Positions 1 to 43,067 of a DNA stretch of 43,067 bases are shown piece by piece. The first letter of the stretch is position 1. Each line of letters starts with the position of its first letter. The DNA comes from an uncultured Candidatus Saccharibacteria bacterium (GTDB lineage: Bacteria; Patescibacteriota; Saccharimonadia; Saccharimonadales; 2-12-FULL-41-12): NCBI GenBank assembly GCA_964609815.1, contig CAZSRV010000002.1, positions 1-43,067 on the forward strand, given 5' to 3'. The notes beneath the pieces are model-generated. The model was not told the origin of the DNA. It did no database searches and saw nothing but the letters and a program-made list of their open reading frames with translations. The position numbers were made by a program, and so were the translations under genes.

Positions 1-574
1 GCATATCAGGATAAAAACTGTCGACAACGTTCTTAAAGTTTGTAAAAATCCCCTGAGCTGTCTCGGGTCGTAAGTAAGAGATACTCTCAACTGGATAAGA
101 TACCGCATCAACAGGCACTTCTCTACCGTCAGATAGAATGATTGTTTTAACATCAGCGAGGGGCCAGCTTACCGGACCTACATGCGTTTTGAACATCATA
201 TTAAACGCCCGAGGCTCGCCAAATGTAGATTCTTTACCACAACTTGGACATTTATTAGGATCATCTAGTTTATCGGCACGGTAACGACCATGACAATTTG
301 AACACTCTACCAAAGGGTCGGTAAACGTATCAACATGCCCACTAGCTTGCCAGACTTTTTGGTTCATCAAAATTGCTGCATCCACGCCATACATATCGTC
401 CCTGGTCTCAACAAACATCTTCCACCAAAGTTGCATAATATTACGCTTTAGTTGCACGCCAAGCGGGCCGTAATCCCAGGTACCAGCTAGACCACCATAA
501 ATCTCGCTACCCTGGTAAATAAAACCACGGCGTTTGCACAGGCTAACAATATCTTCCATTTTTACTTCACTCAT
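1..574 (-). CDS. glyQS: glycine--tRNA ligase (alpha2 GlyQS type), N-terminal ~191 codons; the rest lies beyond the window edge
   Basis: Not in the ORF track because it runs off the edge. Reverse translation from ATG 574-572 gives MSEVKMEDIVSLCKRRGFIYQGSEIYGGLAGTWDYGPLGVQLKRNIMQLWWKMFV..., the typical GlyQS N-terminus, plus the Cys insertion ECSNCHGRYRAD...KCPSCGK. Confidence 0.85.
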   Translation of the reverse strand, partial: MSEVKMEDIVSLCKRRGFIYQGSEIYGGLAGTWDYGPLGVQLKRNIMQLWWKMFVETRDDMYGVDAAILMNQKVWQASGHVDTFTDPLVECSNCHGRYRADKLDDPNKCPSCGKESTFGEPRAFNMMFKTHVGPVSWPLADVKTIILSDGREVPVDAVSYPVESISYLRPETAQGIFTNFKNVVDSFYPDM

Positions 575-619
575 ATTATAAACATTATAACAGATACCGC
601 CCTTGGATAAATCATTTAT

Positions 620-1279
620 TTAGTGTAACGATTCTAAGAGTAGCCTGCTAAAGTTAATAAGCTCATCTTCAGAGCCTAGAGGTTTAGCTAATTTAATAGG
701 CTGATCAGAATTTTTTAGTAGTCGTAAAAACTTAATATCATCACGGTTAAAAAGCCCCTTATCTTTAGTGATGAATTTTTGCGTGTCCCAATCAAAGTTA
801 AAATTTTGACCAGAACTATCAGCTTCTAAATCAGATAAGAGCCCTAAAGTTGCCAGGACCTTCAGTCTAAACCAGATTTCACAAATCCGAAAATCATAAT
901 CATACCTGTTCATAAAATCTAGATAAATTACTAATAAATTATAAAATTCCTGACCTTCGTTGTCTTCTATGATTTTGTTTAGCAACTTTAATGATTCAAA
1001 TACTAAACTTGTCCGGCCAAGATCTTTTACTATGTCCTGATTAGACTTTATTATTCTAGAGCCAGTCATCGTCTTTAGACCACCCTTGCCACTAGCAAAA
1101 CTAACTTCATTAATATTCAAAAGCTCTATACCCGCACTTAATTTACTAGTTTGCAGACGCGCGCCCTTGGCAAATAAAGTTACTTTACCGGACTCCCTAG
1201 CCAGCGCCGTAACTATCCGGTCACGCTCAGCATAGTTTACTCGTCTCAGGACAACCGTATGATCGGTTACTTTATTCAT
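620..1279 (-). CDS. recO: DNA repair protein RecO
   Basis: 219 aa. N-terminal OB-fold pattern (VVLRRVNYAERDRIVTALARESGKVTLFAKGAR) and a size typical of RecO. recO-glyQS adjacency as in Firmicutes. Confidence 0.75.
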   Translation of the reverse strand: MNKVTDHTVVLRRVNYAERDRIVTALARESGKVTLFAKGARLQTSKLSAGIELLNINEVSFASGKGGLKTMTGSRIIKSNQDIVKDLGRTSLVFESLKLLNKIIEDNEGQEFYNLLVIYLDFMNRYDYDFRICEIWFRLKVLATLGLLSDLEADSSGQNFNFDWDTQKFITKDKGLFNRDDIKFLRLLKNSDQPIKLAKPLGSEDELINFSRLLLESLH

Positions 1280-1644
1280 AGATAGTCGCTAACTACTCTT
1301 TTTAGCTTTTTTAGACTAGTTCCAGGTTTGTACAAATACTGCTCTACCCCCAAATTTTGCCAAATCTTATCATCTATTGGCACTCTTATTGGAATAATAC
1401 TATGGACAATTATCGGTACATTTTGCCACTCAGCATAAGATCGAAACTCATACAAAAATGCTAGCCCGTTCTGATCAGACACTGCTAGCTCTACTATTAC
1501 CAAATCAGGCGTTTTTTTATCAGACGCATCTATAGCACTTTGAGCATTATTAGCCCAAACAGCTTGAGCTTCAGAAGAATTTAAAGCTCCAACTAGTACC
1601 TCCGCCACTTCTCTATCTGGCTCTACTAATAAAATTCGTTTCAT
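1276..1644 (-). CDS. atypical single-domain response-regulator receiver (phospho-acceptor Asp replaced by Glu)
   Basis: 122 aa with a CheY-like layout: RILLVEPD..., PDLVIVELAV, PIIVHS, YLYKP. The conserved Lys is present, but the acidic pocket DD is EP and the D57-equivalent is E52. ATGA overlaps with both neighbours. Confidence 0.65.
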   Translation of the reverse strand: MKRILLVEPDREVAEVLVGALNSSEAQAVWANNAQSAIDASDKKTPDLVIVELAVSDQNGLAFLYEFRSYAEWQNVPIIVHSIIPIRVPIDDKIWQNLGVEQYLYKPGTSLKKLKRVVSDYL

Positions 1645-2360
1645 ATCAGAGACAACTGTTGACTATGCGGCAATGTAATAGCAATTCCGCCATGACCACT
1701 CAGAGTTCGCTTAGCTTTAAGACTAGTATCCATAAAACTAGCTAGGACCTTAGCTACAGATAGCAGTATAGTATTCTGATCAGTCACTGCAGGTAGCGAC
1801 ATAACTGCCAAATTATTATCTTGCAAAGTGTGTATGTCAGATTGTTTTATGTTAAATCCTTTAGCATAAATACCTACCTCAGCCAGACCGCCATCTAGGT
1901 TTTTGCTCTGAAAGATCACTCCAGAACCACTAGCCTTAGCTATAAAATATCCCGTACAGAACAGAAAATCATCCAGAAGTTTCTTATTAGCCGACACAGG
2001 AGAACTGGTTTTATTAACTATTTTTATTGGCTGTCCAGTATATTTACGAACTTCGTAAGCTACATGATGCAAAACCGAACCAACACCTAAATTGTCCAAA
2101 GTTAGTTCAGTCTGGCCTAGCTGAAAAGCCGCGCAGGTATTAAAGCTATCTAGTAGCTTCAGCGAAGCCTCTGACTCAGCTTGTATCTTACCCAGATACC
2201 CATCGTCGCCAGCCTCAGCCATTCTGGCAATCAAATATAAGCGCTTTTGCAATTCACGCATAAGTGGATATGCATAATCCACCCCTGTTATTATCTGATT
2301 ATCAGTAATTGTCACGCCCCTTGTTAAATATATGAATATAATAACATTTTCCGAACACAA
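1641..2360 (-). CDS. hypothetical protein, probable degenerate (pseudo) histidine-kinase core without sensor or TM segments
   Basis: KLLDSFNTCAAFQLGQTELTLDNLGVGSVLHHVAYEVR follows the end-of-DHp/start-of-CA pattern of HisKA kinases. The C-terminus LSVAKVLASFMDTSLKAKRTLSGHGGIAITLP resembles the G2 box/lid. The H-box His (YPLMRELQ), the N-box Asn and the G1 DxGxG (YAKGFNI) are all missing. The true start is uncertain because the track start is TTG. Confidence 0.4.
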   Translation of the reverse strand: MCSENVIIFIYLTRGVTITDNQIITGVDYAYPLMRELQKRLYLIARMAEAGDDGYLGKIQAESEASLKLLDSFNTCAAFQLGQTELTLDNLGVGSVLHHVAYEVRKYTGQPIKIVNKTSSPVSANKKLLDDFLFCTGYFIAKASGSGVIFQSKNLDGGLAEVGIYAKGFNIKQSDIHTLQDNNLAVMSLPAVTDQNTILLSVAKVLASFMDTSLKAKRTLSGHGGIAITLPHSQQLSLI

Positions 2361-2384
2361 TTTTTAAGACATTTGTAAATAATA

Positions 2385-3038
2385 CTATGGTGTAAATGTA
2401 AAGGCAGGCAGAATTATAGTGTTTAGGTCACCTATATATTTATCAACTTCAGAGCTAATTTTGACTGTTTTCTCACGCATCGGTAGTACAATCATTGACC
2501 CACGAACATTATTTCTAAGCTCACCGTCAAACCTAGTCCCTAGCACGTTTGGTAATCTTTCTAACCTAAAGGCATTAGCCGAAGACTTACCGGCTTTTAC
2601 GTTAGATTCCATAGCTTTTACAACTGTGTCATAGGCTTGATTAACTACTTCAACCTTTAGTGGATAAGTAGCGTTTTGATTACCATCAACTATGCCAGGC
2701 TGCATCAGTAATGTTAAATCTTTGTCGGTCTGCTTTAGTGAGCCACTCCATGTCTTGGGATATTCAAATACAATAGCACCTAATATGTCGCTACCTTTAA
2801 ACGTCCTATATGGCTGTTTCTCTTTTATCTGGAATTCATTGTCTTTTTCTGATGAATTTTTATCTACAGCTACTGCTACAGCACTGTCAATCTTTGGCTG
2901 AACATTAGTTTTGTAATCTTCCATACCCATGTAGGCCCAAGCGCCAAACCCTAGAGCGCCAAAAAACAAAAGACCCACTGCGATCAGCGGAATAAGCAAA
3001 ACATTAATCTCGCCACGCTCGTTATTTAGCTTTGTCAT
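2385..3038 (-). CDS. hypothetical membrane-anchored protein (one N-terminal TM helix, extracytoplasmic domain)
   Basis: 217-aa ORF with TM segment INVLLIPLIAVGLLFFGALGFGAWAYMG. No recognisable motif. Confidence 0.5.
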   Translation of the reverse strand: MTKLNNERGEINVLLIPLIAVGLLFFGALGFGAWAYMGMEDYKTNVQPKIDSAVAVAVDKNSSEKDNEFQIKEKQPYRTFKGSDILGAIVFEYPKTWSGSLKQTDKDLTLLMQPGIVDGNQNATYPLKVEVVNQAYDTVVKAMESNVKAGKSSANAFRLERLPNVLGTRFDGELRNNVRGSMIVLPMREKTVKISSEVDKYIGDLNTIILPAFTFTP

Positions 3039-3076
3039 TAAGCTTATGTTAACTAGTCGGCGTCAAAACGTCAAGA

Positions 3077-3556
3077 TTAATACCTATAAAGATGTACACC
3101 TTGGCGATTAAAACTAGCTTTACGATCCGGTATTTTAAACACATAACTAACCAGCCTGGCGCCAGGTTTTAGCTCTTTAGTTAGCTTTTTATCCAGACGC
3201 TTCATATAACGATCAAGCAAAAAAACGAACACAACATCGGCCCCAGTCAAGTTTTTCTGCCAAAAATTACCATAAATAACCTTAATATTTCGCCTGCGCC
3301 AAGTTCTCAGCCAGCAAATCATAAAAAGTAACGGATTTAATTCATAACCAACAACTCTGGCGCCACGCTCCCCTGCCAGAAGCAACACCTTGCCATCACC
3401 GCAACCAAGTTCATAAAATCTATCACCCGGACCAACCTCAGCCATGTCCAGGGCTAATAATGCTTGTTTTCTGTGAGTTGGTACGTATGGCGCGCCAAAT
3501 ATCAGCACAAAGCCAAAACAGGTCACTAGTCCAAAAAACAGCCAAAACCAAATCAT
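3077..3556 (-). CDS. membrane-anchored class I SAM-dependent methyltransferase, FAM173-like (possible protein lysine methyltransferase)
   Basis: N-terminal TM helix, then APYVPT, motif I ELGCGDGKVLL, and VVGYELNPLLFMICWLRTWR. This closely resembles the VGYELNPWLVWYSRYRAWR block of the FAM173 (ANTKMT/ATPSCKMT) family as I recall it. Confidence 0.6.
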   Translation of the reverse strand: MIWFWLFFGLVTCFGFVLIFGAPYVPTHRKQALLALDMAEVGPGDRFYELGCGDGKVLLLAGERGARVVGYELNPLLFMICWLRTWRRRNIKVIYGNFWQKNLTGADVVFVFLLDRYMKRLDKKLTKELKPGARLVSYVFKIPDRKASFNRQGVHLYRY

Positions 3557-3564
3557 GTTAGAAC

Positions 3565-3747
3565 CTAAGCCTTTTTAACGCTTTTTATTTTTTGACTGGC
3601 CTGAGCCAAATAAGCTTCAAGTTCTTTAACGATCGTCTCACCTTCTTTATGTAGTTTTATAGCCTCATCCAGCTCGGTATCAGGACTCTGGATTTTATCA
3701 ATTATCTGATTTAATTTATTTTTTAATTCACTATAATTCTTTGCCAC
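3565..3747 (-). CDS. xseB: exodeoxyribonuclease VII small subunit
   Basis: 60-aa helical protein (ELDEAIKLHKEGETIVKELEAYL) overlapping the 3' end of xseA. Confidence 0.8.
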   Translation of the reverse strand: MAKNYSELKNKLNQIIDKIQSPDTELDEAIKLHKEGETIVKELEAYLAQASQKIKSVKKA

Positions 3748-4852
3748 TGTTTCTCTCCATTGTTATTTTACCGTCCAAAAACTGCAAATCCAAACTATCA
3801 TAAACCATCGCTTGCTTGGCGGTTTTAACTATCTCGCCTTTTGGCGATTTAACTAGCGCATAGCCTTTGCTTAGCGGCAATCTAGGGTCAGATGCCATTA
3901 ATAAATTATACGAGCTACTCAACCAAAGTTCCGCATTAGCTATCTTTTGTGCCAAACTAGCACTCAGATCATTCTTATAGCCTGAAATATCACGCTCAAT
4001 ATGCGAAACAAAGCCATTCAATAAAACTGCCAATTGATTTTTTATTAGTGAGATTTGCGCTTTCTGTTCGTTCACATCTGGTACCAAAATCTCGGCCGCA
4101 TTACTGGGTGTACTAGCTCGCTGGTCAGCTACCATTTCACTCAGTGATACATCTTGTTCATGACCAATCGCTACCAAAGTTGGTATTCGGCTAGCTGCTA
4201 CCGCCCGCACTAATCGCTCGTCATTAAAAGCCATCAGATCATCAGCCGACCCACCGCCACGGATAATCGCCAAAGCTTCATAATTAGCTTGGTTGACTTG
4301 ATTAATAGCCGAGATTATCTGACGTGGCGCGTTAGCACCCTGCACTAGCACATCATACAAGTCACATTCTAAAAACGGCCAACGTTTGTTAATAATCTTC
4401 ATAAAATCACCATAACCAGCTGACTGAGCTGATGAAATAATAGCCACTTTACTTGGCACTTCAGGTAATTGGCGCTTGCGTGCCACGTCAAACAAACCTT
4501 CAGCCTCAAGCTTCTTCATAAGCATTCTAAGAGCTCTGGCTAGTGAACCTTCGCCGACTACCATCACCTCATAAAACTGCACACTAAAATTAAACTGCGG
4601 ATGCAAATAAGGCCGACCGCCTACTTCGGCCATCATGCCATCTTCTAGTGGCCCAGGCAAACTATCTGTCGTACCAAAAAACCTAACCGACGCATAATCA
4701 TCTTTTAGGTCAAAATACACCCATCTGCTTTTACTTACCTTAAAGTTGGCTATCTCACCGATAATTTTGACGTCAGGATAACTAGCATTGATTGTCTGGT
4801 TAAATATCGCTACAAAATCCGATACACCAAAAACCGGATCTTGACCAATCAT
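3731..4852 (-). CDS. xseA: exodeoxyribonuclease VII large subunit (short form)
   Basis: 373 aa with an N-terminal OB fold (VKIIGEIANFKVSKSRWVYFDLKD) and a catalytic core (IIRGGGSADDLMAFNDE, IGHEQD). Confidence 0.85.
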   Translation of the reverse strand: MIGQDPVFGVSDFVAIFNQTINASYPDVKIIGEIANFKVSKSRWVYFDLKDDYASVRFFGTTDSLPGPLEDGMMAEVGGRPYLHPQFNFSVQFYEVMVVGEGSLARALRMLMKKLEAEGLFDVARKRQLPEVPSKVAIISSAQSAGYGDFMKIINKRWPFLECDLYDVLVQGANAPRQIISAINQVNQANYEALAIIRGGGSADDLMAFNDERLVRAVAASRIPTLVAIGHEQDVSLSEMVADQRASTPSNAAEILVPDVNEQKAQISLIKNQLAVLLNGFVSHIERDISGYKNDLSASLAQKIANAELWLSSSYNLLMASDPRLPLSKGYALVKSPKGEIVKTAKQAMVYDSLDLQFLDGKITMERNSGKEL

Positions 4853-5901
4853 TTGGTTAGCTCTTCGCTTTTTATGCCAGCATTTCGCAGGAACCGCTGA
4901 TATAAGAAGTAGCCAATCGGCAATTGCATAGTCATGCTAATAATGCGGTACATGATAGTGGCCGGCAAACCAATTGACGGCGGCACTCCAGCCACGGCCA
5001 AGACACCCGTCATCAAAGCCTCATAAACACCGGCACCTCCTGGGAAAACCGATATCAGCCCAGCAAAGTTAGCCACCGCATAGGCTAAAATTACCGCTCC
5101 AGGGTTTACCCACTGACCAAAAGCGACAAATACCAAGTATAACGTCATAATCTCGGCCGAAATAGCTAGAAGACCAAAAAGCAAAGGTCTCTTTAGCTGC
5201 TTTCTATTCTTCCTTAGGATCTTATATTCTTCATGAAGGTCCATAAACAGCTTACTAACGCCAGCCAGGTTAATAGTTTCCGGGTGTTTGGGCCTAATAG
5301 TATGAATTATCTTGTTAATAAACTTAGTCAGCCCAGTTGTAAACGAATTAATACGATTTTTGTTGCCAACTACATAAATCGCTAACACCGAACCAATAGC
5401 TAAAGCCGTACCAATGGAACTAGCTACCAAAATCGTAAAATTATTGGCATCACCGTGCAGGGTCAACGCAATCACCCCCACCAGTAGCAATATCTGGAAA
5501 GCAAAAAATACCGCCACAAACCTCATCATATGAGTCAATGTAGCCTGCGAAGCATTGATTTTGAACTTACGCATTCTGTAACTAAAATATGAAAATCCAG
5601 CCACGCCAGCACTCGGGAAAACCGTGTTAACAAAAGTTAGCTCAGAAGTAATGCCAAACATAGTCTTGTAGCGCACCGATCGACCCAAAATATTAAAAAT
5701 GCTCCTATAAAGTTGTGTGTAGCCATGATAAATAGTTATTTGAGTCAACACCATGAACAGCAGTACCCAAACTTTTACGCTCTTTAGGTTGGACAAAGTT
5801 TCCATAATTGACTCACGAGCAAAAAAGATCAACAAAAATATACCCAAGAACGTTACTATACTCAGGATAAGCCTGACTTTCTTCCCTTTTTGCTCGGCCA
5901 T
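4849..5901 (-). CDS. polytopic membrane protein, LPG-synthase-TM / flippase-like (UPF0104) family
   Basis: 350 aa, about 8 TM helices, with the FPGGAGVYEA-type motif near the C-terminus that is typical of this family. Confidence 0.5.
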   Translation of the reverse strand: MAEQKGKKVRLILSIVTFLGIFLLIFFARESIMETLSNLKSVKVWVLLFMVLTQITIYHGYTQLYRSIFNILGRSVRYKTMFGITSELTFVNTVFPSAGVAGFSYFSYRMRKFKINASQATLTHMMRFVAVFFAFQILLLVGVIALTLHGDANNFTILVASSIGTALAIGSVLAIYVVGNKNRINSFTTGLTKFINKIIHTIRPKHPETINLAGVSKLFMDLHEEYKILRKNRKQLKRPLLFGLLAISAEIMTLYLVFVAFGQWVNPGAVILAYAVANFAGLISVFPGGAGVYEALMTGVLAVAGVPPSIGLPATIMYRIISMTMQLPIGYFLYQRFLRNAGIKSEELTK

Positions 5902-5937
5902 GTATAAACATTATATCAATAAGCTATAATTAAATAG

Positions 5938-7116
5938 ATGAATTTTATTGCCATACTTGGCCGCCAACCCAAAATTAGCCTTGCCGAGGCCGAGGCCGTC
6001 TTCGGCGCCAGTAGTATTAGGCAAGTTTCTGCCGAGGTAGCTGAAATAGAGTCAACCAAGACCGACATATTAAAAAAAGCACCTTCATTAGGTGGCGCCC
6101 AAAAACTAGCCCAAGTCATAGATACTATCCCCACCACCGATTGGGGCCAAGTAGCCAACCACTTACAAAAAAACATCACTAGCTATATTCCAGCTTCAGA
6201 CGGAGCTAAAATCCGCCTGGGCCTCAGCATATATGGCCACAAGCTGTCCCCTGGCAAGCTTAACGCCACCGGCCTGGGCCTAAAAAAAATAATCCGCACA
6301 AGTGGCCAAAGTATCCGAATAGTCCCAAACAAAGAGTTATCACTAGGTAGCGCCCAGGTACTGCATAACAAATTAACCAGTCCAAATGGCTATGAGTTAC
6401 TTATCGTCAAAGATAACAAATCGGTCATCATAGCCCAAACCTGCTATATCCAAGACATAGACAGCTACGCCACGCGTGATCACGGCCGGCCGGCCCGAGA
6501 CGCCCGTGTTGGCATGCTACCACCCAAGTTAGCTCAAATAATTATTAACTTGTCCGGATTTTCGGCCGGAGACTCGTTACTTGATCCTTTTTGTGGCACT
6601 GGCGTAGTACTACAAGAAGCCCTGCTGACTGGAGCCAAGCATGTTTATGGCTCAGATCTAGAACCTCGCATGATCAAATACACAGACATCAATCTAAACT
6701 GGCTAGACAATGGCAAATACAATAGTCAATTTACTACTAAAGTCGCCGATGCTACTAGTGAGTCATGGAACACTTGGGTCAATATGAACACCATCGCCTG
6801 CGAAACTTACTTGGGCCGACCATTATCATCTACACCCAGCCGTGAAGTACTGCGCAAAATCATCAGCGACTGCGACACAATCCACAAAAAATTCCTACGA
6901 AATGTAGCCAGACAAACCCCTTCAGGTTTTAGAATGTGCATTGCCGTACCAGCCTGGCGTACCGGGGGAAGCTTCAAAAGCCTACCTACCCTTGATTTTT
7001 TGTCAGATTTGGGATACAATCGTATAAGTTTTGAGTTTGCAGGGAGCAAGGACCTGATCTACCATCGTCCAGGCCAACAAGTAGCCCGCGAACTCGTCGT
7101 TTTAGAACGAATATAA
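5938..7116 (+). CDS. Trm11/Trm-G10-like SAM-dependent RNA (guanine-N2) methyltransferase (UPF0020 family)
   Basis: RPARDARVGMLPPKLAQIIINLS followed by LLDPFCGTGVVLQEALLTGA and GSDLEPRMI, the substrate-loop plus motif I/II arrangement of archaeal/eukaryotic Trm11-type enzymes. Confidence 0.55.
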   Translation: MNFIAILGRQPKISLAEAEAVFGASSIRQVSAEVAEIESTKTDILKKAPSLGGAQKLAQVIDTIPTTDWGQVANHLQKNITSYIPASDGAKIRLGLSIYGHKLSPGKLNATGLGLKKIIRTSGQSIRIVPNKELSLGSAQVLHNKLTSPNGYELLIVKDNKSVIIAQTCYIQDIDSYATRDHGRPARDARVGMLPPKLAQIIINLSGFSAGDSLLDPFCGTGVVLQEALLTGAKHVYGSDLEPRMIKYTDINLNWLDNGKYNSQFTTKVADATSESWNTWVNMNTIACETYLGRPLSSTPSREVLRKIISDCDTIHKKFLRNVARQTPSGFRMCIAVPAWRTGGSFKSLPTLDFLSDLGYNRISFEFAGSKDLIYHRPGQQVARELVVLERI

Positions 7117-7141
7117 CAGCAGTAAATTAATAAAACAGCAT

Positions 7142-7304
7142 TTAGCCTCTTGCTTGAGCATAATACGAGGAAAAAACGAGAAGCGGAGCGAATCGTACAT
7201 TTAGTACGACGAGTGAGCATCAGAGTTTTTGACAAAGTAATATGCCAAGAAGCTAGCGGAGTTTCTGGCTCCGCCAGAAAACAGGCTAGCTGACAAGAGG
7301 TTAA
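7142..7304 (+). promoter_or_regulatory. candidate structured 5' leader of rpmA (long-range helix sequestering the Shine-Dalgarno sequence)
   Basis: 7142-7152 (ttagcctcttg) is complementary to 7294-7304 (caagaggttaa), which contains the SD aagagg. Internal hairpins: 7193-7198/7204-7209 (tcgtac/gtacga) and 7251-7291 (agctagc...tttctgg ctccg ccagaaa...gctagct). Confidence 0.35.
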
Positions 7305-7305
7305 A

Positions 7306-7578
7306 ATGTCTAAAGTTAAAGCTGGTGGTTCCAGTAAAAACAATCACAATAACGCTGGTCCTAGACTAGGAGTTAAGTTATTTGGTGGCCAAAAAGTAAA
7401 AACTGGCCAAGTAATCGTTCGCCAAGTTGGTATGACCAAGCGCGCTGGCGATGGCACCAAACTAAGCCGTAACTTCACTATTCATGCTATGCGCGATGGC
7501 GAAGTCAAATTCACCACCAAAAAAGTTAAAACTTTCTCTGGTCGTTCCGTACGACGCACCGAAGTTTCGGTTGTATAA
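7306..7578 (+). CDS. rpmA: 50S ribosomal protein L27
   Basis: MSKVKAGGSSKNN...PRLGVKLFGGQKVKTGQVIVRQVG: the classic L27 N-terminus, with no Prp-cleaved propeptide. Confidence 0.95.
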   Translation: MSKVKAGGSSKNNHNNAGPRLGVKLFGGQKVKTGQVIVRQVGMTKRAGDGTKLSRNFTIHAMRDGEVKFTTKKVKTFSGRSVRRTEVSVV

Positions 7579-7605
7579 TTTTACTAAAGATCAAAATTAG
7601 ACGTC

Positions 7606-7632
7606 AAATACCCCTACTTATTAGGGGTATTT
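7606..7632. terminator. bidirectional intrinsic terminator between convergent rpmA and the response-regulator gene
   Basis: Perfect 11-bp stem aaataccccta / taggggtattt with a 5-nt loop. A-run on one side and T-run on the other. Confidence 0.7.
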
Positions 7633-7650
7633 GTACTTATAAAAGCAATT

Positions 7651-8049
7651 CTATGCTGTAGGAGCTGTAGCTTTTAATATTTCGCGAATACGATTGACTA
7701 CATCGGCAATCACTACCTGCGACTTGATTAGATAATCATCCACACCAAGCGACATAGCCCGTTGTTTATCGCTATCCTGACTAAGCGCCGTTAACATTAC
7801 AATCTTAACGTTTTGAGTTTCTGGCGTATTGCGCAAAATATCCAGTAAATCAAATCCGCTAACTTTTGGCATCATCACATCTAGTAGCACTAAATCCGGT
7901 TTGGCAGCTAAAGCTACTGCTAGCGCATCTTCACCATTTGGTGCCCTTTTGGTAGCAAAGCCTTCAGCCTGCAAACGCGTTTCATAAACAGCCGCTAGGT
8001 TGTCGTCATCTTCTACTATTAATATTAATTTTTGTTTTATATCATCCAT
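7651..8049 (-). CDS. canonical single-domain (CheY-like) response regulator, orphan
   Basis: LILIVEDDDN, DLVLLDVMMP (D57), IVMLTALS and DDYLIKS: all phosphorylation residues are present. No kinase gene is adjacent. Confidence 0.85.
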   Translation of the reverse strand: MDDIKQKLILIVEDDDNLAAVYETRLQAEGFATKRAPNGEDALAVALAAKPDLVLLDVMMPKVSGFDLLDILRNTPETQNVKIVMLTALSQDSDKQRAMSLGVDDYLIKSQVVIADVVNRIREILKATAPTA

Positions 8050-8056
8050 AATACTA

Positions 8057-8085
8057 ATACTATCACGCTTAAGCTAAAAAGTCAA
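8057..8085 (-). promoter_or_regulatory. sigma70-type promoter for the response regulator, predicting a leaderless mRNA
   Basis: On the minus strand: TTGACT (8085-8080), 17-nt spacer, TAGTAT (8062-8057). The -10 ends 7 nt before ATG 8049 and there is no SD. Confidence 0.45.
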
Positions 8086-8101
8086 CTACAAATTGCAAAT
8101 T

Positions 8102-9682
8102 TTATGATTTAATAGCGTTTATAAAACCAACAAACATTGGATGCGGGCGGTTGGGTCTAGATCTAAATTCTGGATGGAATTGGCTCGCCAGGAAGAATGG
8201 ATGGTCAGTAGCCTCTATAATTTCCACCAAATCACCACTAGGACTCTGGCCAGAAACAGCTATTCCCCATTCTTTGTACCTATGTCGGTAATCATTATTA
8301 GCTTCATAGCGATGACGATGGCGCTCAGTAATATCACTAATTCCATAGACCTCTTTGGCCAAAGAACCGTTAACTAATTGACAAGGATAATCACCTAGAC
8401 GCATAGTGCCGCCAGTGCCTTCTTTACCCTTTTGGTCGGTCATAGTGTGGACTACTGGATCTTTAGCACTAGGGTCAAACTCCGCTGAATTAGCACTTGC
8501 TAGACCGGCATTACGGGCAGCCGCAATTAGACCAACTTGCATGCCCAAACAAAGTCCCAAATATGGTTTTCCTGACTGCAAAGCAAACTGAGCAGCACTA
8601 ATTTTGCCCTCTACGCCCCGTTTGCCAAAACCGCCTGGCACTAAAATCCCATCGTAATCTTCTAAATCTTTAGTGTCATAATCTTCGGCATTTACCCAAT
8701 CTATTTGCAATCCCACGCCTGCCTGCCACGTAGCTGACTTTAGCGCTTCAAACACTGACATATAGGTATCTTGATTGTCCAAATATTTTGCTACTACCGC
8801 TACTTTATAAGTTTGTGCCGGATCTGACAATGCCGAATCTACAACTCTTTGCCACTCTGTCAGGTCAGCTTTTGCGCTCTTTAGACCCAAACGCTTAGTA
8901 ATAACTTCACCAATGTTGTTTTGCTCAAGCGTCAAAGGCACTTCATAGATATTACGAGCATTTGGCAATGAGACGATAGCATCACGGCCGACTCCACCAA
9001 ACAAACTTAACTTGTCTAAAACTTCTTCTGGCGGCTGATCCTCGCTACGAGCTACCAGAATATCTGGCACGATACCAACTGAACGCAAATCACGTACAGC
9101 ATTCTGAGCAGGTTTAGTCTTGACCTCTTTACTAGCGCCTAAATATGGCAAGTATACAACGTGTGTATATAAACAATTTTCACGACCATGCTTTAGCCCA
9201 AACTCACGGATCGCCTCTACAAATGCCGGGCTTTCATAATCACCTACCGTTCCACCAATTTCTACAATATGAATATCATAGCCCTTAGATGCCAATAGGA
9301 TTTGTTCCTGAATAGCGTTAGTCAGATGCGGAATCACCTGCACTGTCTTGCCCAAAAATTTGCCCGAGCGCTCGTCATTGATTAATTTCAAAAGTAATCG
9401 CCCGCTCATTACACTACTACTCTTAGTAGTTTCTACGTCCAGGAACCGCTCGTAGTGCCCCAGGTCCAGATCAGTCTCGGCACCATCTTTGGTAACAAAA
9501 CATTCACCGTGTTCAGCTGGGTTGAGCGTACCGGCATCAACATTTAGATACGGGTCCAGTTTTTGGATATTTACTGAATATCCGCGAGCCTTTAGGATAG
9601 TTCCGATAGAAGCGCCCGTGATACCCTTTCCGACTCCAGAAAGCACTCCACCCACTACAAATATATACTTGGTTTTACTCAC
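8102..9682 (-). CDS. pyrG: CTP synthase
   Basis: 526 aa: MSKTKYIFVVGGVLSGVGKGI, the glutaminase triad region GLCLGMQ, and HRHRYE. Confidence 0.97.
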   Translation of the reverse strand: MSKTKYIFVVGGVLSGVGKGITGASIGTILKARGYSVNIQKLDPYLNVDAGTLNPAEHGECFVTKDGAETDLDLGHYERFLDVETTKSSSVMSGRLLLKLINDERSGKFLGKTVQVIPHLTNAIQEQILLASKGYDIHIVEIGGTVGDYESPAFVEAIREFGLKHGRENCLYTHVVYLPYLGASKEVKTKPAQNAVRDLRSVGIVPDILVARSEDQPPEEVLDKLSLFGGVGRDAIVSLPNARNIYEVPLTLEQNNIGEVITKRLGLKSAKADLTEWQRVVDSALSDPAQTYKVAVVAKYLDNQDTYMSVFEALKSATWQAGVGLQIDWVNAEDYDTKDLEDYDGILVPGGFGKRGVEGKISAAQFALQSGKPYLGLCLGMQVGLIAAARNAGLASANSAEFDPSAKDPVVHTMTDQKGKEGTGGTMRLGDYPCQLVNGSLAKEVYGISDITERHRHRYEANNDYRHRYKEWGIAVSGQSPSGDLVEIIEATDHPFFLASQFHPEFRSRPNRPHPMFVGFINAIKS

Positions 9683-9740
9683 GCCTAAATTGTCCCCTAA
9701 AAAACTATTCGTTTAGTACATCATATCACAAAAATGAAAA

Positions 9741-9784
9741 GGCCACCTATCTTGTTTTGTTTATTCAACAAATAAAATAGGTGG
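9741..9784 (-). terminator. intrinsic terminator ending the two-gene small-membrane-protein cassette
   Basis: 9-bp stem gccacctat/ataggtggc (9741-9749 / 9776-9784) with further pairing inside the loop (ttgtt/aacaa). On the minus strand it is followed by cttttcattttt. Confidence 0.6.
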
Positions 9785-9794
9785 CGTGTGTTGT

Positions 9795-9980
9795 TCATTT
9801 TTCCGGTACTCGCATGCGAGCCTTCCTTTCATCATAGATGCGCTCGACACCTAAGTAGGCCAAGATTACTCCAGGGACGAGAAAGATCGGTGAGATCCAG
9901 TCGCTACCGCTGACGACCATCAAGAATACGGCAACTACCAAGACGATACCGACGAGCAGGAGAATCACTCCTTTTCTCAT
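9795..9980 (-). CDS. 61-aa two-TM membrane protein with a basic C-terminus
   Basis: The internal ATG at 9980 is preceded by aaggaggg (SD), which trims the 79-aa track ORF. MRKGVILLLVGIVLVVAVFLMVVSGSDWISPIFLVPGVILAYLGVERIYDERKARMRVPEK. About 50% GC by hand count, with many C/G-ending codons. Confidence 0.6.
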   Translation of the reverse strand: MRKGVILLLVGIVLVVAVFLMVVSGSDWISPIFLVPGVILAYLGVERIYDERKARMRVPEK

Positions 9981-10008
9981 TTTTCCCTCCTTGTGGATTT
10001 TGTTTAGA

Positions 10009-10200
10009 CTACCAGAGGTCCTCTTCATCATCAACTACAGGACTGTTCATGGCAATCTTATAGATGATGGCGCTGGCAATAGCCAGTGCGCCAGCGAAAA
10101 ACAGGGCCGGGACAAGGTAGCGAGTGATGATATGAACCACCACCCAAATAACAACGACCACGAGCATCACGCTCAGAATAATGTTACCAAGCTTAGGCAT
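10009..10200 (-). CDS. 63-aa two-TM membrane protein with an acidic C-terminus
   Basis: MPKLGNIILSVMLVVVVIWVVVHIITRYLVPALFFAGALAIASAIIYKIAMNSPVVDDEEDLW. SD gggag upstream. GC-rich codon usage like its partner. Confidence 0.6.
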   Translation of the reverse strand: MPKLGNIILSVMLVVVVIWVVVHIITRYLVPALFFAGALAIASAIIYKIAMNSPVVDDEEDLW

Positions 10201-10255
10201 AAATACTCCCTACGCTAGAAAGATTAGGATATAAATGTACAACTGCACTCTTCTA

Positions 10256-10284
10256 ATTATACCACACCATGCCCCAAAAGTCAA
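10256..10284 (-). promoter_or_regulatory. near-consensus sigma70 promoter with an extended -10, driving the two small membrane proteins
   Basis: On the minus strand: TTGACT (10284-10279), exactly 17 nt, then TGgTATAAT (-10 at 10261-10256). Confidence 0.65.
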
Positions 10285-10287
10285 TGA

Positions 10288-11505
10288 CTAGCGGAGTTTG
10301 TTTAGCGCGGCGTCTTTTTGTGGATCACGGCCTGCCAAAATATCTTCATCGGTGAGTTCTACCTTTTGGTCTGGTTCTATGCCCTCTTTGTCTATATTGC
10401 GACCATTTGGCGTAAACCAACGCGCAATTGTTACTTTGAGCGTACCGCCATCTTTTAGATTACGAATCTCCTGGACACTACCCTTGCCATAAGATTTTTG
10501 ACCAATTAACGTAGCTACGCCATTATCACGCAGTGCCCCAGCTGTGATCTCGCTGGCGCTAGCACTACCCTCATCTATCAAAACTACCGTCGGCACGCCA
10601 AGCAGTACCGAATTGCCAGTAGCAGTATAGGTCTTGATAGTTTTGCCATCACGTTTTTCTTCTAATACAGTTTTGCCCTTTGGCAGCCAAATAGATGATA
10701 CGTCAACCGCCGAACTCAGCAAACCGCCTGGGTTACCGCGCATATCTAGCACTACACCTCTAACATTCTTAGACTTGAACTCAGTGGCATATTGATTAAC
10801 CAACTTAGTTGTATCATCCCCAAACCGACTAATCCTAATAATGCCTATATTATCGCTTGTTACCTCTGATTTTACACTCGGAATATTAATCGTATCACGA
10901 GTGATTTCAATCGTCACCGGTTTGCCATCACGTATTAATTCTAGCTTTACAGTAGTACCTTTGGGACCACGGATCTTCTTTACGGCTTCACTGACGCTTA
11001 TGTCATAAGCCGACTCATCATCAATCTTGGATATTACATCACCAGCCCGTACACCGGCCTTCTGCGCCGGAAAGCCGTCAATTGGTGCGATAATCACTAC
11101 TGTATTGTCTTTTTTGCCTAGCTCAGCTCCGATACCATCAAAGGTACCATTCAACTCCCCTTGAAACTCCTTGGAATCTTGATCATTCATATATTCAGTG
11201 TAAGGATCGCCAGCCGCACTAACCAAGCCCTCTTTTAGGCCATCTTCTATTTTACTGGCGTCTACCTGGCCATCGTAACTTTCTTTTAGGGCCGAATAAA
11301 GCTCTTTAATCCCATCAAAGTCAATATCGGCCGAGTTGTTATTGCCAGCTATTGACCTATGGAAAACACTGTCAGCACCCCAGGCGATTCGGCCCGAGCC
11401 AATGGCTATGCCAAATAAAAATATAACAATCACTCCTGCTACATTTAGAAAAGCTCTTAGGTTCTTTTTATTACTGCCACGATTATCTTGATTAGACTCA
11501 GTCAA
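10288..11505 (-). CDS. ctpA: S41 family C-terminal processing peptidase with PDZ domain
   Basis: 405 aa with an N-terminal TM anchor, a PDZ domain (PAQKAGVRAGDVISKIDD), LDMRGNPGGLL, and the catalytic region IDEGSASASEI. Confidence 0.85.
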   Translation of the reverse strand: MTESNQDNRGSNKKNLRAFLNVAGVIVIFLFGIAIGSGRIAWGADSVFHRSIAGNNNSADIDFDGIKELYSALKESYDGQVDASKIEDGLKEGLVSAAGDPYTEYMNDQDSKEFQGELNGTFDGIGAELGKKDNTVVIIAPIDGFPAQKAGVRAGDVISKIDDESAYDISVSEAVKKIRGPKGTTVKLELIRDGKPVTIEITRDTINIPSVKSEVTSDNIGIIRISRFGDDTTKLVNQYATEFKSKNVRGVVLDMRGNPGGLLSSAVDVSSIWLPKGKTVLEEKRDGKTIKTYTATGNSVLLGVPTVVLIDEGSASASEITAGALRDNGVATLIGQKSYGKGSVQEIRNLKDGGTLKVTIARWFTPNGRNIDKEGIEPDQKVELTDEDILAGRDPQKDAALNKLR

Positions 11506-11563
11506 AACACACCCCTATCTATTAGTTTACCTAGGATTATATTATAGATTTTATATGACTAAA

Positions 11564-12802
11564 TTAGAAGTGGATAAAGTACAATCCGCTAGCCGAAACA
11601 GTCGCTTCGCTATAAGTACCAGTCAAACTAGCGTTGTACTGACTGACATAAATTGTGCCATTAGGGTTAACTCGCTCTACAAACATCACATGGCCCCAAG
11701 TACCATAATTACTAACGGCAATATCACCAGGACGAGGATTAGTGTCTACTGGTATGCCCAGGCTACGAGCGGCATCATCCCAATTATTGGCATTGCCAAA
11801 ACCATAAGGCATATAGCCGTGAGTTTTGTAAGTCTTCCAGGCAGCATAGCTAACACACTGACGATAACATAATCCCCAAGGGTCAATATCATCACCATAA
11901 TAACAAGAACCGGCATGCGTCCATGAACCGGCACGGTAATTAGCCCAAGGATAACCAGAACTATCAGGTACATTAATTATACCTCCGCTACGAGCAAACA
12001 ATCGGGCGTTTTCAGCAATCTGCTGAGCGCGCAAATCAGCAATTTTAGAACTGTTATTCTTGATCTGAGCTGATAGCTCATCCTGTTGACTTTGGTTCAT
12101 TGACAAAATACGATCTTTTTCGGCTTTTTGTGAAGCTAACTGACTCATTAGGCTTTGCTGGTCCTTCATGGCCTTCTCTACTGACTCTTTTTTGGTGTTT
12201 AGCTCTAATTTAAGTTGAGTAACTTTGTCTAGGGTAGTTTTAACTTTGGATCTAACACTATCTTGATATTGCTGCTTATCAAAAAAATCGCTCAGGTCTT
12301 TGCTGCTCATTAGCATTTCGGCAGTTGTAATGTCACCAGATACATACATAGCCCTGATAGAATCACCCAATAATTTCTTTTGCTTAGCTAGCTCTTCTTC
12401 GGTTTGCTTGATCTGAGTGCGCAAATTGTCAATCTCGGTGGTTAGCTGATTGATTTTGGTCTGCGAGGCGTCTATTTGGCCCTGCAACATACTTATAGCC
12501 TCTGACAAAGAATCAGCCTCTACGCTCAGAACGCCTTGCGCTTGGCGTTTTTGGTCACTATCGGCACTTAGCGCATTAATTTGCTCTTGATAACGATCAG
12601 CCATAACCTTAGTGCCACCAATGGCCGAGAAACCATAGGCTAATACCAACACTCCTATTATTAGAGGCGTATATACTGTACTTGGCTTGATTTTATATGC
12701 TAGTTTTTTCATTTTTTTAAGTATTTTTGTTTTTCTATACTCACTAGTCATTGTATCATACATAAGCGGTTTATTCAACCCCCTTTCTTTGATAATTATC
12801 AC
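11564..12802 (-). CDS. PcsB-like peptidoglycan hydrolase: signal anchor, long coiled coil, C-terminal CHAP domain
   Basis: About 200 aa of heptad-like coiled coil (LQGQIDASQTKINQLTTEIDNLRTQIKQTEEELAKQKK...), then a CHAP domain (YRQCVSYAAWK ... GHVMFVERV). It lies 2 nt downstream of ftsX. The real start is probably an internal Met (MKKLAYKIK...). Confidence 0.75.
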   Translation of the reverse strand: MIIIKERGLNKPLMYDTMTSEYRKTKILKKMKKLAYKIKPSTVYTPLIIGVLVLAYGFSAIGGTKVMADRYQEQINALSADSDQKRQAQGVLSVEADSLSEAISMLQGQIDASQTKINQLTTEIDNLRTQIKQTEEELAKQKKLLGDSIRAMYVSGDITTAEMLMSSKDLSDFFDKQQYQDSVRSKVKTTLDKVTQLKLELNTKKESVEKAMKDQQSLMSQLASQKAEKDRILSMNQSQQDELSAQIKNNSSKIADLRAQQIAENARLFARSGGIINVPDSSGYPWANYRAGSWTHAGSCYYGDDIDPWGLCYRQCVSYAAWKTYKTHGYMPYGFGNANNWDDAARSLGIPVDTNPRPGDIAVSNYGTWGHVMFVERVNPNGTIYVSQYNASLTGTYSEATVSASGLYFIHF

Positions 12803-12804
12803 TC

Positions 12805-13785
12805 TTAGTTAACTCTGCGCAGACGTCGTTGTTTGGTCTGGTGGAATCTGAGATATTTCTTGGTGGCAACATATGACGATAGCGCGCCGATTAGCATACC
12901 AAATGCCAGCTGCATACCTAGGAATAACCAGAAATTCTTAGCAAAATACTCATTGGCGTACTTTATGTCAAGTAGACCCAGGGCGCTGGAGTCAAAAGCG
13001 CCAGCCTGAACCACAAATAAGGTATGACACAGAAGTATAGACACAATTGCCGCAATTACACCATAAAGCATAGTTTCTACAATAAACGGTCCCTTGATAA
13101 ACCAAGTACTAGCCCCCAGTAGTCGCATAATTGTCAGTTCATCACGCCGGTTGAATATAGCCATCTGGATAGTATTGAAGATTATTAGTACCGAGATAAC
13201 GGCAAAGACTATTACACCGATCAATACCGCCTTGCGAAAGAAAGATGTAGCTTTGGTTATTTTATCAATTGCCTCTTTGCGATCACCGGAATAAGACGTT
13301 TTGTCAGACTGAAGTTCTTGGTTTTTTACCGCCTCTATAACACTTCTGATAGCCTCTATATTGCCTGGGTCAGTTGGCTTGATTTTTAGAGTAGCCGGCA
13401 ATGGGTTATCGGTCTGAGAGATAGCTAGTAGCAGGTCCAGATTATCCTGATTATCTATGCGGTACTGCTTGAGGGCCTCTTCTTTAGATATATAAGTAAT
13501 ATTTTTAACATTACCCGTCTGTTTAAGCTCATTAATAAAATTATCACGCTGTTCATCCGTAACATTATCTTTTAGGTACACCGACACATCAATCTTGTCA
13601 TTGATCTGAGCTATAGTGTTATTGAATGTAGCGTTAGCGATAATTGAAAATAAAACTATAGTTAACGTCACTACCATCACGGCGGTAGCCGCTATGCTAA
13701 GTGAAATATTTCGGAAAAAGTTAACTACTCCAGTTTTGATAACTCGTTCTAAACTTATAAATCGGTGGGCAGCTTTATCGTTCAT
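12805..13785 (-). CDS. ftsX: cell division permease-like protein FtsX
   Basis: 326 aa: TM1, a large extracytoplasmic loop, then three C-terminal TM helices. Directly follows ftsE. Confidence 0.8.
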   Translation of the reverse strand: MNDKAAHRFISLERVIKTGVVNFFRNISLSIAATAVMVVTLTIVLFSIIANATFNNTIAQINDKIDVSVYLKDNVTDEQRDNFINELKQTGNVKNITYISKEEALKQYRIDNQDNLDLLLAISQTDNPLPATLKIKPTDPGNIEAIRSVIEAVKNQELQSDKTSYSGDRKEAIDKITKATSFFRKAVLIGVIVFAVISVLIIFNTIQMAIFNRRDELTIMRLLGASTWFIKGPFIVETMLYGVIAAIVSILLCHTLFVVQAGAFDSSALGLLDIKYANEYFAKNFWLFLGMQLAFGMLIGALSSYVATKKYLRFHQTKQRRLRRVN

Positions 13786-13787
13786 AA

Positions 13788-14477
13788 TTACCTTCCGATG
13801 GTGTATGTACCACCAGCCTTATCACTAACTATTCTGCCACCATCTATTGTTATGACGCGCCGACGCAGTTGGTTAACAATTTCTTGATTGTGAGTCGTTA
13901 ACAGAACAGTTGTACCGTATTTATTAATCTTTTCTAACACCCTAATGACATCCCAGGCATGTTTGGGATCAAGGTTACCGGTCGGCTCATCGGCAATTAG
14001 AATCTTTGGTTGACGAACTATTGCCCGAGCAATTGCTACTCGCTGACGCTCACCACCAGACAGCTCACGCGGGTAGTTTTTTTCTTTATTTTTTAGGCCT
14101 ACAATATTTAGGACCTTTGGCACAGTGTGCTTTATCTCTTTATTGCCAATACCAATAACTTCTAGCGCAAAAGCTACATTTTCAAAGACAGTTTTATTGG
14201 GCAAAAGTTTAAAATCCTGAAAAACCACACCAATACGACGACGTAATTTAGGTATATTTTTGTCTTTCAGATTCTCATAATCTATACCGCCGACTACAAT
14301 CTTGCCGGACGAAGGTTTTTCCTCTCTGGTAAGTAACTTAAGCAAAGTTGATTTGCCAGCACCACTCTGCCCAACTACAATTACAAACTCTTTCGGCTCT
14401 ATATGCAGCGTTACGCGCTCCAAAGCCGATCCGTTACGTTTAGTATATGTCTTGGTTACCCTATCCAAAAGAATCAT
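13788..14477 (-). CDS. ftsE: cell division ATP-binding protein FtsE
   Basis: Walker A GQSGAGKST, signature LSGGERQRVAIARA, Walker B ILIADEPTGNLD. Confidence 0.9.
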   Translation of the reverse strand: MILLDRVTKTYTKRNGSALERVTLHIEPKEFVIVVGQSGAGKSTLLKLLTREEKPSSGKIVVGGIDYENLKDKNIPKLRRRIGVVFQDFKLLPNKTVFENVAFALEVIGIGNKEIKHTVPKVLNIVGLKNKEKNYPRELSGGERQRVAIARAIVRQPKILIADEPTGNLDPKHAWDVIRVLEKINKYGTTVLLTTHNQEIVNQLRRRVITIDGGRIVSDKAGGTYTIGR

Positions 14478-14510
14478 ACCGCTATATTATAACAAACTTG
14501 GAGATAAGTT

Positions 14511-15584
14511 TTAGACGTTTTCGTTATTTTCTAAATACGATTCTATGAAATCATTGATATCACCATCCAAAACTGCTTGAGTTTGGCTAGTCTCATACCC
14601 TGTTCGCAAATCTTTGACCAAATTATATGGATGAAGTACATAATTTCGTATCTGATTACCCCAAGCAACTTGCTCATTGGGACCTTTTAATTGTGATAAA
14701 TTTTCTTGATGTTGCTCGGACTGTAGCTGAGCTAGCTTGGATCTCAAAATAGTCATGGCTGTTTCGCGGTTTTGCAGTTGACTACGCTCGTTTTGGATAC
14801 TAACACTTATACCAGTAGGTAAATGGGTAATCCGGACTGCGCTATCGGTAGTATTTACACTTTGGCCACCGTGTCCACTGGCCCTAAAAAAATCGGTCTT
14901 TAGATCTTTTTCATCAATTGGCGCATCCTCAGGGGTATCAATTTTGGGCAAAACCTCGACCTTGGCAAAACTAGTTTGACGCTTAGCATCAGAGTTAAAC
15001 GGACTTTGTCGTACTAAGCGGTGCACGCCATGTTCGCCGTGTAGTTTACCATAGACAAAACTACCATCACTAACCAAAAAACTAACGCTTTTCAGGCCAG
15101 CCTCTTCGCCAGGCGATTGATCAATAATCTCAGTCTTGATGTCATTATCTTCAGCCCAGCGCAAATACATTCTGAGCAACATCCCAGCCCAATCCTGGGC
15201 ATCAGTACCGCCAGCACCAGCAAAAATATTAACCACGGCATCATAATCATCATATTTGCCACTAAATTTTAATTGTTTTTTCAGATTGTATAATTTAGCG
15301 GATAGTATTTTTGCTTGAGCATCAATATCAGATTTTAGACTAGGGTCATTTAGTTTAGCTAGTTCATTCAGGTCGTCAAAAGCCGTTTTTAGATCCTGCC
15401 AAGGAGTAATTTGACTCTGTAATTTAGCCAAAACTTGCATTTGTCGTTGAGCACTTTGACTATCGTTCCAAAAATCCTTATCCTCAGATTCTTTGGTCAA
15501 CTTATTAATATCCTTTGATTTTGCTACATAGCCTATCTTGACCAAACAATTGTCTAAATCGTTAAGCTGTTCTGATAGATCCAC
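14511..15584 (-). CDS. prfB: peptide chain release factor 2 (contiguous ORF, no programmed frameshift)
   Basis: SPF tripeptide (VRQSPFNS) and GGQ ([23 protein letters not shown]). GTG start. Confidence 0.95.
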   Translation of the reverse strand: MDLSEQLNDLDNCLVKIGYVAKSKDINKLTKESEDKDFWNDSQSAQRQMQVLAKLQSQITPWQDLKTAFDDLNELAKLNDPSLKSDIDAQAKILSAKLYNLKKQLKFSGKYDDYDAVVNIFAGAGGTDAQDWAGMLLRMYLRWAEDNDIKTEIIDQSPGEEAGLKSVSFLVSDGSFVYGKLHGEHGVHRLVRQSPFNSDAKRQTSFAKVEVLPKIDTPEDAPIDEKDLKTDFFRASGHGGQSVNTTDSAVRITHLPTGISVSIQNERSQLQNRETAMTILRSKLAQLQSEQHQENLSQLKGPNEQVAWGNQIRNYVLHPYNLVKDLRTGYETSQTQAVLDGDINDFIESYLENNENV

Positions 15585-15585
15585 T

Positions 15586-16881
15586 CTATTTCTCCCAGAG
15601 TCGGTCTAACTGAGACATCAGCTCTTCGGGTTCGCCCTCCGACGGATTACCTAGAATCCCAAGCCCCCAAATATTCTCGCTAAACAGATTATTAGCACCC
15701 TCTATAATCTGGTTTTTGGTAACATCTTTTATGCGGGATGGTAATGAATGGTAATCAACATAAGTATCATCAAAAAAGTATCTTGACGCATAGTAACTAG
15801 TCATAGCAGATACGGTCTGATATCCACGCTGATATGATCCTAGTCGGCGCTGTTTAGCCGCTTCTATCTCCTCTTTTGTTAGTTTTCCATCAAAAACTTC
15901 TTTTAGCTGAGAGGTCATAATATTAAAAAGTTTATGGGCATTATCTGGTCTAACTTGAGCACCAAACCACCAGTTAGTACTGGAATAATCAAACCCAACA
16001 CCACTACTCATACTATAAACTAGTCCGTGTTCACGAGCAGTCCCGAGAATTCGGGAGTATAATGTTTCTGTTAACATACCATTAAGTAAGCTCATAGCTG
16101 TCAATTCATTATTGTTCATTCGCCTGCGAAGGAAGGTATCAAAATAAAAATAATAGTTATCAACCGTCTTATTTAGAATAGTCAGTGGTTTTTTTAGACG
16201 TCTTGGTATTTCTGCTGGCAAATCTTTGCGACCACTACCTTTTGGCAGGGTAGTTTTTTCTAGCATTGCAGTAATTTCCTTGCGCCTAGTAGGTGTAATT
16301 TTACCAGCAATAACAAAGCGCATATTAGACGATGTGTGAGTATTAATATAATGATTTTTAATATCATCCAGGCTGACATTATTCATAAGCTCTAAACGCT
16401 CTTGGTCTGTAACGCTGTAAAATCCATAGGCTTCACGCAGTGCAATACTTAGGTGTCTAAAATGATTATTAGATCTAGCTGTTAGCTCTTCGCGCACATT
16501 ACCGAACTCAGCCACAAATTCCTCTTCCAAAAATAATGGTTCGGTGATAGCTACTAACAACCAGTCCAAAATTCTCTGCCACTCAAAGTCGGCACACTCA
16601 GCTTCATAGACTATGTCATGCGTACCAGTGCTGGCGTTGCAATAAGCACCATTTTTCTCAAACTCGGCCTGAAACAGCCTAGCTTTTGGTATTTTTTTGT
16701 TAGCGCCAAGTAGCAAATGCTCCATAATGTGCGGCGCTTCCCATTTGTCACGTTCTACCAAATACTCACCTGCCCGAAAATTAAGCTCAAACGACATCAC
16801 TGTGGCATTTGGTACATTAATTAACAAACCTTTCGCACCGTTATCTAGAATTATCTCACTAACTTTATGCTCCATAGACAC
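15586..16881 (-). CDS. M16 family (pitrilysin/insulinase-like) zinc peptidase
   Basis: Inverted zinc motif HxxEH (HIMEHLLLG). 431 aa with a two-domain size. Confidence 0.75.
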   Translation of the reverse strand: MSMEHKVSEIILDNGAKGLLINVPNATVMSFELNFRAGEYLVERDKWEAPHIMEHLLLGANKKIPKARLFQAEFEKNGAYCNASTGTHDIVYEAECADFEWQRILDWLLVAITEPLFLEEEFVAEFGNVREELTARSNNHFRHLSIALREAYGFYSVTDQERLELMNNVSLDDIKNHYINTHTSSNMRFVIAGKITPTRRKEITAMLEKTTLPKGSGRKDLPAEIPRRLKKPLTILNKTVDNYYFYFDTFLRRRMNNNELTAMSLLNGMLTETLYSRILGTAREHGLVYSMSSGVGFDYSSTNWWFGAQVRPDNAHKLFNIMTSQLKEVFDGKLTKEEIEAAKQRRLGSYQRGYQTVSAMTSYYASRYFFDDTYVDYHSLPSRIKDVTKNQIIEGANNLFSENIWGLGILGNPSEGEPEELMSQLDRLWEK

Positions 16882-16904
16882 TCCCTGCCACCGCTAGTGA
16901 CGGA

Positions 16905-19514
16905 CTACTTTCGGCCCTTGCGACGACGTTGACGTTCGGCTTTTCTAGCTTTTTTCTTCTTATTGTGGGCTTTTTTCTTGATAGCTGCTTCTTGTTTTTC
17001 AGTACTAAAGTCAGCTTCGCTAAACTCTTCAGCCTCGGTAATACGATCGGCATTATCTACCGAATTACGGGCAGCCTTAGTTAGCTCAGTCTCTACTGAT
17101 CTATTCATCTGGCTTGGATCAATTGGTCGGACATGGAATAAATTACGCACCACTTCATGACGTAGGTCAATCTGCATTTTTTCAAAAATTATTTGAGCTT
17201 GGCGACGATACTCCACTAGCGGATCGCGCTGACCAACGCTCATCCAAACAATTCCTTCACGCAAATGTTGCATATTTTCTAGGTGCTGCATCCAGTAATT
17301 ATCTAGCGTCTGCAAGTACAGATCACGTTCAATTTTGCGTAACATCTCAGGACCAAAACGCTCTTCTTGCTCTTTATAAAGCTCATGAGCTTCCTTAATA
17401 AGTTCTTTTTCAAACTTTTGAGCCGGTTGATCAAACAGTTTATCTAGAGTGGTTTCATCAAAAGGAAATACATGCTTTATGGTGTCCTCATATTTATCAG
17501 TTGTTGCAAGCGGTGACTCAGCTATATCTTTAGCCTCTGATTCAATAAACTCTTTTACGCGCTTGCTAATATCGGCATGCTTCAAAATCTCACTACGCAT
17601 ACTATAGGTCGCAATACGGTGCCGGTTCATAACATCATCGTATTTAACAACGTCTTTTCGGCTATCAAAATGGAATCCTTCAATCTTTTCTTGAGCACCC
17701 TCCAGACCTTTGCTAATTACACGATGCTCAATCGGTGTAGAGTCATCAACTTTTAGACGACCCATAAGCGCACCGATGCGCTCGGCACCAAAAATACGCA
17801 TTAAATCGTCTTCTGTGCTAACAAAGAATCGACTCTCACCAGGATCGCCCTGCCTACCAGAACGACCACGCAACTGATTATCAATTCGGCGTGATTCATG
17901 CCTTTCCGAACCAATCACTACCAAACCGCCAGCTTTTTTGGCTGTTTCGTCTAATATAATGTCGGTTCCACGACCAGCAATGTTAGTAGCCAAAGTCACA
18001 GCACCCTTTTGGCCAGCCTTGGAAATTATATTAGCCTCACGCTCGTTGTTTTTGGCGTTTAGTACGTTGTGAGCGATACCTGCTTTCTTTAGTAACGCAC
18101 CCAAAATTTCATTCTTTTCGATAGATACGCTACCAATCAGTACCGGTTGACCTTTTTTGTTTAGTCTCTTTACTTCCTCTATAATCGCCCTGAACTTACC
18201 GGCTTCGCTACGATAAATCCTATCTTGATGGTCTTCGCGAATAGTAGGCTTGTTAGGCGGAACTTGAACAACATCTAATTTATAAACCTGGTGAAATTCC
18301 TCTGCTTCAGTCTCGGCAGTACCAGTCATGCCAGCCAGTTTGTCGTACAATCTAAAGTAATTTTGGAACGAGATAGTTGCCAGAGTCATTGACTCTTCCT
18401 GAATGTCTATACCTTCCTTAGCCTCAATAGCTTGGTGTAAACCTTCGTTATAACGCCGACCTTTTAGCAAACGTCCGGTAAACTCGTCAACGATTACTGC
18501 TTCGCCATCAACTGTTACTACATAATCCTTATCACGCTTAAACAAAGCTTGAGCCTTCAATGCCTGCTCTAAGTGATACAAAGTCCGAATATTATTAGCG
18601 TCATACAAATTTTTTATACCCAAAACTTTTTCTACTTGGCTAATACCCTCATTTGTCAAAGTCACTGCCTTGCGTTTTTCGTCTACTTCATAATGCTCGT
18701 CTTTCTTTAGACCTCTAACCACCTTAGCAAATTGAATATAAGACGCACCGCTAGCTGTAGACGGTGCCGAGATAATAAGCGGTGTTCTAGCCTCGTCAAT
18801 CAAAATTGAGTCTACCTCGTCCACAATGGCAAAGTTAAGATCACGCTGGCGTAATTGGCTAGTTTCTTGAACCATATTGTCACGCAAATAATCAAAGCCG
18901 AATTCATTGTTGGTTCCATAGGTTATATCAGCATTATAAGCTTCTTGGCGAGTGCATGGTTTTAACACGCGCATTCTAGGATCTTCATGATCTTTATTCT
19001 CATACTCTCTATCAATGATAAATGACTGGTCAGCTACAATTACACCTACATTTAAACCCAAAAAATCATAAACTAAGCCCATCCAAGACGCGTCACGTTG
19101 AGCTAGATAATCATTAACCGTGACTACATGAACGCCCTTTTCGCTAAGAGCATTTAGATAAACCGGCAATGTGGCCACCAAAGTTTTACCTTCACCAGTA
19201 CGCATCTCGGCGATCTTACCTTCGTGCAAAACCATACCACCGATTAGCTGAACATCAAAGTGACGCATTTTAATAACTCGCTCCGATACCTCGCGAACCA
19301 AAGCAAAAGCATCTGGCAAAATCTTACTTAGATCACCTTTTGCTTCGCCATTTAAGCGTTTCTTTAGTACTTTTGTCTGTTCTTTGAGCTGTTTGTCAGA
19401 CATTTTTTTATATTTGCCAGACAAGACGTTTATGTCTTTAACTTTTTTGGTAAGTCGTTTTAGTGTCCTGATCTGCGGATCACCCAATGCGCGTTTTAAA
19501 ACCTTATTTTTCAT
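16905..19514 (-). CDS. secA: preprotein translocase ATPase SecA
   Basis: 869 aa: MRTGEGKTLVATL, DEVDSILIDEARTPLIIS, TNIAGRGTDI. The C-terminus is a poly-Lys/Arg tail instead of the Cys/His zinc finger. Confidence 0.97.
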   Translation of the reverse strand: MKNKVLKRALGDPQIRTLKRLTKKVKDINVLSGKYKKMSDKQLKEQTKVLKKRLNGEAKGDLSKILPDAFALVREVSERVIKMRHFDVQLIGGMVLHEGKIAEMRTGEGKTLVATLPVYLNALSEKGVHVVTVNDYLAQRDASWMGLVYDFLGLNVGVIVADQSFIIDREYENKDHEDPRMRVLKPCTRQEAYNADITYGTNNEFGFDYLRDNMVQETSQLRQRDLNFAIVDEVDSILIDEARTPLIISAPSTASGASYIQFAKVVRGLKKDEHYEVDEKRKAVTLTNEGISQVEKVLGIKNLYDANNIRTLYHLEQALKAQALFKRDKDYVVTVDGEAVIVDEFTGRLLKGRRYNEGLHQAIEAKEGIDIQEESMTLATISFQNYFRLYDKLAGMTGTAETEAEEFHQVYKLDVVQVPPNKPTIREDHQDRIYRSEAGKFRAIIEEVKRLNKKGQPVLIGSVSIEKNEILGALLKKAGIAHNVLNAKNNEREANIISKAGQKGAVTLATNIAGRGTDIILDETAKKAGGLVVIGSERHESRRIDNQLRGRSGRQGDPGESRFFVSTEDDLMRIFGAERIGALMGRLKVDDSTPIEHRVISKGLEGAQEKIEGFHFDSRKDVVKYDDVMNRHRIATYSMRSEILKHADISKRVKEFIESEAKDIAESPLATTDKYEDTIKHVFPFDETTLDKLFDQPAQKFEKELIKEAHELYKEQEERFGPEMLRKIERDLYLQTLDNYWMQHLENMQHLREGIVWMSVGQRDPLVEYRRQAQIIFEKMQIDLRHEVVRNLFHVRPIDPSQMNRSVETELTKAARNSVDNADRITEAEEFSEADFSTEKQEAAIKKKAHNKKKKARKAERQRRRKGRK

Positions 19515-19535
19515 AAACTTCTATTATTACTTCCC

Positions 19536-19553
19536 TCGTAAATTTCGTAAATT
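19536..19553. repeat. perfect tandem 9-mer (tcgtaaatt x2) in the secA upstream region
   Basis: Read directly: 19536-19544 and 19545-19553 are identical. They lie between a TATAAT (rc of 19568-19573) and the secA ATG at 19514. Confidence 0.8.
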
Positions 19554-19613
19554 TTAAGTTAACTAATATTATACCCTAAAAAGGAAGAATAATCCGCATA
19601 AATATGTTGTAAC

Positions 19614-19997
19614 TTAAGACGCTACTGTCTCAGGTTGACTTGTGCGACGTAATTTAGCCGTAATCCGGCGCGCCAAACGACCTGGGGTATGGGTATTCTT
19701 GTATTGTCTAAGCTGATTTTTTAAGTTATCCTCAGTTTCATCAATCGCCGCCAAAAAACTAGTGCTACTTCGATGAGCAGTTATGGTCCTACTACCCGGC
19801 AATTTTATAATTACTTCACACTCTTTGGTATTTTTGTCTTTGGATTTCTTTTGCTTTAACTTAACCTCGGCACTAGCGCTAGCACGAGCGCGCAAAGGTA
19901 TAAACTTCTCTAATGCACCTATTTTCTTACGAGCATATTGACGCTCTTTTTCAGTTATTTGGCTGTGAACACCGCTGATAGTTAAATTGTTAAGCAT
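19614..19997 (-). CDS. hpf: ribosome hibernation promoting factor / RaiA family protein
   Basis: 127 aa with N-terminal LTISGVHSQITEKERQYARKKIGALEKF and AAIDETEDNLKNQLRQYK. In the classic position upstream of secA. Confidence 0.65.
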   Translation of the reverse strand: MLNNLTISGVHSQITEKERQYARKKIGALEKFIPLRARASASAEVKLKQKKSKDKNTKECEVIIKLPGSRTITAHRSSTSFLAAIDETEDNLKNQLRQYKNTHTPGRLARRITAKLRRTSQPETVAS

Positions 19998-20063
19998 ATA
20001 GAATCCTTTCTTTAGATGACCTATGCTTTGGATTATACGCCAATTTTAATTATCTAAAGTGAT

Positions 20064-21317
20064 TTAAATCGCTTCACGGCCACCCATGTATGAGCGCAAA
20101 ACTTCTGGAATAACAACATTGCCTTGGCCATCTTGATAATTATCAATCACGGCTATTAATGCCCTGGCTAACGATACAGCTGTACCGTTAAGCGTATGCA
20201 AGGTTTCAGTCTTGCCATCAGATGACCTGCGAACACGAATATTTAGGTTACGAGCCTGAAAATCAGTACAATTAGAACAACTGGTTAGCTCCCTATAAGT
20301 TTGATCAATCGGCGACCAATATTCTATGTCATACTTTTTGGCAGCTGGAGCACCCAAATCTCCACTAGCAATATTTACAACGCGATACGGGATATTTAAT
20401 GCCTGGCAAATTTCTTCTTCTGTCTGCAATATTTGCTCATGAATTTGCTGACTGTTGTCTGGCAAACTGTAGGCATACATCTCTAGTTTATTGAACTGAT
20501 GAACCCTGAAAAGCCCACGAGTGTGCTTGCCGTAAGCACCGGCTTCTTTACGATAACAAGGGCTATAAGCACAATAAAGCAGTGGCAAATCAGCCTCATC
20601 AATAATCTCATCAGCATGATAGCCAGTCAGTGGAATCTCAGCTGTAGCGATTAATGATAAATCTTCGCCTTCTATGAAGTACTCATCGCTTTGCTCGCTA
20701 CTACGTGGTGCGAAGCCAGTACCAGCCGCCACTTGGCTGTTAACCATGTGTGGCACTGTCATAAATTTAAAGCTTTTCTCGGTTACAAAGTTTAGTACAT
20801 ACTGGTATAAAGCATTTTCTAACAAAGCCAGATCGCCCTTTAGATAATAGAATTTATTGCCAGATACTTTGGCGCCGCGAGTAAAGTCTACCCAGTCTTT
20901 GCGAGTAGCCAGATCCAGATGATCTTCACCGCCACTATTATTCTCACCCCAAGTTTTTATTTCGGCATTAGCTGACTCATCACCAACTGGCACATCATCA
21001 CTGTGTAAATTAGGCACACTAGATAATAATTCCTTGTAAGCCGTCTCGGCCTGAGTTAGATATTCTTCACGTTCAGCTAATTCTATTTTTATCTGACGCC
21101 CCTCTTCTATAGCCTGCTCATCGGGCTTACCACCACTCTGTTTCATAGACTCGGCAATCTGATTACGTCTAGTACGTAACTCTTCTACAAATGTAAGCAA
21201 CTCCCGACGCTCAGAATCCAAAGCTAGTAGCCTATCAATATCTATATCATAGCCCTTCTCGGCTACTTTTTGTTTTACTAATCCGGGGTTATCCCTAACA
21301 ATTTGTATATCAATCAT
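20064..21317 (-). CDS. serS: serine--tRNA ligase
   Basis: N-terminal coiled-coil arm and class II motifs (FRVHQFNKLEMY, TLNGTAVSLARALIAVIDNYQ). Confidence 0.95.
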   Translation of the reverse strand: MIDIQIVRDNPGLVKQKVAEKGYDIDIDRLLALDSERRELLTFVEELRTRRNQIAESMKQSGGKPDEQAIEEGRQIKIELAEREEYLTQAETAYKELLSSVPNLHSDDVPVGDESANAEIKTWGENNSGGEDHLDLATRKDWVDFTRGAKVSGNKFYYLKGDLALLENALYQYVLNFVTEKSFKFMTVPHMVNSQVAAGTGFAPRSSEQSDEYFIEGEDLSLIATAEIPLTGYHADEIIDEADLPLLYCAYSPCYRKEAGAYGKHTRGLFRVHQFNKLEMYAYSLPDNSQQIHEQILQTEEEICQALNIPYRVVNIASGDLGAPAAKKYDIEYWSPIDQTYRELTSCSNCTDFQARNLNIRVRRSSDGKTETLHTLNGTAVSLARALIAVIDNYQDGQGNVVIPEVLRSYMGGREAI

Positions 21318-21332
21318 AACTTATAGTATATC

Positions 21333-22112
21333 TCACTTACTGGACTTTATATGTTTTAGAGTTAGCTCGGTGCGAGAACGAGCATAAGTACAATAACTAC
21401 ACGGTCCGCCCATAATATCTATACCAACTTTTGGCATATTATCATCGTCCATGCATTGCTTCATGTCGCCAATCGTCTTATCTACCCAGGTTGCGTCGCC
21501 AGTATATGGAATTATTTTTGTCCTAAATTCTACACGGTCGTTGAACTCGTCTAGGTCTAGCCGACCATTAGTATAAACAAAATAACCAGTGTCACTAACT
21601 GTAAAGCCATTGGCTCTAAGTAACCACTGATAAACTTCCATCTGGCGCTTGTAGGTTACCTGCCAACCGGCGTCTATGTTTACATCACTGTCTTTGGCGG
21701 TCGCTTTGTAGTCAACTACAATCAGCTCACCAGCGCCATTGACCCAAATATCATCTACCGCCCCAAAAATATGCAAATTAGTTGACTGATGCAAAGTAAA
21801 CACGCCCACAAAATTCTCACGCCATTGATCCAGACTATCATGCTCAAACGGCGTAGCTTCTACGCCGAATTCTACCATCATCGGATGTGGTTTTTTGGCC
21901 TTACGATAAGTATCAAATTCTTTCTTTAACAGATTGTCAATCGCCTGATTAATCCTAAATGGTGGTCCGTCCGGTCGTTTAATCTTTAGCCTAACGTCTA
22001 GCCAAAAACACCTTGGACACTGTGTAAACAACTCAATTTTACTCCGGCTAAGTTTAAAAGGCGTTTTTTGGCCCGGTTTGTAAGGCAAACTGCGTTCTCG
22101 GTAATATCCCAT
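21333..22112 (-). CDS. PD-(D/E)XK nuclease family protein with Cys cluster (Cas4/RecB-nuclease-like), stand-alone
   Basis: GAVDDIW, VVDYKAT (D-x-K), RQMEVYQW (QxxxY). Cys residues at CPRC (N-terminal) and C...CSYC (C-terminal). Confidence 0.6.
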   Translation of the reverse strand: MGYYRERSLPYKPGQKTPFKLSRSKIELFTQCPRCFWLDVRLKIKRPDGPPFRINQAIDNLLKKEFDTYRKAKKPHPMMVEFGVEATPFEHDSLDQWRENFVGVFTLHQSTNLHIFGAVDDIWVNGAGELIVVDYKATAKDSDVNIDAGWQVTYKRQMEVYQWLLRANGFTVSDTGYFVYTNGRLDLDEFNDRVEFRTKIIPYTGDATWVDKTIGDMKQCMDDDNMPKVGIDIMGGPCSYCTYARSRTELTLKHIKSSK

Positions 22113-22124
22113 TTGTATATTGTA

Positions 22125-22799
22125 TCAGAGTGAAGCTGCAATTATAGCAGCTGTTTCGGCTCGGAGCGTAAAATCTCCTAGACCAATACTTTGATAATCG
22201 TTATTGGCAAAGAATTGCAATTCATCTGAGCTCCAACCGCCTTCTGGACCAATCACAAAACCAATTTTACTTTCTGAATCCAAAGTTATTTTTTGATTGC
22301 CTTGATGACAGACATAAATTTTAACATCATCATATTCTGCCAAAGCTTTCTTTATATGAACCGGCTCGCGAACAGACGGAATATCACTACGCCAACATTG
22401 TTCGGCGGCCTCACTAACAATTTTTTGAGCCCGTTCGTGATTAAAATCTTTCTTGATTGTACGATCAGTTATCAGCGGCACAAAATTAGTCACGCCTAGT
22501 TCAGTAGCTTTTTGCAATATTAGTTCATTATTATCTTTTTTGAGCAGGCTCCAAAACAAGTAAACATGCTGCTTGGGTAAATTACGCTCTATTTCTGTTA
22601 CTAATGTTAAATGAGCTTCTTTATTGGTAATTTTGGCCACCCGGTACAGTCTATCTGTCTGCTGACCGTCAAATAATACCAGCTCCTGACCTTCCGAAAA
22701 CCGAAGCACCCGATTCCATTGCCAAAGTAAAGCCTCATCATGTAGCCAAAAATCTTTTTTTAATTCTAGCTGTGGTGTATAAAATCTATGAACTCGCAT
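22125..22799 (-). CDS. rsmE: 16S rRNA (uracil1498-N3)-methyltransferase
   Basis: MRVHRFY start (ATG at 22799, while the track start is an upstream TTG). C-terminal SPOUT motif GPEGGWS...LGDFTLRAETA. Confidence 0.85.
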   Translation of the reverse strand: MRVHRFYTPQLELKKDFWLHDEALLWQWNRVLRFSEGQELVLFDGQQTDRLYRVAKITNKEAHLTLVTEIERNLPKQHVYLFWSLLKKDNNELILQKATELGVTNFVPLITDRTIKKDFNHERAQKIVSEAAEQCWRSDIPSVREPVHIKKALAEYDDVKIYVCHQGNQKITLDSESKIGFVIGPEGGWSSDELQFFANNDYQSIGLGDFTLRAETAAIIAASL

Positions 22800-22803
22800 A
22801 AGC

Positions 22804-24075
22804 TTATTGTCGCACAAGTATCGCTAGCGACTCAATATGTGGCGTCCTAGGGAAAAAATTATAACCCACGATACTATCTATTTTATATTCACCCTGCAGG
22901 AACTTTAGGTCACGTACCTGAGTTGACGGATTACAACTTAGATAAATAATTTTTGGTGGTCTGACTTCTAGTAACTTATTTACCAAATCCTTATGTAGTC
23001 CAGCCCTGGGTGGATCACAAATTACAACCGAGTCGGAATCTATATACTCTAATGCCTTCTCGCTAGGGGCATGAATAACTTTCACATCACGACCAGCAGC
23101 ATTCACGGTAGCATATTTTATATTAGATTCATCTAGCTCTACTAATAATTTAGGATTATCAGTCCCTAAACCAATAGTACCAACACCACTGTACATGTCG
23201 GTTACTGGTAAATCACTGGCGACTTTATTTATGGCCGTCATTGCCTGGTTAAAAATATCAGTATTAACCTGAAAAAAACTAAAAACATCATATTTTATAG
23301 CCACATTATTTACCCGTCCAGTTAATATAATATCACCGTAAGTGTATAGGTCTTTAGTCCTAACGCTAGCTGGACTTTTGGGGTTAGAATAAACAATCAC
23401 TACACCCTGACAAACTTTATAAAGTTCTGGGATGTCTGAAAAATCAGAATCTTTAACAAACAGCGCGCAAACCACATTACCATCATTGTCGCAGCGCAAA
23501 ATTAGACTTTTTAGATCACCAGCTCGAACCTTATTTTGATCTAACGCAGCACAAACCCTACCAGCTACTTCATCTATTTCTGGCCTGGCTATACTACTAC
23601 CCTGAACAATTTGCTTATGATGAGTTCCACGATTATAAAGTGCCAAATGTAGCCCATCGTCATCACCCCAGAAGCTATACTCCATTTTGTTACGATAACG
23701 CCACTGATGCTCTGGAGCTATAAACTTTAGCTCACTATTATATTCCACAGATTCACGCTGATAAATCTCGGCTAGAATTTCTTGTTTGTGCTTATTTTCG
23801 GCCCCATAAGTCATCATCTGCCAAGGACTAGTGCTTAGGTACAAATCATCCTTGGGCTCAGTTCTATCTGGTGATGGGCTAATTATTTTAACAGCTAGAC
23901 CTTCGGCATAATCTTTCTTTAGTTTAGTTGTCTGGACCGTAACTTCTTCGCCTGGCAAAGCGTTCCAGACAAAGACTTTACGACCATCGGGCAATTCTCC
24001 CATTCCTTGTCCACCAAAGACAAGTTTACTAATTTTAACCTGAACTAATTGATTTTTGTTAGACCTCTTGGGCAT
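22804..24075 (-). CDS. TrmA/RlmD-family RNA (uracil-5)-methyltransferase with N-terminal TRAM domain
   Basis: TRAM-like N-terminus (VKISKLVFGGQGMGEL), FFQVN, DMYSGVGTIG, DPPRAGL, YLSCNPST. Confidence 0.8.
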   Translation of the reverse strand: MPKRSNKNQLVQVKISKLVFGGQGMGELPDGRKVFVWNALPGEEVTVQTTKLKKDYAEGLAVKIISPSPDRTEPKDDLYLSTSPWQMMTYGAENKHKQEILAEIYQRESVEYNSELKFIAPEHQWRYRNKMEYSFWGDDDGLHLALYNRGTHHKQIVQGSSIARPEIDEVAGRVCAALDQNKVRAGDLKSLILRCDNDGNVVCALFVKDSDFSDIPELYKVCQGVVIVYSNPKSPASVRTKDLYTYGDIILTGRVNNVAIKYDVFSFFQVNTDIFNQAMTAINKVASDLPVTDMYSGVGTIGLGTDNPKLLVELDESNIKYATVNAAGRDVKVIHAPSEKALEYIDSDSVVICDPPRAGLHKDLVNKLLEVRPPKIIYLSCNPSTQVRDLKFLQGEYKIDSIVGYNFFPRTPHIESLAILVRQ

Positions 24076-24077
24076 TA

Positions 24078-25061
24078 TTATTTACTAAAAGCTGCAAATA
24101 CTATAAGTACAATCAAAAACTTAGATATTTGGTCAATCCTAATATAGCGTTGTTCAAAAGTCACATGTTCGTAACGAGCTTTTTTGTTGATTGATGATCG
24201 CAAGTTTATAGTGTTCGCTACCCAAGTTAAAACTGAAACAGCAACCGCTGCATAAGCATACCAACTAAATCGCTCGGCACCGATTAGAGTAACTGTTACT
24301 AGGCTAGCCAGCATTGGTAAATGAGCTAATACCATTGTTAGTGTAGAGGCCCAAAAACCAAATTTGTGCGGAGTTTTGTTGCCAGCGTTTTCACGCTCGG
24401 CTACCCAACCAAATATAGAGCCAGCAAAGGCTAGCAGCCCAACAGTTACTAGAGTAGCAATATCTTGCACGCCGGCCATCAAAGTAACGGTAGATACCAA
24501 TATCGCACCAATAAACCCATAAAACAACCAACGATAACCAGAAATTCCGGCCTTTACAGTAGCCTCATAGCGCCTAAACAGCTTAGAGCCAATCATTAAC
24601 GAAATAATTGTTGTTAGACCCAAAATAACCACCAACAACCAACGCAGGTCAACATAACCCAGAACCTCAGTAGCGTTACCTAGTGTCACATGATCAGTAA
24701 CCGTAAAAGTATCTTTGGCCTGATAGCTCATTAGAATACCAATCTTGGCTACTTTAACAAAAACTAACGTTAGGATGATTAAAATAATGCCGGTTAGTAC
24801 ATTAGAGATATGCATACCGCGCAAACGATCCATTGGCGTTAGCTCAGGACGTTTGTTTTTAGTAGTTGCCTTAGATACAACTGATTCGCTAGCACTGGCT
24901 GGCTTTTTGGCCTTGGCGCTAGCCGATTTTTTAACTGGCGTCTTAGCAGCAGCTACAGTCTTTGCAGATGCCGAAACAGACTTTTTAGCATTAGCTACAG
25001 TTTTTTTAGTTGTTGGTTTTTTCTTGGCTGCCGGCTTTTTGGCAGTAGTTTTGGTTGCCAT
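24078..25061 (-). CDS. heliorhodopsin-like 7-TM protein fused to an N-terminal Lys/Ala-rich low-complexity tail
   Basis: Seven TM helices with a long TM1-TM2 loop. FRRY...YRWLFY...QDIATL...FGWVAER and the last helix YIRIDQISKFLI align, from memory, with heliorhodopsin 48C12 (FKRY...FRWVEY...ADIVAL...FGWLQEK; YIVLSLVAKSAL). The tail reads MATKTTAKKPAAKKKPTTKK.... Confidence 0.5.
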   Translation of the reverse strand: MATKTTAKKPAAKKKPTTKKTVANAKKSVSASAKTVAAAKTPVKKSASAKAKKPASASESVVSKATTKNKRPELTPMDRLRGMHISNVLTGIILIILTLVFVKVAKIGILMSYQAKDTFTVTDHVTLGNATEVLGYVDLRWLLVVILGLTTIISLMIGSKLFRRYEATVKAGISGYRWLFYGFIGAILVSTVTLMAGVQDIATLVTVGLLAFAGSIFGWVAERENAGNKTPHKFGFWASTLTMVLAHLPMLASLVTVTLIGAERFSWYAYAAVAVSVLTWVANTINLRSSINKKARYEHVTFEQRYIRIDQISKFLIVLIVFAAFSK

Positions 25062-25125
25062 ATTAAATTTTCTCCTTAACTCCTAATAATACTAATATAC
25101 CATACCTGGTTATATATCTGTCGGA

Positions 25126-26655
25126 TTATTTAACTAATTTTAGACGATTTACCAACCAATCACGTGGCAAAATACTCAAAAACCAACCTGCTCGTGGACC
25201 AGCGGTCTGACCAATCAAAACCGTATAAAGTGTTACAAACATGTCTTTAGGGCCAAAATCATCGGTTTTAAACTGGTAGATTGCCTTATGAAACCACTCA
25301 CCGCCTGCGTCGCTTGGCGCATCACTAACTACGCCAGCCAGGTTACTCAAAAAAGTTTTTTGAATATCATTCAACTCACCAGGATTTACATCTTCTCGCA
25401 AAGAAAATCTGACTTTATCTGGTGCCCATTTTTGTAACCAATTATCAATATAATTTAGCTCTTTATAAATAGTTTCTTTCTGTTGGCCGGCGATTTCAGC
25501 ATGTTCGGTGCGTCCGATAATAGCAATTGTTTGGTCAAGATCTTTTAATGCCGATTGGTAACTAGCCACCAAGTGAGAAAACGGTACATTAGAAATTGTA
25601 TTTTCGGCCAAAGACGAACTACATAGATATATTAAAGCCTCGTCTTCGCCAGTTTTATCAGACTTGGCCAATAACTCAGCATATTCATCTATTAGACGAA
25701 CTACACCCTCTTCTTGATCAAAAAATAATTTCTTATTAGGGGGATATCTATAAATAAAATATCTAACAATTTCTGGCGGCAAAACACTAAGTAAATCGGA
25801 CACATTTACTGTATTGCCAGCGCTTTTACTCATTTTTTTAGTTTCGCCAGCCCGATTAATAAACTCATAAGGTATCGGATATGGCACAGAACCACCAAAT
25901 ATCCGAACCACCAATTCTTTGCCAGTATCATACGAGCCTCCTTTGGTGGCATGATCACGACCAAAAGGCTCAGCGTTTACTCCAGCCAACTGCCAACGCG
26001 CCGGCCAATCCAGTCGCCAATCTAGTTTTACCTGACCAGACTCGTAACTAATAGTCACCTCCTGACCATTTTTATCTAGATAAATTATCGTTTTAGCGCT
26101 AGTATCTATACTGACAAAATTACGTTTTTTTAGATAGCCATCTTCATTAACCTGGACCGGTGACCAATCAGCATTTAACTGACGACCCGAAGCTTCAGTA
26201 ATGCAGTTTTTGACCTCATCAATATTTATCAGAGCTTTTTCTATAGATTGCGTAAAATAGCCCGAACGATACTTTTCATGGCTCCGAATAACCTCCATAT
26301 CTATACCTAAGACATCTAGGTTAGATAAAAAGTCATTTAAAAAATAATCAGCATAGGACCCAGACCGTCCGTCAGGCGACGGAATATCACACAAAGATTG
26401 TCCCAAATATTTCTCAAATGATGGATCAATACCGACCGGAACTTTCCTAAACTGATCTAGGTCATCTACAAAATGCAGATGCCTCACCTGTCGCCCGCGC
26501 TTTTTTAGCTCGATATAAATCGCATCGGCGGTCAAAACCTCACGCAAAGTGCCAACATGATATTTGCCAGATGGTGACACACCGGAACTAACAACAATCT
26601 CACCACCAGGATGAGCTCGCTCTAGCTCATCGGCTATTTTTTCTGTCCAAAACAT
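25126..26655 (-). CDS. lysK: lysine--tRNA ligase, class I (archaeal type)
   Basis: GVSPSGKYHVGTLREV (HIGH-type motif), KKMSKSAGN (KMSKS), and a size of about 509 aa. Not the class II LysS architecture. Confidence 0.85.
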   Translation of the reverse strand: MFWTEKIADELERAHPGGEIVVSSGVSPSGKYHVGTLREVLTADAIYIELKKRGRQVRHLHFVDDLDQFRKVPVGIDPSFEKYLGQSLCDIPSPDGRSGSYADYFLNDFLSNLDVLGIDMEVIRSHEKYRSGYFTQSIEKALINIDEVKNCITEASGRQLNADWSPVQVNEDGYLKKRNFVSIDTSAKTIIYLDKNGQEVTISYESGQVKLDWRLDWPARWQLAGVNAEPFGRDHATKGGSYDTGKELVVRIFGGSVPYPIPYEFINRAGETKKMSKSAGNTVNVSDLLSVLPPEIVRYFIYRYPPNKKLFFDQEEGVVRLIDEYAELLAKSDKTGEDEALIYLCSSSLAENTISNVPFSHLVASYQSALKDLDQTIAIIGRTEHAEIAGQQKETIYKELNYIDNWLQKWAPDKVRFSLREDVNPGELNDIQKTFLSNLAGVVSDAPSDAGGEWFHKAIYQFKTDDFGPKDMFVTLYTVLIGQTAGPRAGWFLSILPRDWLVNRLKLVK

Positions 26656-26700
26656 ACTACTAGGATACCGTAATTTTTACTAAGTGACTATAATTTAGTC

Positions 26701-27162
26701 TTAGGAAATATCAACTATTTTGTAAGCGTTGGTCTCTGCCGGAGTAACGATTTCTACTTCGTCACCTTGTTTTTTACCCATCAGCGCCTGACCAATTGGT
26801 GATTCATCAGAAATTTTGCCATTTAGCGGATCAGCCTCAACTGTACCAACCACTGAGAATTCCTTAGTTTTACCATCAGAGTTTTCTAGCTTAACTGTAC
26901 TACCCAACTGAACCTTACTGTCACCTTTTGGTTTAGTAATCAGCTCTGCACTAGCCAAAATACCTTCAATCTCCATGATTCGGCTTTCGTTCTTTTCGTG
27001 CTCATCTTTGGCAGCATGATATTCAGCATTTTCGCTTAGATCACCTTGTTCGCGAGCCAACTTAATACTCTCGGCGATATCTGTGCGCTTAGCTATTAGG
27101 CTATCAAGTTCTGCTTTTAATTCATTTATTCCGTCTTGGGTTAATTTAAATTGCTTCTTCAT
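26701..27162 (-). CDS. greA: transcription elongation factor GreA
   Basis: REQGDLSENAEYHAAKDE motif and C-terminal SDESPIGQALMGKKQGDEV. Confidence 0.9.
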   Translation of the reverse strand: MKKQFKLTQDGINELKAELDSLIAKRTDIAESIKLAREQGDLSENAEYHAAKDEHEKNESRIMEIEGILASAELITKPKGDSKVQLGSTVKLENSDGKTKEFSVVGTVEADPLNGKISDESPIGQALMGKKQGDEVEIVTPAETNAYKIVDIS

Positions 27163-27242
27163 AATTTTCTCCTCTACTGATAAGTGGTTAGTTTGGTTTA
27201 TTTAACTAAATTTGGTGTTTCTGATATAAATTTCTTTGTTTT

Positions 27243-27440
27243 TTATTCGGTTATCTTCTCTGTTATATCGTTCGCTTGTCCGATTAGGACTATTTGATCA
27301 CTAATTTTGTTTATCGTTACTTTCCTGGTTACTTCCAAGGTACTGACATTACATGGTATTTTCCTTGGTCGTACATCTCGGTCATCATAGATTACACCAA
27401 TATCGTGCTTTTGAAAAGAATTAAATGAAATACTTAACAT
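27243..27440 (-). CDS. hypothetical 65-aa protein
   Basis: The ORF starts 9 nt after the CPBP stop, with agggtgg as a possible SD. No recognisable motif. Confidence 0.35.
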   Translation of the reverse strand: MLSISFNSFQKHDIGVIYDDRDVRPRKIPCNVSTLEVTRKVTINKISDQIVLIGQANDITEKITE

Positions 27441-27449
27441 ACCACCCTA

Positions 27450-28313
27450 TTATACCCCATTTATTTTTATTACAAAGAGGGCCAAGAAAGCTAGTGAGTT
27501 CTTCATAAAATGAACTATCATGCCGGCCCATAAAGAGCCTGTTTTTTCTCGCAAATAAACTAAGAATAATGACAATATAAAAGTATCTATAGCTGCCATA
27601 TAAAGCGGAGGTGCACCACTACCTATTTGTAAGTGCAAAACCGCGAATATTAAACTAACTACCACGGCCGCTAGTTTAATATTCATTTTTTTGAGCAAAC
27701 CAGTATACAAAAATCCCCTAAACAATATTTCTTCGGCAATCGGCGGTAAAATCGCCAGACTCAAAAACACCAGTAGCAACTGACCAGAGCCATTGGCGCC
27801 ATCAAAACCAATCTGTTGTCTTTGCTCGGTGTCCACCTGTCCTGTGCCGCTAATGATCGCTGTTACAGCCATCAAAAAAAGAAAATAAACAAAGAATACA
27901 CCCAGCGCCCTAGCAACATCGCTAGCCCTTATTTTACGCTTCAGGCCAATACTGCCTAATGATAAACCTCGGTTTTTCAAAAATCTATAAACTATCAGAA
28001 TCGTTATAGTTTCTATAATCAAAAATAGGCTAAACTGCAATTCAATTGATGGTTTAGCCAAAACTTGATTGACATCACCGGACGTCAATTGTACCCAAGT
28101 GCCAATCAAAGCATAACCAATGATTTGTGACACTATATAACTAAAAACTGTGACCAAAATAGCTGCCAGTGGGCCATAACCAACTCTATGCAGTGGCCTA
28201 GGACGCTTTTGTATATTCTTTAACAAATCATTATTGACTACCGGCGAGCGCCCAAGCTCATGAGAATCAGTAGTTTCAGTAGTACTTTTTTGCTCTAAGT
28301 TATTCTTGGTCAC
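27450..28313 (-). CDS. CPBP family intramembrane glutamic endopeptidase (CAAX protease-like)
   Basis: EEILFRGFLY, FAVLH and HFMKN motifs in a polytopic membrane protein. Confidence 0.8.
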   Translation of the reverse strand: MTKNNLEQKSTTETTDSHELGRSPVVNNDLLKNIQKRPRPLHRVGYGPLAAILVTVFSYIVSQIIGYALIGTWVQLTSGDVNQVLAKPSIELQFSLFLIIETITILIVYRFLKNRGLSLGSIGLKRKIRASDVARALGVFFVYFLFLMAVTAIISGTGQVDTEQRQQIGFDGANGSGQLLLVFLSLAILPPIAEEILFRGFLYTGLLKKMNIKLAAVVVSLIFAVLHLQIGSGAPPLYMAAIDTFILSLFLVYLREKTGSLWAGMIVHFMKNSLAFLALFVIKINGV

Positions 28314-29437
28314 TTTATAAACCGGTTATAATCCACAAAAGTTATTAGCACAAACAATAACATTAGCGCCAAAAAACCAGTCATATGGATTAATTCCTCT
28401 TTTTTCTTGCTAAGTGGACGTTTTAGAGTCAACCTAGATACCAAGGTCACGAATAACCGGCCACCATCTAGCGCTGGAATTGGCAAGATGTTCATAATTG
28501 CCAAAGTTAGCGATATGATAGCAATCACCATCAGCATAAAATTAAACCCTATTTTGCTAACTTCGTTCAAGATATATGCTATGCCAACCGGGCCACTAAC
28601 TTGCTCTTTGGCTGTAGCCGTATCACCAACCAGCAAACTGCCTAGTGCTTTACCAATGCCTTTCAGAGTGAGCTCAGTAAACTGACCTGTCAGCCCTACA
28701 GCTACAATCGGCGCTGACCAAGTAGACCGCCGAACCTCCCGGCCTTCAGCACCCGATTCCGATGCGATGCCTAGATAGCCCCGACCATTATTCTCAGCAT
28801 TTAGCTGCACTTGATAATTAACCAGCTGATTGTCGCGATTAACTACAATCGGCACTTCTTTACCAGCGTTAGCTTTGGTTAATTCGCCAACGGTATTAAC
28901 GTTTTTGATATCAGCGCCGGCAATCTGCACTAGCTGATCACCAGCCTGCAAACCAGCTTTTTGAGCTGGCGTGTCATCACCAACACTTGCTACCCTAACT
29001 ACGTCAGGATTCTTAACCTCACTAATTAGCTTAGTGTCAGACGGCACTGTAAACTGGTTATCTACCAGCTTTGGCAGACCAATCCAAGCTAGCACCATGA
29101 ACAAAAATATCGCTGTAACCAAGTTCATAAAGACACCAGCTACCATTATTTTAACTTTGGCTCTTAGGCGCGCGGCACCAAAACTACCTGGCGTATCATC
29201 GCTGTCGCTCTCGCCCTTTAGCCGCACAAAACCACCTAGCGGAATTAGGTTAATCGTAAACAAAAACTTAGATTTTTTGGTCTTGATCTGTTTGCCCCAA
29301 ATCTTTGGTGGAAAGCCAATACCGAACTCTTCTACATCTACACCATTACGCCTAGCAGCCATAAAATGTCCCCACTCATGCACTACCACTAGGCCAATAA
29401 AAAACAAAATCCCCAAAATCAGATAAAAAATACTCAT
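28310..29437 (-). CDS. rseP: RIP (site-2) zinc metalloprotease RseP
   Basis: HEWGHF (HExxH) in TM1, a PDZ domain (PAQKAGLQAGDQLVQI), and NILPIPALDGG. Confidence 0.85.
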   Translation of the reverse strand: MSIFYLILGILFFIGLVVVHEWGHFMAARRNGVDVEEFGIGFPPKIWGKQIKTKKSKFLFTINLIPLGGFVRLKGESDSDDTPGSFGAARLRAKVKIMVAGVFMNLVTAIFLFMVLAWIGLPKLVDNQFTVPSDTKLISEVKNPDVVRVASVGDDTPAQKAGLQAGDQLVQIAGADIKNVNTVGELTKANAGKEVPIVVNRDNQLVNYQVQLNAENNGRGYLGIASESGAEGREVRRSTWSAPIVAVGLTGQFTELTLKGIGKALGSLLVGDTATAKEQVSGPVGIAYILNEVSKIGFNFMLMVIAIISLTLAIMNILPIPALDGGRLFVTLVSRLTLKRPLSKKKEELIHMTGFLALMLLFVLITFVDYNRFIK

Positions 29438-29502
29438 CCATATAAGTATACAACCAAAAGCCTGGACAAACTAAGAAATTTTACAGAAATTCTTATTATT
29501 CT

Positions 29503-30252
29503 TTAAGCTTCAGGCTGAGGTTGATCTATGCCAAGTGATTTTAATATAACTGAAGAGCCAGATTTATTAAGCCCTTTTTGGATTGCATCAACGCCCAAAA
29601 GCACTTTGACATCACTATAGGGAGAATATATATGTTTGGCTAATAACACTCCACAACCTGGAGCTTCTTTGACAAAATGTTGTTGCACTGTAACAGCATT
29701 CGTCCCTCCTATTGGTTTACCAAACAACCGAGAATCCGTAGCTACTTCAATCTTGCCAGACCTTTGACTACTTTGGTTAGATATAACATACCGCAAAGGC
29801 ATAGAATCTTCGGCTTCGGCATCGCCAAACAACGCTAGTCTACCTACGTTATGATGTTCTGTTGGTTCGTGCTGCGCAGCAGGATTAAACCGCGGTACAT
29901 CCAGCGGACCAAAGTACTTCGAGGTATCTCGCCTGACCATAACCACAACTGGCTCGCCAACTTTATCTTTGGTAAAAAGCCTAGAGTATCTATTAACATC
30001 AGACTTCATCGCATCACGCTCACCCGGCGCAGACAACGGTCCCGCCATAAAAAAATTAAAAGTCTTCCGGTCTACAGAATATTGTTTGCCTGGTTCAAAT
30101 ACATTAGTGAAATCATTAAACAGTTCAATCTTTCGAGCAATTAACTTACCAATAGAATCTGACACAACATCAATAGACCTGATGTAAGCCTCCGTATTTG
30201 GTGGTTGCATCAAACTAACAACCTCGGGCGTTGACTCTGTCATTCTACTCAT
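29503..30252 (-). CDS. hypothetical soluble protein (about 249 aa), no recognisable family
   Basis: Long ORF. The ATG at 30252 is preceded by cggagagg (SD), while the track start at 30273 is GTG. No TM helix or signal peptide, and no motif I recognise. Confidence 0.55.
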   Translation of the reverse strand: MSRMTESTPEVVSLMQPPNTEAYIRSIDVVSDSIGKLIARKIELFNDFTNVFEPGKQYSVDRKTFNFFMAGPLSAPGERDAMKSDVNRYSRLFTKDKVGEPVVVMVRRDTSKYFGPLDVPRFNPAAQHEPTEHHNVGRLALFGDAEAEDSMPLRYVISNQSSQRSGKIEVATDSRLFGKPIGGTNAVTVQQHFVKEAPGCGVLLAKHIYSPYSDVKVLLGVDAIQKGLNKSGSSVILKSLGIDQPQPEA

Positions 30253-30305
30253 AAAACCTCTCCGTTCGCCCACACCAATTATTACTTACAGTAAACATTA
30301 TACAA

Positions 30306-30869
30306 CTATATAGTCATAATTTCAGTGGTTTTGGCCTTGGCTAGGTCATCGGTCTTGGTTTTGTACTCGGTCATTAGGTCATCTACTTGCTTGGACAAAC
30401 GTTTGTGGTCATCTTCGCTAATATCTTTATCTTTTTTGGCATCGTCTAGATCGGTCATTACGTCTCGCCTAATACCCCTCTGAGCTATCAAGCAATCTTC
30501 AGTCTTTTCGCCAAGTTGCTTGACAATCATCTGGCGTCTTTCTTCTGTCAGGGCCGGGATCGGCACTCGGACCACTCGGCCATCATCGCTCGGGTTCAGG
30601 CCCAAAGTCTGGTTATCACGAATAGCACTAGCTATAGCCTGCAAATTACTGGGGTCAAATGGTGTAATCTGAATCAGTTGTGGCTCTGGAGCACTAATTG
30701 TCGCCAACTGGTTAAGCGGCATCGGCGAGCCATAAGCCTCGGCCATCACACCATCCAACATACTGGGGTGCGCTCGGCCAGTTCGTAGCTTTTTTAGCTC
30801 AGTCTCAAAGTGCTCCAAGGCACCATTTAGTTTAGTCTTGGTTTGATTAACTAATTCTTGTGGATTCAT
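30306..30869 (-). CDS. frr: ribosome recycling factor
   Basis: 187 aa: LRTGRAHPSMLD, ISAPEPQLIQITPFD, IPALTEERR. Confidence 0.95.
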   Translation of the reverse strand: MNPQELVNQTKTKLNGALEHFETELKKLRTGRAHPSMLDGVMAEAYGSPMPLNQLATISAPEPQLIQITPFDPSNLQAIASAIRDNQTLGLNPSDDGRVVRVPIPALTEERRQMIVKQLGEKTEDCLIAQRGIRRDVMTDLDDAKKDKDISEDDHKRLSKQVDDLMTEYKTKTDDLAKAKTTEIMTI

Positions 30870-30873
30870 ATAC

Positions 30874-31467
30874 CTATTCTACCACTTCGCCGACAGCAAT
30901 ACGGCTAAAACGGCGAACAACTATATTCTCACCAAGTTTGGCGATGCCTTCTTTTACAAAGTCAGCTACGGTCTGATCAGGGTTTTTGACAAAAGGCTGG
31001 TCCAGTAGGCACTGCTCAGCAAAATATTTCTTGACCATACCATCTGTGATTTGCTCTATCATATTGTCTGGCTTGCCGTCAGCTTTGGCCTTGTCGGCGA
31101 ACTCTTTGGCCTTGGCTTCGCGAACATCAGCTGGGATGTCATCAGAACTAACATACAAGGGAGCAGTCGCAGCTACATGCATAGCGATATCACGAGCTAG
31201 CTCAGTAAACTCATCAGTCCTAGCTACAAAGTCAGTCTCACAGTTTAGCTCTACAACCACACCAATCCGGCTATCGTGATTGTAGGTACTGACTATGCCA
31301 GAACGAGCTTCGCGCTCACCACGCTTTTCGGCCTTGGTTAGACCTTTTTTGCGCATAGCTTCCAGTGCTTTGTCAAAATCGCCGTCAGCTTCTACTAGCG
31401 CATTTTTAGCATCTGTTATACCCACACCTGTTAAGCTACGAAGTCGCTTAATTTGTTCTATATCCAT
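30874..31467 (-). CDS. tsf: elongation factor Ts (short form)
   Basis: IKRLRSLTGVGITDAKNALVEADGDFDKALEAMRKKG (UBA-like N-terminus) and VVELNCETDFVART. Confidence 0.9.
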   Translation of the reverse strand: MDIEQIKRLRSLTGVGITDAKNALVEADGDFDKALEAMRKKGLTKAEKRGEREARSGIVSTYNHDSRIGVVVELNCETDFVARTDEFTELARDIAMHVAATAPLYVSSDDIPADVREAKAKEFADKAKADGKPDNMIEQITDGMVKKYFAEQCLLDQPFVKNPDQTVADFVKEGIAKLGENIVVRRFSRIAVGEVVE

Positions 31468-32195
31468 TATTTTTCTCCCTCCCCTTCTTTGTCGGATTTT
31501 TTAACTTTAGCTTGCCCAGCCTGGACAGCTGCTACTACATAATCAGTTATTAGTTGGACGGCTTTGATCGCATCGTCATTAGCCGGCACAGGGTAATCAA
31601 CCAATGTTGGGTCGCAGTTAGTATCGGCAATAGCTACTACTGGGATGCCTAGTTTACGAGCCTCACGAATAGCGTTTATATCTTCGTTAATATCTGTCAC
31701 GAACAACGCACCAACTTTTTGGTGCATTTCTTTGATACCACCATACATAATGTTCATAGCATCAATCTCTTCTTGGAAGCGTTGCACTTCTAGCTTGCTA
31801 TACTTGTTCTCTAATGCCCCAGAAGCCATCTGAGTTTCTAGGTCCTTTAGGTGCTTGATCCTACCACTAATAGTAGTCACATTGGTTAGCATTCCGCCAA
31901 CCCAACGTTCGGACACATATGGCATATTAACACTTTCAGCCGCCAAACGAACAACATCTTTACTCTGTCTTTTGGTGCCAACAAATAAAATTTGCTTGCC
32001 TGCACTAGCTGTTTTTTCTATAAAGTTCAGCGCCTCATCCAAACTACTAACAGTTTGCGTTAGGTCAATCACATGGATCCCGCTTCTTTTGCTATGAATA
32101 TACTGAGCCATTTTGGGGTGCCAACGGCTAGTTTTGTGACCAAAGTGCGCGCCGGCCTCTAGTAATTTTTTAATATCTACATCTACTGATGCCAT
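31467..32195 (-). CDS. rpsB: 30S ribosomal protein S2
   Basis: LLEAGAHFGHKTSRWHPKM, FVGTKRQ, GGMLTN. Confidence 0.95.
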   Translation of the reverse strand: MASVDVDIKKLLEAGAHFGHKTSRWHPKMAQYIHSKRSGIHVIDLTQTVSSLDEALNFIEKTASAGKQILFVGTKRQSKDVVRLAAESVNMPYVSERWVGGMLTNVTTISGRIKHLKDLETQMASGALENKYSKLEVQRFQEEIDAMNIMYGGIKEMHQKVGALFVTDINEDINAIREARKLGIPVVAIADTNCDPTLVDYPVPANDDAIKAVQLITDYVVAAVQAGQAKVKKSDKEGEGEK

Positions 32196-32386
32196 TATTT
32201 TCTCCTTAGTTCTTCGTAGCCAACACCGATCAGTCAGCCCTTAGAGGCGGGCCAAAAGCGGAGGAAAAAATCTGCCTACTGCTCAATTAATAGTGCTCTA
32301 ATAATAACAGATTGAGTACATATTTACAAGCACTATCCATTAGAGTTACCAAGTAGTATAATTTATTTAATAATCCAGATGGAGGT

Positions 32387-32752
32387 ATGATGGAATTATT
32401 TTTGGCAAAAACTTATGAACTAAACAATGGTCAGTGTTATGTAGACGGCGTATTACAGTCCAGCACTGATGCTTGCTCATTTCCGGCCAAGATCCTGGCC
32501 GGGATTATCGGACTAATTGTATTTATTTTGATTATAAATATCGTTTTTCTAATTTTCTGGGTGATCGCCTTGGTACATGCTGTCAAAAATACTGACATCA
32601 AAGACCGCAACATCTGGCTGATCGGTCTAATAGCTAGCTTCTTTGTGGGGCTAGCCTGGATTGCTGCTATCGTCTACTACTTTGCCGTGATGAGACCCTA
32701 CAAAAAGGGTGGAGTAAGCGAAGTACAGCCGCCCAGCCAGCCAACTGTCTAA
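32387..32752 (+). CDS. small membrane protein with a PLDc_N-like domain
   Basis: IFWVIALVHAVKNTDIKDRNIWLIGLIASFF...IVYYFAVMRP matches the PLD-nuclease N-terminal (PLDc_N) pattern. GGAGG at 32381-32385 suggests the second ATG (32390) is the start. Confidence 0.5.
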   Translation: MMELFLAKTYELNNGQCYVDGVLQSSTDACSFPAKILAGIIGLIVFILIINIVFLIFWVIALVHAVKNTDIKDRNIWLIGLIASFFVGLAWIAAIVYYFAVMRPYKKGGVSEVQPPSQPTV

Positions 32753-32802
32753 ATATTTGCAGTTTGGCTACTTTTATAGTAATATAGGATAAGTTAAACC
32801 AA

Positions 32803-32856
32803 CCTGGAGTTAACGCCTGCTAGGAGCCCTCGGCTCGCCCTAGCTAACCGTCCAGG
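32803..32856 (+). promoter_or_regulatory. GC-rich nested hairpin upstream of rpmE (candidate L31 leader)
   Basis: cctgga (32803-08)/tccagg (32851-56), gctagg (32819-24)/cctagc (32839-44), and agcc (32825-28)/ggct (32832-35). GC-rich within an AT-rich spacer. Confidence 0.35.
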
Positions 32857-32883
32857 AGGATAAAGAGCTATAAGGATATATAA

Positions 32884-33210
32884 ATGAAGAAAGATATTCA
32901 CTCGGCAGACTACCGCCCAGTAGTGTTCCAAGACCTAAGCAATGGCCAGACATTTCTGACCAAATCTACTGCTAAAACAACCGAAACTATCAAACTAGAT
33001 GGCAAAGAATACCCGGTGGTCAAGGTGCATATCTCTAGTGCGTCTCACCCGTTCTTTACCGGTCAAGAGAAGCTACTAGACATTGAAGGTCGCGTAGACA
33101 AGTTCAAAGCCCGTGCCGAAGCTGCCAAAAAAGCTCGCGAGGCCAAAGCTTCTGCTGGCAAAAAGGCCGAGAAGGCTCGAAAAGAGCAAGCCCAAAAACT
33201 CGGCCGTTAA
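32884..33210 (+). CDS. rpmE: 50S ribosomal protein L31, type B (no zinc-binding cysteines) with a Lys/Ala-rich C-terminal extension
   Basis: [17 protein letters not shown]...HPFFTG, with no CxxC pairs. The tail is [31 protein letters not shown]. Confidence 0.9.
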
Positions 33211-33230
33211 TATAAACTTACGATAATCAA

Positions 33231-33258
33231 AAAGACCAGCCTGCGAGCGCTGGTCTTT
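33231..33258. terminator. bidirectional intrinsic terminator between convergent rpmE and the 114-aa gene
   Basis: aaagaccagc / gctggtcttt is a 10-bp stem with an 8-nt loop. A-run upstream and T-run downstream. Confidence 0.7.
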
Positions 33259-33275
33259 TTATAGTAACTTTAGTC

Positions 33276-33620
33276 TTAGTAACTATTATTCAAGATATCT
33301 TGACCTTCGTCATAACGACTACCTGCTTTTTCAGCTTCTTCATTAGCTTTTTGGAGGTTATCCCTGCTTGCATCCATAGCTTTCCCGGCAGTCCTAAGAC
33401 GCTCATTGTCATAGCTAGCCACACTACCATCATAAGGTGTACCAAATCGGCTTTGATCTTCAAGTGTAGCTACTGTGCCTAGACGTGAAATCAACTCCTT
33501 GGCTTTAGCTTGCTTCACTATACTCTCTTCTCGATAAGGATTCTCCGCATTAGCCATCATGTGGGCTTTTTCGGCATCCTGAATGTAAGTTTCTTCGCCT
33601 TGTCTTATTTGTTCGCTCAT
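33276..33620 (-). CDS. hypothetical acidic hydrophilic 114-aa protein
   Basis: ORF bracketed by its own consensus promoter and terminator. SD agga 9 nt upstream. No recognisable motif. Confidence 0.55.
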   Translation of the reverse strand: MSEQIRQGEETYIQDAEKAHMMANAENPYREESIVKQAKAKELISRLGTVATLEDQSRFGTPYDGSVASYDNERLRTAGKAMDASRDNLQKANEEAEKAGSRYDEGQDILNNSY

Positions 33621-33682
33621 TTTGTTTTTCCTTTTTTGTTATTTTTATTTATTTTATATTTTTGTTTTATGCCGTTGTTACT

Positions 33683-33711
33683 ATATTAGCAAATTTTACC
33701 CATTTTGTCAA
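33683..33711 (-). promoter_or_regulatory. consensus sigma70 promoter for the 114-aa gene
   Basis: On the minus strand: TTGACA (33711-33706), 17 nt, then TGcTAATAT (-10 at 33688-33683). Confidence 0.6.
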
Positions 33712-33746
33712 GCTTTTTCACGACTTTCTATTCACCCCATCCCTGT

Positions 33747-33799
33747 TGCAAAAGCAGAGTTTTTCACTATTTTGCAGTGATATGTTTATATGCTAATAT
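33747..33799 (+). promoter_or_regulatory. toxin-antitoxin promoter/operator region
   Basis: Inverted repeat tgcaaaa (33747-53) / ttttgca (33770-76), plus tcact...agtga. Extended -10 TGcTAATAT (33791-33799) ends 6 nt before ATG 33806, with no SD. Confidence 0.45.
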
Positions 33800-33805
33800 G
33801 TATAT

Positions 33806-34024
33806 ATGCGTACTACACTAAATATCAATGACAAGTTATATAAATCACTCAAAGTTCATGCGGCTAGCAATGGTGTGACTATCTCTTCCCTACTGGAAGA
33901 AGCTATAAAGAACCAAATCTTAGAAGACCTTGAAGACCTAGAGATAGTTAAAAAGCGCCAAAACGAGCCCACCATGAACTATAATGACTTCGTAAAAGAG
34001 CTAAAAGCCGATGGCCTCTTATAG
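33806..34024 (+). CDS. type II antitoxin, ribbon-helix-helix (CopG/RelB-like)
   Basis: MRTTLNINDKLYKSLKVHAASNGVTISSLLEEAI is a typical RHH N-terminus. Acidic C-terminal half. Overlaps the toxin gene by 14 nt. Confidence 0.75.
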   Translation: MRTTLNINDKLYKSLKVHAASNGVTISSLLEEAIKNQILEDLEDLEIVKKRQNEPTMNYNDFVKELKADGLL

Positions 34025-34277
34025 CATAGAGGTTACGCGATCAGCCCAAAAAGACATTAGAAAACTACCAAAACATATAATCGGTGCCCTGGACAAAATT
34101 ATGCGAGGTTTAGCAAAAAACCCAAGACCAAATGGTTGCAAAAAACTAAGAGGCACAAGCGATCATTACAGGCTAAGATACGGAAATTACCGAGTTGTTT
34201 ATGAGATTATTGATAAAAAATTAGTAATTATTGTGGTCAATATCAGTCATCGTAAAGATGTTTACCGCAAATACTAA
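34011..34277 (+). CDS. relE: type II toxin, RelE/ParE superfamily (RelE/StbE-like mRNA interferase)
   Basis: 88 aa with HYRLRYGNYRVVYEIIDKKLVIIVVNISHRKDVY, the RelE/StbE signature. Confidence 0.85.
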   Translation: MASYSIEVTRSAQKDIRKLPKHIIGALDKIMRGLAKNPRPNGCKKLRGTSDHYRLRYGNYRVVYEIIDKKLVIIVVNISHRKDVYRKY

Positions 34278-34299
34278 CAGAGGTGGTATAATATAATCA

Positions 34300-35352
34300 A
34301 TGCAAGAAAAGATTAATGCCCTGCGGGCTGAATATGCCGAAGTGCAAGCTAAGTTACAAGACCCCAAAGTTTTTGCCGACCCGTCTTACCCCAAAATCGC
34401 CAAGCGCCAAAAACACTTAGAAGAGACAATTGGATTATATGATGAACTAAATAAAACCGAAGACGAGCTAAAATCTGCTGAAGACCTAGCTAAAACCGGT
34501 GGTGAGCTGGCTGAACTAGCCGAGGCTGAAGTAACTGAGCTAACCGAACAAAAAGCTAAATTAGCCGAACAACTAGAAGAGGCTCTAACGCCCAAAGACC
34601 CTAACAATGACCGTGATGTGATTATAGAAGTCCGAGCGGCGGCTGGTGGCGACGAGGCTAGTTTGTTCGCTGGCGAACTATACCGCATGTATAGTCGATG
34701 GGCCGAAACACATGGATATAAAACTGAGCATATCAGTGAGAGTATGAATGATACTGGTGGCTACAAGGAAGTCTCGTTCGCCGTACGTGGTGATGAAGCC
34801 TACAAAAACCTAAAGTTTGAAGCTGGAGTACACCGCGTACAGCGTGTACCAGTGACCGAATCCCAAGGGCGAATACATACTTCTACCGTAACTGTGGCCG
34901 TCATGCCAGAGGCCGAGGAAACTGATCTAGAAATCAGCCCAAACGACTTACGAATTGATGTATTCCGAAGCGGTGGACACGGTGGCCAGAGCGTAAATAC
35001 CACTGACAGTGCTGTGCGAATCACTCACTTGCCAACAGGCACCGTAGTAACTTGCCAAGATGAAAAATCGCAGATCAAAAACAAAGAAAAAGCCATGGGT
35101 GTACTGCGCTCGCGCCTATTGCAAGCCAAAATTGATGCCGAACATAAAGAATTATCTGACGCTCGGCAAAAACTGATCGGTAGCGGTGACCGTAGCGAGA
35201 AAATTCGCACCTATAACTTCCCCCAAGACCGCATAACTGACCACCGGATCGGCTACAGTCGGTCCAATATTCCGGGAGCACTTAGTGGTAATATTGATGA
35301 TCTGATTGAGCAACTGCAGGGTTACGAACGCGAACTGATCAACAACGAATAA
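34300..35352 (+). CDS. prfA: peptide chain release factor 1
   Basis: PxT tripeptide ([14 protein letters not shown]) and GGQ ([24 protein letters not shown]). Confidence 0.95.
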
Positions 35353-36161
35353 TGACAATTAGTGACTTTATAATAGAAAATACCCGGAAGTTAAGCTCGG
35401 CTGGCTGTGATGCACCACGTACTGATGTAATAGCTATACTAGAAGATTGCTTTAGCCAGGACCGCTCCTGGATTCTGGCTCATGATGACGAAAATATTAA
35501 AAAATCTGATTTAAGCAGTCTAACCAAAATGATTAGCCTGCGAGTCAAGCACCAACCATTGGCCTATATTCTGGGACACAAAGAGTTTTATGGCCGTAAA
35601 TTTGACGTCACCCAAAATGTGCTGATCCCCAGACCAGAGTCTGAAAGCATTATAGAACTAGCCAAAGAATTAAAGAAGTCCAAGCATTTTTTGGATATCG
35701 GTACCGGCTCTGGGTGTTTGGCTACCACGCTAGCTTTGGAAATACCCGGCACTAAAGTTATGGCCACCGATACTAGTTTGTTAGCATTAGAGATTGCCCA
35801 GGCTAATTGCCAAAGCTACGGCGCCGCAGTGGATTTTACACAGTCTGACCTGCTAGCAAGTCTACCAGATAAAACCTGGACCAAAGATTTGACAGTCGTG
35901 GCCAATCTACCTTATGTGCCAGATGAGCTAATAACCAGTCCCGAAATTACAACCGAACCCAAACTAGCCCTATTTGGCGGATCAGACGGAATGGATATTT
36001 ATAGAAACTTTTGGCAACAGATAGAGAATCTATCAACCAAACCAAAGTATATAATTACCGAAAGCCTAGAAAGCCAGCACATGAAACTGGCACTGGTAGC
36101 CGCTAAAGCCGGCTATCAGAACACCAAAACTCTAGGTCTCGCACAGCTATTTACAGTTTAA
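35352..36161 (+). CDS. prmC: release factor glutamine N5-methyltransferase PrmC/HemK
   Basis: LDIGTGSGCLA (motif I). Motif IV reads NLPY instead of NPPY. Its start overlaps the prfA stop by 1 nt. Confidence 0.85.
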   Translation: MTISDFIIENTRKLSSAGCDAPRTDVIAILEDCFSQDRSWILAHDDENIKKSDLSSLTKMISLRVKHQPLAYILGHKEFYGRKFDVTQNVLIPRPESESIIELAKELKKSKHFLDIGTGSGCLATTLALEIPGTKVMATDTSLLALEIAQANCQSYGAAVDFTQSDLLASLPDKTWTKDLTVVANLPYVPDELITSPEITTEPKLALFGGSDGMDIYRNFWQQIENLSTKPKYIITESLESQHMKLALVAAKAGYQNTKTLGLAQLFTV

Positions 36162-37447
36162 TTCTGTGGGGCGGCTTCTAATGTAACATCTATTTTAATA
36201 TCTTGGCCATCACGATGAACAGTAAGTGTAACCTTATCACCTACACTATACTTACCAAGCACTGATACTAAGCTATTTTTTTCGTCTATTTCTTGGTCGT
36301 TTACCTTAGTGATTATGTCTTTTTCCTTCAGGCCAGCTTTATCAGCTGGACTATCTTTTATAATAGACGGCTGACCATTACTGCTAGGCGCAATATAGGC
36401 ACCACGCTTAATATTTAGATTAAACTGGTAAGCATAATCATCTGTCAAAGTTACATATCGTACACCCAAATACGGACGAAGTAATTTGCCTTGTTTTATA
36501 ACGCCGTCTATCAAACCTTTGACATCGTTGATGGGGATAGAAAATCCAATGTTTTCAGCTCCACCAGAAGCTACAGCAGTATTAATGCCAATAACATTAC
36601 CGCCCATATCAACCAGTGGCCCACCAGAGTTACCCTGGTTAATAGAAGCATCTGTTTGGAACATATTTTGTAACGTCTCTGTGGATGATCCAGAACTATC
36701 ACCAGCCTCTAAACTACGACCATAACCAGAGATTATGCCAGAAGTCACGGTGTTTTGAAACTGACCTAGAGCGTTACCAATAGCTACTACTCTAGCGCCG
36801 ACATTAACAGCCGACGAATCACCCAAAGTTACAGCTTTTAGAGTCTTGCCTTTGCGGTCCTTTATCTTCAGAAATGCTACGTCTAAAGTGTCACTATCAC
36901 TAGTACGGCCAATCACTTCTACATCACTCAGTTTAGTGCCGTCAGACATAGTAATTTCTACTGATGATGTGCCGCTCGGGATAACATGACGATTAGTTAT
37001 AACAATACCTTTGTCGGCATCAATGATAAAACCTGTGCCAGCACTTTGCTCGGTATAAGACCGGCTACCACCAAATATGCTACGCTGAGTTGTTTCAGAC
37101 TTAACATCTATAGAAACTACACTCTCGCCAACACCCTTGGCAATACCGGTTATCAGCTGACCTTCATTGTCTATAACTTGACGGCTGACCTGATTAGATC
37201 CACCCGAATTACTGCTATAAGTTCTGGCAGCATAATAGCCACCACCATAGCCAGCTAGCAAACTAAAGGCTACTGTAATGATTATAAAACGCTTAATTTT
37301 ACTATCGCTCATGACAACATTGTCTTTTGCCGACTTATTGGTCTTGGTTATAGCTGGTTTTTTGTTAGTTTGTTCTGACTCTGGGTAGGGACCCATATTG
37401 AACATTGGTTTTTTATCGTTATTGTCTGAATTATTTTGTTCACTCAT
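36158..37447 (-). CDS. htrA: HtrA/DegP-family serine protease with PDZ domain, membrane-anchored
   Basis: TNRHV (His), GNSGGPLVD (Ser), C-terminal PDZ (PADKAGLKEKDIITKVND), and an N-terminal TM helix. Confidence 0.85.
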   Translation of the reverse strand: MSEQNNSDNNDKKPMFNMGPYPESEQTNKKPAITKTNKSAKDNVVMSDSKIKRFIIITVAFSLLAGYGGGYYAARTYSSNSGGSNQVSRQVIDNEGQLITGIAKGVGESVVSIDVKSETTQRSIFGGSRSYTEQSAGTGFIIDADKGIVITNRHVIPSGTSSVEITMSDGTKLSDVEVIGRTSDSDTLDVAFLKIKDRKGKTLKAVTLGDSSAVNVGARVVAIGNALGQFQNTVTSGIISGYGRSLEAGDSSGSSTETLQNMFQTDASINQGNSGGPLVDMGGNVIGINTAVASGGAENIGFSIPINDVKGLIDGVIKQGKLLRPYLGVRYVTLTDDYAYQFNLNIKRGAYIAPSSNGQPSIIKDSPADKAGLKEKDIITKVNDQEIDEKNSLVSVLGKYSVGDKVTLTVHRDGQDIKIDVTLEAAPQN

Positions 37448-37489
37448 GTTTACTATTTAGCCACCATTTCCTTAATTTTTACTGAGATT

Positions 37490-38248
37490 TTATTTAACTA
37501 TGCCCTCACCCCAGTTGGCAAAGATGATAATTATAAATACAAGTGCCAAAGCTACAAATATTATCTGACGCCTAACCAAAACCGATAGGCGTTCTTGCTC
37601 GTTTAGATAATACAAAACACCCAGTGTATATCCAATAACTGTCAGTAGTAACGATATCTGTGGCACACCACGATAAAACAGTAGCCAATGACCTAGAACC
37701 CAAACCATACAAGCCGAGAAAAATGTCCAGAGCCATGAATAGCTTAACGCATAAGGCTCATCAAATGATCCAAAAAAGTGCCGTGCTGAAAAGTAACTAA
37801 CTATAGACACCAACAGTATATAAACTGTTAATGGCGCCGACTCAAACACCAAGAAGACCGCCGTTACGCCAAGTGCCAAAGCTATCAAAGACTGCATTGT
37901 CACCCTAAAGACTGATTCACCAGGCTTGATGAATAACATCCAGATCTCAAATACGGCCAGCCAGATCAGACATGTTGCAAAAGAATCCCTAGACATGACC
38001 ATAAACCCAACTACCGACAAACTAACAATTAAATCAACAGCATTGGTTCTCATATGAGCCAGCCAGTGTCTAGGCTGCACGGCAAACATTCGCCATTTAC
38101 TAAGTATTACTAAAACCACAGCCGCCAAAGCTACATCTAGCCTAATAAGCATATAAGCTAAAATAGGCACAATCATTACCAAAACTATATGCATTAGGTG
38201 GGCAAAACCTTTGGATGGTTTTACCTTTTTTAGAACTTTTTTAACCAT
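37490..38248 (-). CDS. hypothetical polytopic membrane protein (about 7 TM)
   Basis: 252-aa hydrophobic ORF with no recognisable motif. Confidence 0.5.
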   Translation of the reverse strand: MVKKVLKKVKPSKGFAHLMHIVLVMIVPILAYMLIRLDVALAAVVLVILSKWRMFAVQPRHWLAHMRTNAVDLIVSLSVVGFMVMSRDSFATCLIWLAVFEIWMLFIKPGESVFRVTMQSLIALALGVTAVFLVFESAPLTVYILLVSIVSYFSARHFFGSFDEPYALSYSWLWTFFSACMVWVLGHWLLFYRGVPQISLLLTVIGYTLGVLYYLNEQERLSVLVRRQIIFVALALVFIIIIFANWGEGIVK

Positions 38249-38289
38249 AATATCTCTTGTTATTTCAGTTTAAATCAGGCCAGTCACTA

Positions 38290-40005
38290 CTAATTTGCCT
38301 GATCGCTACCTAGTATTATAACAAAGTCTACGGATTCATCAGCTACAATTGCGGGGTCTGGTATAGAATTTACTGCCGTCACGCCGAATCGTTTCTCTAA
38401 ATAATTCCTTGTATACTTTTTAGAATCACCACGCAAATCAACAATTACGGTAGACTGATAAGTTTTGGTTGGAGCATTGTCAACCTTCACAACGTTATAG
38501 CCATAAGATTTCAGTTCATCGCCCTTTTCAGTGGCCATTCCAGCTTTAGTAGTACCATTAAGCACCACAATACTAGCATTCTCGTTGCGGATAAAGCTAT
38601 CTTTTAATTGATTACGTACATAGTGCTGGATATCTTTGAAGTTACCTATACCGGCAGTCGGAATCACCACCGAAAGACCACCAATATTAGCCGTTTCTAC
38701 ATAATTATTTGGTGGATCAGCTAGGCCAATAGAGCTAATTTTGTCACCACCAATTTCCTTGGTTAACTGCCCTAGACGCTGCAAGTCTTGGATATTAAAG
38801 TTGGTTTGCACATGATCACCAAAAGTTCCTAACAGATTAGATATTTTTTGAGGATTGCTAAAGGTGCCGGCTGATAAAATTTTATCTTTTAATGCCGATA
38901 TTATAACTCTTTGCCTCTCTGCCCTGTCAAAATCGCCTCTAGGGCTCGTATACCTGGATCTGGCGTATGCCAAAGCTTTAAAGCCATCCATGTGCTGTTG
39001 GCCCTCCTGAACGTTCAGGTAATAGTTTTGGCCTTTTATTCTCATCTGTTCGGTTACTGATGAAGGCGCATTGAAGTCAATGCCACCAACGTTATTAATA
39101 GCTTGCTCAAAACCGCTAAAGTCAACCATTATATGGTAATGAATCGGCACACCCATAGTATTTTCAATCGTTTCTTCTAGTAGCTTGAAGCCATCGTTTT
39201 CGGCATTGATTATTTGATCTCTACCAATTATTGATTGTTGGTTTAGACTAGCTTGTTTACCCTCTGCAAAAGCAGCGTTTATCTTCATAGAACCATACTG
39301 CGGGACGCTAACATATAAGTCCCTAGGTATACTAAGCAAAGAGGCTTCTTTGGCAATTGGATCAATACTAGCCAAGATTATCGTATCTGTTAAGTCAGCT
39401 CCATCATGGCCTTCACCGCCACGACCAAGTAGCAAAATATTCACACGACCATCACCTTCGCCATTAAGTTTGGAAGGATCTACATTGCCCGCCAAAACTG
39501 CCGAATTACCACCGCCACGCAATACCTTATTGAGTGTTATATAACCTTTATAAACCAAAAATCCGACTACCAAGCCCAGGATAACTATAAAAATCGCTAT
39601 ACCTCTAATTATTTTTTTCTTTAGGGTTAGTGGCTTTTTATCTTTTTTGCGCCGAAATATACCAAATCGTTTTTTACTATCACCTGGGTGAGTGTTTTTA
39701 CGATCAACAAAAAATTCATTACCGCTCTGTCTATTAGCGTGATTAGCAATCTCTTGAGCATGAGCTTCTGGACCAGACTTCATAACAGGAGCCTGGCGAG
39801 TACTATGAAAGCCCTCTTTTCTAGCAAAATCGTTTAGCACACCTGGCTTTTGTGATGCGTGCGTGCGTTTTTTGGCACTGGAAACATCGCTAAAATCAAT
39901 CCTAGGACCCTGGTTAAACCTACCTGTTTTACCAGGCATAACCCCATCTATATAAGGTCGCCTTGCGCGATTAATATTTTTTCGTTCGTTATTATTCATA
40001 TTCAA
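38290..40005 (-). CDS. LytR-CpsA-Psr (LCP) family glycopolymer transferase with a C-terminal LytR_C-like domain
   Basis: Basic cytoplasmic N-terminus and one TM helix. LCP core: NILLLGRGGEGHDGADLTDTIILASIDP...SIPRDLYV...RSRY...GDFDRAERQ. Confidence 0.8.
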   Translation of the reverse strand: MNMNNNERKNINRARRPYIDGVMPGKTGRFNQGPRIDFSDVSSAKKRTHASQKPGVLNDFARKEGFHSTRQAPVMKSGPEAHAQEIANHANRQSGNEFFVDRKNTHPGDSKKRFGIFRRKKDKKPLTLKKKIIRGIAIFIVILGLVVGFLVYKGYITLNKVLRGGGNSAVLAGNVDPSKLNGEGDGRVNILLLGRGGEGHDGADLTDTIILASIDPIAKEASLLSIPRDLYVSVPQYGSMKINAAFAEGKQASLNQQSIIGRDQIINAENDGFKLLEETIENTMGVPIHYHIMVDFSGFEQAINNVGGIDFNAPSSVTEQMRIKGQNYYLNVQEGQQHMDGFKALAYARSRYTSPRGDFDRAERQRVIISALKDKILSAGTFSNPQKISNLLGTFGDHVQTNFNIQDLQRLGQLTKEIGGDKISSIGLADPPNNYVETANIGGLSVVIPTAGIGNFKDIQHYVRNQLKDSFIRNENASIVVLNGTTKAGMATEKGDELKSYGYNVVKVDNAPTKTYQSTVIVDLRGDSKKYTRNYLEKRFGVTAVNSIPDPAIVADESVDFVIILGSDQAN

Positions 40006-40058
40006 CTTAGATTATTTAAGTATAACTGCTTTTATGGTAGCTAGTAAACCGTATTTTT

Positions 40059-40760
40059 GTGATAAGCTTAATTATGATGCAACCAGAACAGCTACCCCCA
40101 CACAATAACCAACCTTTGCTTAATAATAGCTTAGAAAACTCTAGTCCGCCCCAAGAAATACCGGTCGGTCCTAAGCCACATAACCCTTCCTGGTGGCGTA
40201 ATAATCTTTCTACTATACTAATAATACTAGCAGCACCTCTGACCGCTTGGTTAATAGTTAGTTTCGTGGCACGATCATATATAGTGGATGGACCTAGTAT
40301 GTTAACTACATTACATGATAAAGACAGATTGATTATCAATAAAATACCAAAGACTTTCTCATCCTTAGCTGGCAAAAAATATATACCTGAAAGGTATCAA
40401 ATTATAGTTTTTCAGCACGATGGACAATTTTCTGGCGAACCGGATACTAAAAAGAATGTTATAAAGCGAGTAATTGGCGTACCTGGCGACCGGGTAGTTA
40501 TAAAAGATGGTGTCGTTAAAATTTTTAACTCAGAACACCCAGACGGATTTTTGGTTGATCAGCTAGGACCAGAAGCCAGTGTGATAGGCGCTACAGAACC
40601 CAATGTAGACGTCACGGTCAAAGACGGTGAAGTCTTTGTGCTGGGCGATAATCGTTCTAATTCACTAGACTCGCGCGAGATGGGCACCATACTATCCAAG
40701 GATATAATTGGTAAATTATCATACCGTATATGGCCACTTGATGCAGCCCAAAGATTTTAA
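40059..40760 (+). CDS. lepB: signal peptidase I
   Basis: VDGPSMLTTL (catalytic Ser), KRVIGVPGD (Lys), VLGDNRSNSLDSR. The start may be ATG 40074 rather than GTG 40059. Confidence 0.85.
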   Translation: MISLIMMQPEQLPPHNNQPLLNNSLENSSPPQEIPVGPKPHNPSWWRNNLSTILIILAAPLTAWLIVSFVARSYIVDGPSMLTTLHDKDRLIINKIPKTFSSLAGKKYIPERYQIIVFQHDGQFSGEPDTKKNVIKRVIGVPGDRVVIKDGVVKIFNSEHPDGFLVDQLGPEASVIGATEPNVDVTVKDGEVFVLGDNRSNSLDSREMGTILSKDIIGKLSYRIWPLDAAQRF

Positions 40761-40768
40761 CTGAAAAT

Positions 40769-41632
40769 TTAACTAATCTGATCTAGAAATTGAACAAATT
40801 CTTTGTTCGTTTTGAATTTTAGCTTCACTTCTCCACCCTTTGTGGCAGTCTTTATACTGACTTTTGCATTAAGTTTATCGCTAATAGTTTTTTCATATTT
40901 TTGATTTTTATCCTGGTGTTTAGGGGCAGGTTTTTTACCTTTGACAGAATTATTTTGCTTGGCGCGCTGCACAAAACTCTCTGCTTCACGTACAGACCAG
41001 CCATTTTTTACTATATTGTCTAGCAATATTTTTTGTAAATCTTCATCGCCCTTTAAGGCTAATAAACACCTGGCATGACCCTCTGTTATTTTGTTATCAT
41101 CTAATGCCTGACGACCAAAGTCTGGCAATTGTAGTAATCTAACTGTATTAACAACTGTAGTATGAGCCTTACCTAGCCGTGAGGCGATGTCTTGCAAGCT
41201 AATACTAAACTGTTCATTTAGCCTAGCGATAGACAAAGCTTGTTCCATTGGCGACAAATCCACTCTTTGCATATTTTCTATTAGTCCAATTTCTAGTTTT
41301 TCTAGGTCTTTTAGAGTCCGAACTAATACTGGTAAATGGCTTAAACCAGCTTGTTTGGCAGCATGATATCGGCGCTCACCGGCGATAATTACATACTCAT
41401 CATTGTCCTTGGTCACTACTAGCGGCTGCAAAATACCATATCTCTTTATAGATTGTGCTAGTTCACCAATAGCCACATTGTCAAAACTACGCCTTGGCTG
41501 GTTGGGGTCCGGTTTAATCACGTCTATTAATACTTTTTGTACTCGCTCGCCACTATCCAGCATTACCGAATTATCAAAATCATCAGGCAATAGACTACCA
41601 AAGCCTTTACCTAAAGCTCTTTTTGTACTCAT
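40769..41632 (-). CDS. parB: chromosome partitioning protein ParB/Spo0J
   Basis: PDPNQPRRSFD, IIAGERRYHAAKQAG, and an HTH region. Confidence 0.9.
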   Translation of the reverse strand: MSTKRALGKGFGSLLPDDFDNSVMLDSGERVQKVLIDVIKPDPNQPRRSFDNVAIGELAQSIKRYGILQPLVVTKDNDEYVIIAGERRYHAAKQAGLSHLPVLVRTLKDLEKLEIGLIENMQRVDLSPMEQALSIARLNEQFSISLQDIASRLGKAHTTVVNTVRLLQLPDFGRQALDDNKITEGHARCLLALKGDEDLQKILLDNIVKNGWSVREAESFVQRAKQNNSVKGKKPAPKHQDKNQKYEKTISDKLNAKVSIKTATKGGEVKLKFKTNKEFVQFLDQIS

Positions 41633-42405
41633 TTGTTATCTCCTTTTAGTTTTTGCAAAAGTTCTTTAGTAATATTTTTATACGCTTTGGCACCTTTACT
41701 CCATTTATCGTATTCATTTATAGGCTGACCATAGCTAGGCGCCTCAGCTAGTCTGATATTTCTAGGTATTACGTTTTTGAATAATTTATCACCAAAATGT
41801 TTGCCTACCTCACTATATACCTGGCCAGATAAAGCATTGCGTTTATCAAACATCGTTACCACTACACCTAGTAGCTCTAGATCCGGACTATAGGACCTTT
41901 GCACTTGTTGCATCACTTGTAATAATTGACTCAATCCCTCTAATGCATAATACTCTGCTTGTACCGGAATAAGTACTTTATCGGCAGCAGTCAACGAGTT
42001 AATAGTCAATAAACCTAGCGCTGGCGGACAGTCAATAATTATATAGTCATAATCTTTGATACTATTTAGGGCGTTCTTTAGGATTCGCTGCCGATCAGGC
42101 TTGTCAGAAATATCAATCTCGGCGCTAGCTAGCCTGGCGTCTGTTGGCAAAATATCCAAGTTTTTATAAGTAGTTCGGGATACTACTTGGTTAGGGTCAG
42201 CACCAGAAATCATAATGTCGCACAATGTTGCTTTTAGCTGAGTCTTATCTAACCCCAAGCCACTAGTGGCATTACCTTGGGGGTCGGCGTCTACTAGCAA
42301 AACCTTGTGGCCGGCCATTGCCAAATAACTAGCAATATTAACCGCCGTAGTAGTTTTGCCTACCCCGCCTTTTTGATTAAGTATAGCTATAATCTTTGTT
42401 TTCAT
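41629..42405 (-). CDS. parA: chromosome partitioning ATPase ParA/Soj
   Basis: Deviant Walker A NQKGGVGKTTT and IIDCPPALG. ATGA overlap with parB. Confidence 0.9.
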   Translation of the reverse strand: MKTKIIAILNQKGGVGKTTTAVNIASYLAMAGHKVLLVDADPQGNATSGLGLDKTQLKATLCDIMISGADPNQVVSRTTYKNLDILPTDARLASAEIDISDKPDRQRILKNALNSIKDYDYIIIDCPPALGLLTINSLTAADKVLIPVQAEYYALEGLSQLLQVMQQVQRSYSPDLELLGVVVTMFDKRNALSGQVYSEVGKHFGDKLFKNVIPRNIRLAEAPSYGQPINEYDKWSKGAKAYKNITKELLQKLKGDNK

Positions 42406-42425
42406 AAGCGCTTTCCTCTAAGTAA

Positions 42426-42463
42426 ATTATACCCTACCGGCCTGTGAAAATGCAATTTCACGG
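42426..42463 (-). promoter_or_regulatory. putative parAB promoter with an inverted repeat flanking the -35
   Basis: On the minus strand: GTGAAA-TTGCAT-TTTCAC (rc of 42444-42461), then 18 nt, then TATAAT (rc of 42426-42431). Confidence 0.35.
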
Positions 42464-42495
42464 ACGCATAATAGTATATAAGTCTATTAAATAGG

Positions 42496-43067
42496 CTAGT
42501 ACTGAGTTATCTGGATCCAAACTTTGTTCTCTGGAGTTTTTTGGCTAGTGGCCTTGCCTAGAACTGCTCCAACTGTCGGTGAATCCGAACTAGTAATCTG
42601 TCCATCTATCGATGACACCAATAAATCACCACTACTAATAACTGCTAAACTATCCGTACTGGCCAGTACTCTACCACCAACGGCTACCTCTACCATATTT
42701 CCAATAATGGTATCACTCATAACCACGCCGATAACTTTAGTATCGCCCACACTAACTGACTTTATAACCGATCCGTCATTCCTGGCCTGATCAATCACTA
42801 CCACTTGACCTTTTATTAGATTCTCGCCTGCTTTATACTTCTGAGTTATGGCATTTTCGGCCTCGTTAGGAGTGCCATCTAATAGTAATCCGCCAGAGGT
42901 TACTACCTTGCCAGCTACATGGATGTTACTAGCAAACTGCGCACTACCAGATACTGTCATATTATTAGTAGTTAGGTTGCCAGTGACATTCAGGCTTGTA
43001 GCGCTTAGATTGCCAGACACACTGACAGTGGTGAAGTTACCTGCTTGCAAGCTGTTTATGAGTGCCT
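42496..43067 (-). CDS. C-terminal part of a larger fibre/beta-helix-like surface protein (5' end outside the window)
   Basis: The frame stays open to the window edge (ALINSLQAGNF...). Repetitive SGNLSATSLNVTGNLTTNNMTVSG segment, then a beta-rich C-terminal domain (GDLLVSSIDGQITSS...GAVLGKA). Confidence 0.5.
   Translation of the reverse strand, partial: ALINSLQAGNFTTVSVSGNLSATSLNVTGNLTTNNMTVSGSAQFASNIHVAGKVVTSGGLLLDGTPNEAENAITQKYKAGENLIKGQVVVIDQARNDGSVIKSVSVGDTKVIGVVMSDTIIGNMVEVAVGGRVLASTDSLAVISSGDLLVSSIDGQITSSDSPTVGAVLGKATSQKTPENKVWIQITQY

Follow-up and report, generated by a model that had tools for sequence, protein, structure and literature searches.

A divergent Candidatus Saccharibacteria heliorhodopsin with a putative Schiff-base counterion on helix 7

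What is a protein that looks like a heliorhodopsin (HeR), carries the helix-7 DxxxK motif of type-1 rhodopsins, begins with a long lysine-rich tail, and is encoded among housekeeping genes? The gene in question lies at 24078..25061 on the minus strand of the window, that is, the whole 43,067-nucleotide stretch of Candidatus Saccharibacteria DNA analysed here. It is a complete 327-aa open reading frame with an ATG start and a match to Pfam model PF18761. A Shine-Dalgarno sequence, AAGGAG, can be read 10 nt 5' of the ATG (25072..25077, minus strand), and a second Shine-Dalgarno-like sequence, TAGGAG, at 25080-25085 on the same strand. The position of AAGGAG before the upstream ATG supports that start, and hence translation of the tail. 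A tail-less start at Met77 was ruled out by this site together with homologs that keep the Lys-rich frame and the MAT..KK start, the latter in all 21 homologs of the first search. Recent horizontal acquisition was likewise rejected, as the GC content of the gene (41.2%) matches that of the window (41.3%) and the locus is kept across the lineage. The same protein, 100% identical, occurs on two further metagenome contigs.

The gene product is a genuine but divergent heliorhodopsin of Candidatus Saccharibacteria (TM7/CPR). The Pfam Heliorhodopsin model PF18761 scores 60.9 bits against a gathering threshold of 26.7, aligning residues 87-323 to model positions 5-239 of 242; the Pfam envelope and the AlphaFold2 model together place the seven-helix domain at 24093..24803 (minus strand). 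The Bac_rhodopsin model PF01036 gave no match to the 327-aa protein at E-values up to 1. A phmmer search of PDB sequences matched heliorhodopsins alone (E about 2e-6), at only about 15% sequence identity to the reference proteins 48C12 and TaHeR. These searches bear out the sequence-only reading, which had proposed a HeR-like seven-helix protein and suggested that the two Pfam models be compared. The protein failed the NCBIfam equivalog NF038020, scoring 59.1 bits under a cut-off of 100, and with it the test of functional equivalence to characterised HeRs.

Predicted structure gives the same family assignment. The AlphaFold2 model, with core pLDDT of about 90, has helices at residues 76-101, 139-158, 175-195, 201-225, 234-260, 267-291 and 299-325, and superposes on TaHeR with a TM-score of 0.88 and rmsd of 2.2 Å. 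The top 10 Foldseek matches are all HeRs, led by TaHeR and 48C12 (target-normalised TM-score 0.83-0.90, rmsd 2.2-3.1 Å), whereas type-1 rhodopsins match at E of about 1e-2 or worse with target-normalised TM-scores of 0.4-0.74. A type-1 rhodopsin or a hybrid is therefore ruled out by these much weaker fold matches and the absent Bac_rhodopsin match. The loop between the first two helices (A-B loop) spans residues 102-138 (24648..24758, minus strand) and forms a beta-hairpin in the model, as in heliorhodopsins, with DSSP strands at 106-116 and 127-138; its roughly 37 residues replace an earlier estimate of about 27. Counted on the model loops, Lys and Arg number 30 inside and 5 outside, or 9 and 5 with the tail left out, so that the N-terminus is predicted to be cytoplasmic, in the inverted HeR topology and in agreement with what had been supposed. 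The protein thus shares with 48C12 and TaHeR (PDB 6su3 and 6is6) the seven-helix fold, at TM-scores of 0.85-0.90, the long A-B beta-hairpin, the predicted N-in topology and the position of the Schiff-base lysine.

The retinal pocket is where the protein departs from its family. Residue equivalences to 48C12 were taken from HMMER, MAFFT and hhalign alignments, and the multiple alignment upheld the assignments of the sequence-only reading at the H23, H80, E107, S237 and K241 columns. Retained are R104, W105, Y108, D127, W146 and E149 of 48C12, as R177, W178, Y181, D200, W219 and E222, together with equivalents of Y92 and E230. Arg177-Trp178, the helix-3 RW motif (24528..24533, minus strand), is invariant in alignments A1 and A3. 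All three methods place Lys314 (codon 24120..24122, minus strand) at the Schiff-base lysine position, K241 of 48C12 and K238 of TaHeR. They likewise agree on Phe180 (codon checked, 24522..24524, minus strand) at the counterion position, Glu107 of 48C12 and Glu108 of TaHeR. Asp310 (24132..24134, minus strand) occupies the position of Ser237 in 48C12 and Asp212 in bacteriorhodopsin, and is the putative relocated counterion. For both Asp310 and Lys314 the codon positions given in the sequence-only reading proved right. The HeR hallmark of a helix-3 Glu107 counterion with helix-7 SxxxK is accordingly replaced by Phe180 with DxxxK (D310/K314), and among the features that define type-1 rhodopsins (PF01036, N-out topology, a helix-3 Asp85-type carboxylate and helix-7 DxxxK) DxxxK alone is present.

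Other pocket positions differ as well. Neither pocket histidine has a His equivalent, as had been noticed: H80 corresponds to S154, and H23 to G91 (MAFFT, hhalign) or L94 (HMMER), with no His in either register. Ser111 is replaced by Ile184, and further changes are Asn101 to Ser174, N138 to A211, M141 to G214, I142 to S215 and P172 to A246. The alignments differ on the equivalent of F206, which is V277 or W280. Toward the cytoplasmic side, Tyr165 (24567-24569), Ser174 (24540-24542), Glu222 (24396-24398) and Glu303 (24153..24155), all on the minus strand, make up a polar network; Glu303 corresponds to Glu230 of 48C12 and was picked out by clade conservation and by mapping to the Schiff-base-cavity residues of 48C12.

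By position, the gene is the orthologue of a HeR that Candidatus Saccharibacteria carry at a single fixed locus. Upstream, 64 nt from the HeR start, lies a class-I lysyl-tRNA synthetase gene (25126..26655, minus strand; PF01921, 336 bits). Downstream, in the same orientation and beginning 2 nt past the HeR stop, is a gene for a TRAM-containing m5U RNA methyltransferase of the RlmD/TrmA family (22804..24075, minus strand; PF01938 and PF05958), which overlaps rsmE (22125-22817; PF04452) by 14 nt. The tight 2-64 nt spacing and the class-I synthetase described from the letters alone are correct; the rRNA methyltransferase of that description is instead an m5U RNA methyltransferase, by its family expected to act on rRNA or tRNA, followed by RsmE. 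On the minus strand the 64-nt gap contains nothing resembling a terminator, and by consensus scan it has no promoter of its own, and promoter-like matches in the region do not exceed shuffle expectation.

Across Saccharibacteria the HeR locus reads greA, lysS, often msrA, HeR, m5U RNA methyltransferase, rsmE. Of the 11 distinct loci examined, 8 have the methyltransferase gene following HeR and 8 have msrA 5' of HeR; msrA is absent from that place in the present window. All five species-genome matches are Saccharibacteria MAGs with identical gene order, and the canonical-type orthologues P0021 (E/S/K), P0020 (D/S/K) and P0018 (D/G/K) occupy the same locus. The housekeeping setting, pointed out in the sequence-only reading, is not special to this gene: it is the ancestral, conserved position of HeR in Saccharibacteria. 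For one relative, the project could be traced through its run accession, to wastewater and river water. HeRs with proposed partners, namely glutamine synthetase (PMC9529153), an ABC transporter (PMC11109279) and photolyase, are likewise co-oriented and packed with their neighbours, and the working model for such systems is regulation by direct binding (PMC9529153; PMC11109279). Neither msrA nor the m5U RNA methyltransferase is among the ten neighbour groups of PMC11109279, and gene order is so well kept among Saccharibacterial genomes that proximity says little in favour of a partner.

Covariation among relatives indicates how the change on helix 3 is tied to that on helix 7. The set comprised 171 aligned sequences, with a tree built on representatives at 50% identity. 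Among the 119 relatives that retain the lysine, the carboxylate is confined to helix 3 in 73 and to helix 7 in 37, while 2 have one on each helix and 7 have none, so that 110 of 119 have exactly one (Fisher p = 3e-21 for the helix-3/helix-7 pattern, a statistic that ignores kinship). The lysine has been lost from 24 of 31 relatives without a carboxylate, 20 of 93 with helix 3 only, and 1 of 38 with helix 7 only. The main helix-7 clade consists of 31 clusters with less than 50% identity to one another, and was recovered in 73% of 45 neighbor-joining bootstraps from which the focal columns were excluded. Aligned by hhalign to canonical HeRs, it matches with probability 100% and E = 1e-41. In this clade Lys314 is conserved at 100%, against 65% for lysine at that position in other relatives. 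Asp310 is conserved at 97% and the single exception has Glu, giving 100% acidic residues, and position 180 is non-acidic in 31 of 31. Trp178 stands at 100%, Arg177 at 97%, and Glu303, Tyr165, Ser174 and Glu222 at 94-100%, Tyr165 and Glu303 each being 100%; the F206 position is not conserved.

Four further x-D-K sequences were placed outside the main clade in at least 82% of replicates. One such sequence, P0067, and a related one, P0171, both occur at the lysS-msrA-HeR locus, and the helix-7 Asp form arose at least once more at that locus, outside the main clade. The D-D-K forms P0088, P0151 and P0193 look, by their sequences, like intermediates. The covariation as a whole rests on only about two to three independent switches.

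The reading we favour, with a probability of roughly 60%, is that the Schiff-base counterion has shifted its place from helix 3 to helix 7 in a sensor that still binds retinal and obtains it from outside. In 48C12 the Schiff base is directly hydrogen-bonded to Glu107 and Ser237 (PMC7049168). In the present protein the negative charge for a protonated Schiff base would be gone from helix 3, through the change of Glu107 to Phe180 and of Ser111 to Ile184 and the loss of the pocket histidines, and would now be supplied from helix 7, where Ser237 has become Asp310, one turn ahead of Lys314. This arrangement would recreate the type-1 geometry of Asp212 and Lys216 within an inverted heliorhodopsin fold. 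We infer that a Schiff base forms at Lys314 and that Asp310 is its counterion and probable proton acceptor. Mutants of 48C12 that lack the helix-3 carboxylate (E107A/Q) still form pigment and need an exogenous anion as a surrogate counterion (PMC9385722). The chromophore, all-trans-retinal, would be produced by other organisms and taken up. As had been claimed, the window shows no retinal or carotenoid synthesis domains (crt/blh) among the 37 ORFs scanned with Pfam, which took in all those of at least 200 aa judged to be real genes. Saccharibacteria do not make retinal, yet their type-1 rhodopsins obtain it from outside (PMC9296517). Rather than pumping, the protein would then sense light slowly or regulate a partner in the cytoplasm or membrane, and its cytoplasmic polycationic tail would probably contact a polyanionic partner such as RNA or DNA, ribosomes, or acidic lipids.

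The protein may instead be a non-photoactive member of the fold, with a retinal-independent role in the membrane (structural, lipid- or carotenoid-binding, or partner-anchoring) and with Lys314 and Asp310 forming a buried salt bridge. The remodelled pocket without its histidines, the score below the equivalog cut-off and the missing synthesis genes would all fit. So would the lysine's absence from 46 of the 167 aligned relatives with a residue in its column: it has been lost many times in sister lineages that still have the RW motif and equivalents of Glu149 and Glu230, and the scaffold may therefore have a role that does not need retinal. Full conservation of both the lysine and a helix-7 acid over 31 clusters so divergent argues against this for the main clade, as does the retention of lysine almost only alongside exactly one carboxylate, as a protonated Schiff base requires. 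Missing retinal synthesis is, moreover, normal for HeR hosts and for Saccharibacteria with functioning rhodopsins (PMC9296517). For the main clade we consider a non-photoactive protein unlikely, as it is sister lineages that often lose the lysine.

Less probable again is a photoactive protein with other chemistry, in which the counterion would be an inorganic anion, as in the E107A/Q mutants and halorhodopsin, or in which light would drive or gate proton transport by the protein, as in the viral V2HeR3. Chloride acts as surrogate in 48C12 E107A/Q and TaHeR E108A (PMC9385722), and seven relatives retain the lysine with no carboxylate at either site; yet position 180 is hydrophobic (F/L/V/I/A/Y) and 184 is Ile, a poor environment for an anion, and with an Asp of its own one turn from the lysine the protein needs no surrogate. 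For transport, some viral HeRs are reported to move protons (PMC9448325), and Y165/S174/R177/E222/E303/D310 form a conserved polar chain toward the cytoplasm, but the sequence gives no sign of a hydrophilic path across the extracellular half.

The tail (residues 1-78; 24828..25061, minus strand) is rich in Lys, Ala, Thr and Ser. Its composition, with 20 Lys, 1 Arg and 3 acidic residues and a net charge of +18, agrees with the Lys-rich tail of about 78 residues first described, and residues 1-66 are predicted to be disordered (pLDDT below 50). Among 162 full-length relatives, 117 have 40 or more residues of tail (median length 65 aa, 19 K/R and 1 D/E), and 29, close ones included, have no more than 15 residues before TM1. 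A tandem DNA repeat was considered as its source, and none was found in the sequence. The label histone-H1-like holds for composition only: residues 1-78 failed the test for linker-histone or H1-like homology, match no Pfam family, and give only insignificant PDB matches (E 0.85-6). A survey for co-occurrence of the tail with the E-to-F and S-to-D changes, as the sequence-only reading had advised, found no linkage, and a tie between tail and pocket was ruled out, canonical E...SxxxK orthologues such as P0021 being tailed as well. As judged from these sequences, the tail is an older appendage shared across the lineage and unconnected with the change in the pocket.

Lys/Ala/Pro-rich, H1-like tails of bacterial proteins, such as the C-terminus of mycobacterial HupB/MDP1, AlgP and chlamydial Hc1, bind DNA or other polyanions. 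The HeR tail shares their composition and high positive charge without a significant sequence match in Pfam or the PDB and, unlike them, is fused to an integral membrane protein of photoreceptor type; 48C12 and TaHeR, in contrast, carry no such 78-residue extension. N-terminal HeR fusions are known, among them MORN-HeR, Zn-ribbon-HeR and other variants (ntv1-10), and have been taken to point toward signalling further down or the recruitment of partners (Bulzu et al. 2021, PMC8612252). They resemble the present protein in having a cytoplasmic N-terminal extension on a HeR core (PMC8612252), whereas the extension here is low-complexity, polycationic and disordered, with no recognisable domain. 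It is improbable, in our judgment, that the relocated counterion extends to a full scheme in which Asp310 re-invents the type-1 counterion and, as direct proton acceptor, gives new photochemistry, while the tail couples light, at the membrane, to RNA, the ribosome, the nucleoid, or the MsrA or m5U methyltransferase neighbours. The least probable proposal makes tethering of nucleic acid to the membrane by the tail the essential function, with the seven helices as a light- or ligand-controlled anchor; the charge, K/A/T/S/P composition, disorder, predicted cytoplasmic side and wide retention of the tail would suit it, as would the co-oriented RNA m5U methyltransferase gene, but the H1 likeness is compositional, close relatives do without the tail, acidic lipids of the membrane would suit such a tail just as well, and adjacency to an RNA enzyme may merely reflect synteny.

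With type-1 rhodopsins, represented by bacteriorhodopsin with its Asp212 and Lys216, the protein shares helix-7 DxxxK and a single helix-7 carboxylate beside a conserved helix-3 arginine. Some type-1 rhodopsins, halorhodopsin for example, are neutral at the Asp85 position; Thr or Ser stands there, in contrast to the bulky hydrophobic residue found here. Topology is opposite, over and above the unmatched HMM and the much weaker structural matches. Heliorhodopsins of Saccharimonadia and other CPR bacteria are covered in the main text of Chiriac et al. 2022 (PMC9166423), which gives SLVAK, SLIAK and SFVAK as common helix-7 motifs and takes SxxxK as the criterion for HeRs and DxxxK as that for type-1 rhodopsins. 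Those proteins belong to the same phylum, and the canonical-type P0021, P0020 and P0018 share the locus and the kind of tail. That main text does not describe D-Q-I-S-K combined with a hydrophobic residue at the helix-3 position, the supplementary CPR motif table aside. No description of a HeR with DxxxK or a helix-7 counterion, or of a Lys-rich HeR tail, came out of a literature search that leaves aside the CPR motifs in Table S15 of PMC9166423. The helix-7-counterion HeR is apparently an undescribed, recurrent variant of a known family.

Surveys that require SxxxK for bona fide HeRs (PMC8612252), or that read DxxxK as type-1 (PMC9166423), would miss or misfile such proteins. The rule of exactly one carboxylate or no lysine gives an easy way to predict which divergent HeRs have kept retinal binding. 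HeR function remains largely open, and the group that accepts the proton has been difficult to identify; a clade whose sole carboxylate near the Schiff base is on helix 7 is a natural experiment on the role of the counterion in the HeR fold. The fixed Saccharibacteria locus permits clean comparisons among orthologues of E-type, D-type and lysine-less form, and the recurrent msrA neighbour is a concrete candidate for the proposed link of HeRs to photo-oxidative stress. Were the improbable scheme of coupling through the tail true, it would mean a light-controlled link from photo-oxidative conditions to translation or repair in the Saccharibacteria, which are obligate episymbionts.

The open reading frame at 24078-25061 on the minus strand (327 residues) has an AAGGAG Shine-Dalgarno sequence 10 nt upstream of its ATG. 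The Pfam model Heliorhodopsin (PF18761; gathering score 26.7) covers residues 87-323 with 60.9 bits; the same scan gives no match to Bac_rhodopsin. A sequence search of the PDB returns significant matches only to the canonical heliorhodopsins 48C12 and TaHeR (E ~2e-6). An AlphaFold2 model, built from 22 homologues, has a confident core of seven helices (pLDDT ~90) preceded by a disordered region, residues 1-66 (pLDDT <50). Foldseek superposes the model on TaHeR (target-normalised TM-score 0.88, rmsd 2.2 A) and also on 48C12, and ranks type-1 rhodopsins behind heliorhodopsins, at E ~1e-2 or worse. Profile and structure thus bear out the family assignment made in the sequence-only reading; the TM1-TM2 loop, put there at about 27 residues, has 37 in the model and contains a beta-hairpin. 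Loop Lys and Arg residues number 30 on the predicted inside and 5 outside (9 and 5 without the N-terminal tail), which fits the N-in topology of heliorhodopsins.

Residues were mapped by HMMER against 48C12 and TaHeR, by MAFFT alignment, and by profile-profile alignment with hhalign (probability 100%, E = 1e-41). All methods concur on helices 2, 3, 4 and 7. R104, W105, Y108, D127, W146 and E149 of 48C12 correspond to R177, W178, Y181, D200, W219 and E222, and Y92 and E230 to Y165 and E303. The counterion E107 becomes F180, S111 becomes I184, S76 T150, H80 S154, N101 S174, and S237 D310, while the Schiff-base K241 is retained as K314. Helix 1 shifts by three residues between methods, placing H23 at G91 or L94, and helix 6 is likewise ambiguous, with F206 at V277 or W280. 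The alignment to 48C12 in the earlier reading proves correct, with its codons verified: Lys314, Phe180 and Asp310 stand where it put them, and neither pocket histidine has a His counterpart.

Canonical heliorhodopsins are defined by Glu107 and SxxxK, the latter being the criterion of one survey (PMC8612252), and DxxxK is treated as a type-1 mark in PMC9166423. The query lacks Glu107 and SxxxK and has DxxxK on helix 7 instead. It also scores 59.1 by the NCBIfam heliorhodopsin equivalog model, under the cut-off of 100, which marks it as divergent. Since it has neither Glu107 with SxxxK nor a score above the equivalog cut-off, it is a heliorhodopsin family member by fold and homology, not a functional equivalent.

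In 48C12 the protonated Schiff base is directly hydrogen-bonded to Glu107 and Ser237, the latter being the structural equivalent of bacteriorhodopsin Asp212 (PMC7049168). The E107A and E107Q mutants remain able to form pigment, but need an exogenous anion for Schiff-base protonation (PMC9385722). Among 1.84 billion cluster representatives, a profile of the clade picked up 843 proteins at E <=1e-3, 133 of them at E <=1e-30. Covariation was counted in an alignment of 170 retrieved proteins plus partial TaHeR, wherever query positions 180 (helix 3), 310 and 314 (both helix 7) were all occupied. With a carboxylate on helix 3 only, the lysine is retained in 73 sequences and lost in 20; on helix 7 only, in 37 and 1; on both, in 2 and 1; and on neither, in 7 and 24. 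Among lysine-retaining sequences the Fisher test gives p = 3e-21 without phylogenetic correction, from counts that are not phylogenetically independent, some 2-3 switches underlying them. Exactly one carboxylate near each lysine, on one helix or the other, and a lysine lost where there is none, is the pattern to be expected from selection on a protonated retinal Schiff base. It suggests that Asp310 is a relocated counterion and probable proton acceptor, and that the clade would still bind retinal.

Trees were neighbor-joining only, with the three focal columns excluded and 45 bootstraps. The 31 helix-7 forms, the query included, make one clade, recovered with at most two intruders in 73% of replicates; four further sequences with Asp and Lys at positions 310 and 314 lie elsewhere in the tree in 82% or more. 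Within the clade, Lys314, Tyr165, Trp178 and Glu303 are conserved at 100%, Arg177 and Ser174 at 97% each, and Asp310 at 97%, the sole exception carrying Glu; in other relatives the Schiff-base lysine reaches only 65%. Sequences with Asp at both 180 and 310 and with the lysine (P0088, P0151, P0193) could represent intermediates. The lysine is substituted, on many separate branches, in 46 of 167 aligned Saccharibacteria-type heliorhodopsins with a residue there (P0019, P0022, P0046, P0049, P0078-P0081, P0094 and others); R, T, V, A, L and Q are among the replacements. In the majority, neither counterion site keeps a carboxylate. RW and the equivalents of Glu149 and Glu230 remain conserved.

Scanning a single genome for each species yields five relatives, every one from a Candidatus Saccharibacteria MAG and each combining a hydrophobic residue at 180 with the helix-7 Asp and Lys. 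The genes around them follow the order of the window: ribosomal protein S2, Tsf, RRF, RseP, CPBP protease, GreA, LysRS, heliorhodopsin, TRAM/m5U RNA methyltransferase, RsmE, PD-(D/E)XK protein, SerRS, HPF and SecA. Neighbor proteins are 45-89% identical to those of the window, the heliorhodopsins only 31-54%. The same slot is held by canonical-type Saccharibacterial proteins, P0021 (E/S/K at the three focal positions), P0020 (D/S/K) and P0018 (D/G/K), and by a second, separate group with the helix-7 Asp (P0067, P0171); the occupants of this slot are accordingly orthologous by position, and their place among housekeeping genes is ancestral. GC content is 41.2% for the gene and 41.3% for the window. 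The coding strand shows no terminator-like site in the 64-nt gap after lysS; the methyltransferase gene begins 2 nt past the heliorhodopsin stop and shares 14 nt with rsmE. Co-transcription with the adjoining genes is plausible; constitutive expression is a guess.

The slot between greA and the heliorhodopsin gene is occupied by a class-I LysRS (PF01921) in the window (25126-26655) and most relatives, and by a class-II D/K/N-type synthetase (PF00152 plus OB fold) in locus L003 (5205-6773) and in the P0018 contig, a difference that looks like non-orthologous displacement at a single position within Saccharibacteria. Four minus-strand window ORFs of 217-256 residues (29503-30273, 1641-2360, 2385-3038, 37490-38248), one of them between frr and rseP, match no Pfam family even with E relaxed to 0.01. 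A 184-residue ORF at the window edge, adjoining parA/parB (42496-43050, minus strand), matches Phage_cement_2 at exactly the gathering score (24.0 bits). Peptide methionine sulfoxide reductase, msrA (PF01625), lies immediately upstream of the heliorhodopsin gene in 8 of 11 distinct loci (L001, 7371-7847; L002, 7313-7792; L003, 7382-7879; L004, 7408-7839; L010, 5439-5969; L012, 840-1319; L013, 2583-3071; L014, 2045-2533); tblastn finds none in the 43-kb window. Its product may be a functional partner with a connection to photo-oxidative damage. This agrees with the photo-oxidative stress link proposed for heliorhodopsins (PMC8612252, as cited in PMC9166423), and is only a lead because Saccharibacteria genomes are highly syntenic.

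The tail, residues 1-78, has 21 K/R and 3 D/E (net +18, calculated pI 10.7), with no tandem DNA repeat, Pfam or PDB domain match, or structure predicted by AlphaFold2; a terminal segment as rich in Lys/Arg and as free of acidic residues occurs in none of the window's other ORFs of 90 residues or more. Comparable tails precede TM1 in 117 of 162 full-length relatives (median 65 residues, 19 K/R, 1 D/E, usually starting MA), among them the canonical orthologue P0021, and 29 of the 162 have at most 15 residues there. The tail is thus an old, labile feature of Saccharibacterial heliorhodopsins, unrelated to the counterion switch, with which the earlier reading had proposed to survey its co-occurrence. 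Close pairs in one alignment (P0056 and P0106, P0059 and P0067) differ by the entire segment, inserted directly after the common MSKK/MAKK start, so that it would be acquired or lost whole, unless some start codons are miscalled. Nucleic acid, the ribosome and acidic lipid are candidate targets. At 4849-5901 (minus strand) the window encodes an MprF-like LPG_synthase_TM protein (lysyl-phosphatidylglycerol synthase/flippase region), which alters membrane surface charge and could be relevant to a polycationic, membrane-proximal tail. Terminator-like hits in 21000-27600 number 13 against 4.4 expected; four, on the plus strand within 24888-25060, are antisense to the tail coding region and most likely artefacts, since their T-runs mirror AAA/AAG codons on the opposite strand.

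Heliorhodopsins are already known from Saccharimonadia, with 80 occurrences and common motifs SLVAK, SLIAK and SFVAK in PMC9166423. The form with a proposed helix-7 counterion is apparently undescribed: the literature searched, some of it available only in part, yielded no description of it or of a Lys-rich heliorhodopsin tail. As the sequence-only reading stated, no crt or blh gene occurs among the window ORFs scanned with Pfam. Because Saccharibacteria are also reported to lack the retinal pathway, their type-1 rhodopsins loading external retinal (PMC9296517), retinal would come from outside the cell. By analogy with characterized heliorhodopsins that regulate glutamine synthetase (PMC9529153) or an ABC transporter (PMC11109279), the protein would act as a sensor or regulator.
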